From positions 71,544 to 135,543 of the forward strand of contig CAWEEG010000007.1 of NCBI GenBank assembly GCA_963808015.1: a DNA stretch of 64,000 bases, written 5' to 3'. This DNA is from an uncultured Actinomycetota bacterium. Its GTDB lineage: Bacteria > Actinomycetota > Acidimicrobiia > Spongiisociales > UBA5794. Position 1 is the stretch's first letter; each line of letters opens with the position of its first letter. The notes beneath the pieces are model-generated. The model saw only the letters and a program-made list of their open reading frames with translations, ran no database searches and was not told where the DNA came from. This document shows, in pieces, positions 1-64,000 of the stretch. The translations under genes and the position numbers were made by a program.

Positions 1-543
1 GGCCGGATAGCCCATGGTCAGGCGCATCATGAACCGATCGAGTTGGGCCTCGGGGAGGGGGTAGGTGCCTTCGTGTTCGATCGGATTCTGCGTTGCGATC
101 ACGATGAACGGAGGTCCGAGCGTGCGGGTCGTGCCGTCGACCGTGACCTGGCGCTCCTCCATGGCTTCGAGGAGAGCAGCCTGCGTCTTCGGACTCGCCC
201 GGTTGATCTCATCCCCCAGAATGACGTTTGCAAAGACCGGACCGGGTCGGAAGATGAAGTCGCCGGCTTCGCGATCCCACACGGATACGCCGGTCACGTC
301 GGATGGGAGCAGGTCGGGGGTGAATTGGATCCGCTGGAATGAGCAGTCGATCGAGCGCGCGAGTGACTTGGCGAGAAGCGTCTTGCCGACCCCCGGAACA
401 TCCTCGATGAGGGTGTGTCCACCGGAGATCAGACACGAGGCCACGAGTTCGACCGTTTCGCGCTTGCCCTGGATCACGTGCTCGATGTTGTCCGATATGA
501 CGGCGAACTGTTCACCGAACCAGGTCAATTCCTCCGTGGTCAC
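1..543 (-). CDS. MoxR-like AAA+ ATPase, N-terminal part (gene runs off left edge)
   Basis: Reverse strand from GTG at 543 reads [61 protein letters not shown] (Walker A GVGKT), later [20 protein letters not shown]. Open to base 1; absent from the ORF track because no stop lies in the window. Confidence 0.85.
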
Positions 544-588
544 GGGCACGCCGGGGCCTCCTCTTCGTGTCGAGACCCCCGAGCCTAG

Positions 589-945
589 ATGGGATCTGGC
601 CTTGCGGGAACAGCGGCACTTCCGCGGGTGCCGCCTGGTGAGTGCACCCTCGGCGGCGCTAGGGCGGGGTTGGGCGGGTACGCTTGCGGCCATGGAGCGT
701 CTGTGATCGACCGTGGGCTCGTTGGAGCGGTGATGCGCCGGCCCCGGCTCTGGGGGACAGCCGTCTCTGCCGCAGTGGCATTTGCTCCACGTGGATGGTG
801 GCGTACGCCCCCGTTTCTCCCCGTCCCTGACGACGAGATCATGCGGTGGCGCATTGCCACGGCGTATGGCAGCAACGACGCCGCTATTGATCCGGCAGAC
901 GTCGTGGCGTATCTTGAGTGGAGGCACCGGTCGGCTCAGGGGTAG
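589..945 (+). CDS. hypothetical protein (start uncertain: ATG 589 or ATG 733)
   Basis: 118-aa ORF. The last 70 aa ([46 protein letters not shown]...) follow a GGAG at 724-727. No family recognised. Confidence 0.4.
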
Positions 946-961
946 ATGAGGGGAGGCAGGC

Positions 962-1174
962 GTGGGTGTCGGTACGTTGCGTGACGATCTGCTGAGCCTG
1001 CCGGGCGTCGAGCAGGCAGAGATCGATGGCGACTCAGTCACTCCCGCCGGTGTCCGCGTTCGCCTCTCGCCCGGTGTGGATCCTGCCGCCATCGGCGAAG
1101 ACATTCGCAGGGTCCTGTCGCTGCACGGTCTCCGCCAGGAGATCGACGCCGCTCCCGGCGCCGGAGAGATCTGA
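962..1174 (+). CDS. hypothetical small protein
   Basis: 70-aa ORF with GTG start 5 nt after GGGAGG (951-956). No family recognised. Could be the N-terminal part of the next ORF if an indel lies near 1172. Confidence 0.45.
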
Positions 1175-1175
1175 T

Positions 1176-1604
1176 GTGGTGTCGTCGAGCGAACCGGAGA
1201 CCGTGGAACTGCTCGACTCCGACGACGAGCTTCGCGAACGTGAGCCAGAGGTGCCGGAGACGCCGGCACGAACCGATGAAGGCCTCGATTGGGTGAGCGT
1301 GACAGAAGGGCGCGACGGCATCATGGTGACCGCCGCCAGCCGGTCGGACGAAGTCACGGTCTTCACGGCTGGATTCTCGGAGCATGCGATCGATCAAGCG
1401 GTTGTGTCGGCCGTGGCCAAACTGGCCCTGACTGCATCTGTCCCGTTGATCTGTTCGCTCGATGAGCGTGACCTGGCAGGGACCCTGGTGGTGACCGTCG
1501 TTCTCGAAGAGAGCGGTCGGCGTTTGGCTGGATCCGCCGTGGTCGAGGGAGGCCGTGCCTACGCCGTGGGGCGCGCCGTCTGGACGGCGCTCTCGACACG
1601 CTGA
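1176..1604 (+). CDS. hypothetical protein, acidic N-terminus
   Basis: Frame of ORF 1026..1604. First plausible start is GTG 1176, directly after the stop of the preceding ORF. No family recognised. Confidence 0.4.
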
Positions 1605-2182
1605 GAACCCTGCGGCATCAACTGGACGATCACGTCCGCGCCAACCGGCTCCACTTTCGGCGCCGGTGCACTGTCCGCTTCTCGTGGCTGAGGGGCCTCA
1701 CCGAACTCCTTGTGAAACTCGCCAACTTTGGTGATCACATCGCGTACGACGAGGCGCGTGTGGTCGTCGGGGACCTCGAGCAGCTCGTTGTGGTCGAGCT
1801 CGTTCGTCGAGACGATCGTGAGGCCAAGACCCCGCAGGTGGTCGAGCATGATCTCCTGGGTGACCTTGTCGGGGGAGAGCACCGACAGATCGGACACGAC
1901 CAAGGCGTCGGCATTGCCGGAACGTGCGATGTCGAGGAGCGCCCGGTATCCGTCGCGGCCAAGGGGATCAGACGGGTCGCGGCCGTCCTGGCACGTCGCA
2001 ATGAGATGGTGGCCGGCGTCTGCGGCCCATCGGCGCACGCGCTCGCTCTGAGCGAATGCGGTCTCGCCCTCTGTGAGGCTTGGTGCCTCCCGTACATACC
2101 CGACGACGCGCACGCCTACTCCAGCGCTCTCGACGTTGCTGCCCGCCTCGAGTATGACACGGTGACACTGAGTGGTCAACAA
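1559..2182 (-). CDS. resolvase/invertase-like (serine-recombinase catalytic-domain-like) protein without recognisable HTH
   Basis: VRVVGYVRE...SERVRRWAADAGHHLIATCQD...GRDGYRALLDIARSGNADALVVSDLSVLSPDKVTQEIMLDHLRGLGLTIVSTNE resembles the resolvase N-terminal domain. The usual Y-x-R-V-S-T-x-x-Q serine motif is not conserved. Alternative start GTG 2113. Confidence 0.45.
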   Translation of the reverse strand: MLTTQCHRVILEAGSNVESAGVGVRVVGYVREAPSLTEGETAFAQSERVRRWAADAGHHLIATCQDGRDPSDPLGRDGYRALLDIARSGNADALVVSDLSVLSPDKVTQEIMLDHLRGLGLTIVSTNELDHNELLEVPDDHTRLVVRDVITKVGEFHKEFGEAPQPREADSAPAPKVEPVGADVIVQLMPQGSQRVESAVQTARPTA

Positions 2183-2242
2183 CCTTCACTGAGTAGTCGC
2201 CCGCCGGTCGGTGTGAACGAGCCGTGCTGGTAGCCTCTGCGC

Positions 2243-2737
2243 ATGCCTCGGGCACTTGTACTCAACGCCAGCCTCGAGCCGCTTTCGGTGGTTCCGGTCC
2301 GCCGTGCACTGGTGCTGGTCCTGCGTGATCGCGCCGATGTGCTCGCCACCAACGGTGCGATCTGGCGTTCGGAGACCGTGGCCATGCCGTCACCGTCCGT
2401 GGTCCGCCTCCGTCGATACGTCCGCGTGCCGTATCAGCGACGGATACCCGTCAATCGTCGCACCGTGTTTCAGCGAGACGGCCACCGGTGTCAATACTGC
2501 GGGCGTCAAGCAGAGAATCTCGACCATGTCGTGCCGAGGTCGCAGGGTGGTGAACACTCCTGGCTGAACGTGGTAGCGGCATGCCGCCGATGCAACACCA
2601 AGAAGGGTGGACGAACACCGGCCGAAGCCGGCCTCACGCTCGTCGCGAAGCCGCGGCTGCCCCGGCCCGACACATGGGTGTCCGCGGCGCTCGGGGGAGT
2701 GGTCGACCCCGGGTGGGAACCCTACGTCACGGCGTAG
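2243..2737 (+). CDS. HNH endonuclease
   Basis: 164 aa. HNH core RDGHRCQYCGRQAENLDHVVPRSQGGEHSWLNVVAACRRCNTKK. Confidence 0.85.
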   Translation: MPRALVLNASLEPLSVVPVRRALVLVLRDRADVLATNGAIWRSETVAMPSPSVVRLRRYVRVPYQRRIPVNRRTVFQRDGHRCQYCGRQAENLDHVVPRSQGGEHSWLNVVAACRRCNTKKGGRTPAEAGLTLVAKPRLPRPDTWVSAALGGVVDPGWEPYVTA

Positions 2738-3251
2738 CGGAGCGGATCAGGAGGACGGGTTTCGGTGATCGCCGGACGATCTTGGTGCCCGTGGAGCCGA
2801 GGAGTCCCTGAAAGAGCCCTTGGCCGTGGGAGCCGATCACCACAACTTCGGCGTCGAGGGCAACGAGCTGCTCGATAATCGTCGACGCCACATTCTCGCT
2901 CTCGACGACGCGAGCATCCGTCTCGATGCCCCGCTCCTCGAGGGTGCGAACGAGCGGAGCCGTGTTCTGCTGGAGTTTGTCTCCGAGATACCGTTCGATC
3001 AGCGCATCGTCTCCCGGCCAGCCGGTTGGACCTTCCTGGTGAACCTTCGGAGTCTCGACGTACGTGTAGTCCGCAACGACGTTGGGACCGTCCTCGACGC
3101 TCCAGTGAGAACGAACGTCGTTGAGGAACGCACGAGGGACCTCGACAACCGTCAGCACGGTCACCCGACCGTCGGATCCGGCCAATGTGGCGGCGAAATC
3201 TGCCGCGGCTGCCGTCTCTATCTCCCCGTCGGTTGCGACGAGTACGTGCAT
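2727..3251 (-). CDS. universal stress protein (UspA family)
   Basis: 174 aa. MHVLVATDG... and C-terminal VVVIGSHGQGLFQGLLGSTGTKIVRRSPKPVLLIR (USP ATP-binding-type motif). Confidence 0.8.
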   Translation of the reverse strand: MHVLVATDGEIETAAAADFAATLAGSDGRVTVLTVVEVPRAFLNDVRSHWSVEDGPNVVADYTYVETPKVHQEGPTGWPGDDALIERYLGDKLQQNTAPLVRTLEERGIETDARVVESENVASTIIEQLVALDAEVVVIGSHGQGLFQGLLGSTGTKIVRRSPKPVLLIRSATP

Positions 3252-3429
3252 GGTCCCTCCTCCGGGTGGCGTTCGTAGGCTAGTGCTCTGACCCCAACCT
3301 TTGAGGTGTTCTGCCGGCCGGGAACTCTGCTCGCAGCGTCCTCGATGCCGTCACGACTGCGCCTTCGTCTCGTGTCCTTGCGATCAGAGTCCCTGACTCG
3401 ACATCGACACCCCGAACGAGGTCAGAGCA

Positions 3430-4203
3430 CTAGACCGTCAAGCCGGCCTCACGCCCGATCTCGATGAGGGCCGGCGTCTCGATCCCGGCCATTCGTGCAT
3501 GTTTGATCGCTCGCTCGAGTCGTCGCGGTGCACTGCGGCCGGTGGTCCCGTGATCGGGATCTCCCCGAAAGGCCTCGAGCATGCCGGCGGTCGCTCGCTC
3601 CCGATCCACGGGGTACCCAACGAGCCAATCCTGGATGTCGAGGACCTCCGATCCCACCGCGGTGGCCAGATCGTGGTGATCGTCCCACAACGCGGCGACC
3701 GTCCCGCCGGTTCGCAGTCCGGCGATGTTTGCCGTGAGGATGTAGAGGTTCTTTGCGACCAGCGCATCGATCAGCGTTTCGTCTGCGATCACCTCGGCCG
3801 CGATGTCGATCGAGGTCAGCGCCTCGACGAGCATCCCGGCGTGTGGTCCGGCGATCGGAGTCGGGATGATGACTCGCGTCGCTCGACCCGGCTTCTTCTC
3901 GAACCACACGACCGCGACGGTTGGGGACTCGATCCCGTGCCGAATCCAATCGCGGGGGAGGAGTTCGTTTTGGATCAGCCCGACCCGTGAACGCCACGCC
4001 TCGGGCAGCCCTTCGAGTACCGGGTCGAGATCGTCTTCGCCGACGGTGATCAACGCAAGCGCCGGTTCAGGGTTTTGCGCGAACGCGTCCGCCGCCGGGG
4101 TTGAGCGAAGCGCCGGGAAGACGGGGTGGCCGGTCCGCAGGAGGGCGTGCGAGAACACCGCACCCATCTCGCCGACCCCAACAATGGTGATGGTGTTGTT
4201 CAT
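3430..4203 (-). CDS. NAD(P)-binding oxidoreductase, ketopantoate-reductase-like
   Basis: Internal ATG 4203 gives MNNTITIVGVGEMGAVFSHALLRTGHPV (Rossmann GxGxxG). The 82 codons upstream in the 339-aa ORF overlap the mraZ promoter region and look non-coding. Family assignment is tentative. Confidence 0.6.
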   Translation of the reverse strand: MNNTITIVGVGEMGAVFSHALLRTGHPVFPALRSTPAADAFAQNPEPALALITVGEDDLDPVLEGLPEAWRSRVGLIQNELLPRDWIRHGIESPTVAVVWFEKKPGRATRVIIPTPIAGPHAGMLVEALTSIDIAAEVIADETLIDALVAKNLYILTANIAGLRTGGTVAALWDDHHDLATAVGSEVLDIQDWLVGYPVDRERATAGMLEAFRGDPDHGTTGRSAPRRLERAIKHARMAGIETPALIEIGREAGLTV

Positions 4204-4253
4204 GGCGCACAGGGTACCGGCGGGGGCGCGGGGAGCAGGTGGGGGCGAAAGAG

Positions 4254-5845
<1,592 letters not shown>

Positions 5846-5851
5846 CAGCCG

Positions 5852-6190
5852 GTGCAATTCCCACGGTCTGCGGCTCGGCATGCAGGGCGACGGACGAAGT
5901 CTCGCCCGGTCGTCCGACCGCTGGTGATCTTCATCCTTGCCGTCACCATCGCGTTCTTCGCCGTGATCTACTCACGTATCTCATTGGATCGCACCGCGTT
6001 CGAACTGCAACTCCTCGACCGCGAGATCGCTGCTGAAGAGGAGCGGCATTGGGATCTCCGCGCGGAGTACGCCCGACTGCAGGCGCCCGACCGGATCACA
6101 GAGAGGGCCGCCGAACTCGGACTCGTCTACCCGGACGATCGCCAGGCGATCGAGGTCACGGGGATTCGAGCGCGTGGTCGGCGGCCCTGA
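5852..6190 (+). CDS. ftsL: cell division protein FtsL-like (septum formation initiator)
   Basis: 112 aa. One TM (VVRPLVIFILAVTIAFFAVIY) followed by a coiled coil. Conserved position between rsmH and ftsI. Confidence 0.65.
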   Translation: MQFPRSAARHAGRRTKSRPVVRPLVIFILAVTIAFFAVIYSRISLDRTAFELQLLDREIAAEEERHWDLRAEYARLQAPDRITERAAELGLVYPDDRQAIEVTGIRARGRRP

Positions 6191-6318
6191 GGATCGTTGG
6201 ATGGATTTGAGAGCGCTGTTCGTGGAGCAGCCGTGATACCAGGGGAGGGGAACGATGCTCAGGCCGAACGCTGGCGGCCAAGCGCCCGACCACCATGACA
6301 CGCTGAGGGTGGCCTGAC

Positions 6319-8063
6319 ATGAGCCGAACGTCCTTTCGATTCGGGGACCTTCGCGTTGTTGCGCTGGGTCTGGTGTTCATACTCGCGTGGGCAGGCATCG
6401 GGTACCGCCTCTTCCAGGTGCAGGGTGCCGATGCCGCCGTTCTCGCTCAACGAGGTTTCGACCAACGGATCCGTCATGAGACCATCGAGGCGAAGCGGGG
6501 AACGATCTTCGATCGCGACGGGGTCGAGTTGGCGCTCACCGTCTACGGGAAGGCGCTCATCGCCGATCCCAGCCTCGTCGAGGACCCGAGCGAGGCCGCC
6601 GCGTTGCTCGCTCCAGTCCTCGGCGCCGACTACGTGGAGCTCGCCCAACGACTCGATTCCGACGAGCGATTCGCGTACGTGGCGCGCGGTCTCGAGAACG
6701 ACGTCGTCCAGCGAGCCGCGAAGGTGATCGAGGAGGCCGATCTCATGGGATTCTCCTTCGAGGAAGCCCCGCTTCGCATCTATCCGTCGGGTGGCCTCGC
6801 TGCACCGGTGATCGGGCTGACCCAGTTCGAAGACGGGGCAGGAATCGAAGGGATCGAGTCGGTGATGGACACGGAACTGTCAGGTCGACCCGGCAAACGC
6901 GTCGTCGAACGCGACCAGGCGGGGACGGGCAATCCCGCAGGCGGAGTTCCTCCTCGAGGCCGCTACTCCGGGGTCCGACGTCATCCTGACGCTCGATCGT
7001 GAGATTCAGTACGTCGCCGAACGTTCGCTGCAAGAAGCGATCGACAGCACCGGCGCGCTTGGGCGGGATCCGTCGTCGTCATGGACCCCGAGACCGGTGA
7101 GATCCTCGCCATGGTCTCACTTCCCGGCTTCAACGGCATGGATCGATCGACGCTCGACCCTTCGGCTATCCGCAATCGTGCGGTGTCGGATGTATACGAA
7201 CCCGGCTCTACCCTGAAGGTCGTGGCCGTTGCCGCCGCCCTCGAAGAAGGCGTCGTTCGGCCCGTCAACACCGTTCGAGACTCCGCACGGAGATCGAGGT
7301 GGTAGGTGAGACGTATACCGACCACGGCAGCCACCCGTCCGTCATGACCGTGACGGACATCGTTGCTCAATCCTCGAACGTGGGAACAATCAAGATTCAG
7401 GATCAACTCGGTGACGACACGCACTATCGGTACCTCGACGCATTCGGTCTCGGGCGTCCGGCGTCGATCGACTTCCGCGGCGAGGCGACCGGCAGACTCG
7501 ACCACGTGAGTGAGTGGTGCGGACCCGCCTGTGGGGCTTCCGCAGCGATCGGATACGGCATCGGCGCCACGACGCTGCAGATGGCTGCGGTGTACGCCAC
7601 GCTCGCCAACGACGGCGAGTGGGTCGAGCCTCATGTGGTCAGCGAGATCGTGGCTCCCGACGGCGACACGATCACAACAGAGGCAAGGCGGCGCCAGGTG
7701 ATCTCGGCTGAGACGGCCCAGACGATGCGCTCGATGCTGCGCGGCGTCGTCGAAGTGGGCACGGGATTTCGCGCCGACATCGAGGAGTTCCCCGTCGGAG
7801 GCAAGACCGGGACATCGGACAAGTTCGATGTCGAGACCGGCGAGTACAGCGAAACGGAGACCATCGCCTGGTTCATCGGCATCGCGCCCATCGACGATCC
7901 GTCGATTGTGGCGGCGGTTGTGCTCGACACGCCGACCGGAACGCTCCCGGATGACACTGAACTGAAGTTCGGCGGCGCATCAGCTGCGCCGGTCTTCGCC
8001 GAGATCGTCGAAGCCGCCCTCCACCAACTCGGGGTGTCTCCCGCCCACGACGACGATGCGTGA
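6319..8063 (+). CDS. ftsI: penicillin-binding protein 3 / FtsI transpeptidase, frame-disrupted as assembled (at least 4 breaks)
   Basis: Frame 1 6319-~6925 (TM plus PBP dimerisation domain). Frame 2 ~6929-7060 (AIPQAEFLLEAATPGSDVILTLDREIQYVAERSL). Frame 1 7066-~7270 (GSVVVMDPETGEILAM, EPGSTLK = SxxK). Frame 3 to 8063 (SSN = SxN; GGKTGTS = KTG). Confidence 0.85.
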
Positions 8064-9521
8064 CTCGCTCCGACTCTCCGAGATCGCGGCTCGCCTGCGC
8101 GGTGGTGCCGGATCGCAGGCGCCGATCCTCTGATCACCGGTGTGACACACGACTCGCGAGCGGTCGGGCCGCGGCGACCTCTTCGTCGCCATCCCCGGGG
8201 CGGTGGTCGACGGTCATGACTATGTCGACCGCGCGCTTGCGGCCGGCGCCGCTGCCGTGGCGGTCGAACGCGACATGGAGTGTCCGAGTCGGATCGTCGT
8301 GCCGAACGCGCGTGCGGCACTTCCGTGGCTCGCGGCAGCGGTGTACGGAGATCCATCGCGGCACCTCCCGGTGGTCGGGGTCACCGGGACCAACGGCAAG
8401 ACCACCGTGACATACCTTGCTCGAACAATCGTCATCGCCTCGGGCCGGACGCCCGGTGTGGTCGGCACCATCGGAGCGAGAATCGGCCAGACCGAGGAGC
8501 CGGTGGCCAGGACGACACCGGAGGCATCCGACCTCCAGCGCCTCCTTGCCGAGATGATCGACGCAGGCGTCGATGTCGCCGCCATCGAAGTCTCGAGCCA
8601 CGCTCTCAGCCTCCATCGGGTGGATGCCGTCCGATTCCGGGTTGTGGCGTTCACGAACCTGATGCAGGACCATCTTGACTTCCACGGCGACATGGATCGC
8701 TACTTCGCAGCAAAGGCATCGCTGTTCACGCAGATCGAGCCGACCACGCCGTGATCGGTGTGGATGACGAAGCCGGCAGGGAGATCGCTGCGTCAACGGC
8801 TGTAGCCGCAACCACCGTGTCCTTGGACGGCGATGCTGATATCACCGCGTCCTCGCATCGAGGAGTCGTTCGACGGATCGTCGTTCTCGATGAACACCCC
8901 GGCTGGGGGCTTCCCCGCCCATCTCCCGATTCCCGGCAGGTTCAATGTCCACAACGCCCTCGTCGCCGGGGCGATCGCCCTCGAGCTCGGGATCGATGCT
9001 GAAACGGTGGTTCGCGGCCTTGCGTCGGCAACGAAGATCCCCGGTCGATTCGAGCGCATCGCGGACGGTGACGGTCCCGCCGTAGTCGTCGACTACGCCC
9101 ACACGCCCGACGCGATCGAAGCTGTCGTTGGAGGCGCTCGGCATCTCTCCACCGGCCGCATCATCGTCATCCTCGGCGCCGGAGGTGATCGCGATCGAGA
9201 GAAGAGGCCGGCGATGGGCAGAGCAGCCGGCTCCGCAGATCTCGTGATCCTCACGTCAGACAATCCTCGCTCGGAGGATCCGAACGTGATCCTGGCGTCC
9301 GTTCGGTCGGGGATGGAAGCGTCCACGGTTGTCGTCGAAGAACTCGATCGCCGCCGTGCAATCCGCCGCGGCCTCGAGGTTCGCCGGTCCGGACGACCTC
9401 GTGCTGGTTCTCGGAAAAGGCCACGAGACCGGCCAGGAGATCGCCGGTCGGATCGAGCCGTTCGACGACCGCGCCGTCGCTCTCGAAGAACTGCGGCGCT
9501 CGCTCGGAGGAGTCCGCATGA
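8056..9521 (+). CDS. murE: UDP-N-acetylmuramoyl-tripeptide synthetase MurE, frame-disrupted as assembled (at least 5 breaks); 3' end inferred
   Basis: ATG 8056 [16 protein letters not shown] (frame 1). [14 protein letters not shown] (frame 3, ~8127-8170). [34 protein letters not shown] (frame 1 to 8754). Frame 3 8751-~8850. Frame 1 to ~9365 ([21 protein letters not shown]). Frame 2 ([16 protein letters not shown]). A stop appears only in frame 3 (TGA 9519-9521, ATGA overlap with murF). Confidence 0.8.
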
Positions 9522-10853
9522 AGGGCCCGCTCAACTGGACTCTTGCCACGATTGCGGCCGCGACCGGCGGAGTCATCGACGGCGAACCCACGATGCCGGT
9601 TCGCAGCTATCTCAACCGACTCACGGAACGTCGAACCGGGAGCCGTGTTCGTTGCACTCCGCGGAGCGCACCACGATGGACACGACCATGCCGCAGATGC
9701 AGTCTCAGAAGGTGCCGTTGCAGCGCTCGTTGAATACGGCACCCATCCGAATCTCGTGCCCCGGATCGATGTCGAGGACACCTCGGAAGCTCTGCGCGAC
9801 CTGGCGGTCCATCGCAGGAGTGAACTCGATCTGCCCGTCGTGGCGGTGACGGGATCGACCGGCAAGACTTCCACGAAGGACCTGCTTGCCGCGGCAATTC
9901 CGGGGGCGTGGGCCTCACCTCGCTCGTACAACAACGAGGTCGGGGTCCCCCTTACCGTCCTGTCGACACCGAACGATGCAGAGGCCCTGGTGATCGAAGT
10001 GGGATCGCGAGGCCGCGGACACATTCGGTGGCTCATGCCCGCGATCCTCCCATCGGTCGGTGTCATCACGAACCTCGGTCTTGTCCACCTCGAGACCTTT
10101 GGCTCTCGAGACGCCATTGCCGATGGGAAATGGGAGCTGATCGAAGGGCTGTCCGCAGGGGGGACAGCCGTTCTGCCCGATGACGAACCGCGACTGCAGC
10201 GGCCACACCCTGGTCCCACCGTGACGTTCGGAACAACGCAGAACGCTTCCGTGAGGATCGCCGATCTCTCAACCGACGAAGAGGGTCGCCCATCGTTTGT
10301 ACTCCACAGGCAGGGCCATTCGTTCGCCGTTTCCCTGCGCATGTCGGGTTCCCACAACGCTGCGAATGCCGCTGCAGCTCTTGCTGCGTCAACAGCGATC
10401 GGAGTTGCCCCCGAGGTGGCGATCGGCGGCATGGCGACGGCTGTCGGATCCGCCTGGAGGATGGAGATCCGTGCCGGGCGGTACACCGTCGTCAACGACT
10501 CCTACAACGCAAACCCGACCTCGATGGCAGCCGCCTTGCAGACGGCGGCATCGATGCCGGGCCGTTGTTACGCCGTGCTCGGTGAGATGGCCGAACTCGG
10601 GGACATGACCGACGCAGAACACGAGCGGATCGGGCGGCTGGCGACCGAACTCGGGATCGAATACGTCGTGACGGTTGGATCGGACCACGGTCTTGCCGAG
10701 GCGGCGGGTGGCCTCAACGTCGGGAGTTCGGGGGAGGCCTTGGACTGGGTTCGCGAGCGGGTTGGTGATGGCGACATCGTGCTAGTCAAGGCATCTCGAT
10801 CTGTCGGCCTTGAACAGGTTGCGGATCGGCTGACTGAGGAGGCCCTCTTGTGA
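9518..10853 (+). CDS. murF: UDP-N-acetylmuramoyl-tripeptide--D-alanyl-D-alanine ligase MurF, one frame break near 9600-9607
   Basis: ATG 9518 [30 protein letters not shown] (frame 2), then [42 protein letters not shown] (frame 3) to stop 10853. Confidence 0.85.
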
Positions 10854-11914
10854 TCCAACTCCTCATTGCCGCAACCATCTCATTCGCTTTCACCATCTTC
10901 GTGACGCCAATCGCGATTCGCGTGTTTCGTGCGAGAAACATCGGACAGTTCATCCAGGAGGATGTTCAGGGGCACATGCACAAGCGGGGCACACCGACCA
11001 TGGGTGGTGTTGTCATCATCTTCGGAGCGTTGCTCGGATACGCAGGAGCGCACTTGCGCCTCTTCACACTCGGCGAAGGCGTCGATTTCCGGATGTACCC
11101 GTTCACCCCGGAAGGGCTGCTCGCCGTATTGGCCTTCGTCGGGATGGGCTTGATCGGCTTTCTCGACGACTTCACGAAGTACGCGAGGAAGCACAACCAG
11201 GGCCTCTCGAAACGCTGGAAGTTTCTCGGGCAGCTAGCGGTCGCCGGGACGTTCGCATGGGGAGCGCAGCGGATCGGAGTCTCGACGGAGCTCTCCTTCG
11301 TTCGGCCGCTCGGAATCGATCTCGGGCCGATCCTCTACTTCGTTCTCGTCCTATTCATGCTGACGGCCGCGGCCAATGCTGTGAACCTGACCGACGGACT
11401 CGATGGTCTCGTTGCCGGATCGGCCTCTCTGGTGGTTGGTGCCTATGTCCTTATTGCGTTCTGGCAGTTCAGGAATATCGCGGTGTACTTCGTCGACATC
11501 AATGGGGCGCTCGACCTTGCTCGATTCGCGGCAGCGGTGGCCGGTGCAGCGCTCGGATTCCTGTGGTGGAACGCCGCACCGGCGAAGATCTTCATGGGAG
11601 ACACGGGTTCACAGGCCTTCGGCGGTGCCCTCGCCGCGCTTGCGCTGCTCACCAACACGCAGTTGCTGCTCATCCTGCTCGGCGGCCTGTACGTCGTTGA
11701 GACGCTGTCGGTGATCGGCCAGGTCTTCACCTTCCGCGTCTTCGGCCGCCGAATCCTGCGGATGGCGCCGATCCACCACCACTTCGAGCTCAAGGGCTGG
11801 CCGGAGACCACCGTGATTATCCGATTCTGGATCCTGACCGGCATCGCCGTCGCGCTCGGCGTTGGTGTTTTCTACGCCGACTTCCTGAACGCTACGGGAG
11901 GTGGATCGCCGTGA
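10850..11914 (+). CDS. mraY: phospho-N-acetylmuramoyl-pentapeptide transferase MraY
   Basis: Intact 354 aa with GTGA overlap with murF. HKRGTPTMGG, DDFTK, NAVNLTDGLDGL, GDTGSQAFGG. Multi-TM. Confidence 0.95.
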   Translation: MIQLLIAATISFAFTIFVTPIAIRVFRARNIGQFIQEDVQGHMHKRGTPTMGGVVIIFGALLGYAGAHLRLFTLGEGVDFRMYPFTPEGLLAVLAFVGMGLIGFLDDFTKYARKHNQGLSKRWKFLGQLAVAGTFAWGAQRIGVSTELSFVRPLGIDLGPILYFVLVLFMLTAAANAVNLTDGLDGLVAGSASLVVGAYVLIAFWQFRNIAVYFVDINGALDLARFAAAVAGAALGFLWWNAAPAKIFMGDTGSQAFGGALAALALLTNTQLLLILLGGLYVVETLSVIGQVFTFRVFGRRILRMAPIHHHFELKGWPETTVIIRFWILTGIAVALGVGVFYADFLNATGGGSP

Positions 11915-13195
11915 ACACCCTCATCCTCGGGGCGGGCGTGAGCGGTGTTGCGGCTGCCGAACTCGCCTCTCGCCTCGGATACTCCGTGTCCGTCTACGAT
12001 CGATCGTCGCAGGCGACAATTCCGTTGCGGGAACAGGGTTACGCCGTCCACTCGGGAACGTGGGCCGATTGGCTGCTGAAGGACATCAGCCTGGTTGTTG
12101 TTTCGCCGGGATTCCCCGAGCACTCCGAACCCGTTCGGCAGGCCCTTGCCGCCGGTACCGAGATCATCAGCGAACTGGAGTTCGGTGCGCGACAGCTCAC
12201 TGTGCCGTACGTGGCCGTCACCGGCACCAACGGCAAGACAACGGTCACGACCGCAATCGCGGAGATGCTCAACGCGAGTGACATCTCCGCCGTGGCCGCG
12301 GGCAACATCGGTCTGCCGGTCTGCGGACTCGGGCCCGAGCCGGCAGATGTCGTGGTTCTTGAGGCTTCGAGCTTTCAGCTGAGGTTCGTCGATTGTTTCC
12401 ATCCGGTCGCTGTCGGAATCACCAATGTCGCAGCGGACCATCTGGATTGGCATGGCACCGTTGCCGACTACGTTGCAGCCAAGGCGCGGATATTTGAGAA
12501 CATGACCACCGAAGAGCTGGTCACCTACGACACCGACGATGCCGGTGCAACCGAACTCGCGTGCACAGTCCCGATGCCGAACGGTGCCGGTGAGCGGAAC
12601 CGCGGTGCCGCCCGACGGCATCGGCCCCGATGGCGGGGCGCTCGTGATCGGTGATTCGCACTTGCCGCTCTCAACCAACGATCCCGTCATTCGTCGCCGA
12701 CCTGGGGATCGCTGCAGCCATCGCGCGTTCGGTCGGTGCAAGCAGCGAAGGGATCGCCTCCGTTCTTGCATTCATTCGCTCCCGGCACTCATCGGCGCAG
12801 GACCGTGGGGACGAAGGACGGGATATGCTGGATCGACGATTCGAAGGCAACCAACCCACATGCAGCGCGAGCCGCTGCTGCGGCCTACACCAACGTTGTT
12901 CTCCTCGCCGGGGGGCGGAACAAGAGACCTCGATCTCTCGGGCATCACCACCAAATCGGTCCGTCACGTCGTGGCATTCGGAGAGGCGGCGCCCGAGGTG
13001 GCCGCCGGAGTGGACGTGCCCGTCACTGTGGTTGCCACACTCGCCGATGCCGTCGGGGAGGCGAGCCGGATCGCGCGGAGCGGAGACACCGTCCTCCTCG
13101 CGCCGGGTTGCGCGAGCTTCGACGAGTTCGAGTCGTACGCCGCCAGAGGCGACCGCTTCGCCGAGCTCGTTGCTGACGTGGAGGCATCGAAATGA
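11911..13195 (+). CDS. murD: UDP-N-acetylmuramoylalanine--D-glutamate ligase MurD, frame-disrupted as assembled (about 4 breaks)
   Basis: Frame 1 11911-~12570 ([28 protein letters not shown]). Frame 2 to ~12690. Frame 3 to ~12775 (FVADLGIAAAIARSVG). Frame 1 to ~12915 (WIDDSKATNPHAA..VVLLAGGRNK). Frame 2 to 13195 (GDTVLLAPGCASFDEFESYAARGDRF). Confidence 0.85.
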
Positions 13196-13231
13196 CTCGC
13201 GGATCCGGCTGGTGTCGACCAAGCTACTCGG

Positions 13232-14431
13232 ATGCTCGAAGCCGTCCCTGACCCGTCAGTTGAAGATGCGGACTCATCGCCTTCGGTTCGTGAGCAGATC
13301 CGGGAACGCCGGGTCGCGCAAGCACTGAACCGAAGCGATCGCCGGACGATCTTCCTCGTCGTCCCGGTGATCATGCTCCTGATCGTCGGGCTCGGGGCCA
13401 TGCTGTCGGCTGCCTCTGTTGTGTCGTTTCGAGAGTGGGGAGACTCGCTCTACTACGTCAAGCGCCAGGTCGTCTGGGTCGTGTTGGGGATCGTCGCCCT
13501 CGTCGTGTTCACGCGGATCCCGTACCGGCTCTATCGTCGTTTTGCCCTCCCGATCTTCCTGGTTGCCGTTGCCGGACTCGTCGCCACGATGATGTTCGGC
13601 GATGTTCGCGGCGGTGCCCGCCGCTGGATCGAGGTTGGGCCGGTGACGATCCAGGCCTCGGAGTTCGCGAAGCTCGCCACGGTCATCGTGCTGTCGGCCG
13701 TGCTCGCGAAGAAAGACCGACTGCTTGGTTCGCTGGGTCACTTCCTCCTGCCGGTCGCCGCGATTCTTGGTGTTGTGACTTTCTTCCTTCTTCTGCAGCC
13801 GGACTTCGGGACGGCCCTGCTGATCGTCGGAGCAGCATTTGCGATCCTGTTCTCTTCCGCCGCACCTCTCGGCTACGTCGTCGGCCTCGGTGGGATCGCT
13901 GCGGTGCTCGGAACGGCGGGCGCGTTCGCCATGGACTATCGAAGGGATCGCATCACGGGCTTCCTCGACCCGTTCGACGACCCGCTCGGTACCGGTCACC
14001 AGGCCGTACAGAGTCTCGTGGCGTTGGGGACCGGCGGCTGGTTCGGTGTCGGCCTTGGGGCCAGCCGGGCCCGGTGGTCGTTCCTGCCGAACGCCCACAC
14101 CGACTTCATCTTTGCGATCATCGGTGAGGAGACCGGGCTCATCGGCGCCGGATTGGTGATCGTTCTCTTCGGCTTCTTCGCCGCCGTCGGTATCCGCATC
14201 GCGCTCACGGCACCCGACATGTTCGGTCGCCTCCTCGCTGTTGGAGTCGTCGCGTGGCTGTCGTTCCAGGCGCTGGTCAACGTCGGCGGTGTGGTCGCTG
14301 TCCTCCCGATCACCGGTGTGCCGTTGCCGTTCGTTTCGTCTGGGGGCAACGCCATGATCGTGAGTCTTGCCGCCGTGGGGATCCTGGTGAACATCTCTCG
14401 TACTCGAGCTCCCGACCCGGCATCCTCATGA
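13232..14431 (+). CDS. ftsW: SEDS-family peptidoglycan polymerase FtsW
   Basis: Intact 399 aa, multi-TM. LQPDFGTALL, PNAHTDFIFAIIGEETG, PLPFVSSGGNAM. An ATGA-overlapping ATG at 13192 in another frame hints the true start may lie upstream. Confidence 0.9.
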   Translation: MLEAVPDPSVEDADSSPSVREQIRERRVAQALNRSDRRTIFLVVPVIMLLIVGLGAMLSAASVVSFREWGDSLYYVKRQVVWVVLGIVALVVFTRIPYRLYRRFALPIFLVAVAGLVATMMFGDVRGGARRWIEVGPVTIQASEFAKLATVIVLSAVLAKKDRLLGSLGHFLLPVAAILGVVTFFLLLQPDFGTALLIVGAAFAILFSSAAPLGYVVGLGGIAAVLGTAGAFAMDYRRDRITGFLDPFDDPLGTGHQAVQSLVALGTGGWFGVGLGASRARWSFLPNAHTDFIFAIIGEETGLIGAGLVIVLFGFFAAVGIRIALTAPDMFGRLLAVGVVAWLSFQALVNVGGVVAVLPITGVPLPFVSSGGNAMIVSLAAVGILVNISRTRAPDPASS

Positions 14432-15507
14432 CGTTCGCTTTCGCTGCTGCCGGCACCGGCGGACATATCCATCCTGCGTTGGCCGTCGCCCGGTCGCTCG
14501 TTGGCTCGGGGGTCAACACCGACGACATTGTGTTCTTCGGCGGGGATCGGCTCGAGACGCGGATTGTCCCGGATGCAGGCTTCGAGTTCGTCCAGCTCGA
14601 TGTTCGTGGCTTGAAGCGTTCTCTGACCATCGACAACCTCACCATCCCGACGATGGTTCGTCGGGCGGCCGCCGACGTTGCGGCGGTGCTTCGTGAACGC
14701 CCACACGGCGTGCTCACCGTCTTTGGAGGGTATGTCAGCGTTCCGGCCGCGATGGGGGCACGAAAGGTGGCGATGCCGTACGTCATCCATGAGCAGAATG
14801 CAGTTCCCGGTGTCGCAAATCGCTACGTCGCCCGTCGTGCCGAGCGTACGTACGTCGCTTTCGCCCCGGCCCTCGAGCGGCTCAAGAACGCTGAAGTGGT
14901 CGGCAACCCCCTCGACCGTGCATTCGAGGACTACGACCGGAACCAACTTCGGATCAGCGCACTGCAACGGTACGGGCTGGATCCGGGCCGACCGGTCGTC
15001 GGCATATTCGGGGGAAGTCTGGGGGCACAGGCGCTCAACGAGGTGGCCGTTGCTCTCGCCGCGGTCGAACACCGATCATTCTCGATCCTGCACCTCACGG
15101 GCGTTGACCATCATGCGGGTCTGGCTCAACAGGCAGCGGGTGTTCCTCACTGGGTCGTCGAGGCGTTCGAGGAGGAGATGACGATGTTCTACGCGGCGTC
15201 GGACCTCGTCTTGTCTCGCGCCGGGGCCATGACCGTGAGCGAGTTGGCAGCCACGGCAACACCGTCAGTTGTTGTGCCGCTCCCGGCCGGGAAGGGCTAC
15301 CAGGCTATGAACGCACACGATCTTGAGCGGTCCGGCGGAACAGTGATCGTTCTACAGGATCGGATTGCAGAGGTGCCGGATGTCCTGGCACGGCTCGTCA
15401 GCGATCGCGAGCAGCTCGCAGCCATGCGGGATGGCGCTCGCGTCGTTGCGAAGCCCGACGCTGCGCGGCGGATCGCGAGTTCACTCAGGGAGATTGCCGA
15501 TGCTTGA
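14428..15507 (+). CDS. murG: UDP-N-acetylglucosamine--N-acetylmuramyl-(pentapeptide) pyrophosphoryl-undecaprenol GlcNAc transferase MurG
   Basis: ATG 14428 (ATGA overlap with the ftsW stop). MTFAFAAAGTGGHIHPALAVA. Intact to 15507. Confidence 0.93.
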   Translation: MTFAFAAAGTGGHIHPALAVARSLVGSGVNTDDIVFFGGDRLETRIVPDAGFEFVQLDVRGLKRSLTIDNLTIPTMVRRAAADVAAVLRERPHGVLTVFGGYVSVPAAMGARKVAMPYVIHEQNAVPGVANRYVARRAERTYVAFAPALERLKNAEVVGNPLDRAFEDYDRNQLRISALQRYGLDPGRPVVGIFGGSLGAQALNEVAVALAAVEHRSFSILHLTGVDHHAGLAQQAAGVPHWVVEAFEEEMTMFYAASDLVLSRAGAMTVSELAATATPSVVVPLPAGKGYQAMNAHDLERSGGTVIVLQDRIAEVPDVLARLVSDREQLAAMRDGARVVAKPDAARRIASSLREIADA

Positions 15508-16876
15508 ACCACAGATTGTCTCGATCGACGATATCGACTCGATTCACATGATCGGAGTTGGCGGGGCAGGCATGTCCGGCATCGCAAAGCTCCTCGCCCA
15601 ACGCGGGATTGCCGTATCCGGATCGGATCTCAAGCCGTCCGAGGTGGTCGACTCGTTGTCCGGCGTTGGCGTGGAGACTTGGATCGGCCACCAACCGGAC
15701 CGCATCGGCACCGCCGATGTTGTTGTGGCCTCGTCGGCTGTCCCGGACCATGACCGGGAGTTGCGGGCAGCGCGAGATGCAGGGATCCCGACGGCCAGGC
15801 GGCCGGCGTTGTTGCGCGGTGTCACCGAGGCGTTCACGACCATCGGATTCTCGGGCACCCACGGCAAGACATCGAGCACCGCGATGGCAGTTGCAGCGCT
15901 GCGAGCGTGCGACCGCGATCCATCGTTCATCGTCGGCGGGGAGCTGACCGATCTGAACACCGGTGCACATCTCGGTGACCGGGAGATCCTCCTTCTCGAG
16001 GCCGATGAAGCGTTCGGCACGTTCCGACACCTCGAGTTGGCTGCCCTCGGCGTGACCAACATCGAGGCCGACCACCTCGACTACTACCGCACGGTCACCG
16101 CCCTCGAGGAAGCCTTCGCTCAGGTTGCAGGCCGCACCGCTGGGCCGGTCGTTGGGTGCATTGACGATCCGGGAGTTCGGAGACTCGCGGAACGCGCCAC
16201 CGTGATCGGCTACGGCACCAGCGACGACGCAGATTGGCACGTCAGCGACATCGACCTCGGACCCACAACGTCGTTCACGCTCACAAGGAACGGAGATGTC
16301 CACCGGGTCCGGCTTCAGCATCCTGGACTCCACGTTGTGATGAACGCCGCCGGTGTGCTCGCCCTGCTCGGTGAAGTCGGATTCGATCTCGAGTGTGCCA
16401 TTGCCGGTCTCCGTGATTTCGGTGGGGTGCGCCGGAGATTCGAGGTGAAAGCGAGGATCGGCGGAGTCTCGATAGTCGACGACTACGCCCATCACCCAAC
16501 CGAGGTCGCTTCAACCGTCGAGGCTGCGCGCACGATGACGGATGGACTCCTCTGGGTCGTTTTCCAACCGCACAGGTACACCAGGACTGCGGGGCTTGCC
16601 CCAGCTTTCGGGGAGCCGCTCGCAGGCGCCGACCGGATCATCGTCACCGACGTCTACGGCGCAGGGGAACAGCCCCAACCCGGCGTGACCGGTCGCCTGG
16701 TCGAAGAGGCTGTCCGGGCGGGCGGCGGAGATGTCGAATACGTCCAGCATCTCGCCGATGTGCCTCTTCGCCTCGCGCGTTCGTTGGAACCAGGCGACAC
16801 AGTGATCCTGATGGGTGCCGGTGACGTCGCCACGATCTGGACGGATGTCGCCGACCTGATCGGAGAGGATCAGTGA
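15500..16876 (+). CDS. murC: UDP-N-acetylmuramate--L-alanine ligase MurC
   Basis: ATG 15500. IHMIGVGGAGMSGIAKLL, GFSGTHGKTSST, DDYAHHPTE. Intact. Confidence 0.93.
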   Translation: MLEPQIVSIDDIDSIHMIGVGGAGMSGIAKLLAQRGIAVSGSDLKPSEVVDSLSGVGVETWIGHQPDRIGTADVVVASSAVPDHDRELRAARDAGIPTARRPALLRGVTEAFTTIGFSGTHGKTSSTAMAVAALRACDRDPSFIVGGELTDLNTGAHLGDREILLLEADEAFGTFRHLELAALGVTNIEADHLDYYRTVTALEEAFAQVAGRTAGPVVGCIDDPGVRRLAERATVIGYGTSDDADWHVSDIDLGPTTSFTLTRNGDVHRVRLQHPGLHVVMNAAGVLALLGEVGFDLECAIAGLRDFGGVRRRFEVKARIGGVSIVDDYAHHPTEVASTVEAARTMTDGLLWVVFQPHRYTRTAGLAPAFGEPLAGADRIIVTDVYGAGEQPQPGVTGRLVEEAVRAGGGDVEYVQHLADVPLRLARSLEPGDTVILMGAGDVATIWTDVADLIGEDQ

Positions 16877-17805
16877 GTGATCAGATGTCGAAGATACCGG
16901 GGGTACAACGCTCGGTTTCGCTCGCACCTCTGACGAGCTACAAGATCGGAGGACGGGCTTCATGGTTCGTCGAGGTCGGCGACGACGACCACCTGGACGA
17001 TGTGCTCCGGTCTCTGCCGGCGGGGGTCGAGATGCTCGTGCTTGGAAGAGGTAGCAATTTGCTCGTCGCAGATAGCGGCTTCCCTGGTCTTGTGGTCCGG
17101 CTTGGAGGTGTGTTCCTCGACGTCACGGTCGATCTCGACGGCACCGTAGTCGCGGGGGGAGCGACGCCGCTGCCCAGGGTCGCTCGCACAGGTGCCGAGG
17201 CCGGGCGATGTGGCCTCGAGTTCTTCGCAGGGATCCCCGGAACGGTTGGCGGGGCAGTGAGGATGAACGCCGGGGGTCACGGTTCGGACACGGCAGAGTG
17301 TCTGATCTCCGCTGCCGTCATCGACCGAACGACCGGGAAACGCTCAGTGCGAACGGCCGTTGAACTCTCGCTGTCATACCGACACTCGAATCTCGGTCCT
17401 GATGATCTCGTTACGTCCGCCCGGTTCTCGACGTCACCGTGCACACGAACCGACGCGGAGGCGCGAATCCGGGAGATCACACGGTGGCGGAAGCAGCACC
17501 AGCCCGGCGGCACGTTCAATGCCGGATCGGTCTTCAAGAACCCTCCCGGCGACGCCGCCGGCCGGCTCATCGACGCAGCCGGGCTCAAGGGCTTCCGGTG
17601 TGGGGGAGTCGCCGTGTCGGAAATGCACGCCAACTTCTTTGTCGCCGACGAAGATGCTGTCGCACAAGACGTTTGGGATCTCGTCTGGGCCGTACGGACG
17701 CGTGTGTTCGAGTCGGCGGGAGTTTGGCTGGAGCCCGAGATCCGATTCGCCGGTTTGTTCGAGGAGCGTGGCGAGGACCCGATGGGACCGGAGACGGCCG
17801 GATGA
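16873..17805 (+). CDS. murB: UDP-N-acetylenolpyruvoylglucosamine reductase MurB
   Basis: GTG 16873 (GTGA overlap). LTSYKIGG, LGRGSNLLV, GTVGGAVRMNAG, SVFKNP. Intact, 310 aa. Confidence 0.92.
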   Translation: MSDQMSKIPGVQRSVSLAPLTSYKIGGRASWFVEVGDDDHLDDVLRSLPAGVEMLVLGRGSNLLVADSGFPGLVVRLGGVFLDVTVDLDGTVVAGGATPLPRVARTGAEAGRCGLEFFAGIPGTVGGAVRMNAGGHGSDTAECLISAAVIDRTTGKRSVRTAVELSLSYRHSNLGPDDLVTSARFSTSPCTRTDAEARIREITRWRKQHQPGGTFNAGSVFKNPPGDAAGRLIDAAGLKGFRCGGVAVSEMHANFFVADEDAVAQDVWDLVWAVRTRVFESAGVWLEPEIRFAGLFEERGEDPMGPETAG

Positions 17806-18603
17806 ACACGATGGATCACCGCATCGCCGAACGGCGGCACGAGGTAACCGAGGAGCGGGCGCGCGGTCGGCTTCGCTGGCTGATCTGGCTGGTGTTGCTT
17901 GTCGTCGTGGTGGCAGCGGCGATCTGGCTTGTGAACTCCCCAATTCTCTCGATCCGAACCGTGACGGTCACCGGCGCGGAGCGCACTGATCCAGCAGCGA
18001 TCGCCAACGATCTCGGTGTGCGGGCCGGGACGCCGACGATGTCGGTCAAGGGCGGAGCCATCGAGGCGGCGCTGCTCGAAAGCCCGTGGGTGGCGGAGGC
18101 TGATGTGACGGTCTCGTGGCCGGGCAGCGTGGAAATCGATGTCCGCGAGCGCATTCCGGTCGCATCGATCTCCACCGATCTCGGTGTCTTCGACGTCGCG
18201 CTCGATGGAGTGCTGGTCGAACGCACCGCCGGCGGTGTGACACCCCCGACCATCCGCTCGGATGGAGACGCGAGCATCCCAGGAAGGCGACCGGATCAGC
18301 CATGCCGGAACACTCGGAGCCGTTCAGTTCGTCGCGGGCCTGTCTCCCTCCCTCCGACGCTCGACCACGGTGACGGTATCCGCCGGGTCGGTCGACGCGC
18401 TCGTCGATCAGTACACCGTCGTGCTCGGGCGACCCGTTGATATGGCGTTCAAGGCCGCCGCTGTCGAGGCGCTCATCGCGAGCGGACTCGAGGCAGGGAG
18501 CCGGATCGACGTGACGGCTCCGAGTCGTCCAGCTGTCGCTCTGCCTCAATCTCAACTGGAAGGTGAGGCAGAGACACTCCAACAGTCTCAACCGTCGGAC
18601 TAA
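17802..18603 (+). CDS. ftsQ: cell division protein FtsQ (POTRA domain), one frame break near 18270
   Basis: ATG 17802 (ATGA overlap with murB). [22 protein letters not shown], then POTRA ([15 protein letters not shown]). C-terminal part in the frame of ORF 18262..18603. Confidence 0.8.
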
Positions 18604-18634
18604 CCTTCGGATACCTGCGCGGGAGGACCACTAC

Positions 18635-19722
18635 ATGACCGATCCGAAACTCTCACCCTTCACTTACCTTGCCGTCATCAAAGTTGTCGGTGTTGGCGGT
18701 GGCGGTGTGAATGCCGTGAACCGAATGATCGAGGCTGGTGTAGGCGGTGTGGAGTTCATTGCGGTGAACACCGACGCTCAAGCACTCATCATGTCGGATG
18801 CGGATTTGAAGCTCGACATCGGGCGAGACTCGACCGCGGTTTGGGTGCCGGAGCCAACCCTGAAGTTGGCCGTGAAGCTGCCGACGATCACCGCGGTGAA
18901 CTCGAAGACGCGCTCACCGGTGCCGATATGGTGTTCATCACGGCGGGTGAAGGCGGCGGGACGGGAACTGGTGCGGCGCCGATCGTCGCCGAAGTCGCTC
19001 GTTCCCTCGGTGCACTCACTGTCGGAGTGGTCACTCGACCATTCGGCTTCGAAGGCCGGCGCCGCTCGGTCGCGGCCGAGCAAGGGATCCAATCCCTGAA
19101 GCAGGCCGTCGACACGCTGATCATCATTCCGAACGAGCGACTGCTCGAGATCGCCGACCCGACCACTCCCGTCGTCGAGGCATTCCGTATGGCAGACGAA
19201 ATCCTCACGAACGGCGTCAAGGGAATCACCGACCTCATCACAACCCCCGGCCTCATCAACGTGGACTTTGCAGACGTCAAGACGGTGATGTCTGAGGCAG
19301 GTTCCGCGGTGATGGGTATCGGTCAGTCGACAGGAGACAGTCGGGCGCAACAGGCTGCGGAGAAGGCGATTTCGAGTCCGCTTCTCGAAACGTCGATGGA
19401 GGGCGCACGAGGTGTCCTGCTCTCGATTGCCGGGCCCGTCGACATGACGCTGCACGAAGTCTCGACGGCAGCGTCGATTGTTGCCGACCATTCAGACGGT
19501 GATGCGAACATCATCTTCGGTGCGGTGGTCGACGACTCCCTCGGAGATGAGATGAGGGTCACGGTCATTGCAGCCGGCTTCGAACATGAAGATTCGCGCT
19601 CATCGTCCTTCACGTCCGCCCCGACGGTCAGTGTGCCCCCCGTACGGTCGCCGCTCGGCGACGGGGACTCACACGATGAGGGCACGGACGAGATGGAGAT
19701 CCCCGGCTTCGTCCGCGGATGA
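18635..19722 (+). CDS. ftsZ: cell division GTPase FtsZ, one frame break near 18835
   Basis: ATG 18635. [17 protein letters not shown] in frame 2, then [27 protein letters not shown] (tubulin signature) in frame 1 to 19722. ACCGCGGTTTGGGT reads as T-R-G-L-G if one base is restored. Confidence 0.92.
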
Positions 19723-20348
19723 TCCAACCCGCGGGATTCCGCGGAGCGTTCTTCGGCAACGCTGCAGACGGAAACGGTCGCGACGACTCACTCGCTCGAG
19801 ACCGCATCTCGGAAGCCCTCGGCATCTCCAACGCGTGGGCGTCGGTTCATCAGGTCCACGGGGATGTCGTGATCGGCGTGAAGCACTCCGGCCTCGCCGG
19901 CGACGGCGACGGTCTGATCACCGAGCACCCGGGGCTGCCGCTCGTGATCGCAACCGCAGACTGTATGCCGATCATCGTCGAGGGGGACACCTCGGTGGCG
20001 GTGCTGCATGCGGGGTGGCGTGGAGTCGCCGCGGGCATCATCGCTGCCGGTCTTGCAGCGATGGTCGACCTTGGTGATACGCCGCGTCGTGCGGCGATCG
20101 GACCGTCGATCGGGCCGTGCTGCTACGAGGTGGGCGACGATGTGGTGTCTGCGATCGGCGGGTATGGCTCGACGACCACACACGGAACTCCGAGCGTTGA
20201 TCTCTGGTCTGCGGCTGAGGCGCAACTCGGTGCGGTGCCGGTGTGGCGATCCGACCGGTGTACCGGCACGGATCGCGGATACTGGTCCTATCGTCGGGAC
20301 ACAACCAAGAATCGACAAGTGGCGGTGGCATGGGTTCCTCGGAGCTGA
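19719..20348 (+). CDS. pgeF: YfiH/PgeF family (DUF152, laccase-domain) protein
   Basis: 209 aa. [20 protein letters not shown]. Conserved position after ftsZ. Confidence 0.88.
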
Positions 20349-21023
20349 ACGAAGTCAGGGGTCGGATCACGTCAGCGGCGCTGCGGTCAGGTCGAGACCC
20401 AGCCGACGTGCGTCTCCTGGCCGTTTCCAAGGGGCGATCCAATGATGCAGTACTCGACCTCTACAACGCGGGCCAGCGGGCCTTCGCCGAGAATCGGCCG
20501 ACCGGACTGAAGGAGCGAGTCGAGAGCAGCCTTCCGGCAGACATCACCTGGCACTTCGTCGGCAATGTGCAGCGGCGTGCGATCAAGACGATCGCACCTC
20601 CCATTGTGCTGCTCCACTCGTTCGACCGGATGAGCCTGCTCGAACCGTGGTCCAGGCTCGAGCAACCACCCCCGGTCCTGATCGAGGTGAACATCGCCGC
20701 CGAGCCTCAGAAGCACGGCTTCGAGCCCGGCGAGGTACCGCAGGTCGCGGATCTCGTTGCTGATCGCGGGGTGTCGGTTCGTGGGTCTGATGATCATCCC
20801 TCCCCAGGTCCGGATGGCGGAGGAAGCCCGGCGGTGGTTCGTCGGACTCCGCGAGCTCGGCGCCAGGCTGCAGGCCCAGCACCCGGAAGCCGTCGAACTC
20901 TCGATGGGCATGACCGACGACTTCGAGGTAGCCGTCGAAGAGGGTGCAAGCATCGTGCGTGTGGGACGGGCTATCTTTGAGTCTGCGAACAACGAATTCA
21001 CCGAACGCTTCACCGAGGATTGA
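20330..21023 (+). CDS. yggS: YggS/YlmE family pyridoxal-phosphate homeostasis protein, one frame break near 20780
   Basis: ATG 20330. RLLAVSKGRS (PLP lysine), WHFVGNVQ. C-terminus (ELSMGMTDDFEVAVEEGASIVRVGRAIF) lies in the frame of ORF 20757..21023. Confidence 0.85.
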
Positions 21024-21025
21024 CT

Positions 21026-21582
21026 ATGGCAACGTTCTGGCAGAAGACACTCTTCTACCTTGGACTCGTCGATGACGACACCGACGGAGACCAGGGTGGA
21101 CCAGCTCCGGCACCGGCCCAGGCGCCGGGCGAGCCACCACGAGTGGTGACCGCTCGTCCTCCGGGAAGTGTCGCCGGCCGCCGCGTTGATCCGCCGAGCT
21201 TCGACAAACCGGCAGAACTCCTCATGGGAACATGCCGAAGCAGGCGTGTATGTGCAGCCGGGATCGGAGGCGGGCCGGCCCCTGGACGCCATGGCAGCGT
21301 CCATCACTCGAGACGGAGATCATCGTCGCACGCAACTTCTCTGATGCCCAGATGCTCGCGGACGGCATCCGATCGGGACGGGCGCTTGTCCTCGATCTGC
21401 GAACCACTGAGCCGGAGATGGTGCGGCGCCTCGTGGACTTCACGTCCGGGCTGACCTACGCCCTCGACGGGAAGATGGCAAAGATCGCGCAGGGCGTCAT
21501 TCTCGTGTCACCGGCGGGTGTTGCCGTGAGCAGTGCCGAACTCGATCGTCTCTCCGCGCTCGGCCTCTACGGATCAGCCTGA
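21026..21582 (+). CDS. sepF: cell division protein SepF, frame-disrupted in the linker (1-2 breaks, 21200-21310)
   Basis: MATFWQKTLFYLGLVDDD N-terminus (frame 2). Conserved C-domain IIVARNFSDAQMLADGIRSGRALVLDLR..LVDFTSGLTYALDG (frame 1). Confidence 0.85.
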
Positions 21583-21852
21583 GTGGCGCTCGACCTCCTC
21601 TCCGCGGTTCTGGGTGTCGCGGTCTGGGTCATCATCGCCTGGATCGTGCTCAGCTACGTGGTCAACTTCGGCCGCCTCGGCTGGGACCATCCGGTGCGAC
21701 GCCTCTACGACGCTCTCTCGAAGCTGATCGAGCCGATCATGCGCCCGATCAGGAACGTGATCCCGCCGCTTCGTGTCGGTGGCGCGGCTCTCGACCTCTC
21801 GCCGGTGATCCTCATCCTTGGCATCGGGCTTCTGCGCAGGTTGATCTGCTGA
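21583..21852 (+). CDS. yggT: YggT family membrane protein
   Basis: 89 aa with GTG start. Two TMs. YDALSKLIEPIMRPIRNVIPPL is typical of YggT/YlmG. Confidence 0.85.
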   Translation: MALDLLSAVLGVAVWVIIAWIVLSYVVNFGRLGWDHPVRRLYDALSKLIEPIMRPIRNVIPPLRVGGAALDLSPVILILGIGLLRRLIC

Positions 21853-24800
21853 TCACACGGCGGTGATCTCCAGTGCGACCGTCAAGCCGTCGATCTCGGT
21901 CGGCTCGGCGGTCACGGTGTCGGTGCGTTCGATCTCGATGGCGAGTACCTCGCCGGCGATGAAGTCACCGAACTGGTCGAATGCAGCGACAATCGGGGCG
22001 GAATCGGACGCCCACCGCAGCGTGATCCGGTTCGCCACATCCAGACCATCCGACCGACGCAGCAACTGAAGCCGGTTCACGAGTTCACGGGCCATGCCTT
22101 CGTTCCGAAGGTCGTCGGTGAGCGTCGTGTCAAGGGCAACGGTGATAGCACCTTCCGTGGCAACCACGGTGCCTTCGTGCGGAGTTCGGCTCACGACGAT
22201 GTCGTCAGCAGTGAGGGTTGTGTCTCGAATGACAACTGCGTCACCATCGAGAACGGCAGCGATCGACGAGTGGTCGAGCGCAGCGATCTCGGCGGCGACC
22301 GCACCGGTGTTCTTGCCGAGCCTTGGTCCGAGCCGCTTGAAGTCGGCCTTCGCCGAGAGAAGGACGAGGTCGGACTCATCTTCATGTACCTCGATGCGGT
22401 GGACATTCAGTTCCTCGGAAATGAGGTCCCGGTGGGCTTCCACCGCGATCGCCAGGCGTGGATCCCGGCTCACGATGGTCACGAGACCGAGCGGCTGGCG
22501 AACCCGAAGATCGTTGCGCTTGCGCAGGCCGCGACCAAGGTTGACAACGGTGCGTGCTGCAGCCATCGCCATCTTCGAGATCGGAGTCGATGAGCGCGGT
22601 GTCGGCGTCCGGGTAGTCGAGCAGGTGAACACTCGCCGGAGCGGCCGTGCCATCGGGTTGCACGAGACGTTGGTAGATCTCCTCCGACATGAACGGCAGG
22701 ACAGGAGCGGCAACGGTCGCGAACGTCAACAACACCTCGTGAAGGGTGGCGAAGGCAGCGAGCTTGTCGCTCTGGTCCGCCCCTCCACGACGTGCCCAGA
22801 ATCGCCGTCGTGTTCTCCGGATGTACCAGTTCGTGAGGTGCTCGACGAAGCCGACAATCGGAGGGGTCACGGCGAAGAGCCGGTATGCCTCCATCTCCTC
22901 GTTGACGCGCGAGATCAGGCTCTGCAGCACCGAGAGAATCCAGCGGTCGATCTCCGGCCGGTCCGCTACCGGCGGGGCTGCTGCGAGGTCTGCGTCGGTG
23001 ATCGCGTCCGCCTCGGCATAGGTGGTGAAGAACGACAGCGAATTCCACCACGGGAACAGCACCGTACGCACAACTTCGCGTACACCCTCCTCCGAGAACC
23101 GGAGCGGATCGGCTCTGACCACCGGGGAATTGATCAAGTACGCACGGAGTGCATCGGCTCCGAACTCATCGAGAACGTGCGACGGGTCCGGGTAGTTCTT
23201 GAGGCTCTTGGACATCTTGCGTCCGTCTTCGGCCAGGATCATGCCGGTCACGACGCAGTTCTGGAATGGCGCCGTGTCGAAGATCCCGGTCGACATGATG
23301 AGCAGCGTGTAGAACCAGCCACGCGTTTGGTCGAGGCCTTCCGCAATGAAGTTCGCCGGGAATCCTCGTTCGAAGCGCTCCTTGTTCTCAAACGGGTAGT
23401 GGACCTGGGCGTATGGCATCGAACCAGAGTCGAACCAGGTGTCGAGCACCTCTGGGACGCGCACCATGGTGCCCTCGCACGCTGGGACACGGCCAGGTGA
23501 CGGGATCGAGGATGTGCTTGTGGAGGTCATCGGTCCGGAATCCGCTCAGCGCTTCGAGTTCGTCCACCGACCCGATGCACACGGTCTCGTCGCAGGTGTC
23601 ACACTCCCAGATCGGGATGGTGGTGCCCCAGAAGCGGTTGCGGGAGATGGCGTAGTCTCGCGCATCTTCGAGCCAGTTCCCGAAACGCCGTGCACCGACG
23701 TAGTCGGGAACCCAATGGATCGACTCGTTCAGTTCGACCATTCGGTCTTTGATCGCTTCGACGTTCACATACCAGCTGGGAATCGCCTTGTAGATCAGTG
23801 GTGTGTCCGTTCGCCAGCAGAACGGGTAGCTGTGCGTGATCGTTCCTGAGTGCACGAGCACCCCTCGATCCTTCAGCAGTCGGATCAGCACGGGGTCGGC
23901 CGCCTTGACGTGGAGGCCGGCGACCTCGGGGACGTCGTCGGTGAAGCGAGCTTCGAGGTCGATGGGATCGACGAGGACGTCGATGCCGGCCTGGCGGAAA
24001 GCCAGGAAATCGGCTTCACCATACGCGGGCGCGGTGTGCACGAGTCCCGAGCCGTCTTCCGTGGTGACTTCGTCCATCGGGATGACACGAAACGCCCCGT
24101 TGGCGTATTCGTCGATGAAGTGGGGGAATGGCGGCTCGTAGCCGATGCCGAGCAGCTCCTCGCCGGTTGCCGTTGCGACGATCTCGGGTGCCTCGTCCGG
24201 CCAGACGGCCTCGATACGTTCGCGTGCGATCCAGTAGTGGTCCGTGCCGTCGAGAACTCGGGCATATTCGATGTTGGTGCCGACGGCGACGCCGAGATTC
24301 CCCGGGAGCGTCCATGGTGTGGTGGTCCACACGAGCAGATAGTCACCGACTCGCTGCGTGCTCGTTGCCGTCGGTGACGGCGAGCCGGAGGGTGATCGAC
24401 GGATCCTCAACATCGCGATAGCCACCCAGGTTCACTTCGAAGTTCGAGAGTGATGTGGTGGCCCCCCACGAGTAGGGGAGCACCTTGAAGGCCTTGTAGA
24501 TGAGCCCTCGATCCCAGAGCTGTTTGAAGCCCCACCACACGGATTCCATGAACTCGACGTCCATGGTCTTGTAGTCGTCTTCGAAGTCGACCCACCGCCC
24601 GATGCGGCGGGTGATGTCGTACCAGTCGGTTGCTGTGTTGTTGACCAGTTCGCGCGCTGCCTCGTTGAACGTCGCCACGCCAAGTTCCTCGATCTCGCGA
24701 GGGCCGGAGACGCCGAGGAGCTTCTGAACCTCCATCTCGACCGGGAGGCCGTGTGTGTCCCACCCGAACCGGCGTTCGACGCGGTGCCCCCGCATCGTCC

Positions 24801-25039
24801 AGTAGCGAGGCACGATGTCTTTGACGACTCCCTGCAGGATGTGCCCGTAGTGGGGGCTCCCCGTCGCGAACGGTGGCCCGTCATAGAACGTGTACTCCGA
24901 CTCGGGCGTGCGCATTGCCACGGAGGAGCGAAACGCGTCAACGTCGATCCCACAACGCGAGCACACGTGAGTCGAGTTCCGGCAGGTCGACGCCGGGCGC
25001 GACCCGGGAGAAGTGGGGGGTGGGCTGCTGATCGTTCAC
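21853..25039 (-). CDS. ileS: isoleucine--tRNA ligase (type 2), frame-disrupted as assembled (4 breaks)
   Basis: GTG 25039 preceded by GGAGGA. Five fragments in different frames, joined near 24950, 24380, 23480 and 22590. PHYGHIL (HIGH), WTTTPWTLPGN, GRKMSKSLKN (KMSKS), and the C-terminal domain to stop 21853. Confidence 0.88.
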
Positions 25040-25290
25040 GGGTCCTCCGGCGTTGTGTGTTGCGCCGGGACGAGGTGGCCCGCGGTACCACCCGGCTTGC
25101 CGATCGCGTGATCGACCGCTCATGAGCTCCGTCACGGTGGAGCACTCCGGCGGGTTCTACAACCGGGCATCCCGGGTTCTTCCCGCTGCTCGAGGGTGAT
25201 GTCCTCCGGTGTGTGGTTCTGGCCTCTCACCGTCGCCAGATCGCTGACACCACGGTATCGCCGGAGGTGCGTCCCTGTCGTTGCGTGACG
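25040..25290 (-). promoter_or_regulatory. T-box leader (tRNA-Ile sensing) of ileS, translational type
   Basis: The minus strand carries the T-box sequence GGGTGGTACCGCG (complement of 25081-25093). Downstream hairpin CCGGCG-N10-CGCCGG (25068-25047) has a 3' arm running into the GGAGGA Shine-Dalgarno (25048-25043). The 3' strand of a GCCGGG...CCCGGC helix around the T-box overlaps the hairpin 5' arm, so the two folds are mutually exclusive. Candidate AUC specifier at 25200-25198. The 5' boundary is approximate. Confidence 0.75.
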
Positions 25291-25355
25291 CCAGGGTACC
25301 CGAAGCGGTGGCGTTGTCGCGTTTGGTACGGGCGGTGATCGGGTACGTTGCGCTC

Positions 25356-25632
25356 ATGAATCCGGTCTCCGAGCACCGCGAGGGCGCGACCCTGCGGGTA
25401 CGTGTCGTTCCTGGTGCGTCGCGAACGGAGATCAAGGGCCCCTACGGCGACGCGATCAAGAGTTCGGGTGTCGGCCCCGCCAGAAGGCGGGAGGGCAAAC
25501 CAGGCGCTGCTTGATCTCGTCGAACGCACCACCGGTGGCAGCGCATCGATTCTCAGCGGCGCATCGTCGCGGACGAAGGTCGTCGTGATCCGCGGTGTGG
25601 ATGCAGCACACGTTCGGCGGTGCTTCCGATGA
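25356..25632 (+). CDS. DUF167 (YggU) family protein, one frame break near 25460
   Basis: MNPVSEHREGATLRVRVVPGASRTEIKGPYGDAIK (frame 3), then VRVSAPPEGGRANQALLDLVE..SRTKVVVIRGV (frame 1). Confidence 0.75.
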
Positions 25633-25690
25633 TGAGGCACCGATCTCGGCCCGACCGGTGCTATCGTGCCCGCTCGCATCGGAGGGGTTC

Positions 25691-26062
25691 ATGGCCCGTC
25701 AGTTGGCAACTTCCACGCTGCAGCGTCTCGAGCGGAGGCTCGAGGCCGAGCGCATCCGTCTCACCACGATCCTCGAGGAGATCGACCGCCAGCGCGAAGC
25801 ACGGCGGCTCGCGGAGAGCGCATCTGACCACAACCCCGACCCTGACAATGCAGACGGGGGATCTCATGCACTCGAGATGGAGATGGACATCTCCGTTGAA
25901 CAGAATGCCAAGGAGCTCCTCGAAAAGGTGCTCCACGCACAGGATCGAATGCAGAAGGGCCACTACGGGATATGCGAGATAACGGGGGAACCGATTCCGG
26001 TGGCGAGGCTCGAAGCCCTTCCGTACGCGACGATGACGGTGGAAGCAGCGTCTCAGCGCTGA
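25691..26062 (+). CDS. DksA/TraR-family protein with degenerate zinc finger
   Basis: ATG 25691 after GGAGGGG. Coiled-coil N-terminus. C-terminus MQKGHYGICEITGEPIPVARLEALPYATMTVE aligns with the DksA C4 finger but keeps only one Cys. Confidence 0.65.
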   Translation: MARQLATSTLQRLERRLEAERIRLTTILEEIDRQREARRLAESASDHNPDPDNADGGSHALEMEMDISVEQNAKELLEKVLHAQDRMQKGHYGICEITGEPIPVARLEALPYATMTVEAASQR

Positions 26063-26511
26063 ACCTCAGGCTCCTGGCGGCGTTGGTCGCCGTTCTTGTT
26101 ATCGGTGTTGATCAGGCGACCAAGGCATGGGCGGTGGATGCCTTGGCCGACGGGCCCATTGTCATCATCGAAGGCTGGCTGAACCTTCGGCTCGTCTTCA
26201 ACACCGGGGCATCGTTCTCACTGTTCGCGAAGGGCGGAGCCGTCATTGGGCTCCTCGTAGTTGCCGTGGTGATCATGATCTTCTTTGCCTTGCGCGAAGC
26301 GGGGCATCGACTCGATGCCGTTGCGCTCGGTTTGGTCCTCGGCGGCGCGATCGGGAATCTCCTCGACCGTGCTTTCCGGGGTGATTCGTTCCTCGACGGT
26401 GCCGTGGTCGATTTCATCAACGTGCCGTTTTTCGCGACCTTCAACGTGGCGGACATCGCGATCAACGTCGGCGTGGCGCTGCTCCTCCTCGCTGCGTTCC
26501 TTCGACGATGA
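25972..26511 (+). CDS. lspA: lipoprotein signal peptidase II (start uncertain)
   Basis: VIGVDQATKAW, NTGASFSLF, VVDFI, FNVADIAINVG. The only in-frame start is ATG 25972, 90 nt inside the previous gene. A hidden indel near 26040-26065 is possible. Confidence 0.85.
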   Translation: MRDNGGTDSGGEARSPSVRDDDGGSSVSALNLRLLAALVAVLVIGVDQATKAWAVDALADGPIVIIEGWLNLRLVFNTGASFSLFAKGGAVIGLLVVAVVIMIFFALREAGHRLDAVALGLVLGGAIGNLLDRAFRGDSFLDGAVVDFINVPFFATFNVADIAINVGVALLLLAAFLRR

Positions 26512-27441
26512 CGGCGCAGATTCAGGTTCCCGCTGACCTCAACGGCGCACGGGCTGACCGAACCGTCGCGGTGCTTTGCGGCATCAGCCGGAGGGCCGCC
26601 CGCCTGACATTCGAGTCGGGCGGGGTGAAACGCGGCGGCGTCGCGATTGCTGGGTCTTCGAAGGTCGCGGAAGGAGAAATCCTGGGGGTGGATCTCGTTG
26701 CCGAGGAAGCGGAGGTGATCCCCGAGGAGTCCGTTGAGTTTGCTGTAGCGTTCGAGGACGAAGATGTGATCGTCGTGGACAAGCCGGCCGGCGTGGTCGT
26801 CCATCCCGGGGCGGGGAGAACGGGTGGCACTCTTGCAAATGGGCTTCTGTCTCGTTATCCAGAGATCGTCGAGCTTGGACCTGAGCACCGATGGGGCATC
26901 GTGCACCGGATCGACCGTGATACGTCTGGGCTCCTGATCGTCGGGAAGAATGCGGCGGCGGTTGACCACCTCCAAGCGGCTCTGAAGCGACGCGAGATCA
27001 AGCGTGAGTACCGCGCACTGGTCGTCGGGCGCGTTTGCGAGCGCTACCGGGACCGTCGACGCACCCGTCGGACGAGATCCTGCCGAGCCGACTCGTATGG
27101 CGGTGGTCGAAATGGGGCGACCCGCGCGAACGCACTACCAACGATTGGCAGTGTGGGACGGCGCAGATGTGTCATTGGCCTCGGTGACGCTCGAGACGGG
27201 CCGCACACATCAGATCCGGGTGCATATGCGATCGATCGGGCATCCGGTGGTGGGGGATCCGGTCTACGGCAGGAAACGCTCAACAGCAGGAGATCCCGGC
27301 CGAACCTGGCTTCACGCGGCGTCGCTCACGTTCGAGCATCCGTCCGGTTCCGGCCCGATGTCGGTTCGATCGGAACTGCCCGCGGACCTTTCTGCCTCAC
27401 TTGCCGAGCTTGGTGAACCGACCCGAGGCGCGGTCGGTTGA
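26508..27441 (+). CDS. rluD: 23S rRNA pseudouridine synthase RluD family, one frame break near 27030
   Basis: ATGA overlap with lspA. VVDKPAGVVVHPG, HRIDRDTSGLLIV (frame 3). VDAPVGRDP..LETGRTHQIRVHM (frame 1) to 27441. Confidence 0.85.
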
Positions 27442-27484
27442 GGCGAGCAAGCGGTTGCGCCTAGCCTGCTGATCAGGAGGAATC

Positions 27485-28996
27485 ATGTCGATCCACTATG
27501 AACGTCTCTCGTCCCTGGACAACTCGTTTCTCGCGCTCGAGTCGCGTTCTACACACATGCATGTCGGCGCGGTCACGATCTTCGAGGCCGGGTCATTTGC
27601 GAAACAGGACGGGGGCATTGACGTCGAGCGGCTGAAGGACTTTGTCTCGTCGAAGATGCACATGATTCCGAGGTATCGCCAGCGCATCGTCAGGGTGCCG
27701 ATCGAGCAGCACCCGGTCTGGGTCGATGATGAGCACTTCAACATCGACTACCACATCCGCCACATTGCTCTCCCTCGACCGGGAACCGACCAGGAACTGA
27801 AGCGGATTGCGGGGCGCCTGATGTCCCAGCAGATCGACCGCACGAAGCCGATGTGGGAGATGGTGGTCGTCGAGGGTCTCGAGGGTGGTCGGTTTGCGAT
27901 CGTCACGAAGATCCATCACTGCATGATCGATGGCCTATCCGGCGTTGATCTGATGGCCGTTCTCATGTCGCTCGTACCGTCGGAGGAGATCATTTCGGGC
28001 CCGGCATTCGAGCCGCGGCCGATTCCGAACGGGACCGAACTCCTGGTTCGTGAGACAACCCGACGGATTACCGGCTCGATCGGTGCGCTGCGCAGCGCGC
28101 GCAACGTGGTGGGAAACGTGTCGGATCTTGTTGATTCGGTGTCCGACCGGCTGCAGGCGGTCGGTGCGTCACTTTCCGCCGGGTGGCTGATCCCGACCGG
28201 CAAGACCCCGATCAATGGAGATATCGGCCCAGGGCGTCGGTTCTCGTGGGTCGACATGCCGCTCGCGGACGTGAAGGCGATCAAGAACAAACTGGGCGGG
28301 ACGGTCAACGACGTGTTCCTCGCCACCGTGGCCGGGGCCGTGCGCACGTTCCTGCTCGACCAACGCGACGTAGACGGTGCCGACGTAGATGCCATCGACT
28401 TCCGGGTGATGGCCCCGGTGAGTGTTCGCGGCGTGGACCAGAGCGGCACCCTGGGGAACCAGGTGGCGATGTGGCTCGCTCCACTTCCGGTCGGCGATCC
28501 AGACCCGATCTCCCGTCTCTCCACGGTGCGCGCCGAGACTGAGCGGCTGAAGGAGACGAATCAGGCGCTCGGAGCAGCAACCCTTGTTCGGGTTTCCACC
28601 GGTGCACCCGCAACACTCGTCGCGCTCGGCGCCAGGCTCGCGGCGAACGCCAGGCCGTTCAACATGACGGTCACCAATGTTCCGGGGCCGCAGTTTCCGC
28701 TGTACATGCTCGATGCCCGGATGGAGGTGTCCTATCCGCTTGTGCCGCTCTGGGAGAGCCACGGTGTGGGTATCGCGATGTTCTCGTACGACGGCATCGT
28801 GTCGTGGGGTATCAACGGAGACTTCGCCGTCATGCCCGACCTCGACGTCTTCGGTGAAACGGTGCTCGAGGCGTTCGCCGAGTTACTCGAAGCTGCGGAG
28901 AACGCGCCAGAACCCGAGCCGGCACCGGAGTCCGGACCCGCTGCAGCGGCTCCGTCGACAGGCCCGCGCAAGCGACCACCCCTCGGCACTCCCTGA
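27485..28996 (+). CDS. wax ester synthase/diacylglycerol acyltransferase (WS/DGAT)
   Basis: Intact 503 aa. Catalytic HHCMIDGLSG (HHxxxDG). N-terminal LSSLDNSFLALE. Confidence 0.88.
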   Translation: MSIHYERLSSLDNSFLALESRSTHMHVGAVTIFEAGSFAKQDGGIDVERLKDFVSSKMHMIPRYRQRIVRVPIEQHPVWVDDEHFNIDYHIRHIALPRPGTDQELKRIAGRLMSQQIDRTKPMWEMVVVEGLEGGRFAIVTKIHHCMIDGLSGVDLMAVLMSLVPSEEIISGPAFEPRPIPNGTELLVRETTRRITGSIGALRSARNVVGNVSDLVDSVSDRLQAVGASLSAGWLIPTGKTPINGDIGPGRRFSWVDMPLADVKAIKNKLGGTVNDVFLATVAGAVRTFLLDQRDVDGADVDAIDFRVMAPVSVRGVDQSGTLGNQVAMWLAPLPVGDPDPISRLSTVRAETERLKETNQALGAATLVRVSTGAPATLVALGARLAANARPFNMTVTNVPGPQFPLYMLDARMEVSYPLVPLWESHGVGIAMFSYDGIVSWGINGDFAVMPDLDVFGETVLEAFAELLEAAENAPEPEPAPESGPAAAAPSTGPRKRPPLGTP

Positions 28997-29009
28997 GGTC
29001 GGCTGAACG

Positions 29010-30035
29010 TTATCCGAAGAAGGACTGCGCCGTTTCGTACAGTCGGTCGGGGACACCGCGGATTGAATCGACAGCCTCGCTGAGCGGCACGGCAACGATG
29101 CTCTCCGACCGGAGTGCGGCCATCACGCCGGACAGGCCTTCGACGGCGAAGTCGGCGGCGCCGACTCCCAGACGGGTGGCAAGCACACGATCAAATGCCG
29201 AAGGAGTACCGCCACGCTGGACATGTCCAAGCACCGACACACGCGATTCGAATCCGGTCCCGGCTTCGATCGCAGCCGCAATGAGGTAGCCCACGCCTCC
29301 GAGTCGATCGAACCCGAATGCGTCCTTCTTCTGTTCGACGGGCTCGAACCCGGGTGGTGGTGCGACACCTTCGGCAACGACAACGATGGAGTATTTGATT
29401 CCCTTGCGGTGGCGGCGGCGCAGCGTATCGACGATGTCTTCGATGTTGTACTCGTGCTCGGGAATGATGATGGCGTCGGCACCTCCGGCGATCCCCGCAT
29501 AGGTTGCGATCCAGCCCTTTGTCCGCCCCATGACCTCGACGACGATGACCCGGTTGTGAGCCTCCGCCGTTGTGGCGAGGCGGTCGATGGCCTCGGTGGC
29601 GATGCCGACCGCCGTGTCAAAACCGAACGTGGTGTCGGTCCCACAGATATCGTTGTCGATGGTCTTCGGAACTCCGACGACGGGAAGGCCTTCCTCTGAG
29701 AGCTTCAACGCCGAGCGGAGTGTCCCGTCGCCTCCGATCACGATCAGGCTGTCGATGCCGTTGGCTCTGATCGTTCGCTCACACGACGCATATCCATCCC
29801 CGTGGACGTAGGGATCCATCCGAGACGTCCCGAGGATGGTCCCGCCGCGGGTGAGGATGCCGCGCACGGCATCTCGGTCGAGCGGCACAGTCAGGCCGTT
29901 CATCAGACCTTCCCACCCGTTCCTGATGCCGAGCACTTCGGCGCTGTGTTCTTCGGCGCGCGCCACCACACCTCGAATCACCGCATTCAGGCCTGGGCAA
30001 TCGCCGCCCGCTGTCAAGACTCCGATGACGCTCAT
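29010..30035 (-). CDS. pfkA: 6-phosphofructokinase, ATP-type signature (GGDG)
   Basis: Intact 341 aa. LTAGGDCPGLNAVIRG, LIVIGGDGTLRSA, VPKTIDNDI. Confidence 0.88.
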   Translation of the reverse strand: MSVIGVLTAGGDCPGLNAVIRGVVARAEEHSAEVLGIRNGWEGLMNGLTVPLDRDAVRGILTRGGTILGTSRMDPYVHGDGYASCERTIRANGIDSLIVIGGDGTLRSALKLSEEGLPVVGVPKTIDNDICGTDTTFGFDTAVGIATEAIDRLATTAEAHNRVIVVEVMGRTKGWIATYAGIAGGADAIIIPEHEYNIEDIVDTLRRRHRKGIKYSIVVVAEGVAPPPGFEPVEQKKDAFGFDRLGGVGYLIAAAIEAGTGFESRVSVLGHVQRGGTPSAFDRVLATRLGVGAADFAVEGLSGVMAALRSESIVAVPLSEAVDSIRGVPDRLYETAQSFFG

Positions 30036-30066
30036 CGTTCGTACTCCTGGAAGTGGGAGATCCGGC

Positions 30067-31215
30067 CTAGTAGAGGAACATCGGCTTCCCGGTGACGTGC
30101 CTGACCTTCGGCTGATAGTTGACCGAGTCGTAGAGCTCGGTGATGTCGACGCGCTTCACACCTTCGCCGGTGACCGAGATCGGAACGTGGGTGTAGGTAC
30201 CGCCCCTGAGCGACACCATTCTCCCGGACGCCCCTTCGATCGCCAGGTCTGCCGCCATCACGGCGTAGTTCGTGGCGACCATGAGGTCCAGCGAGTCGGG
30301 ACGGCCTGAGCGCATGAGGTACCCAACCGTCTGGTTGATGATGCCTTGGCCGGTCCGCTCCTTGAGCAACGCGCCGGTCGTTTCGCCGATGCCGCCCAGC
30401 TTGCGATGCCCGTACGCATCCATATCGCCGGACAGCGCCATCTCACCGCCACGAATCGTTGCGCCCTCCGAGATGGTGACCATCGCGTAGTGGGACGGAT
30501 TGTCCATCTTGTCCTTCATGACGAGTTCGGCGAGGCGATCGATATCGAACGGGACCTCTGAGATGAGGGCCCTGTCGACGCCGGCGAGGTAGGCCGTGAT
30601 CAGCGATGTCTCTCCCGAGTAGCGGCCAAAGAGCTCGACGATTGCGATCCGCTCGTGGCTTCCCGTACTCGTCCTCAGATCGTGGATGAACTCGACGCCG
30701 CGACTGACGGCGGTCGAGAAGCCGATGCAGTAGTCCGTTCCGTGAACGTCGTTGTCCATCGTCTTCGGGATCGCGATCACCGGGACGCCTTCCTCGTGCA
30801 TCCGAAGGCCGTACGAGAGTGTGTCGTCACCGCCGATCGGGATGAGAACGTCGATTCTCATGGCTTCGAGAACGCGCAACACGTGGTCGGTCACGTCGAA
30901 CGGTCCGTCGCCTTCGGGCGGATCGCCAAGGAACGACGGATACTCACTACGACGGACCTTCGCCGGGTTCGTTCGGCTGGTGTGGAGGAACGTCCCACCG
31001 GTCCGGTCAACGGTGCGGACGGTTGCCGGTGTGAGGTCGATGAAGTTCTCCGCCAGCGACTCCGGATCGGCAGGGTTTGAGTTCAGAAGCCCGCCCCAGC
31101 CGCGACGGATGCCGACCACCTCGTGGCCCTCGTGGGCGACGCGAGCAACGACCGACTTGATGGAAGGGTTGAGTCCTGGGACGTCTCCGCCGCCGGTGAG
31201 GATTCCGATACGCAT
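30067..31215 (-). CDS. phosphofructokinase paralog with PPi-type signature (GGDD, Lys before TMDND)
   Basis: Intact 382 aa. [38 protein letters not shown]. Confidence 0.8.
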
Positions 31216-31341
31216 ACGTAGTGCTCCTTCAAGGGAAGATAGAGCGAGGATAGGCAGGACGTGGATTGACCGCGACTCGGTGTCGCATGCGTACGCGTGT
31301 CATGCTTACATACCTGTAGTTCGCGTACCAGAGGAGCCCAG

Positions 31342-34300
31342 GTGCCTCGCGAGGGCTTCGCCCATCTCCATGTCCACTCAGAGTTCTCGATGCTCGACGG
31401 TGCCGCGCGCGTCAAGGACGTAGTGAAGGCTGCAGCCGCCGATGGCCAACCGGCTATTGCCATCACCGATCATGGTGTTCTCTACGGCGTGGTCGACTTC
31501 ACCAAGGCGGCAATCGACGCCGGCGTGAAGCCGATTCTCGGTATCGAGGCCTACATGACGGCCGGATCGCGTTTCGACCGCCTTCCTCGCCGGGAAGACA
31601 AGCGCTACCACCTCACGCTTCTTGCCGAAAACGAAGCCGGCTATCGCAACCTCATGAAGCTCGCGTCGCGGGCGTACCTCGAAGGGTTCTACTACAAGCC
31701 ACGGATGGATCGCGAGCTCCTTGCCGAGCACAGCGAAGGGATCATCGCTGCGTCGGGGTGCCTCGGCGGGCATGTGGCGCAACTGCTCGCCCCAGACGAG
31801 GCGAGCGAAGAGGGCAACGTCGGCCAGGTTCGTGACTACGCCGCCGCGGTTGAGGCGGCGGCGATGTACCAGGACATCTTCGGCAAGGACAACTGGTTCA
31901 TCGAAGTCCAGGACCACGGCATCGAGGGCCAGCAACGGATCATGGACGACCTCCTCCAGATCTCGCGAGACATCGATGCTCCGCTCCTTGCGTCGAACGA
32001 CAGTCACTACACATACGCGCATGAAGCCGAGGCCCACGACGTGCTGCTGTGCATCCAGACGGGAGCGAACAAGAGCGATCAGGATCGCTTCCGGTTCTCA
32101 GGTGAGGAGTTCTACATCAAGACGGCCCGCCAAATGCAGGATCTGTTTCCCGCAGATCGGTATCCGGGCGCCACCGAAAACTCGCTGCTGATCGCCGACC
32201 GTGTCAGCACACACCTCGAATTCGGCAAGATCCTGCTCCCGCAGTTCCCGGTGCCGGAAGGTATGGACGAGGATGGCTACCTGCGTGAGCTTGTCATGGA
32301 GGGAGCGAGGCAGCGGTACGGGGATCTGGACGACACCGTTGCTGAGCGGCTGGAGTACGAGCTTCGGGTCATCGCCGAGATGGGGTTCTCGGCCTACTTC
32401 CTCATTGTGTGGGATCTCATCCGACACGCCCGTCAGCGGGAGATCCGCACCGGACCCGGACGTGGCAGCGCAGCCGGCTCGATTGTGGCTTACTGCCTCC
32501 AGATCACAGATCTGGACCCGATCGCGTACGGATTGATCTTCGAACGTTTCTTGAATCCAGGTCGTCGGCAGATGCCGGATATCGACATGGACTTCGATGA
32601 GCGGTATCGCGGCGAGATGATCCAGTACTGCGCCGAGCGCTACGGATCTGATCACGTCGCGCAGATCATCACGTTCTCGACGATCAAGGGGAAACAGGCG
32701 ATACGCGACGCCGCCCGTGTCCTTGGGCATCCGTACGGCGTTGGAGATCGGGCGGCGAAGTTGATGCCGCCGGCGATCCTCGGCAAGGATGCGACGCTCG
32801 CGCAATGCCTTGTTGATCCTGGGCGCGAGGCGGCGCAGGGCGAGCGCGATCACTTCCAAGCCGCAGCGGGTCTCCGTGAGCTCTACGACTCCGACGCGAT
32901 CACGCGTGAGGTGATCGAGACGGCGCGAGGCCTCGAGGGCCTCCGTCGACAGGATTCGATCCACGCGGCAGCTGTTGTCATCTCGCCGGATCCGCTCACC
33001 GACGTTGTCCCGGTCCAGCGAAAGGGCAGCGACGCCGAGATCGTGACTCAGTACGAGATGCACGGTGTCGAAGCCCTCGGCCTCCTCAAGATGGACTTCC
33101 TCGGGCTCCGCAATCTGACCACGATCGAACGAGCGCTGGAATTGATCGAGCGGAATACCGGGGATGCGGCCCGATATCGACTCGATCCCGCTCGATGATC
33201 CCGCCGTGTTCGAGATGTTGCAGCGTGGTGACTCGATGGGGGTGTTCCAATTCGAGGGTGGCCCGATGCGGGCGCTCATGCGCAATCTCAGGCCGGAGGT
33301 GTTCGAGCACCTGGTTGCCCTGAACGCGCTCTACCGGCCCGGCCCGCTCGGCGCCGGGATGCATCTGGAGTACGCCGACCGAAAGAACGGCAAGGCGCCG
33401 ATCGAGTATCCGCACGCCGACCTGGAGGATGTGCTCGGCGACACGTTCGGAATCATGGTCTTCCAGGAACAGGTCATGCAGACCGCCGAGAAGATGGCCG
33501 GATTCTCGATGATCGAAGCCGACTCACTCCGGAAGGCAATGGGGAAGAAGATCCCGGCGGTAATGAAGGAGCAGGAGGAGGCGTTCGTCGCAGGATGTGT
33601 CGCCAACGGTCACCCGGAGAAGCTCGGTCGGGATCTGTTCGGGTTCATCGAGCACTTCGCGGGCTACGGCTTCAACAAGTCCCACTCGGCGGCATATGCG
33701 CTCATCGCCTACCAGACCGCCTGGCTCAAGGCGCACTACCCGGCCGAGTACATGGCGGCACTCCTAACAGCGGTGAAGCGCGACAAGGACAAGACGGCGA
33801 TCTATCTCCACGAGTGCCGCATCATGGGGATCCCGGTCCACGTTCCGGATGTGAACGTCTCGGAGTCGGACTTCGTCGGAGTTGACGGGTCGATCGCCTT
33901 CGGCCTCTCGGCGGTCCGCAACGTCGGCGAAGCCGTCGTCGCTCACATCGTTGAGGACCGTACAGCCAACGGCGACTTCAAAGACTTCGAGGACTTCGTC
34001 GACCGGGTCGACGTGAGCGTCCTCAACAAACGGACCGTCGAATCGTTGATCAAGGCCGGGGCCTTCGATTCGCTCGGGCACACGAGACGCGGCCTTCTCG
34101 AGGTAGCCCACGAAACGCTCGATGCCACCATCGCGCGCCGACGTGCCGAGGAGATGGGCCAGTACAGCCTGTTCGGCGGCGACGACGACGGCGTCGAGTC
34201 CGTCGGTCTGGCCGTTGCCAACGTCGAATGGGACAAGAAGGTCCAACTCGCGTTCGAGAAGGAGATGCTCGGGCTCTACGTGTCCGACCACCCGCTGCTC

Positions 34301-34849
34301 GGCATCGAGAAGACGATCGAGACCATGTGCTCAACGTCGGTGCCGGGGATGTGGGAGATGGAGGACAAGACAACGGCCACGATCGGCGGTGTGGTCGGCT
34401 CGCTCAACACTCGCTACACGAAGGCCGGAGATCCGATGTACTTCTTCAGCTTCGAGGATCTGCAGGGCTCCATCGAGGTTGTCTGCTTCCCTCGAACCGT
34501 GGCCGAGTTCGGCCCGATGATCCGTGAGGATGCCGTGCTCGTGATCACGGGTCGCGTCGACCACCGCGGGGACGACGTGAAGATGATCGCTCAGCAGATC
34601 CAAGAGCCGCGCTTCGATGCCGACTCCGTGGTTCGTCTTCGTGTTCCAGCCACCCGGATGTCGCGCTCAACGGTCGAGCAGCTCCGATCCGTGCTCGCGA
34701 ACCATCCAGGAAACGCCGGCGTCTTTCTCCACATGATCAGCGACGGCGATGAGCGGGTCATCCAGCTCGGAAACGACCATCGCGTGGAGCCGCGTACGGC
34801 ACTCTTCGCCGAACTTCGCGAGTTGCTCGGGCCTTCGGTCGTTCTCTGA
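31342..34849 (+). CDS. dnaE: DNA polymerase III alpha subunit DnaE, one frame break near 33165-33195
   Basis: GTG 31342 after GAGGAG. PHP domain FAHLHVHSEFSMLDG. The second fragment (33164..34849) carries MGVFQFEG, GYGFNKSHSAAYA and the OB fold. Confidence 0.9.
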
Positions 34850-34909
34850 CGGTGCGCTGGTCGATGCACCATCCTCGACGTGGCGTAGGCACAGTCGCCG
34901 GTGTTCGTC

Positions 34910-35962
34910 TCAGAAGAAGGAGTCGAGCCCGTCAACCCCATCGAGGAGCCAGGTGAGGCTCTCTACCGCGATGGGCGGATCGGAGACCCACGGTACGGTG
35001 AGTAGGGGTACGCCGTAGCGTCCGGCGATCCCCTCCATGGCCGTCGCCTGGCGGCGGGCCTCGCCACCCCATCTCGTGAGGTTGGCCTTGAGGATTCCCC
35101 TGACCTCGGCGTCCGGGATCCCGCGGACGGGGCGTCGGGCGGCTTCTGCCCACTCCAACGGCAGCGCTCGGTTCAGCATCACGGCCGCCGGGGCGACCGC
35201 CACTTCGGTCAGCTCCTCGAAGAATCGGAGTACCTCGGCGACGGGCGCCGGGTCTGCGGTCGTGACGACGAGGGTGGTCGCCCGTTGTTGATGTCGCTGG
35301 ATGGTGAGAGCGCGAGCCGCGAGGCGGTCGTACATGGTTCTGAGATCGAGCAGGAACTCGGCGACATCCTCGAGGAGTGCACCCCCGAGCACGGTGTCGG
35401 CGATCTTGAGCAACGGCCGTCCGGTGAACCGGTAGAGGAACCTCCGTCCTGGGAGTTGCGCTCCGGTGAGCCAGTGCAGGAGCTTCCCTCCGATCAGGTC
35501 TGCCGTCTGGGAGGGTGCGAGGAAGAAGTCGAGGCCACCTGCGGAAGGTGGTGTGTCGACCACGATTGCATCCCACCTTCCGGATTCGATCATCGTCGAC
35601 ATCGTCTCAGTGGCGGCGAATGCCTGTGCCGCGGGGAATCGATCGGCGATGGCCCGGAAGTAGTGATTCTCCAGCAGCCGGTCCGCGACCTCTGGATCGC
35701 TGTAGCGGTGAACGACACCCTCCCACGAGGCGCTTGCGTCGAGTGTCGAGGCCCACAAGCCGGTGACTCCGGGTACGGGGGTCGGCTCGTTTGACAGGGC
35801 GTGGAGGTCGAGGGCGTCGGCCAGTCGGCGCGCAGGGTCGACCGTCATGACAACGGTGCGGCGGTCTGGGCCGGCGAGCCGAATCGCGGCGGCCGCAGAA
35901 ATCGTGGTCTTCCCGACGCCTCCAGCGCCCGTGATGATGTAGGTCTTCGTTTCCCGTGTCAT
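34910..35962 (-). CDS. ArsA/Get3-like P-loop ATPase (second of pair)
   Basis: Intact 350 aa. ITGAGGVGKTTISAA, TVDPARRLADAL. Confidence 0.8.
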   Translation of the reverse strand: MTRETKTYIITGAGGVGKTTISAAAAIRLAGPDRRTVVMTVDPARRLADALDLHALSNEPTPVPGVTGLWASTLDASASWEGVVHRYSDPEVADRLLENHYFRAIADRFPAAQAFAATETMSTMIESGRWDAIVVDTPPSAGGLDFFLAPSQTADLIGGKLLHWLTGAQLPGRRFLYRFTGRPLLKIADTVLGGALLEDVAEFLLDLRTMYDRLAARALTIQRHQQRATTLVVTTADPAPVAEVLRFFEELTEVAVAPAAVMLNRALPLEWAEAARRPVRGIPDAEVRGILKANLTRWGGEARRQATAMEGIAGRYGVPLLTVPWVSDPPIAVESLTWLLDGVDGLDSFF

Positions 35963-36819
35963 GCGAATGACTCGCAGATCTCAGCCAGACGGGCGGCAAC
36001 CTCGCCTGGCGTGTGAAATCCGAAGAGGAAGGGGAGGCGGGGGTCGTGTGGAATGGAATCGAGCCACACCGATTGGGCTTCCACCAGGCCCGTGTGCAAG
36101 AGGCCGGCTGCGCGTGGCGGTCCGTCGGGCACCGCCGCAACGACGTCGCGCTTGAGTCCGAGCGGGTCGAGGACACGATTGGCGATGACGCCCGCAATCA
36201 GGATCTGGCGCTCGGCGTCGATATGGGCGATTGCCTCACGCGTCTCCTGAACCGCGAGTTCCTCGGGGGTTGTCACGAGGAGCAGGCCGCTGATTGCCGG
36301 GTCGGAGAGTGTCGTCTCGAGCCGAGCGGCCTGCTCACGAACGGCACCGGTTGGAACGAGTCCGGTAATGGTTTGCGGCGCTGCGAGGTAGGACTGAAGT
36401 TGACCGAGCGGGGGAGCGTCGGCGATGACGAGATCCCACTCGTCACGCCAGACCTCGAAGATGGGTTTCCCCATCGTGACGATCTCTCTGATCCCCGGGG
36501 CGGTGTCTGCAAGGACGCTGAGGGCGTTCGAGAGCTGTCGTGTCGGAAGCGAGCGGGGCACGTGGAGCTGAAGGCCGAGGTATTCGTCCAGCGCGTGTGA
36601 TCGGTCGACCAACGTCCCATAGAGGCCGGGGCTGATGCGGACCGGCTCGTACGTGAGTTCGTCGACACCAAGATGGGTAGCGAGCCCACTTCGATCGGTC
36701 ATGGACAAGGCGAGCACACGTTTCCCGCGCCGCGCCGCCAGGATGGCAAGGGCCGCTGAGACGGCCGACTTCCCAACACCGCCCTTGCCGGAGACGAAGA
36801 GGAGTCGTCGGTCGAGCAT
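35959..36819 (-). CDS. ArsA/Get3-like P-loop ATPase (first of pair)
   Basis: Intact 286 aa. FVSGKGGVGKSAVSAA. ATGA overlap with the downstream partner. Confidence 0.8.
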   Translation of the reverse strand: MLDRRLLFVSGKGGVGKSAVSAALAILAARRGKRVLALSMTDRSGLATHLGVDELTYEPVRISPGLYGTLVDRSHALDEYLGLQLHVPRSLPTRQLSNALSVLADTAPGIREIVTMGKPIFEVWRDEWDLVIADAPPLGQLQSYLAAPQTITGLVPTGAVREQAARLETTLSDPAISGLLLVTTPEELAVQETREAIAHIDAERQILIAGVIANRVLDPLGLKRDVVAAVPDGPPRAAGLLHTGLVEAQSVWLDSIPHDPRLPFLFGFHTPGEVAARLAEICESFA

Positions 36820-36911
36820 CCTCCGAGGGTAGTCGCTGATGTGCCGGGGTTCCTTCGGTTCGCGTTCCCGAGGTCGGGTACGCTGCGGTCGCTCGAAATG
36901 AGGAGGCCGCG

Positions 36912-37124
36912 ATGGCTCAATTGAATGTCGACGATTTCCTGGCTCGGTTCCGTGAACGGGCGACGGCCGTGAAGGAGCGGGGAATCCCGCCCCTGGAGGG
37001 TGAGGCGCGCCGCGTCTGGATCGAGAGCGCCGAGTACGACTTCATGGACTACTCGCTGGTTGGCCGAGCAGAGTGGGCGGTCGAAGACGACGCCCTCGTG
37101 CTCCGCATCCCGCTGGTTGAGTAG
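36912..37124 (+). CDS. hypothetical small protein
   Basis: 70 aa. ATG after GAGGAGG. GC3-rich codons. No family recognised. Confidence 0.45.
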   Translation: MAQLNVDDFLARFRERATAVKERGIPPLEGEARRVWIESAEYDFMDYSLVGRAEWAVEDDALVLRIPLVE

Positions 37125-37191
37125 CAAGAAGCAAGAAGCAAGAACAAAGACCCGAACCGTTTCGGGTCTTGGGTCTCGTGTCTCTTGTCTC
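37121..37191. repeat. heptamer-periodic imperfect palindrome (site A)
   Basis: (GTAGCAA)(GAAGCAA)(GAAGCAA)(GAACAAA), then the central hairpin, then (GGGTCTC)(GTGTCTC)(TTGTCTC). The arms pair as AGA:TCT triplets every 7 nt. Confidence 0.8.
37147..37170. terminator. bidirectional intrinsic-terminator-like hairpin between convergent genes
   Basis: AAGACCCGAA-CCGT-TTCGGGTCTT, a perfect 10-bp stem. On the minus strand it is followed by TTTGTTCTTGCTTCTTGC, downstream of the ThyX-like gene. Confidence 0.6.
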
Positions 37192-38858
37192 ACTCTTCCG
37201 CGATCCCGCGGGCGGCTCGGCGGGCGGCCAGCCTTCGCTCTTCTTCGAGGCGGGCGAGGGCGTAGGTGTTGTGGTCGACGAACTGCATGGCATCGGCGAT
37301 GGTCCGGTGGCCCGCCTCATCGCGAATCAGGCGGTGCATGTCCTGGGCGATCTTCCGGTATCCCGGATGGCCCGATGATTGGCTGCGGAGCTCGAGGAGG
37401 TGGAACGCCTCGCGAGCGTTCATGTCGATGTAGTAGCGGATCCGGTAGGCGAACGGCACCGCATACTGAGCGGCGACCGATCCGTGAGAGCTTTCGATCC
37501 GATCCGCCAGGATGGCCGTGCGCTCCATGACCTCGTCCCAGGCGGCGGTGGCGTCGATGTCGGCGATCGCATCCGGCGTGACGTACCCGTGCTGCGTCGA
37601 AAGGCGCTGCCACTCGATCGTGAGCATTCTGTGCCGCTGGAGGTCGCGAAACGCCCCGTAGTCGGAGAGGACATCAAACCGGTAGGACGTGCGCTCCATC
37701 GCCCGGCCCGGCTTGTGCCGTCGATTGCCCCGCGTCGCCGACGGCAGCCCGGATCAGCGCCGACCGATCTTCGGCGGGGAGGTCTCGTACATACGCGAGG
37801 AGTTGATCGTCCGGGAGATCGGATGCCGCGTAGAGCGCAGCCGCCGCCACCTTCGTTTCACCCTCTGGATCCCAGTCGACGAGCGTCACCTCGGGACGAT
37901 CCTCGATGTTTGGAGCGATGTCGGCGGCGCGCGCGTCGAGGTCGGCAGAGACGGACGCGAGGTAGTCGCTCCATGCGCCGCCACGATCGGGGAGGTCAAC
38001 CCGGGTGAGGAACGACGGGATCATTGCTCGCAGTTCGGTGAGCATCATGTCGGCGTAGTCGCGGATCTCGCGAAGCGGATGGGCCCGCATACGCATGAGC
38101 AGCATCTCGTACGCCTGCCCGCTGCCGAAGATCCCGAGGTTGGAGGTTGTTGCGGCCGGCAGCATGCCCCGCAGATCATCACATGCCTTGGCTCGGATCG
38201 TCGATCGCCACACGAAGGCCGAGTCGGAGTCCTGCTTTGGGAAGAGGGACTCGTAGAACGGCACGGCCCGCCCGATCAACGCCGAATAGGTGTCGAACAC
38301 AGCGTCCATCGTCTCTCGGAACTCCTGCTCGAGCGGTGTTCCGATCAGTTCTCGGGGCACGTGGTAGCGGTACCGATCTCCGAGGCGGCGGTCGTAGAAG
38401 ATGTAGCGCGTGGACTGCTCGAGATATGAGGCGAGCCTTCCCCACTCCAGCACCTTGGTGAGCACGTTCGAGGCCTGTTCACACGCGATGTGTGCGCCGC
38501 CCAGCTGGGCGACCGAGTCGTCGCCGTACTGCGTGAAGACACGTTCATACAGGCCTCGAGCGCGTGTGAGACCGACCGGCGAGTTCTCGTCATCCAGGGT
38601 TGCCGCGATCGCGTCGACGCCGAGATCGGGTTCGGCGACGAATTCGTCGAGGAACAGCCTTCGGACCGAGAGCGGCGAACGGCTGTAGCGCGCGAACAGC
38701 GCGCCCTTCACCACCTCCGGGAGGTTGATGATCCCGTAGACGGGGCCGTCGACGTTGGTGAAGAAGCGGCTCAGGAGGGCACGTTCGTCGTCCGTGAACG
38801 ACTCGACGTGGTATCCAGGGGGTGCGGGGCTGGGTGTGGTGGGCTGTTCGAATGACAT
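37190..38858 (-). CDS. tandem-domain ThyX-like (flavin-dependent thymidylate synthase family) protein, one frame break near 37725
   Basis: ATG 38858 MSFEQPTT... The N-half has ALFARYSRSPLSVRR. The C-half (ORF 37190..37699) has YGAFRDLQRHRMLT (ThyX RHR motif). The fragments join as ..AAVGD / GNRRHKPGRAMERTSY. Confidence 0.6.
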
Positions 38859-38867
38859 TGGTGGGAT

Positions 38868-39188
38868 TTGACCGTAGCAGTGCTCTTGGAACGGGAGCAA
38901 CCGTGGAACACGGGTAGCCTTCGGTGCGTGTTGATCGCTCTGCGGATTCTGCTCGGTGTGCTCGTCGCGATCGTCATCGCGGCGGCCGTCGCCCCGATGC
39001 TGGTGATCGCGGACCTCGCCGGTGGCGGAACGGGCTGGGGATTGTGCCCCGACGGAATCTCCACGTGCACCACGTCCTACTTCGCCGGACCCGAACTGCT
39101 CGCGATCCTTCTGTTCGTCCTGTTCGCGGCCCTTGGCGGCATTGCGATCTGCAACCGCCTCATTCGTCGGCTCAACGCCGGTCAGTGA
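38868..39188 (+). CDS. hypothetical small membrane protein (2 predicted TM)
   Basis: 106-aa ORF. GVLVAIVIAAAVAPMLVIADL and LLAILLFVLFAALGGIAI. GC3-rich. Internal GTG/TTG starts near 38928 are possible. Confidence 0.45.
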   Translation: MTVAVLLEREQPWNTGSLRCVLIALRILLGVLVAIVIAAAVAPMLVIADLAGGGTGWGLCPDGISTCTTSYFAGPELLAILLFVLFAALGGIAICNRLIRRLNAGQ

Positions 39189-40067
39189 ACTCCGGTCGCG
39201 GTCGTGGTGACGATGGAGTCGGCCTCTTCCGGCGGGGCGAACGCCAATACCACGTAGACCCCGGCCATGATCAGCGCCGCCCCCAGCCATCCGCGTACGG
39301 TGAGTCGCTCCCCGAGGACCACGGCCGCGGTCGCCGCAGCAAACACCGGTTCGGCGCTCAGAACGATCGCCGTGCGGCTCGGTCCGATCACACGTTGCGC
39401 CGAGACGTGGAGCATGAATGCTCCCGCACTCACGACGACCCCGGTCCCGATCAGTGCGGGGAGCACCGACGCGACCGGTAGCGGGAGACCCTCGAAAACG
39501 GCCGAAGCAACGAGGCCAAGGACGGCAACCACGAGCAATTGGATCGCCGTGAAGGGGACAACCTCGTGTCGGGGAGCGAATCGGGCGAGCGACACGATGT
39601 GGGCGGCGAAGGCAACGGCGCACAGCACCGTCAGGAGGTCGCCGCTATTGAGGCTGAAGCTCCGACGTGACGGTCAGGAAACCAAGGCCGACCACCGATA
39701 GGAGCGCCCCGAATATCGTCGTGATCGCCGGCGACGTCCGCCGGGCGAGCGCAGCGAGGAGCGGGGTGAACACGACGTACAGGCCGGTGATCAAGGCCGA
39801 GTTCGACGCACTCGTCTCCACCAGCCCGAGTGTTTGCGTGGCGAAGCCGGCGAAGAGCAGGCTCCCGGCGATGAGGCCATCAACCCAGATCGACCGGCCA
39901 TGTGGCCTGGCGAAGATGAACAACACACCAGCGCCGAGGAGGAAGCGCCATCCCACGAAGGCGAGAGGCGGGAGTGTCACCACCGCGTCCTTGATCACCA
40001 CGAAGGTGACACCGAACAGGAACGCCGCGACGAAGAGCCCGAGGTAGGCGCGTGTTCGCTGTGTCAT
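39182..40067 (-). CDS. EamA/DMT-family transporter, one frame break near 39650
   Basis: Two EamA halves (ORFs 39645..40067 and 39182..39628). The junction reads FLTVTSE / FSLNSGDLLTVLCAVAFAAHIV when shifted by one base. Confidence 0.8.
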
Positions 40068-40118
40068 GGGGAGAGGGCTCAGGATGCACCACCGTCGCGT
40101 CGGTAGGGGAGCGGGGCG

Positions 40119-40685
40119 TTAGAGGTTGGCGATCAGCGGCTTGCCGTCCTCGATGCCGGCGATCTCGACAACCGACCACACGTCCCACCCGTGGGACTCG
40201 AGAATGGTGCGACCCCCGGCGAACTGCTTCTCGATGACGAACGCAAACCCCAGCACCTCGCCGCCGGACTCTTCGACAATCTGGCCGAGCGCTTCCGCCG
40301 TACGGCCGCCCGAGAGGAAGTCATCGACGATCAGTGCGCGGCCGCCAGGCTCGAGCGCCCGCCGAGCAACCTCGACGCGGTACTCGACGCCCTTGGTGGG
40401 GGAGGTGACTTCGCGAGCGAAGGTGTATCGGTCTCCGACACCCAAGTACTTCTTCGCGTACACGACAGGGATCGGCAGATAGCGAGCCGTCGCCATCGCA
40501 GGGGGGATCCCCGAGGCTTCCGCCGTGACGATCAGGTCGGGAGCCTGGTCCGTGTAGCGCTCGGCGATCTGGCGGCCGATCTCGTCGATGATGATCGGGT
40601 CGACCCGGTGATTGAGGAAGTCGTCGACGAGGACCAGGTCGCCGGAGACCCGGCCGCGTTCCGCGACGATTGCTGGGATATTCAT
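40119..40685 (-). CDS. xpt: xanthine phosphoribosyltransferase
   Basis: Internal ATG 40685. LVDDFLNHRVDP, IVTAEASGIPPA, PRTase motif ALIVDDFLSGGRTA, FVIEKQFAGGR. Confidence 0.88.
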   Translation of the reverse strand: MNIPAIVAERGRVSGDLVLVDDFLNHRVDPIIIDEIGRQIAERYTDQAPDLIVTAEASGIPPAMATARYLPIPVVYAKKYLGVGDRYTFAREVTSPTKGVEYRVEVARRALEPGGRALIVDDFLSGGRTAEALGQIVEESGGEVLGFAFVIEKQFAGGRTILESHGWDVWSVVEIAGIEDGKPLIANL

Positions 40686-40702
40686 GGGGGGAGGGTAGAC
40701 AT

Positions 40703-40829
40703 GAGACCGAGACCGCGGGCGAGATCGAGAGAAGAAGTAGCAAGTAGCAAGTAGCAAGACAGGGCCGAGATCCGAGAGCAAAGAGCAAAGAGCAGAGAGC
40801 CGAGACGGGTCCGAGACCTCGAGACTCGG
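40703..40829 (+). repeat. purine-rich hexamer/heptamer arrays (outer arm of left repeat unit)
   Basis: (GAGACC)x2 at 40703. (GTAGCAA)x3 at 40737-40757. (GAGCAAA)(GAGCAAA)(GAGCAGA) at 40776-40796. CGAGAC at 40801, 40812 and 40820. Starts 18 nt upstream of the xpt start codon. Confidence 0.85.
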
Positions 40830-40916
40830 ATTGAACCCGTGTCTTCGCCTCCACCGCCGAAGGTGGGGGAGAGGTGCCCGAGCGATAGCGAGGGCGGGAG
40901 GGGGCGGTCTGGGAGC
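40821..40916 (+). repeat. ~95-nt GC-rich inverted-repeat core, left copy
   Basis: GAGACTCGGATTGAACCCGTGTCTTCGCCTCCACCGCCGAAGGTGGGGGAGAGGTGCCCGAGCGATAGCGAGGGCGGGAGGGGGCGGTCTGGGAGC. Matches the reverse complement of 42235-42328 with ~12 differences by hand alignment. Confidence 0.85.
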
Positions 40917-40927
40917 TAGCACCGCGA

Positions 40928-42129
40928 CTATGAGGTCGGCCGCGTATCTCGTGTCTCGGGTCTTCTCAGTATCTGGGCTGTTCGCTGATGACCATTCCTT
41001 TGGCTCGTGCGTGTTCGAGCCAGGGTGGGCCGTGGATTGGGGGTTGGAGGAGGCGCCGTGCGTTGGGGTGGCGAGTCGGGGTCGATGGTGAAGCCTTGGC
41101 CGTGGATCACGACCTGGTGGTGGAACCAACACACCGTCGTCAGGTTCTCCGGGTCGGTACGGCCACCGTCGATCCAGCGTTTGATGTGATGCACCTGCAG
41201 CCGATACCGGCTCGTGCAGCCCGCAATGGTGCATGCCGCACCGTCACGATCCATGACGAACCGACGCAGCTGCGGTGAGATGGCCCTGGCTGCGGCGTCC
41301 CATACCGCAGCGGTGTGCCGTCTGATGTTCGTGCGGTGACTTCGATGATGCCGTCACACAGGATCGCTTCGATCGCTGCTTCACCAACCCGCGGCCCACC
41401 CTGGACCACAACACCAGCCTCACCATTCGTGGCTGCCGCCTCGTTGGCGTCCACAAACACCGTCAACACGGGTGTCGGGTCTTCGATCGACGCACCATCA
41501 GTGCCGTAGAGGGCATCGAGGCTGATGGCCCACAGAGCATCCGCGTTGCGTGCAGCCCGCGACACGTGTCCGGGTCCTTTCGGGAAGGTGTCTGCTTTCG
41601 CTTCAAGGGCGTCAATGACGATCTTGCCTGCGAAGCCGGGGAGGCGGCCGTTGAGACGCCATAGTGATTCGTCGAGGTTGGGCTGCACGTTGAGGTACCG
41701 GTCGTTGTATGCCGTTTCTTCATCAACCCTGGTCATACGCCGCCGCCTGGCTGCCCGGTTGCGGATCCCCGCAATGTCGAACCCCGCCATCTCATTGAGA
41801 ATGTCGAACGTGTCGTCCCGGCGGGCGAACCTGCCGACCGCTACCGCCCGGTCGAACCCGATCTCACCGGTTTCGATTGCTTCTTCAACATCAGGAAGCT
41901 CTTCAAGGTGTTTGGCGGTCGCGACGAGGTCTCGTGCGGTCTCGGGGGATACGTCGAGGCGGCCCCGCACCCATTCACCCAACGACCCACACCCCGCCCC
42001 CATCGGCAACTGCCGCCGGTCAACCTCACGCAACAACACCAACTGTGTTGCCCGGACCCGAGCAATCACAGCCTCCCGATGAAGCAACTCCTGCTCAATC
42101 GACTCGTTGGTGGCGGTCTCGATATCCAT
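40928..42129 (-). CDS. DUF222 + HNH endonuclease (REP13E12-like), one frame break near 41255-41290
   Basis: ATG 42129 MDIETATNESIEQELLHREAVIARVRATQ.. (DUF222-type N-terminal region). HNH core in ORF 40928..41254: RDGAACTIAGCTSRYRLQVHHIKRWIDGGRTDPENLTTVCWFHHQVVIHGQGF. The low-complexity tail is read out of the 40944-40964 repeat. Confidence 0.8.
40944..40964 (+). repeat. (NNGTCTC)x3 heptamer array, inner arm of left unit
   Basis: (GTATCTC)(GTGTCTC)(GGGTCTT). Confidence 0.75.
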
Positions 42130-42171
42130 ACACCAACGTATCAACACGGGTAGTGACAGAAACCGGGCCTG

Positions 42172-42207
42172 GAGACAAGAAGACTTGAGACACGAGACAT
42201 GAGACAC
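42172..42207 (+). repeat. GAGAC heptamer array, inner arm of right unit
   Basis: GAGACAA GAAGACT T (GAGACAC)(GAGACAT)(GAGACAC). The last three units span 42187-42207. Confidence 0.75.
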
Positions 42208-42234
42208 GCGGCAGGCCTCCTCTTCGTGATTCAG

Positions 42235-42328
42235 GCTCCCAGGCCGCCCCCTCCCGCCCTCGCTGCGCTCGGGCACCCTCCCCCACCTTCGGCGGTGGAC
42301 GGCAGGACACGCGCTCAACCCAAGTCTC
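42235..42328 (-). repeat. ~95-nt GC-rich inverted-repeat core, right copy
   Basis: Its reverse complement is GAGACTTGGGTTGAGCGCGTGTCCTGCCGTCCACCGCCGAAGGTGGGGGAGGGTGCCCGAGCGCAGCGAGGGCGGGAGGGGGCGGCCTGGGAGC. Confidence 0.85.
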
Positions 42329-42356
42329 ATGTCTCAAGTCTCTTGTCATGCTACTT
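42322..42356 (-). repeat. outer arm of right unit
   Basis: Plus strand (AAGTCTC)(ATGTCTC)(AAGTCTC) at 42322-42342, then TTGTCATGCTACTTC. The reverse complement GAAGTAGCATGACAAGAGACTTGAGACATGAGACTT mirrors the left outer arm GAAGTAGCAAGTAGCAAG...GAGAC. Confidence 0.75.
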
Positions 42357-42403
42357 CCTCCTGGGTACGTTCCCCGGTCGGCGGGGCCGGGTACGATCGT
42401 TCC

Positions 42404-43016
42404 ATGGATAAATCCGGATCAACCGGAGCCGGCGTCTACCTGGGCACACCCACGGAGACAGACCGTGAGGCGTTTGTTGCGTTTCGGCGGGCAAGCGCGG
42501 GGTCCCTGGCCCCGTGGGAGCCGCGAATCGGGGACGCCGATGAGCAATACGGGGACCAGAGCTTCGATCGCCTGCTTGATCGTCGCGAATCAGAGGCGGA
42601 CGCGCCCTTCCTCATCCACCGCACATCCGATGCACGAGACCGTCGGCTACGTAGGCCTCGGACAGATCTTCCGTGGGCCGTTCCGGAGCTGCTACATCGG
42701 CTACTGGATCGGAGATCCCTACTCGGCCAGGGGTACGGCACGTAGGGAGTGCGAGCGTGCCTGCAGACGGCATTTGCACCTGAACTCGGAAGGCGGGCTT
42801 GGACTCCACCGAGTTGAAGCCAACATCATTCCGACCAACCACGCCAGCATCGCGCTCGTCCGCCGCGTCGGCATGCGCAAGGAGGGGTACAGCCCGCGGT
42901 ATCTCGAGATCAACGGCGAGTGGCAAGACCATGAACGGTGGGCGATCACGATCGAGGACTGGGAAGCGGCAGCACCACACCACGTCGACAACGCCATGCG
43001 AACCGTGAGCGTCTGA
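42404..43016 (+). pseudogene. GNAT N-acetyltransferase (RimJ/RimL-like), frame breaks plus an in-frame TAG
   Basis: ATG 42404 (frame 2) to ~42625. Frame 3 ETVGYVGLGQIFRGPFRSCYIGYWIGDPYSA. Frame 2 QGYGT-TAG(42743-42745)-GVRACLQTAFAPELG. Frame 3 GLHRVEANIIPTNHASIALVRRVGMRKEGYSPRYLEINGEWQDHERWAI to 43016. Confidence 0.7.
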
Positions 43017-43036
43017 CCACTCGCTACCGTCACGAC

Positions 43037-43691
43037 ATGCCCGAGACCACCACCGAAGAACGCCGCAACGCCAGAGTGATCCTCAACCGCCTGAAGAAGC
43101 GGTATCCGGACATCTCGACGGCCCTCGAGTACGTGGATCCGTGGCACCTTCTCGTTGCGACCGTGCTCTCCGCGCAGACCACCGACGCAAACGTGAACCG
43201 TGTGACACCCGTCTTGTTCGAACGGTGGCCGACACCTGAGGATCTCGCGGCGGCCAATCCGGAAGAGGTCGAAGAGGTTGTGTATTCGACCGGGTACTAC
43301 CGGCAGAAGACGAAGTCGATCATCGCCCTGGCTGCAGACCTCGACGAGCGATACGACGGGGTGGTTCCGGCCGATCTCGAGGAACTCGTCACGTTGCGCG
43401 GCGTCGGACGCAAAGACCGCGAGCGTTGTGCTGGCGGAGGCATTCGGGATCCCGGCAATCGCCGTCGACACCCACGTGAAGCGAGTGTCGAATCGACTCG
43501 GCCTCAGTGCCTCATCGGACCCCGTCAAGATCGAGTTCGAACTCAGGGATCTCTACCCCGAGCGGGACTGGGAAGCGGTCTCTATGCGGTTCATCCAATT
43601 CGGGCGGGATGTGTGCGACGCCAAGAAACCCGCCTGTCTTGGCTGCCCACTCGCGGATCGCTGCCCGTATCCCGACAAAACCGTCGCATGA
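43037..43691 (+). CDS. nth: endonuclease III (Nth), one frame break near 43413
   Basis: ATG 43037. LVATVLSAQTTD, LVTLRGVGRK, then TASVVLAEAFGIPAIAVDTHV (an extra base in AAAGACCGCG). Fe-S cluster CDAKKPACLGCPLADRC. Confidence 0.88.
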
Positions 43692-45034
43692 TCCAAGCGT
43701 TCAGGCGGAGTCCGTACGATCGCGAGATCGTCAGGATCGGCCTGCCTGCCCTCGGCGCACTGGCGGCCGATCCGCTCGTCTCGCTCGTCGACACGGCGTT
43801 CATCGGCAGACTCGGTGCGGTCGCACTCGCCGCCGTTGCGATCGCTTCTGCGATCTACGTGGCGGTGTTCGCCGTGTTCAACTTCCTCGAGTACGCCGTG
43901 ACACCCTTGATCGCCCAATCCGTCGGGTCGGGGGATCGCGACGAGGCCGGACGAATCACCGTGGCGGCGCTCGCAATCTCCGTTGTGGGCGGTGTGATCG
44001 CCGCGGTTGCATTGATCGTGTTCAGCGAACCGCTCCTCCGAGCGTTCGGAGCGGGGACGGAGGTCCTCGAGAGTGCGACGACCTATCTCCGAATCAGAGC
44101 GCTCGGAGTCCCTGCCCTGCTCGTGATCCTTGCCGGTCATGGTGCGTTTCGCGGCTACCAAGACACGCGGACGCCGCTCATGGTCACCCTCGGTCTCAAT
44201 GCTGTGAACCTCGTGCTGGATCCGATCCTGATCTTCGGACTCGACTGGGGAGTTGCCGGCGCCGCGTGGGCCACCGTGGTGGCGCAGTGGTTCGGCGCGG
44301 CATGGTTCCTTGTCCTGTTCTTCTGGACGCGTCGCACCGAGTTGGCGATCGGGTTTGGGCGGCCGCAGCGCGGGGCGATCGGCTCACTTGCCGGCGCCGG
44401 CAAGGCGCTGATCCTCCGCAACGCCTCACTGCTCGCAGCGCTGACGGCGGCGACCTTCGTCGCTGCGAGGATCGGCACCGCGGCGGTAGCTGCCCACCAG
44501 GTCGCGATGCAGCTGTGGATCTTCTTGGCGCTGGTGATCGACGCGTTCGCGATCGCCGGGCAGGCCATCGTCGGGAAGGAACTTGGTGCCAACAACCCCG
44601 CGGTGGCCCGCGCCGTTTCGAACCGACTCCTCGCGTTGGGCGTCTCGTTCGGTGTCCTCCTTTCGCTCGTCCTGGCGCTCGTTTCGCCATGGCTGGGATC
44701 CTGGTTCACATCGGACGAAGCGGTGTTGGCGGCGTTCGCTTCGATCCTCCCGATCCTGATCATGATGCAGCCGATCAACGGAATCGTCTTCGTGTGGGAT
44801 GGGGTTGCCATCGGGGCCGCGGCGTTCTCGGTCCTGGCATGGAGCACACTTGCTGCTGCCGTCGCGGCGATCGGGTTCCTGTTCCTCGTGGTCCCTCTCG
44901 GAGGGGAGTTGGTCGGAGTGTGGACGGGAATCGTGGTCCTGATGCTCGTGCGGGCTATGACTCTGTGGTGGTGGTACGGCTTCCGGTTCGCCGTGCCCGA
45001 ACGAGATCCATCCCCTTCGTCTCCGGGAGCGTGA
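43688..45034 (+). CDS. MATE family efflux transporter (DinF-like)
   Basis: ATG 43688 (ATGA overlap with nth). About 448 aa, 12-TM-like. IGLPALGALAADPLVSLVDTAFIGRLG. Confidence 0.85.
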   Translation: MIQAFRRSPYDREIVRIGLPALGALAADPLVSLVDTAFIGRLGAVALAAVAIASAIYVAVFAVFNFLEYAVTPLIAQSVGSGDRDEAGRITVAALAISVVGGVIAAVALIVFSEPLLRAFGAGTEVLESATTYLRIRALGVPALLVILAGHGAFRGYQDTRTPLMVTLGLNAVNLVLDPILIFGLDWGVAGAAWATVVAQWFGAAWFLVLFFWTRRTELAIGFGRPQRGAIGSLAGAGKALILRNASLLAALTAATFVAARIGTAAVAAHQVAMQLWIFLALVIDAFAIAGQAIVGKELGANNPAVARAVSNRLLALGVSFGVLLSLVLALVSPWLGSWFTSDEAVLAAFASILPILIMMQPINGIVFVWDGVAIGAAAFSVLAWSTLAAAVAAIGFLFLVVPLGGELVGVWTGIVVLMLVRAMTLWWWYGFRFAVPERDPSPSSPGA

Positions 45035-46202
45035 GGATCAAGGCCATAGAGATCAGGAGGCCCGCTCCGAGGGAAGCGACCGTCTTCGGAAGGCCGATTC
45101 GGTCGATGAGCACGCCACCAACGAGGAACCCAGAGATGCTCCCGAGGATCGCAACGTTCGTGACCCACGCTGCGGAGGTCGCCCGCACACGAGTCGGGAA
45201 CAGCTCTGCACGCATCGCACCCAGGGCGGGTGTCAGCATGGTCGCGCCCATGGTCGCAACGAAGATCGACGCGGCCAGGAACCAGCCGGAATTGAGGAGG
45301 TAGAAGCCGACTCCTCCGACGAGCCCGAGTGCCAGAGCGATGAGCGCCGTCGGCTTGCGCCCCTTCCTGTCGGCCAAGCGGCCCCCGATGAGCAGGCCGA
45401 GGGCACCGAGGCCGCTCGCGGCGATGAGGAGGAAACGGGCAGCACTTGCTTCCCACGCCAGGTCGTTGATGAGGCGCTCGAGCACGAAATCGAACGCCGG
45501 GGCGGAGAAGGCAGAGACGAAGAACGAGACCCCGGCGATCGGCCAGAAGTGTTTGCCCAATCCGAGCCGGAGCGCCGAGATGAACGAGATCGGTTTACCC
45601 GGCCGGTATGCGCGGCTTTCCGGGAGGTACCGCATGAGCATCGGAATCGCGAGCAGGCCGAGCCCCGCGAGGGCGAAGAGGATCCGCCACGCCGAGTCGG
45701 CGCGTTCAGCGATTGGAAGCAGGAGAAGGCCGGTGCCTACCCCGAGCGATCCGGCGAGACCGTACAGCCCCATGCCGTAGCCGCGAATCTCCGGGCTCAG
45801 TTCCTCGGCGAGCAGAACCATGCCGATGGCAGCGATCGCCACCACGGAGACGCGAACCACCGACTGAGCGATCACATACGCGGCCGTGGCCGGCACGAAC
45901 GCGGTGAGGAGGCTCCCGAGCGACATCAACCCGAATGCGATGATGAGCGGATCCTTGCGTCCGTTCCGGTCGGCGACAATCGAGAAACCAACGGCGGTGA
46001 GCGACACGGCTCGCACGATGGCGAACACGACGCTCATGTTCCCCTCCGTCAAGCCAAGGGACAGCCTGGCATAGGGGAGGGTGTGCGCCATCTGAGCACC
46101 GCCGTACCCGGCAATGAACGCGACGATCCCAAGCAGAAAGACGATCCTGCGATCGGTTGCCGAGAACGGGATTGTTGGGTTGAGGAACCGGGGAAGCGAC
46201 AT
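44955..46202 (-). CDS. MFS transporter
   Basis: Internal ATG 46202 MSLPRFLNPT... Multi-TM. ADRNGRKDP and GRLADRKGRKP (MFS loop motifs). The 3' end overlaps the MATE gene by 80 nt, so a tail artefact is possible. Confidence 0.8.
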   Translation of the reverse strand: MSLPRFLNPTIPFSATDRRIVFLLGIVAFIAGYGGAQMAHTLPYARLSLGLTEGNMSVVFAIVRAVSLTAVGFSIVADRNGRKDPLIIAFGLMSLGSLLTAFVPATAAYVIAQSVVRVSVVAIAAIGMVLLAEELSPEIRGYGMGLYGLAGSLGVGTGLLLLPIAERADSAWRILFALAGLGLLAIPMLMRYLPESRAYRPGKPISFISALRLGLGKHFWPIAGVSFFVSAFSAPAFDFVLERLINDLAWEASAARFLLIAASGLGALGLLIGGRLADRKGRKPTALIALALGLVGGVGFYLLNSGWFLAASIFVATMGATMLTPALGAMRAELFPTRVRATSAAWVTNVAILGSISGFLVGGVLIDRIGLPKTVASLGAGLLISMALILTLPETKGMDLVRARRTGSRTTTTES

Positions 46203-46295
46203 GCAAACAGCCAAGAGGGGATTGGGACACCGGGAGCCTACCTCCCGGGTGGCCGAAGTCGGGTCGGGAACAAACAGCGGTCGGTTACCGTTCTC

Positions 46296-47072
46296 GTGGA
46301 CCGAGGCCATTGGGAGGGACCCCTGAGCGAAGTCAACCTCATCGCGGCGGTGCTGGCGGGCGCCGCCTCGTTCTTGTCGCCGTGTGTTCTGCCGCTTCTG
46401 CCGGGGTACATCTCGCTGATGTCGGGCTACTCGATGCAGGACCTCTCCGAAGGCAACGTGTCGATGCGTCGTGTTGTGGGAATGACCGGCCTGTTCGTCC
46501 TGGGTTTCACCCTGGTGTTCGTCGGTCTCGGCGCCACTGCCACGTCGATTTCGTCGTGGCTCGCAACACCGGTGTTCACCACCATCGCCGGTTGGGTGAT
46601 TGTCGCCATGGGTCTCTTTATTGCCGTCACCGCCGTGTGGACCCCGTCCTGGCTGCTTCCGATCATGCGGGAGCGGCGAGTCGACTCGAATGCGGCGAGG
46701 CGATTCGGCTACCTGGGGCCGCCATTGATGGGAGCCGCATTCGCGTTCGGTTGGACCCCGTGTATCGGGCCATTCCTCGCCTCGGCGCTGCTGTTGGGCT
46801 CGACATCCGACACAGTCGGGCAGGGCATGTTGGTGCTGTTCTTCTATTCGCTCGGGCTGGGAATACCGTTCCTGCTGACGTCGTTGCTCCTGGCCAAGGC
46901 GTTCTCGGCCTTCGGTTGGGTGAAGCGACACTTCACCGCCATCACTGTCTTTTCGGGACTCATGCTTGCGCTATTCGGTCTGCTGATGGTCACCGGGCGC
47001 ATCGCCAACCTGTCGGGGTACTTCTCGGATCTTCTCGGATGGCTCGGACTCGATCGCCTCACCGAATCCTGA
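46296..47072 (+). CDS. ccdA: cytochrome c biogenesis protein CcdA (DsbD-like thiol-disulfide transporter)
   Basis: GTG 46296 chosen. FLSPCVLPLLPGY and FGWTPCIGPFL. The upstream part of the 507-aa ORF is antisense to the MFS gene. Confidence 0.8.
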   Translation: MDRGHWEGPLSEVNLIAAVLAGAASFLSPCVLPLLPGYISLMSGYSMQDLSEGNVSMRRVVGMTGLFVLGFTLVFVGLGATATSISSWLATPVFTTIAGWVIVAMGLFIAVTAVWTPSWLLPIMRERRVDSNAARRFGYLGPPLMGAAFAFGWTPCIGPFLASALLLGSTSDTVGQGMLVLFFYSLGLGIPFLLTSLLLAKAFSAFGWVKRHFTAITVFSGLMLALFGLLMVTGRIANLSGYFSDLLGWLGLDRLTES

Positions 47073-47123
47073 CCCGACGAGTCGTGAGGTCGGTGACGCG
47101 GCGATCCGACCTAACGTAGCCCG

Positions 47124-48611
47124 ATGCAGATCTCGCTGACTAAGGACCGCTTCATCGATCTGGCGCGAAGGCACACCGTCGTGCCGATCGCCGTTGAAGT
47201 GCTCGGCGACCGTGAGACGCCGGTATCAGTGTTTGAGGCGCTCGTCGGCGACGGTGACGGTTTCCTGCTCGAGTCGGTGGAGGGGGGCGAGCGATGGGCT
47301 CGTTGGTCGTTCGTCGGCTGGGAGCCGACGTTCACGGTCGTCGCCCGTAATGGTCGGACCGAGGCCGTCGGCGCCGCGGTCGATCTGCCAGGCGGTGATC
47401 CTCTTTCCGTCCTCAGTTCGCTGCTCGAACAGTTCACGGCACCCGACGGCGAAACGTGCGGATTTCCCGGAGAGGTCCCACCCCTTCACGGAGGCCTCGT
47501 CGGCTACCTGGCGTACGACGCCGTCCGGTACGTCGAGGATCTTCCGGCAGCGCCTCCCGACGACCGTGGCCTGCCAGAGATGATCTGGCACGTCGGGGGT
47601 GCACTCGCCGCGATCGATCGTTTCCGAGACACCATTCTGATCATCCGCAATGTGATCGCCGGCGACGATCCGGCCGCCGCGTACGATGAAGCGCGAGCTG
47701 CAATCGAACGTGATGTGGCACGGCTGGCGCGTGCCCCCAAGCGCCCGCTCGCCGTCCGTCCGGTTTTCGACACGATCGCTCCTGCGGTCGCAAACACCAG
47801 CCGCGAGGAATACGAAGCTGCGGTTCGGCGATCGATCGAGTTCATCAACGCCGGCGACGCGTTCCAGATCGTTCCTTCGATCCGTTTCGAGCTCGAGTTC
47901 GACGGTGACGCGTTCGCGGTGTATCGCTCGCTTCGTCTGGTGAATCCGTCGCCGTTCATGTACTTCGTGCGACACAACACGATCTCGATCGCCGGCTCTT
48001 CCCCGGAACTGATGACGCGTGTCCGCGACGGTGTTGTATACAGTCGCCCGATCGCGGGCACCCGGCCTCGCGGTGCCGACCCCGCCGCGGACGCGGCGCT
48101 CGAAGCCGAACTGCTCGCCGACCCCAAAGAGCGAGCCGAACATGTGATGCTGGTCGACCTGGCAAGAAACGATTTAGGGCGGGTGAGCGAGTTCGGAACG
48201 GTCACCGTTGACGACCTGATGGTCATCGAGCGCTACTCACACGTCATGCACATCGTCTCCGGTGTATCGGGCGTGGTTCGGGCGGGGCTTGGACCGGTCG
48301 ACGTCTTGAGATCGACGTTCCCGCACGGCACGGTGACCGGGGCGCCGAAGATTCGCGCGATGGAGATCATCGACGAGCTCGAGCCCACGGCGCGCGGCCC
48401 CTACGCCGGCGCCGTCGGCTACCTCGATTTCTCGGGAAACCTGGATACGGCGATCGGGCTCCGCACCATGATCGCCGAGGGGAATCGGGCGTGGATTCAA
48501 GCCGGTGCAGGGATCGTCGCCGACAGCGACCCCACTGCGGAGTATCACGAGTGCGTCAACAAGGCCGCTGCCGTCCTCACCGCAATTGCGGCTGCCCCGC
48601 TCCTGCGATGA
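47124..48611 (+). CDS. trpE: anthranilate synthase component I
   Basis: Intact 495 aa. LLESVEGGERWARWSF, GGLVGYLAYD, chorismate-binding C-terminus GTVTGAPKIRAMEII, GAVGY. Confidence 0.92.
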   Translation: MQISLTKDRFIDLARRHTVVPIAVEVLGDRETPVSVFEALVGDGDGFLLESVEGGERWARWSFVGWEPTFTVVARNGRTEAVGAAVDLPGGDPLSVLSSLLEQFTAPDGETCGFPGEVPPLHGGLVGYLAYDAVRYVEDLPAAPPDDRGLPEMIWHVGGALAAIDRFRDTILIIRNVIAGDDPAAAYDEARAAIERDVARLARAPKRPLAVRPVFDTIAPAVANTSREEYEAAVRRSIEFINAGDAFQIVPSIRFELEFDGDAFAVYRSLRLVNPSPFMYFVRHNTISIAGSSPELMTRVRDGVVYSRPIAGTRPRGADPAADAALEAELLADPKERAEHVMLVDLARNDLGRVSEFGTVTVDDLMVIERYSHVMHIVSGVSGVVRAGLGPVDVLRSTFPHGTVTGAPKIRAMEIIDELEPTARGPYAGAVGYLDFSGNLDTAIGLRTMIAEGNRAWIQAGAGIVADSDPTAEYHECVNKAAAVLTAIAAAPLLR

Positions 48612-48690
48612 ATCAGCGTCATCTCACGGACTCCTTACGGTTCTCGAACAAGATCCTGCGAACCTCCTGGATACCACGGACGAGGTACTG

Positions 48691-49365
48691 ATGAACAACG
48701 GAGGCGTCGTGCTGCTCATCGAGGACGAGGACGAGATAGCCGAGCTGCTCCGCATGGCATTTGAACGTGAGGGATACCGACTCATCCATGCCGCAGACGG
48801 CGAGTCGGGTCTCGAGCGGATGCGCGATCGGGATCCACGTGCCGTCCTCCTCGACGTTGGGTTGCCGGGCATCGACGGGTTCGAAGTCTGCCGGAGGATT
48901 CGCGCCGTCTCGGATGTTCCGGTGATCATGCTGACGGCACACGACACCGAGATCGACACGATCGTGGGCCTGGAGATCGGCGCGGACGACTACGTCACGA
49001 AACCCTTCTCCGTCCGTGAGCTGGTGGCCCGAGTCAAGGCAGTTCTGCGTCGGAGCGAGGAAGCACCGGTCGAGCGGACCGTGCTCGAGGTGGGGGACTT
49101 CGTGATCGACGGGGGCAGGCGCGAGGTCACACCTGCGGGCGGGCCGGTCGTGCGGCCCACGGCTCGGGAGTTCGATCTCCTGTGGTATCTGGCCGACAAC
49201 ACCGGGCTGGTCCTTTCACGCGCCCAGATCCTCGAAGCCGTGTGGGGCTATGACTACTTCGGCGAAACCCGCACTGTCGACGTGCATGTTCGGCAGCTGC
49301 GCAAGAAGCTCGACGGCATCCCGATTGAGACGATTTGGGGCGTCGGATACCGCATGGATTCATGA
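48691..49365 (+). CDS. OmpR-family response regulator
   Basis: ATG 48691. Receiver domain (VLLIEDEDE, LLDVGLPGIDG, MLTA, KPF) and winged helix (REFDLLWYL, TVDVHVRQLRKKL, GVGYRM). Confidence 0.9.
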   Translation: MNNGGVVLLIEDEDEIAELLRMAFEREGYRLIHAADGESGLERMRDRDPRAVLLDVGLPGIDGFEVCRRIRAVSDVPVIMLTAHDTEIDTIVGLEIGADDYVTKPFSVRELVARVKAVLRRSEEAPVERTVLEVGDFVIDGGRREVTPAGGPVVRPTAREFDLLWYLADNTGLVLSRAQILEAVWGYDYFGETRTVDVHVRQLRKKLDGIPIETIWGVGYRMDS

Positions 49366-49378
49366 CGAGACGAGCCAC

Positions 49379-50766
49379 GTGACCCGCCGCATCGCCATCG
49401 GGACAATCGTTATCGCCGTCGTGATGCTGACCGTAGGGCTGATGGGAGTCGGCTATGTGAACCGCCTGCTCCACACACAGGCTCAGGACGAGCTGTTCCG
49501 GCAAGCCGAAGCCACGGGCAGACTCGTAGAAAACGCCCTCGCAGATGTTGGACGCAACCCGGGTGCCGGCTTCGAAGGCCAGTTGCGTGACGTCCGCAGC
49601 GAGGCCGCGCGTGTCCTGGAGCGTGCGCGGGTTGTTGGTGGCCACGATGTGGTGGAAGCAGTGTTGGTGACCCCCAACCGGTCGTATCCGCTGTCGCTCG
49701 GACAGGATCTTGTCCCGCTTCTCCCGCCCGACCTCAGAGAGCGTGAGGCGCTGAGCATCGACGTCGACGGAACCGAGCTTCTCGCCACCGTGCAGCGCTT
49801 CCCGCTCGGAGCGAGTGAAATCGTCGTCGCGATCGGGCGAACCGCGCCCTTGCTCCCGATACGGGGCATGAGTCGGGCTCTCCTACTCGTCGTCGTAGTC
49901 GGTGTCGTGATGATCGTCATCTTTGGAATTGGGCTGGCGCGCTGGATTCGTGGACGCCTCGCCGGTCTCGAAGCAGCCTCCAACCAGATTGCAGCAGGGG
50001 ACCTCTCGACCCGTGCGCCCGTTGACGGAGACGACGCGATAGCGACCGTCTCGGTTGCATTCAACGACATGGCAGCGAACTTGCAGGCAACGCACCTGCG
50101 GAGCGCGAATTCCTGATGAGCATCGGGCACGATCTCCGAACGCCGCTGACCACGATACGCGGGTATGCCGAAGCGTTGGACGAAGGAACGATCGGAAGCG
50201 AGGATGCCGAACGTGTGGCAGCGGTTCTCCACAAGCAAACCGATCGCCTGACGCGGCTCGTCGAAGATGTGATGCTCCTGGCGAGGCTCGAGGCCCGAGA
50301 ATTCACCCTCCGTCCAGAAGTCATCGACGTGCCGGCACATCTCAGCGGGGTCGTTGAAACCTACCGCGGCCGCGCCGACGAGATCGGAGTGACCCTCGTA
50401 TTCACCTCCTCCGGTTCGGTGATGGCGAACGTCGATCCTGATCGTCTCGATCAGGTCTGCAGCAACCTCATCGAGAATGCTCTGCGCTACACCCCCGAAC
50501 ATGGAACGGTGACGGTTGAGGCCGATGTCGAACAAGGGTCCGTCCGCCTCGTCGTAGGGGATACGGGTCCGGGTATCGAACCCGCCGACGCGGATCGTGT
50601 CTTCGACCGGCTGTATGTCGCACAGCGCTACCACCCGATTCGCCCCGAGGGCAGCGGCCTCGGTCTAACGATCGTCCGAGAACTCATCGACGCGATGGGA
50701 GGTACCGTCCGCGTGGAGAGCACCCCCGGCGAAGGCTCTCAGTTCATGGTCGAATTGACGGTGTAG
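49379..50766 (+). CDS. sensor histidine kinase, one frame break near 50100
   Basis: GTG 49379. Two TMs flank an extracytoplasmic domain. HAMP (AFNDMAANL). Then EREFLMSIGHDLRTPL (H-box), NLIENALRYT, GDTGPGI and GSGLGLTIV in the second frame. Confidence 0.85.
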
Positions 50767-50777
50767 ATCGCGGGCGA

Positions 50778-51095
50778 GTGCATACTTGCGCCATGCGAAT
50801 TCTCGCCGCCGCTGTGCTCGCCGTGTTTCTCGCCGCCGGCTGCGCCGGCCCAGCCAACGACGTGTTTGGCGCCGATCTCTATTCGTCGTCGTGCGCTCAC
50901 TGTCATGGGAGTGACCTCGCGGGCGGCATCGGTCCGGCACTCGGCCCGGGTTCGACCGCCGCAACCCTCACCGATCAGCAGATCATCGACGTAGTCCGCA
51001 TCGGACCCGGCGCCATGACGTCGTTCGGGGACCGGTTCACCGAAGCGCAACTCGACAGCCTGGTCGACTACTTGCGCTCAGAGCAAGGGTCGTAG
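50778..51095 (+). CDS. c-type cytochrome, probable lipoprotein
   Basis: CAHCH heme-binding motif. Signal MRILAAAVLAVFLAAGC with a lipobox (alternative start ATG 50793). Distal Met in GPGAMTSF. Confidence 0.8.
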   Translation: MHTCAMRILAAAVLAVFLAAGCAGPANDVFGADLYSSSCAHCHGSDLAGGIGPALGPGSTAATLTDQQIIDVVRIGPGAMTSFGDRFTEAQLDSLVDYLRSEQGS

Positions 51096-51101
51096 CCTTT
51101 C

Positions 51102-51875
51102 GTGATGCTCGACCAAATCCTCTCCGACGCCCGGGTCCGTAGCGACAGAGCGTGCGCCGAATCCGCCGCGTTGATCGAAGCTGCGGAGCGATCGACGCCC
51201 GCGAGAGGCTTTGCCGCCGACCTCGCCCGGCCGGGCCTCTCCGTCATTGCCGAGGTCAAGCGGCGGTCGCCATCGCGGGGAGTGCTTGCCGCCGGTCTCG
51301 ATGCAGTCGCACAAGCGCGTATCTACGAGGATGCCGGCGCAGCAGCGGTCAGCGTGCTCACCGAGCCGTTCCACTTTGATGGTTCCCTCGATGACCTCGT
51401 CGCGGTGAAGGGCGCCGTCGATATCCCGGCGCTGCGCAAGGACTTCCTCCTGGACCCCGCACAAGTGTTCGAGGCGAGAGCGGCGGGAGCCGATGCGGCG
51501 CTGCTGATCGTCGCAGCCCTCGGTGCGGATGTCCTCGGGCGCATGATTGCGGCTGCTGCTGCGGCGGGCATCGATGCGCTGGTCGAGGTCCACGATCGGG
51601 ACGAGGCGGTGATCGCTCGCGCAGCAGGCGCAACGCTGATCGGCGTCAACAATCGAGATCTCGAGACGTTCTCCACCGATCTTGGTGTTGCCGAGGCGCT
51701 CGCCTCGACGGTGCAGGGGGAGGGGATCGTCACGGTGGCCGAGAGCGGGATCCACACACCAGACGATGCAAAGCGCATGAGCGACGCAGGCTACGACGCG
51801 ATCCTCGTTGGGGAGGCTCTGGTTGTTGCCGAAGACCCGGCGCTGGAGCTGTCGAGGCTGGTCGGCCGATCATGA
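51102..51875 (+). CDS. trpC: indole-3-glycerol phosphate synthase
   Basis: Intact 257 aa. SVIAEVKRRSPS, RKDFLLDP, VEVHD, IGVNNRDL. Confidence 0.92.
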   Translation: MMLDQILSDARVRSDRACAESAALIEAAERSTPARGFAADLARPGLSVIAEVKRRSPSRGVLAAGLDAVAQARIYEDAGAAAVSVLTEPFHFDGSLDDLVAVKGAVDIPALRKDFLLDPAQVFEARAAGADAALLIVAALGADVLGRMIAAAAAAGIDALVEVHDRDEAVIARAAGATLIGVNNRDLETFSTDLGVAEALASTVQGEGIVTVAESGIHTPDDAKRMSDAGYDAILVGEALVVAEDPALELSRLVGRS

Positions 51876-52480
51876 CCTGGGTCAAAGTCTGTGGATTGAC
51901 CCGAGCGGCGGACGTCACCGACGCGGTTGACGCCGGCGCCGATGCGCTGGGGTTCGTTCTTGCACCCGCCTCTCCGCGGGCTATCGACCGGCAGCATGCT
52001 GCCGCTTTGATGGATGGCATTCCGGTGCTGCGAATCCTCGTGACCGTGGACACTTCCGCAGTGGACCTGGCGGCGGCCGTCGCAGAGACCGGGGCAGATG
52101 GCGTTCAGCCGCACGGCCAACACGCTGAGGAGGCGGCACGGTGGGCCCAGGAAGCTGGATTGCTTGTCCTCAGACCACTTCGGCGGGACACCAACGGCGC
52201 CTGGGGCAATGCGGGAATCCCGAATGGCCAGATTCCACTGCTTGACTCGGCGACCGGCGAGGACCACGGCGGGACGGGGCGTCCGCTCGACTGGAGCCGC
52301 CTGGTGCCTCCGGAGCGTCGTTTCGTCCTCGCCGGAGGGTTGACACCGGCCAACGTCGCGACCGCCGTGAAAACCGTGCGGCCGTGGGGGGTCGACGCGT
52401 CATCGGGCCTGGAATCGGCACCAGGAATCAAGGACCCCGCTAGGGTCGCCGCCTTCCTGCAGGAGGCGAAACGCCAATGA
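51872..52480 (+). CDS. trpF: phosphoribosylanthranilate isomerase
   Basis: Intact 202 aa. [50 protein letters not shown]. Confidence 0.88.
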
Positions 52481-53643
52481 CCGGGCCAGACGAACGAGGA
52501 CGATTTGGTGCCTACGGCGGCCAGTACGCACCCGAGACGCTCATGCCCGCCCTCGAGGAGCTCGAACGCGAGTTCTCGACCGCGTGGAACGACCGAACGT
52601 TCCGGGCGGAACTCGGGGGACTGCTTTCCACATATGTGGGCCGACCAACGCCGGTCTACCACGCGAAACGCCTCTCGGAGCAGCTCGGGTTCGATCTGTG
52701 GCTCAAGCGGGAGGACCTGGCACACACGGGCGCCCACAAGATCAACAACACGATGGGTCAGGCGCTCCTCACCAAGCGGATGGGGAAACCCAGGGTGATA
52801 GCGGAGACCGGCGCCGGCCAACACGGGGTCGCCACCGCAACGGCCTGTGCGCTGCTCGGCCTCGAGTGCGCCGTCTACATGGGTGTGAAGGACATCGAGC
52901 GACAAGCGCTCAACGTCTACCGCATGGGACTCCTCGGTGCAGAGGTTATCCCTGTGGACTCCGGCGCAGGGACACTGAAGGACGCTGTCTCCGAGGCGAT
53001 GCGCGACTGGGTGGGCTCCGTCGAGAACACGCACTACATCATTGGATCCGTCGTCGGCCCACACCCGTTCCCCTGGATGGTTCGGGAACTCCAGCGGGTG
53101 ATCGGAGACGAGATGCACGAGCAGCTCCACGGCGCCGCGGAACCCGATGTCGTCGTAGCGTGCGTCGGCGGTGGCTCCAACAGCATCGGGGCCTTCGCCA
53201 CCTATGTCGACGACGATGTAGACCTCGTGGGCGTCGAAGCCGGAGGATACGGGCTCGAAAGCGGCCTTCACGGTGCTTCCCTCATCGATGGAACGCCGGG
53301 AGTCATCCACGGATCGTTCACCTATCTCCTCCAGGACGAAGAAGGCCAAGTCCTCGAGGCGCACTCGATCAGTGCCGGCCTCGATTACCCGGGCGTCGGC
53401 CCCGAGCACGCCGCTTTTCGGGATGCCGGCATCGTGCGCTACGAGTCGGTGACCGACGACGAGGCGGTGGAGGCGCTCCACCTGTTGTCTCGGACCGAGG
53501 GAATCATCCCCGCCCTCGAGTCCGCGCACGCCATCGCATGGGTCGTGCGGGAGTCCGCCTCGATGGTCGGCAAGACCGTCGTGGTTCTGCTGTCCGGGCG
53601 TGGCGACAAGGACGTGATGCAAGTGGCGGCTCGCGATGAGTGA
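52477..53643 (+). CDS. trpB: tryptophan synthase beta chain
   Basis: Intact 388 aa. [16 protein letters not shown] (PLP lysine), [20 protein letters not shown]. Confidence 0.95.
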
Positions 53644-54448
53644 CTCGGGGGCACGGCAACTCGCCCGCCTCTTCGCCGATGTTCGATCGCAGCACCGCGC
53701 GGCACTGCTTCCCTATCTCACCGCCGGGTTGCCGGACGCTGATACGTCGGTGGCCCTCTTCGTGGCAATGGCTGAAGCGGGAGCCGACGGGTTCGAGATC
53801 GGCATTCCGTACAGCGATCCCCTGATGGACGGTCCCGTCATCGCCGAAGCCGGGGCACGTTCCCTCGCCGCCGGCACGACCATCACGACCGCGCTCGACA
53901 TCACGCGAAAGGTCTCTCGGTCTACCGGGAAGCCGGTCTTGCTGATGACCTACACCAACCCGGTGCTGCATTACGGAATTGATGCGTTCATGGGGGCCGC
54001 CGCCGCAAGCGGGGCTGCCGGCTTGATCATCGCCGATCTCCCGGTTGAGGAGTCTCAAGCCTTCCTGGACGCCGCCAAAAGTGCCAGGCTCGGGATGGCG
54101 CTTTTCGCAGCCCCCACCACGAGCGACCGCCGGCTCGAGCGGATCGCGTCGGCTCGGCCTGCATTCATCTACGGCGTGGCTTCGTTGGGAGTGACGGGGC
54201 AGCGGACCACATTGTCCGACCGGGCGCACGTCCTCAGCCAGCGGATCCGCTCGATCTCGGACTTGCCGCTTGTGCTGGGAGTTGGCATCTCTACCCCCAC
54301 TCAGGCAAGGCTGGCTGCCGCCGAGGCCGACGGTGTCATCGTCGGGAGCGCCCTGGTCGGGCGTGTTCTCGATGCCGCCGACCCGGCCGGTGCGATCGCT
54401 TCGGTCGCAGACGCCGTTCATGATCTCGCCCGGGCGCTTCGGGACTAG
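53636..54448 (+). CDS. trpA: tryptophan synthase alpha chain
   Basis: Intact 270 aa. [35 protein letters not shown]. Confidence 0.93.
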
Positions 54449-54545
54449 TCACCCCGGGAGCGGCGACAACGGTTCTGCGCTCGAACCGCCATCGTGCCGA
54501 TATTCCTGATATGACCGCGCAGGTCACTGTGAATACAACGGCTCG

Positions 54546-54628
54546 TACCGGGAGTGGGACTCGAACCCACACGGGCTTTCGCCCAGCGGATTTTGAGTCC
54601 GCCGCGTCTTCCATTCCGCCATCCCGGC
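54546..54628 (-). tRNA. tRNA-Leu (anticodon CAA)
   Basis: Minus strand GCCGGGA-TG-GCGG-AATGGAAGA-CGC-G-GCGGA-CTCAAAA-TCCGC-long variable arm (TGGGCGAAAGCCCGT)-GTGGG-TTCGAGT-CCCAC-TCCCGGT-A. 83 nt, class II cloverleaf, G1:U72 wobble, no encoded CCA. Confidence 0.88.
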
Positions 54629-54726
54629 GCCGGGCCATGGTATCGACGGGAAGCCTCTACCAACGTGGCGACCCGAGCGACGGCATGCGAAACAAACACA
54701 AATAGTGGCGATGTTGGCATCGGAGA

Positions 54727-55346
54727 GTGGTCGCAGCGATGGTATCGAGATGGATGCGCCAAAACGGGCGTGAACGAGGCGCGGTGATGGTCGAGATGGC
54801 CGTTGTGCTCCCTTTGCTTCTGCTGTTGATCTTGGGAGCAATCGAGTTCGGGTTGCTCTTTCACGAGCGCCCGACGATTGCGTCGGCTACGTCTTCCGCA
54901 GCACGGACGGGGGCGACGATGTGTGAATGAGACGAAGCCGACTACGCCACTCTTCAGGCACTCTCGGCCGATCTCTACGAACAGGTGGACACGTCCGTGA
55001 TCATCCAAGTCGAGATCCTCAAGGCGGATCCCGTCAGTGGAGCGAATATGGGCAACTACGACTGCTGTATCTATCAGAAATTGGCGGCGACCACTTCCTC
55101 ACGCGGGACCCAATACCCGGATACAGCGATGAAGACACATTGCCAACGACAGTCCTCATCCTCTACGGGCCAGATCCGGCGCCCCTCGATGCGTCGGACA
55201 ACGAGGTCCTCTGTACCGTCACGTACCCGCCGCGCCCTCCCTACTTCGATCCCAACGGTGATGGGAAAGAGGACAACGCCGACGACCTGACCGGCGACGG
55301 AGTGCTCGACTGGGACGATCTCGACGAGCCGTACGTGGCGGATTGA
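54727..55346 (+). pseudogene. TadE-like pseudopilin with in-frame TGA and one frame break
   Basis: TadE N-terminal motif ERGAVMVEMAVVLPLLLLLILGAIEFG. In-frame TGA at 54928-54930 with the same frame continuing (DEADYATLQALSADLYEQVDTSVIIQVEILKADP). Shift near 55075 into the frame ending FDPNGDGKEDNADDLTGDGVLDWDDLDEPYVAD. Confidence 0.6.
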
Positions 55347-55948
55347 TCCGGGGGCTTCTGGGTGGAGTGGCATCTCTCTGGGATGAGATGTGCCCAATAG
55401 ATGGACTGGATAGAGGTGCCGGTGTTTGTCCGCTCAGCGTGTTCACGCTCGCCGACGGCAACATGGGGTTGAATCGCTAGTCGATGCGAGCTAGCGGTGG
55501 CTCTGCGAACACCAGCGTGTACGGACTTGGCGACATGGCCATCTACTCCAACGTCAGGCTGGGCATCACGGAATTCTTGCTCGCCGAGGTCATCGAACTC
55601 CACGGAGGCAAGGATCTTGTCACTGGTTTGTGGGATCCGGGTGATGCCAACGAGAACCACTCGATCAACATCGGGAGTCCGGCGGGAGATGTGGCAACGT
55701 GTTCGTGGACGTCGACTAATACGGCGTACCCCGGCGCGGCGACCGGCGCCTGCAGCATCCCGACCAGTTCGAAGCCCTTCAACGGGCACCAGGTCGAGAT
55801 CCGAGTTGAGCTCCCGCCCAACTACACGTGTGAGCTCGAACCATTGGGTTGTTGGTGAAAGATTCGCTACCACCATCCGGGCACGACGAACGACACCACG
55901 ACGTGGGAAGCGCGGATCGAGTGGAACCCGGTCAAGCTCGTTGAGTAG
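55343..55948 (+). pseudogene. hypothetical Tad-neighbourhood gene remnant with in-frame TAG and TGA
   Basis: One frame is open from 55343 to 55948 except TAG 55478-55480 and TGA 55856-55858. ...CSWTSTNTAYPGAATGACSIP..PPNYTCELEPLGCW-stop-KIRYHHPGTTNDTTTWEARIEWNPVKLVE. No family recognised with confidence. Confidence 0.4.
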
Positions 55949-56079
55949 CTGGCCGATACTGAAGAATCGGTACCCTGGTGACGTACTCTGATGACGGATG
56001 GACCTGGAACCCTGATCTGGCGCACTCCGTTTGGTGGTGTGCGTCCGGGGTGTGAGATCATCCGGAGGTGTGGTGGAGC

Positions 56080-56370
56080 ATGGCACGACGGGAAGAGCGG
56101 GTCTTTCGTATCAACGACGAAATCGCGGCACTGCGCCGTGACGAGCATCTAGCGTTCGAAGAGCAGATCATGCTCGGCCACCTCGATGACGACGCACAGC
56201 GCGACGCGGCCGTCAGTGGGAGCCCGCAGGATGCCCAGGATGCTCGGGAGACCGCAGGAGACGTAGCTCGAATGCAGCGGCACGTCGCAGATCTGCGAGC
56301 CGCCCGCGAGCATCTCGAACTCAAGAGAGACCGGCTGCTGGAGAAGCTCAACGCGTCGGCAGCGAAGTAG
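56080..56370 (+). CDS. hypothetical coiled-coil protein
   Basis: ATG 56080 after GGAGG (56064-56068). 96 aa, charged and helical. No family recognised. Confidence 0.45.
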   Translation: MARREERVFRINDEIAALRRDEHLAFEEQIMLGHLDDDAQRDAAVSGSPQDAQDARETAGDVARMQRHVADLRAAREHLELKRDRLLEKLNASAAK

Positions 56371-56415
56371 CCGAGTACGAAGTACAGGCTACAAGAGACC
56401 CGAGACCCGAGACGG
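56367..56415 (+). repeat. heptamer array (site E)
   Basis: (GTAGCCG)(AGTACGA)(AGTACAG)(GCTACAA)(GAGACCC)(GAGACCC)(GAGACGG). The first unit contains the TAG stop of the upstream ORF, as at site A. Confidence 0.75.
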
Positions 56416-56498
56416 CCGGGATGGCGGGCCGCGAATCGCAGATCTGAAGTCTGAGCCTCCGGACACCGAACCACACAACATGGCGCTACGCTCGGCAG

Positions 56499-59093
56499 AT
56501 GCCCAAGCTTGCTCTTCTCGACGGTCACAGCCTCGCCTACCGGGCGTTCTACGCGTTGCCGAGCGACCTCGCCACGTCATCCGGTCTCGTGACAAACGCA
56601 GTCTTCGGGTTCACCTCAATGCTGATCAAACTGCTCCAGGACGAGCGCCCCGACGCAATTGCCGTGGCATGGGACGTTCGCGGCCCAACGTTTCGTACTG
56701 AGGCGTACGACGAGTACAAAGCTCAGCGTGAGAAGGCGCCAGACCTGTTCACGAGCCAACTCCCGTTGATCGACGAAGTCCTGGACGCGATGGGCATCGA
56801 GCAGATTCGGATCCCCGGATACGAGGCCGACGACGTGATTGCGACCCTCGCGACGCGGGGTCGGGCCGAGGGATGGGACGTTGTTGTGATCACCGGCGAT
56901 CGAGACGCCTTTCAGCTTATCGAACCCGGCATCACGGTCCTCTACACCGTCCGGGGCATTTCCGACATCGTACGGGCCGATGATGCGTGGCTCACGGAAC
57001 GCTACGGCGTCGGACCCTCCCAGTATGTCGACTACGCGGCGCTCCGTGGCGACACGTCGGACAACCTTCCCGGCGTGCCGGGAGTCGGCGAGAAGACCGC
57101 AGCCAAGCTCATCGCGAAGTACGGAACTGCAGAAGCGGTGGTCGACGCTGCCGCCGACCAAACACCGAAGCTGGGCGAGAACCTCGAGGCAGCCGCCGGC
57201 CAAGTCCTCCTCAATCGCCGCCTCATGGAACTGGTGCGCGACGTCCCCATCGAAGCAGCAATCGATGATTTCACGATGGACGATCTCGACGGCGAGAGGA
57301 TCCGTCCGGTGTTTGATGCGCTCGCGTTCCGTGGGCTGTGGGATCGGCTCTCGGAAGTCGGCGATATTGAAGCCGAAAGTGCGGAAACAATCGAGATCGA
57401 GGTCGTGACCATGGTCGACACCGGTCGGGTGGCTGAGACCGTGGCCGGCCGCCCGATATCACTTGAGCCGATATGGGACGACGGAGCGCTCGTCGGGATC
57501 GTCGCGGCCGGATCGCCCGCGATTCACATACCGGTCGACGCATTGGACCCGCTCAGCACGGCAGCGTCGATAGCAGGGCACGATATCAAGGCATTCGTGC
57601 GAGCCCTGATCGAGATCGGCCAAGAGCCACCACCCGTATTGTTTGACACCGCGTTGGCGGCTTGGATCGCGAATCCGACCCAGCGGGTTCCCGATCTCGG
57701 CGATCTCGCATATCGCGAACTGGGCCTGTCCGTGGAGGATGCCGCGGACTCCGATCGCGCATCACAAGGAGCGTTCGACTTCGAAGGGGGCGTTGACCTC
57801 GAGGCCGCCGCCCGGCGGGCGGTTGCAGTCGAACGCCTGATTGAGCCGCTGACGGAACAACTGACGGCGCGTGGTGCGATCGAACTCTTTGAGGACGTGG
57901 AGCTTCCCCTGATTCCGATCCTGGCGCGGATGGAAGTAGCCGGCGTTGGTGTTGACGTGCGGTTCCTGACCGACCTCGGAGACCGGCTGCGCAATCGTCT
58001 CGCAGAACTCGAAGCACTGATTCACGACGCCGCCGGTGGACCCTTCAATGTGAACTCGACGCTGCAACTCCGCGAAGTCCTGTTTGATCGCCTCGGGCTT
58101 CCGGTTCTGAAGAAGACACCGAAGGGCGCACCCTCGACGGACGCGTCGGTGCTCGAGAAGCTTCGTGACGAACATGAGATCGTCGCTCACCTCCTGCTGT
58201 ACCGCGAGCTGGAGAAGCTGCGCGGCACCTACGTTGAGGCACTCCTTCGCCTGGTCGACGACGACGGCCGGATTCGGGGCAGGTTCAACCAGATGGGGGC
58301 GGCAACCGGCCGCCTCTCCCAGGAGCAACCGAATCTGCAGAACATCCCGGTCCGGTCTGAGGAGGGCCGTGCAGTACGGGAGGCATTCGTCGCGGACGAA
58401 CGGTGCGTGTTCCTCGTCGCCGACTACTCGCAGATCGAGTTGCGCATCCTCGCCCATCTTTCAAACGATCCGGGACTGGTCGAAGCGTTCGAACAGGACA
58501 TCGACGTTCACGCGGCGACGGCGGCACGAATCAACAACATCGACCCCAAAGCGGTGACGACGGATCAGCGGCGCACAGCAAAGATGATCAACTTCGGCCT
58601 GCTCTACGGGATGGAGGCCTACGGCCTCGGTCAACGTCTCGGGATCCCGCGGGAAGAGGCTCAGCAGCACATTGACACGTACTTCGCTCAGTTCTCGGAT
58701 GTTCGTGACTTTCTCCGGGGGCTGGTCGAGGACGCCAGATCAGACGGATACACCACGACGATTCTCGGCCGTCGACGGTACCTGCCCGAGTTGGCGAGCT
58801 CGAACTTCCGCGATCGCCAGGCAGGCGAGCGGATGGCCCTGAATGCTCCGATCCAGGGATCAGCAGCCGACGTGATCAAGAAAGCCATGATCGAACTTGA
58901 TCCAAAACTCGGAGCTTTCGGCACCCAGATGCTGCTCCAGATTCACGATGAGCTCGTTGTCGAGGTGCCCGTGGAACACCTCGACAACGTCGCAGCAGTG
59001 ACGAGAGAAATGATGGAGCGGGTCGTGCAGCTCAGGGTTCCGCTCAAGGTCGACGTCGCCTCGGGCCGGACACTCGCCGACTGCAAGGCCTGA
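56499..59093 (+). CDS. polA: DNA polymerase I
   Basis: Intact 864 aa. 5'-3' exonuclease N-terminus (LLDGHSLAYRAFYA, GYEADDVIATLA). Pol motifs A VADYSQIELRILAH, B RRTAKMINFGLLYG, C LLQIHDELVVEV. Confidence 0.95.
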   Translation: MPKLALLDGHSLAYRAFYALPSDLATSSGLVTNAVFGFTSMLIKLLQDERPDAIAVAWDVRGPTFRTEAYDEYKAQREKAPDLFTSQLPLIDEVLDAMGIEQIRIPGYEADDVIATLATRGRAEGWDVVVITGDRDAFQLIEPGITVLYTVRGISDIVRADDAWLTERYGVGPSQYVDYAALRGDTSDNLPGVPGVGEKTAAKLIAKYGTAEAVVDAAADQTPKLGENLEAAAGQVLLNRRLMELVRDVPIEAAIDDFTMDDLDGERIRPVFDALAFRGLWDRLSEVGDIEAESAETIEIEVVTMVDTGRVAETVAGRPISLEPIWDDGALVGIVAAGSPAIHIPVDALDPLSTAASIAGHDIKAFVRALIEIGQEPPPVLFDTALAAWIANPTQRVPDLGDLAYRELGLSVEDAADSDRASQGAFDFEGGVDLEAAARRAVAVERLIEPLTEQLTARGAIELFEDVELPLIPILARMEVAGVGVDVRFLTDLGDRLRNRLAELEALIHDAAGGPFNVNSTLQLREVLFDRLGLPVLKKTPKGAPSTDASVLEKLRDEHEIVAHLLLYRELEKLRGTYVEALLRLVDDDGRIRGRFNQMGAATGRLSQEQPNLQNIPVRSEEGRAVREAFVADERCVFLVADYSQIELRILAHLSNDPGLVEAFEQDIDVHAATAARINNIDPKAVTTDQRRTAKMINFGLLYGMEAYGLGQRLGIPREEAQQHIDTYFAQFSDVRDFLRGLVEDARSDGYTTTILGRRRYLPELASSNFRDRQAGERMALNAPIQGSAADVIKKAMIELDPKLGAFGTQMLLQIHDELVVEVPVEHLDNVAAVTREMMERVVQLRVPLKVDVASGRTLADCKA

Positions 59094-59201
59094 CGTCTTG
59101 CCTCTTGGGGGCAATTGGCTGTAGCATCCCGAACGGCTTCGAGCCGCGTGTCTTGCGCGCGCATCGAGGTTATCCACGTACACAGGAGTCGAACCCTTTC
59201 C

Positions 59202-60853
59202 ATGACCACGAACGAGAACGATCTCGCCACCACCGGCGAGGAGCATGCGGACGCTCCGGAGGACGCAGCGCCCATCGCAGACGCAACCGAGGCTGTCGTC
59301 GAGGAAGCAACGGAGGTCGTTGAGACCGCCGCCGCCGAAGAAGCGGTGGCCGAGGTCGAAGGGGAGGCCGTTGCAGACGCGGCCGTTGAAGCCCCCGAGG
59401 AACAGCGACCGATGAAGCGGTGGCCGAGGTCGAAGGGGAGGCCGTTGCAGACGCGGCCGTTGAAGTCACCGAGGCAGTTGCGCTCGAAGAAGCGGTGGCC
59501 GACGTCGTTGCCGACGCGCCGGCTGAAGCCGTCGATGCCGTCGCAGAAGATGCGACACCTCAGCCGGTCGTCACCCCAAGAGGAGAACGCCCCGCCATCA
59601 CAGCGCCGAAGGAGATCGCCGACCTGCCGGACGATCTATCTGCGGACGATTTCGCACGGGCGATCGAGCAGACCGTGTTCGAGTTCAAGGAAGGGGACAT
59701 CGTCGGTGGGACGGTGGTCCGGATCGACCAGGACGAAGTCCTCGTCGACATCGGATACAAGTCTGAGGGTGTGATTCCTGCGAAGGAGCTCTCGATCCGC
59801 AACACCGCGAACCCGGCGGAGATCGTCACGGTCGGTGAAGAGATCGAGGCGCTGGTCCTCCAGAAGGAGGACGACAACGGTCGTCTGGTCCTCTCGAAGA
59901 AGCGGGCGCAGTACGAACGTGCCTGGGGACGCATCGAGCGAATCATGAACGAGGGTGGCACCGTTGCCGGTCCGGTGATCGAGGTCGTCAAGGGCGGTCT
60001 CATCGTCGACATCGGTCTGCGCGGATTCCTCCCTGCGTCGCTTGTCGATTTGCGCCGCGTTCGCGACCTGCAGCCCTTCATCGGTGAGACCATCGAAGCG
60101 AAGGTCATCGAGCTCGATCGAAACCGCAACAACGTCGTGTTGTCGCGCCGCGCCTACCTCGAAGAGGAACAGGCTGAGCAGCGCCACGCGTTCCTCGCGG
60201 ATCTGAAGCCGGGTGACGTACGAGATGGTGTTGTGTCTTCGGTCGTGAACTTCGGGGCGTTCGTGGACCTCGGAGGAATGGATGGTCTCGTGCACGTCTC
60301 CGAGCTTTCGTGGCAGCACGTCAACCATCCCGGCGAAGTCGTCAACGTTGGCGACAACGTCACGGTCCGCGTTCTGGAGGTCGACTACGACCGGGAGCGC
60401 ATCTCCCTTTCGATCCGACAGACGACACAGGATCCATGGGAGCAGTTCATCGAAGCGAGCGACGCGGGCGACGTTCTCGACGGTGAAGTCACCAAGACAG
60501 TCCCCTTCGGTGCGTTCGTTTCCGTCGGTGAAGGAGTCGAAGGACTAGTTCACGTGTCGGAGATTGCGATGCATCACGTCGAGAGTCCAGAGTTGGAGCT
60601 TTCCATCGGGCAACAAGTTCGGGTAAAGGTCACCGAGGTCGATGCCGACAGACGACGAGTGAGCCTGTCCATAAAGCAGGCACTCCCCGAGTGGGAGGAG
60701 CGCTCAACGTGGAGCGACCGCCAGCCGAGCAAACCCCGTAGAAGGGAGTTCCAGCGTGAAGATGAAGCAGAAGCAGAGCCTTCATTCAACGCGGATGCCT
60801 CGCTCGAGGCCATCCTTCAGGAACTCAAAGAACGGGGCATCGGCCGCAGCTAG
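59202..60853 (+). CDS. rpsA: 30S ribosomal protein S1 with long acidic N-terminal extension; frame break caused by a 74-bp-period direct repeat
   Basis: ATG 59202 after CAGGAG. MTTNENDLATTGEEH...AVAEVEGEAVADAAVE (frame 3). The same peptide then recurs in frame 2 and continues into four S1 domains (GDIVGGTVVRIDQDEVLVDIGYKSEGVIP, ..GMDGLVHVSELSW.., ..GVEGLVHVSEIA..). Confidence 0.88.
59340..59391 (+). repeat. 52-bp direct repeat, copy 1
   Basis: GAAGCGGTGGCCGAGGTCGAAGGGGAGGCCGTTGCAGACGCGGCCGTTGAAG, identical to 59414-59465. Confidence 0.9.
59414..59465 (+). repeat. 52-bp direct repeat, copy 2
   Basis: Identical to 59340-59391. The 22-nt spacer CCCCCGAGGAACAGCGACCGAT gives a 74-bp period, which is not a multiple of 3. 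Confidence 0.9.
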
Positions 60854-60972
60854 CCCGACAATCGTTGGTCCCCGGCTGCAGCCCGAGTCGGCTTTCGGTC
60901 AAGTCTTCACCGCAGGTGTCCGATCTCTTCGGGTAGATAGATTGACATCACTGTTGGGGAGGGCCAGCTGAC

Positions 60973-62016
60973 ATGGGACGTAGGACCATTGTTCTCGTTA
61001 TCGCAATAGCGCTTGCCGCCGTTTCTGCGTTCGCCGTGTGGCGATACCTGACGACGGTCGAGAGCGACATCCGCGCTGACATTGCCGAAGTGCGCGTGTA
61101 TCGAGCTACCGAGCTCGTCGAGCCGAAGACAACCGGCGAAGACGCACAACCGTTCATCGAGGAGGCGCTTGCGCTTCGCGAGAACGTGGTATTTGAAGGT
61201 TCGACGGTTCTCTGTGCCGGTCCGAAGGCCGAAAACGAGGGTGAGGACCCGAACGTCTACGGTTGCCCGGAGAATCCGCGCGACCTGGCAAACACCCTGG
61301 CCGGGAAGGTTGCCGCCGGACCGGTGAGCGCCGGTCAGGTCATCACGACAGACCAATGGGTCGAGATCACGGTGTTCGAAGACGTCAGTCTTTCCGAGGA
61401 GATCACCCAAGGGAAGGTCGCTGTCGGTATTCGGCCGGATGATGTCGGTGCCGCCGGCGGATTCATCCGACCCGGTGACTCCATCAACCTGATTGCGTCG
61501 GCGACGCTCGAGATCAACAGCTTCCTGCAGCTCCTCGAGGATCCCGTCTTGCGCGAGGTTGTGCTCGGAGACGCATTCACCGGTGACGGCTCGACGTCGC
61601 AGCCGAGCACCACGACGGGGACGACTGACGATGGCGGCGAGGTAACGGTCGTGGTCACCGAGGAAGACGATCCGATTGCCAATCTTGCCAAGACGTTCCC
61701 GACGCAACTCGACTTCACACAGACGATCCTCCAGGACGTCGAGGTCATCGCCGTTGGTGACGACACCCTGCCGAACCGGACGGGTACCGGGCTCACCCCC
61801 GTCGGGACTCAGATCATCGTTCTCGAGGTGACACCGGAACAGGCTGAGATGATCGAGTATGCCCGGCAGTACACATCAGTAGCGATGGCGTTGCTCCCGA
61901 GTGATGTCCCGTACACCCCATTCGAATCGGCAGGCGTGACCGTCGACGACTTGTTCACGCTCATCGATCGGATCGAAGCACAGGTGGAGGCTGCTCTTGG
62001 TGGCACTGGGAACTAG
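60973..62016 (+). CDS. cpaB: Flp/Tad pilus assembly protein CpaB (RcpC)
   Basis: Intact 347 aa. N-terminal TM (IVLVIAIALAAVSAFAVW), SAF-like region (GKVAAGPVSAGQVIT), C-terminal VLEVTPEQAEMIEYARQ. Confidence 0.8.
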   Translation: MGRRTIVLVIAIALAAVSAFAVWRYLTTVESDIRADIAEVRVYRATELVEPKTTGEDAQPFIEEALALRENVVFEGSTVLCAGPKAENEGEDPNVYGCPENPRDLANTLAGKVAAGPVSAGQVITTDQWVEITVFEDVSLSEEITQGKVAVGIRPDDVGAAGGFIRPGDSINLIASATLEINSFLQLLEDPVLREVVLGDAFTGDGSTSQPSTTTGTTDDGGEVTVVVTEEDDPIANLAKTFPTQLDFTQTILQDVEVIAVGDDTLPNRTGTGLTPVGTQIIVLEVTPEQAEMIEYARQYTSVAMALLPSDVPYTPFESAGVTVDDLFTLIDRIEAQVEAALGGTGN

Positions 62017-62039
62017 CACCGGAGCATGACCGCACGGTC

Positions 62040-63195
62040 ATGCTCGTGTCGAGCGATCAGAAGTTCGTCGAGGGCGCCTCGCGCTTCTTGAACGGCCACA
62101 AGGTCTACACGGCCCGCAACGTGACCGACGCTCAGCGACGGATGGTCGAAGACCACGTCGACCTTGCGGTCCTCGATGCATCGTACGCAACCGAGTCGGG
62201 TGTGATCGACGGGGGGCAGCTCCTGCAGGTCGATCCGGACCTTCCGATCGTCCTGGTCGCTTCGACGCTCGATATGTCGGTGTTGCGGGTTGCTCTGAGG
62301 ATTGGGTACAAGGATGTTGTCGATGCTCCCGTCGATCGCCCGAAGATGGAGGCGATGCTTGGTCTCATCGAAGACCAGGCGCAGCGGGAGATCCTCAAGG
62401 AAGCCAAGACGCGGATCGGTCGGATCATCACGGTCATGTCACCGAAGGGTGGCGCAGGCAAGACGATGACCACCGCCAACGTCGCGCTGCAACTCGCAAT
62501 GTGGGGAGAGCCCGAGCCGCGTTGTGGTCGTGGATGCCGATCTGCAGTTCGGTGATGTTTGCATCGCAATGCAGGTCGACCCCGTGCACACGATTGTCGA
62601 AGCGTCACGAGAGCTCGACGAGCTCGACGAAGAGCTGCTCGAGAGCCTTCTCTCGACCCATGCGTCGGGACTGAAGATCCTCGCTGCGCCACTCGAACCG
62701 TCGCTCGCGGACGAGGTCTCAACGCAGGCCGTCGTGCGTGTGCTCGGACTGCTGAAACGCATGTTCGACTACATCATCGTCGACACGGCACCGTTCCTCG
62801 ATGAACCGGTCCTGTCGATTCTGGAGCGGTCGGACGACGTTCTGCTCGTGGTGGATATGGATCTGCCGAGCGTGAAGAATGCGAAACTCGCACTCGACAC
62901 ACTCAAGCTCATCAAGTATCCCTTCGAGCGGATGAAGCTGGTGCTGAACCGTGTGAATTCGAAGGCGCGCCTCGACATCGGCGAGCTCGAGCGATCGCTC
63001 GAACTGGAAGTACAGGCCGCAATCTCCTCAGACAAGCTCGTGCCGAGAGCCGTCAACGAGGGCGAGCCTGCGGTGTCCTTGTATCCGCGCTCACGAGTGG
63101 CGAAAGACCTTCGGGGTGTCGCCATGCTCGTGGTCGATGAAGAAGTGACACCAAACGCCGCGGTATCGGATGGACAGCGCAAATGGTTCAAGTAG
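62040..63195 (+). CDS. cpaE: Tad pilus ATPase-like localisation protein CpaE/TadZ, one frame break near 62500-62525
   Basis: Receiver-like N-domain. MSPKGGAGKTMTTANVA (deviant Walker A). Second fragment VVVDADLQFGDV.., IIVDTAP, LVLNRV. Confidence 0.82.
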
Positions 63196-63237
63196 TCATC
63201 ATGCGCAGTGAGCGGTTGTCGAACTGGGAGGACACCA

Positions 63238-64000
63238 ATGAGTCTCGCTGATCGAGTGAAAGCAGCAAAGGAAGCCGACGCGCAGTCCGACAATCAGCGC
63301 GAAGAGACCCGCAAGGACTTGCGGAGGAAGCTTCACTTCAAGGTCGTTGAGGGGCTCGGACCCACCTTGTACGACCGCCAGATGAGCGATGCCGAACTGA
63401 AGCTCAGGGTCATGGAGATGCTCGAGTGGGCACTCGACCAAGAGCAATCGGTCGCTCTGACGCGGACCGATCGGCTTGGCCTGCTCCAGGAGATCGCCGA
63501 CGACGTTCTCGGCTACGGGCCTATTGATCCGTTCCTCGCAGACCCGGAGGTCACCGAGGTCATGGTCAACGGTCCGCACGCTGTGTGGGTTGAGCGGCAC
63601 GGTCAGCTCACCCGGACCGACACTCGTTTCGTAGATGCAACTCACTTGGAGCGCATCATCGAGAAGATTGTTGGCCAGGTCGGCCGGCGGATCGACGAAT
63701 CGAACCCGATGGTTGATGCCCGTCTTCCCGACGGATCTCGCGTCAACGCGGTGATTCACCCGCTGGCGATCGGCGGCCCCTTCCTCACGATTCGTAAGTT
63801 TGCCGTGGATCCGTTCACGATCGACGACCTGATAGCGAACGACAGCATTAACGAACAGGTGGCAGGACTGTTGCGGCGGTGCGTACGCGGCCGGCTCAAC
63901 GTCATCGTGAGCGGTGCGACCGGCTCCGGTAAGACGACGTTCCTGAACGTGCTCTCGAACTTCATCCCCGACGATGAACGAATCGTCACCGTCGAGGACG
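63238..64000 (+). CDS. cpaF: Tad pilus secretion ATPase CpaF/TadA, N-terminal part (runs off right edge)
   Basis: ATG 63238 after GGGAGGA. LGYGPIDPFLADPEVTEVMVNG, DARLPDGSRVNAVIHPLAIGGPFLTIRKF, Walker A SGATGSGKTT. No stop before 64000, hence absent from the ORF track. Confidence 0.9.
   Translation, partial: MSLADRVKAAKEADAQSDNQREETRKDLRRKLHFKVVEGLGPTLYDRQMSDAELKLRVMEMLEWALDQEQSVALTRTDRLGLLQEIADDVLGYGPIDPFLADPEVTEVMVNGPHAVWVERHGQLTRTDTRFVDATHLERIIEKIVGQVGRRIDESNPMVDARLPDGSRVNAVIHPLAIGGPFLTIRKFAVDPFTIDDLIANDSINEQVAGLLRRCVRGRLNVIVSGATGSGKTTFLNVLSNFIPDDERIVTVED

Follow-up and report, generated by a model that had tools for sequence, protein, structure and literature searches.

The window (the whole 64-kb stretch of DNA analysed here) holds on its minus strand a DUF222-HNH gene, a selfish gene of the REP13E12 type (positions 40966–42129). 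It is flanked on one side by the host gene xpt, coding for xanthine phosphoribosyltransferase (40119–40685, minus strand; Pfam Pribosyltran, E = 7.8e-13), and on the other by a frameshifted gene for a RimJ/RimL-like GNAT acetyltransferase (42405–43016, plus strand; Pfam Acetyltransf_3), which in relatives is preceded by an AHSA1 gene; the order AHSA1-GNAT-nth-MatE is found in L161–L168 (loci used for comparison are designated by L numbers). The Xpt protein is 96% identical to P0123 of Acidimicrobiia MAGs and has no exact counterpart among recorded proteins; the window carries frameshifts and differs from them. Pfam agrees with the first-pass annotation on the content of the selfish gene (DUF222, PF02720, E = 8.5e-11; HNH, PF01844, E = 9.9e-8), though the two domains lie in separate reading frames. 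Alignment with three intact homologues (L022, L023, and L025) places single-nucleotide insertions at 41306, 41287, and 41060, which shift the reading frame; the gene tail that had been seen as translated out of the neighbouring repeat array is therefore wrong-frame read-through, and the native stop is a TGA complementary to 40966–40968. More than 550 DUF222-HNH homologues of about 385 aa, with both domains present, were found. In all HNH loci about 85 nt upstream of the ATG are kept, irrespective of the flanking sequence (in the window 42130–42215, minus strand; CCGGTTTCTGTCAC...GATACGTTG...ATG, merging with the inner (GTCTC)x3.7 arm of the adjacent repeat unit). This conserved region is probably the promoter of the gene itself, with a leaderless start; a scan for consensus promoters and terminators detected none.

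Two copies of a G-rich element of about 100 nt, hereafter the core, bracket the gene. The left one (40841–40945, plus strand; nhmmer E = 2.5e-25) and the right one (42206–42308, minus strand; E = 1.8e-21), which is inverted relative to the left and in sense relative to HNH, both belong to type A of a dispersed family with helices P0–P3. The inverted pair of ~95-nt sequences proposed in the first-pass annotation is real: global alignment of 40821–40916 with the reverse complement of 42235–42328 gives 86 matches, 7 mismatches, and 4 gap columns (88.7% identity), and identity is 80% when the alignment is widened to about 145 nt. A repeat search recovered the same symmetry as two inverted arms, 40887–40963/42188–42264 (77 nt, 82%) and 40821–40871/42278–42328 (51 nt, 84%). 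Two motifs of the core, 21–22 nt long, each occur exactly twice in the 64-kb window against 0.00 expected, and motif and nhmmer searches of the window found no further core besides the two adjoining HNH. Judged by identity, these cores are not a matched pair, each being nearer to copies elsewhere: the left core has its nearest relative in L053 (90.7%) and the right core in L023 and L078 (95.6%), values above the roughly 84–89% that the two share with each other.

The heptameric GAGAC/GTCTC arms described around the cores are also present, GAGACNNGAGACNNGAGAC being matched with two or fewer mismatches 11 times against 0.45 expected. In the left unit, a 5' arm of CGAGAC repeats (40795–40840, plus strand), delimited from a direct-repeat family, pattern matches, and alignment to the right unit, runs into the core. 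Its 3' arm, (NNGTCTC)x3 (40944–40966, plus strand; pattern matches), abuts the native HNH stop, forming a junction TGA-(C/G)AAGACCCGAGAC that recurs in L025 and, as near-variants, in L022, L023, and L078. The right unit has an outer arm detected by Tandem Repeats Finder, (GAGACNN)x3.4 on the minus strand (42321–42349), and its arms can pair with each other over 21 nt (42181–42201 with 42321–42341, 90% complementary). Farther out on the left, Tandem Repeats Finder detected a region of two arrays (40735–40805, plus strand), (AAGTAGC)x3.4 at 40735–40758 and (AGAGCAA)x3.7 at 40775–40800, and GAGAC heptamers, reading GTCTC in the sense of xpt, occupy 40700–40727, 18 nt before the start codon of xpt. 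L148–L152, which have no HNH gene, carry a homologous arrangement, (GTCTC)n-TGTCTACCCTC-ATG, and a GCTACTT array, the reverse complement of the outer array, precedes xpt in L153, L154, and L160 and also ends the L023 unit. Because HNH-less L148–L152 carry the GTCTC array and L153 and L154 have GCTACTT-type arrays 5' of xpt, the arrays by the xpt start are, on this comparison, part of the xpt upstream region and not of the HNH element.

Arrays of this kind occur in the window without the gene. Where thyX and a small ORF converge, a core-less heptamer-array palindrome of the same arm family lies between their stops (37120–37195), and an (AAGTAGC-like)-(GAGACCC)x2.7 array starts at a stop codon at 56370–56413 (plus strand); neither is accompanied by HNH. 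The site orthologous to the former holds a different and longer array (GTTCTTG x5–9) in L148–L150 and none in L153 and L155, so that both copy number and unit sequence vary between strains at the 3' end of thyX. In about 1.07 Mb of repeat-rich loci we counted 69 period-7 arrays. The order of the arms was always GAGAC then GTCTC, separated by a tip of ~100 nt, which fits a core, in 11 cases and by a short loop in four. From their position at stop codons, the hairpins formed by the arms may normally end transcripts or stabilise them at gene boundaries.

The predicted fold of the core consists of P0, a helix that closes it, the hairpins P1 and P2, and P3, a hairpin on the 3' side. P2 exists in many sequence variants, every one of which still folds, and counts of pairs revealed compensatory changes, six of the eight P2 pairs showing two-sided changes. 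Across copies, 85.3% of cells pair, compared with 48–60% when the partners are slid, G.U pairs outnumber A.C combinations by 344 to 78, and the commonest P2 variant contains tandem G.A pairs. These counts come from a structure projected by hand; RNAalifold on a MAFFT alignment gave just 11 pairs, because the hairpins are misaligned in it. The predicted fold is conserved across copies with compensatory changes. The whole 301-nt left unit folds no better than shuffled sequences on either strand (z = -1.1 and -0.8), so its overall stability is no evidence of function, and Rfam 15 had nothing to offer at E ≤ 1 in positions 40000–43000 of the window or at E ≤ 0.1 in the four related loci L015, L021, L023, and L148. 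Two specific structures were considered and set aside: a G-quadruplex, whose motif GGGCGGGAGGGGGCGGCCTGGG is present in type A and not conserved in type B, and a hammerhead, suggested by a GAUGAG motif, of which the remaining core is absent and on which Rfam is silent.

With respect to the stops of flanking genes, 28 cores are in sense only and 29 in antisense only, and 21 sit between convergent genes (the test used stop codons alone since the GC3-based gene caller over-extends 5' ends); this balance led us to reject a strand-specific 3'-UTR role. It also bears on the idea that the two cores of the window are cis-regulatory RNAs, one in the HNH 5' leader and the other antisense to the HNH 3' end and the xpt leader, that control HNH and/or xpt. 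Such a function would accommodate the conserved fold with its compensatory changes, the one-strand excess of G.U pairs, the tandem G.A pairs, and the array plus core found directly 5' of xpt in both the window and L148. We nevertheless hold it to be highly improbable, as the orientation of cores to neighbouring genes is random, the core 5' of xpt has opposite orientations in the window and in L148, the promoter-like region of HNH lies downstream of the core, the folding of the whole unit does not exceed that of shuffles, and Rfam has no match.

Outside the window the repeats are far from rare. The pattern RGAGGGGGCSGYCTGGGAGC found at least 120 loci in metagenomes and, among the matches listed, nhmmer delimited 199 cores in 111 loci, about six of which (L035, L037, L056, L069, L078, and L136) contain an HNH homologue. 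All of the repeat loci come from metagenomes or MAGs and were sampled by patterns derived from this element; a scan of a genome collection with a 19-mer of P1 gave 21 matches, 18 of them by chance in unrelated phyla and three real (L012, L015, and L021). In the 111 listed loci, 53 pairs of adjacent cores share one orientation, 19 converge, and 16 diverge, with spacings mostly of 52–180 nt. Cores stand between ORFs in L015, L021, and L148, and a sub-unit of about 73 nt, comprising P2 and the 3' part, is tandemly reiterated two to six times in intergenic regions. A further, related element, type C, is dispersed over at least 13 loci without HNH, and in L015, L023, L025, and L168 types A and B form mosaics with type C, GATTCCTCCCC motifs, and heptamer arrays. 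An IS110-family element splits the P1 loop of one core in L022, an insertion into a hairpin loop that resembles the known behaviour of REP-targeting IS elements.

The family therefore shares with REP and BIME elements its dispersed, gene-independent intergenic copies, pairing kept across copies, clusters in both orientations, and mosaic motifs, and with STRR and TAACTGA-type repeats its head-to-tail intergenic heptamers of variable copy number. Its heptamer arms are inverted; neither a target-site duplication nor the parent element from which a MITE would derive was identified. On these features, cores and arms are a BIME/REP-like mosaic repeat family of uncultured marine Acidimicrobiia, apparently an undescribed one: a literature search found no paper pairing Acidimicrobiia with repetitive extragenic palindromes. 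The first-pass annotation had taken cores and arms as the termini of the HNH gene and had stated beforehand that their occurrence at many loci lacking such genes would speak against this. Such is the case. The repeats are widespread without HNH, the arms also occur alone, the inverted framing is not conserved, and the two framing cores are not each other's nearest relatives, for which reasons the notion of termini fails.

The gene, for its part, behaves as a mobile one. Homologues 85–92% identical lie in unrelated contexts, next to thiolase and IS110, guanylate cyclase, sigma-70, or F420-related genes, and they combine, like the REP13E12-type family, an N-terminal DUF222 with a C-terminal HNH domain in near-identical copies with differing surroundings. 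The search for empty sites in relatives that had been recommended at first pass succeeded: in L153–L159 the orthologous interval between nth and xpt measures about 100 nt and is devoid of HNH (in L153 a second DUF222-HNH gene lies about 4 kb away from xpt), and in L148 it contains one oppositely oriented core and no HNH. The gene is present at the orthologous interval in the window, L160, L161–L165, and L168, with differing flanking repeats. From these alignments HNH is polymorphic for presence or absence at a conserved locus, as homing genes are. An upstream core equivalent to the right core of the window is found in L168 and is absent from L161–L165, and the downstream unit is common to the window and L160.

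These comparisons bear directly on whether the left unit, HNH, and the right unit (about 40733–42360) could form one mobile element with terminal inverted repeats of ~145 nt, the core doublets elsewhere being its MITE-like deletion derivatives. The symmetrical ends GAAGTAGCA...TGCTACTTC with inverted cores, the convergent and divergent doublets, and the sharing of the upstream core with L168 and of the downstream unit with L160 are what such an element might leave. Against it, same-orientation tandems are the commonest arrangement, one of the 'ends' is missing from most HNH copies, so that the same inverted repeats do not accompany every copy, and the flanking units vary while HNH persists at the orthologous locus. 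Moreover, the window cores are not mutually closest, the outer arrays already exist upstream of xpt in HNH-less relatives as an ancestral feature, and no target-site duplication is seen at the borders (GAGAGAA / GAAGTAGCA ... TGCTACTTC / CTCCTGG), themselves uncertain. A single mobile element is thus largely refuted here, and we consider it very unlikely.

The position of the gene relative to the repeats is non-random. Repeats adjoin its 3' end in 11 of the 13 loci with readable downstream sequence, nine of them within 500 nt in a scripted table, to which L160 and L022, with its IS110-split core, were added. The 3' junctions fall at few positions: the TGA is followed by a GAGAC array, or it meets the 5' end or the P1 loop of a core, the stop codon itself lying inside that loop in L069, L136, and L024. 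Upstream, 8 of 14 loci have no recognisable repeat, four have type C (L012, L025, L160, and L169), and two, the window and L168, have type A. In these latter six loci, the core-like element precedes the conserved 5' region, always in sense, and ends ~90–100 nt before the ATG. The type C pieces are homologous within HNH subclades despite differing host genes, and in L025 the gene lies between direct type C copies, not inverted ones. The association is strong and goes one way: HNH is nearly always beside repeats, and repeats are rarely beside HNH.

A sense upstream element of such regularity exceeds what simple parking of the gene would predict and fits either a precise target or an upstream repeat mobilised together with the gene. 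It could be explained by putative targeted homing, in which the nuclease would recognise or cut a heptamer-arm junction or the P1 hairpin and the gene would be copied into the break by means of the flanking repeats as homology arms, making these a requirement despite their varying type and orientation. The few positions of the 3' junctions would then follow, as would the sense element of the six loci, the direct type C flanks of L025 next to the inverted type A flanks of the window, and the rarity of cores in sequence sampled independently of them, the window having two in 64 kb, both by HNH. Homing of this kind would, however, have to cope with the eight loci that lack a recognisable upstream repeat, and no unoccupied GTCTC-then-GAGAC junction, the expected insertion target, was found in the ~1.07 Mb of repeat-rich loci; later recombination between repeats could also have reshuffled the flanks. 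We deem it unlikely on balance. Equally doubtful, in our opinion, is that the core is an unrecognised functional structure of RNA or single-stranded DNA and that DUF222-HNH proteins specifically recognise core or arms and home into the repeats, with neighbouring copies as homology.

What we favour, as a likely though not assured explanation, is that BIME/REP-like repeats host a mobile selfish HNH gene and that the inverted units of the window are coincidental. The repeats of marine-sediment Acidimicrobiia would be built from modules, namely the ~100-nt G-rich cores of types A and B, type C, and palindromic heptamer arms with the layout (GAGACNN)n - tip - (NNGTCTC)n, where either a core or a short loop may form the tip. 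The modules would be scattered in intergenic clusters in both orientations and would change quickly in copy number. The DUF222-HNH gene, about 1.23 kb and probably with its own promoter, would move between loci and end up beside or between repeats; the window copy, with its three frameshifts, would have come to lie between two independent units that are inverted by chance. The repeats may be hot spots of insertion or recombination, either because their hairpins are recognised or cut or because their dispersed copies supply homology when the gene is copied into a break. Among the roles initially suggested for the locus (homing or mobile unit, recombination target, or structured RNA pair), that of an insertion or recombination target survives, since HNH is polymorphic, occupies unrelated contexts, adjoins repeats non-randomly, and the core fold is conserved; the fold stands as well, and the part that made the repeats termini of a mobile unit does not.

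Several known systems resemble parts of this picture. Like the REP, BIME, and REPIN elements of Enterobacteria and Pseudomonas, the repeats have hundreds of intergenic copies, form imperfect palindromes with compensatory changes, occur as single, tandem, and inverted-doublet copies and in mosaic clusters, favour gene 3' ends and convergent gaps, and serve as IS insertion sites. In contrast with the 20–40 nt of REPs, the core measures about 100 nt with three or four helices, and unlike in REP or BIME the arms consist of tandem heptamers in arrays that vary in length, here in Acidimicrobiia. The gene resembles REP13E12 of Mycobacterium tuberculosis, which also encodes a DUF222 plus HNH protein and is a repeated mobile unit of ~1.2–1.4 kb in unrelated contexts; that name, however, designates the gene-containing repeat itself, whereas here a separate family of hairpin repeats adjoins the gene. 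We know of no described link between REP13E12 and separate hairpin repeats or heptamer arrays. In a passage of PMC10589994 citing Gordon et al. 1999, REP13E12/HNH/DUF222 is treated as a repetitive element. The TAACTGA repeats of marine Beggiatoaceae are intergenic tandem heptamers in direct orientation just upstream of start codons (PMC4679880). With these and the cyanobacterial STRRs, our arrays have in common their intergenic location, heptameric period, 2 to >10 copies, proximity to gene starts or stops, and strain variability; they differ in that they come with an inverted partner, (GAGACNN)n...(NNGTCTC)n, and the two can close up into a hairpin whatever their register, often around a core. 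Presence/absence polymorphism, a small self-contained unit, a promoter-like 5' region, and decayed copies recall free-standing HNH homing endonuclease genes, although the gene described here has no single allelic target and occupies many intergenic sites with repeats in common. The reiterated core sub-units evoke mycobacterial MIRUs and minisatellites; unlike MIRUs, full units are also single, inverted, and linked to heptamer arms.

If our reading is correct, an abundant uncultured marine actinobacterial lineage harbours a large repeat family absent from Rfam and undescribed in the literature searched, with an unusual build in which register-free heptamer 'zipper' arms surround a three-hairpin core, and selfish elements of two unrelated kinds, the DUF222-HNH genes and one member of the IS110 family, use these repeats as insertion sites. 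How genes of the REP13E12 type select where to insert has been a question since the first description in M. tuberculosis, and the one-way association offers a testable lead on it. Should specific recognition and homing prove true, they would explain for the first time by what mechanism the very widespread DUF222-HNH genes of actinobacteria spread, and they would add to the REP-targeting IS elements a second case of selfish genes for which the repeats of a host are safe landing sites available in many copies. The repeats matter also in practice. In housekeeping genes such as xpt they take up the promoter-proximal region, gene callers can be led astray by them, as with the HNH ORF seemingly running into an array, and they break metagenome assemblies: many contigs end inside repeats, and 85 cores lie less than 500 nt from a contig end.

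The inverted repetition around the DUF222-HNH gene (40966–42129, minus strand) is real. An inverted-repeat search paired 40887–40963 with 42188–42264 (77 nt, 82% identity) and 40821–40871 with 42278–42328 (51 nt, 84%), and global alignment of the cores as delimited in the first-pass annotation (96 nt on the left, 94 nt on the right) gave 86 matches, 7 mismatches, and 4 gap columns, identity being 80% when the two units are extended to ~145 nt. Two 21–22-mers of the core occur exactly twice each in the 64-kb window (0.00 expected), where no core was found beyond the two adjoining the HNH gene (40841–40945, plus strand; 42206–42308, minus strand). The heptamer periodicity of the arms was borne out by Tandem Repeats Finder, with period-7 arrays at 40735–40758, 40775–40805, 42187–42208, and 42324–42347, and the pattern GAGACNNGAGACNNGAGAC had 11 matches with at most two mismatches against 0.45 expected; in the right unit both arms are mutually complementary (90% over 21 nt). 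Two heptamer arrays elsewhere in the window have neither core nor HNH gene: a palindrome at 37120–37195, exactly between two convergent stop codons, and an array at 56370–56413, beginning at a stop codon. The window also contains a 74-nt tandem repeat (59335–59507; 2.3 copies, 88% matches, score 276), whose period is not divisible by three.

The repeats probably belong to the host lineage as a mosaic family of BIME/REP-like type, and the DUF222-HNH gene is probably selfish and separate from them, landing in or beside their clusters; the window's inverted framing would then be one of several HNH-repeat configurations. When one genome per species was scanned with a 19-mer, true relatives of the core turned up in three Actinomycetota MAGs: three tandem same-strand cores within a ~900-bp repeat-filled spacer in L015 (no HNH gene by tblastn in 8 kb around the cores), a single core in L021, with an acyl-CoA dehydrogenase gene on one side and another gene on the other (no HNH gene found at this locus), and a core adjoining an HNH homologue in L012. 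Scanning metagenome contigs with another anchor, located beyond hairpins P1 and P2, yielded at least 120 loci. Among the matches listed, nhmmer with a 7-copy profile detected 199 cores in 111 loci (~1.07 Mb), and tblastn found an HNH homologue in only six of these (L035, L037, L056, L069, L078, and L136), an outcome that the first-pass annotation itself had named as counting against its reading of the repeats as terminal architecture of the gene. The related type-C element is likewise dispersed, with at least 13 loci without HNH. Neighbouring core pairs among the matches listed are same-oriented (53), convergent (19), or divergent (16), mostly 52–180 nt apart, and core sub-units of ~73 nt are reiterated. 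Cores interrupt short-read assemblies: a contig end lies within 500 nt of 85 of the ~200 cores among the matches listed, and four independent assemblies (L149–L152) terminate, in their first 100–130 nt, inside the core preceding xpt. Other small repeats accompany these elements, including related small hairpins such as CTCCCCACTTCGTGGGAGAGG packed into the L015 spacer (3170–4070) and a short tandem repeat, GATTCCTCCCC(N)TGAG / CCTCCCC-loop-GGGGAGG, near type-C elements (L025:5165–5290, L168:640–700, and L024:3400–3440). The family resembles REP/BIME elements in behaviour and the intergenic heptamer arrays of Beggiatoaceae and cyanobacteria (PMC4679880), but differs from both in size, fold, and palindromic heptamer arms; in the literature searched, no paper that names Acidimicrobiia also names repetitive extragenic palindromes.

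Whether the repeats are the termini of an HNH element can be judged from the orthologous locus of related genomes. Relatives with 84–86% identical xpt have an nth–xpt gap of ~100 nt containing no HNH, GNAT, or core. In the HNH-less L153 (3909–4001) and L154 (273–371), this divergent promoter region already consists almost entirely of arrays, (AAGACAC)x2–3 and (GCTACTT)x3, so that both genes must have their promoters within arrays; in the equivalent region of the window, a search for a sigma-70 consensus was negative. L153 carries a second, different DUF222-HNH gene (8369–8567; 424 aa) ~4 kb from xpt, after thyX and a small ORF, though it has none at the xpt–nth site. L148, which has the closest xpt (96%) and belongs to the same MAG as L015, also has no HNH gene at its xpt locus and shows the order AHSA1, one core in opposite orientation to the left core of the window, six GTCTC heptamers, the same 18-nt spacer, and the xpt ATG. 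HNH is present at the xpt position, divergent from AHSA1-GNAT-nth-MatE, in L160, L161–L165, and L168, with a type-A core upstream resembling the right unit of the window in L168, no upstream core in L161–L165, and a type-C fragment upstream plus a window-like left unit downstream in L160. The gene is therefore polymorphic, and its flanking units have been gained and lost independently. A transposon bounded by core-plus-arm terminal inverted repeats, as the bracketing in the window had suggested, is accordingly very unlikely: cores are dispersed without HNH, the flanking units vary independently of the gene, and the window cores are less alike mutually than each is to its best relative in another genome (90.7% for the left, 95.6% for the right).

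The core itself has a conserved multi-helix fold. In the four-helix model, P0 encloses P1 and P2, and P3 is a 3′ hairpin; projected onto 94 distinct full-length copies, which had been gathered by patterns matching the conserved 3′ block, the structure too being derived from family members, it pairs 85.3% of cells, against 48–60% when partners are slid by 1–3 columns. Many versions of the middle hairpin, P2, exist, all able to fold (GCCCGAGC/GCTCGGGC, GCGGCCGAGC/GCUCGGUCGC, GCAUCC/GGAUGC, CCGGAC/GUCCGG, and GCCAAGC/GCUUGGC), the commonest having a tandem G.A/A.G mismatch; six of its eight pairs show two-sided changes, and no shuffle reached the observed covariation score. Model pairs include 344 G.U against 78 A.C, an excess that by rough estimate exceeds the expectation from G-rich composition, so that folding is favoured on the G-rich strand. 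Such a fold is what a cis-regulatory RNA pair would call for, a reading that we consider extremely improbable: among the matches listed, cores show no strand preference relative to flanking genes (28 sense only, 29 antisense only, 21 between convergent genes), and the 301-nt unit as a whole folds no better than shuffles. Rfam gave no match to the core region in the window or in four related loci.

At all loci the arrays run from GAGAC-type through a tip to GTCTC-type, and the reversed order was never found across the loci examined. The tip measures ~100 nt, consistent with a core, in 11 cases and is a short loop in 4, and, with only five of seven positions fixed, pairing between the arms is possible in every heptamer register. 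A fuller form, gene stop–(AAGTAGC)n–(GAGACNN)n–tip–(NNGTCTC)n, occurs at window positions 37120 and 56370 and downstream of an MDMPI_N gene in L023. The array 3′ of thyX (37120–37195) is a hypervariable palindromic microsatellite. Close relatives have 5–9 copies of a different heptamer at the same site (GTTCTTG/CAAGAAC at L148:6846–6931, L149:2973–3068, and L150:2931–3026, versus GTCTC/GAGAC and AGCAAGA in the window), more distant relatives have none, and copy number varies between assemblies with proteins >90% identical; such turnover indicates fast-evolving, microsatellite-like arrays. L044 shows how far arms can expand, with (GGGTCTC)x11 facing (GAGACNN)x5 (6356–6485) and (GAGACAC)x13 between a partial and a full core (9195–9293). 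Their position at stop codons suggests that the arm hairpins may be transcript-end or stabiliser structures; a consensus terminator scan found nothing.

Both domains of the window DUF222-HNH gene are present, in two different frames. Alignment with three intact homologues located single-base insertions at 41306, 41287, and 41060, and the frame-corrected protein ends in ISEQPRY with a TGA stop complementary to 40966–40968; the tail supposedly translated from the inner array is therefore wrong-frame read-through. The window thyX (37193–38858) and nth (43037–43688) are each frameshifted relative to intact L148 orthologues, and the GNAT (42405–43016) and EamA (39182–40067) ORFs appear split across frames. 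Together these frameshifts suggest an indel-prone assembly; they may instead reflect a pseudogene-rich genome, sequencing error and pseudogenes both being compatible with them. The gene product is an unexceptional protein of the REP13E12-type DUF222-HNH family, referred to in a passage of PMC10589994 that cites Gordon et al. 1999. It has >550 homologues, mostly in Acidimicrobiia MAGs (~385 aa when intact), many on 1.2–2-kb contigs, and copies 85–92% identical adjoin unrelated genes (thiolase/IS110, guanylate cyclase, sigma-70, and others). HNH loci are homologous to one another from a point ~85 nt 5′ of the ATG until 10–25 nt before the stop, and the invariant upstream stretch, CCGGTTTCTGTCA...GATAYGTTG...ATG, probably supplies the gene with a promoter of its own and a leaderless start. 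In L175, known from one sample, an ISL3-family transposase gene (50–1285) replaces the usual upstream flank, including type C, of an HNH gene of the clade of protein P0053.

Repeats lie within 500 nt downstream of HNH at 11 of the 13 independent loci with downstream sequence, L160 and L022 included (9 of 13 by scripted count alone); L169 has only GCTACTC-type arrays there, recognized by eye, and no repeat was detected downstream in L175. The HNH stop TAG falls inside the P1 loop of a core in L069, L136, and L024, whereas in the window and in L025 the stop runs straight into a GAGAC array, and L022, L023, and L078 show close variants of this junction. Upstream, a sense-oriented core-like element ends ~90–100 nt before the ATG at 6 of 14 loci (type A in the window and L168; type C in L012, L025, L160, and L169), and L025 has direct type-C copies on both flanks. 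No cores were found in the distal parts of protein-ascertained loci, except an IS110-split core in L022. Because the association is one-way and the junctions recur at a few positions, targeted homing is plausible as a mechanism: the HNH nuclease might recognize DNA of the arms or hairpins, or homology arms might be supplied by the dispersed repeats. We hold this reading to be possible, if unlikely, beside that of a selfish gene landing among host repeats; possible repeat-targeting by DUF222-HNH genes is the most valuable lead of this analysis. The split core of L022 lies directly downstream of HNH and contains, exactly in its P1 loop, a ~1.29-kb IS110-family element (5170–6516; DEDD_Tnp_IS110 and Transposase_20 domains), with the junctions ...CCCCTCCACCACGCAG / IS / GAAGTGGGGGAGACG....
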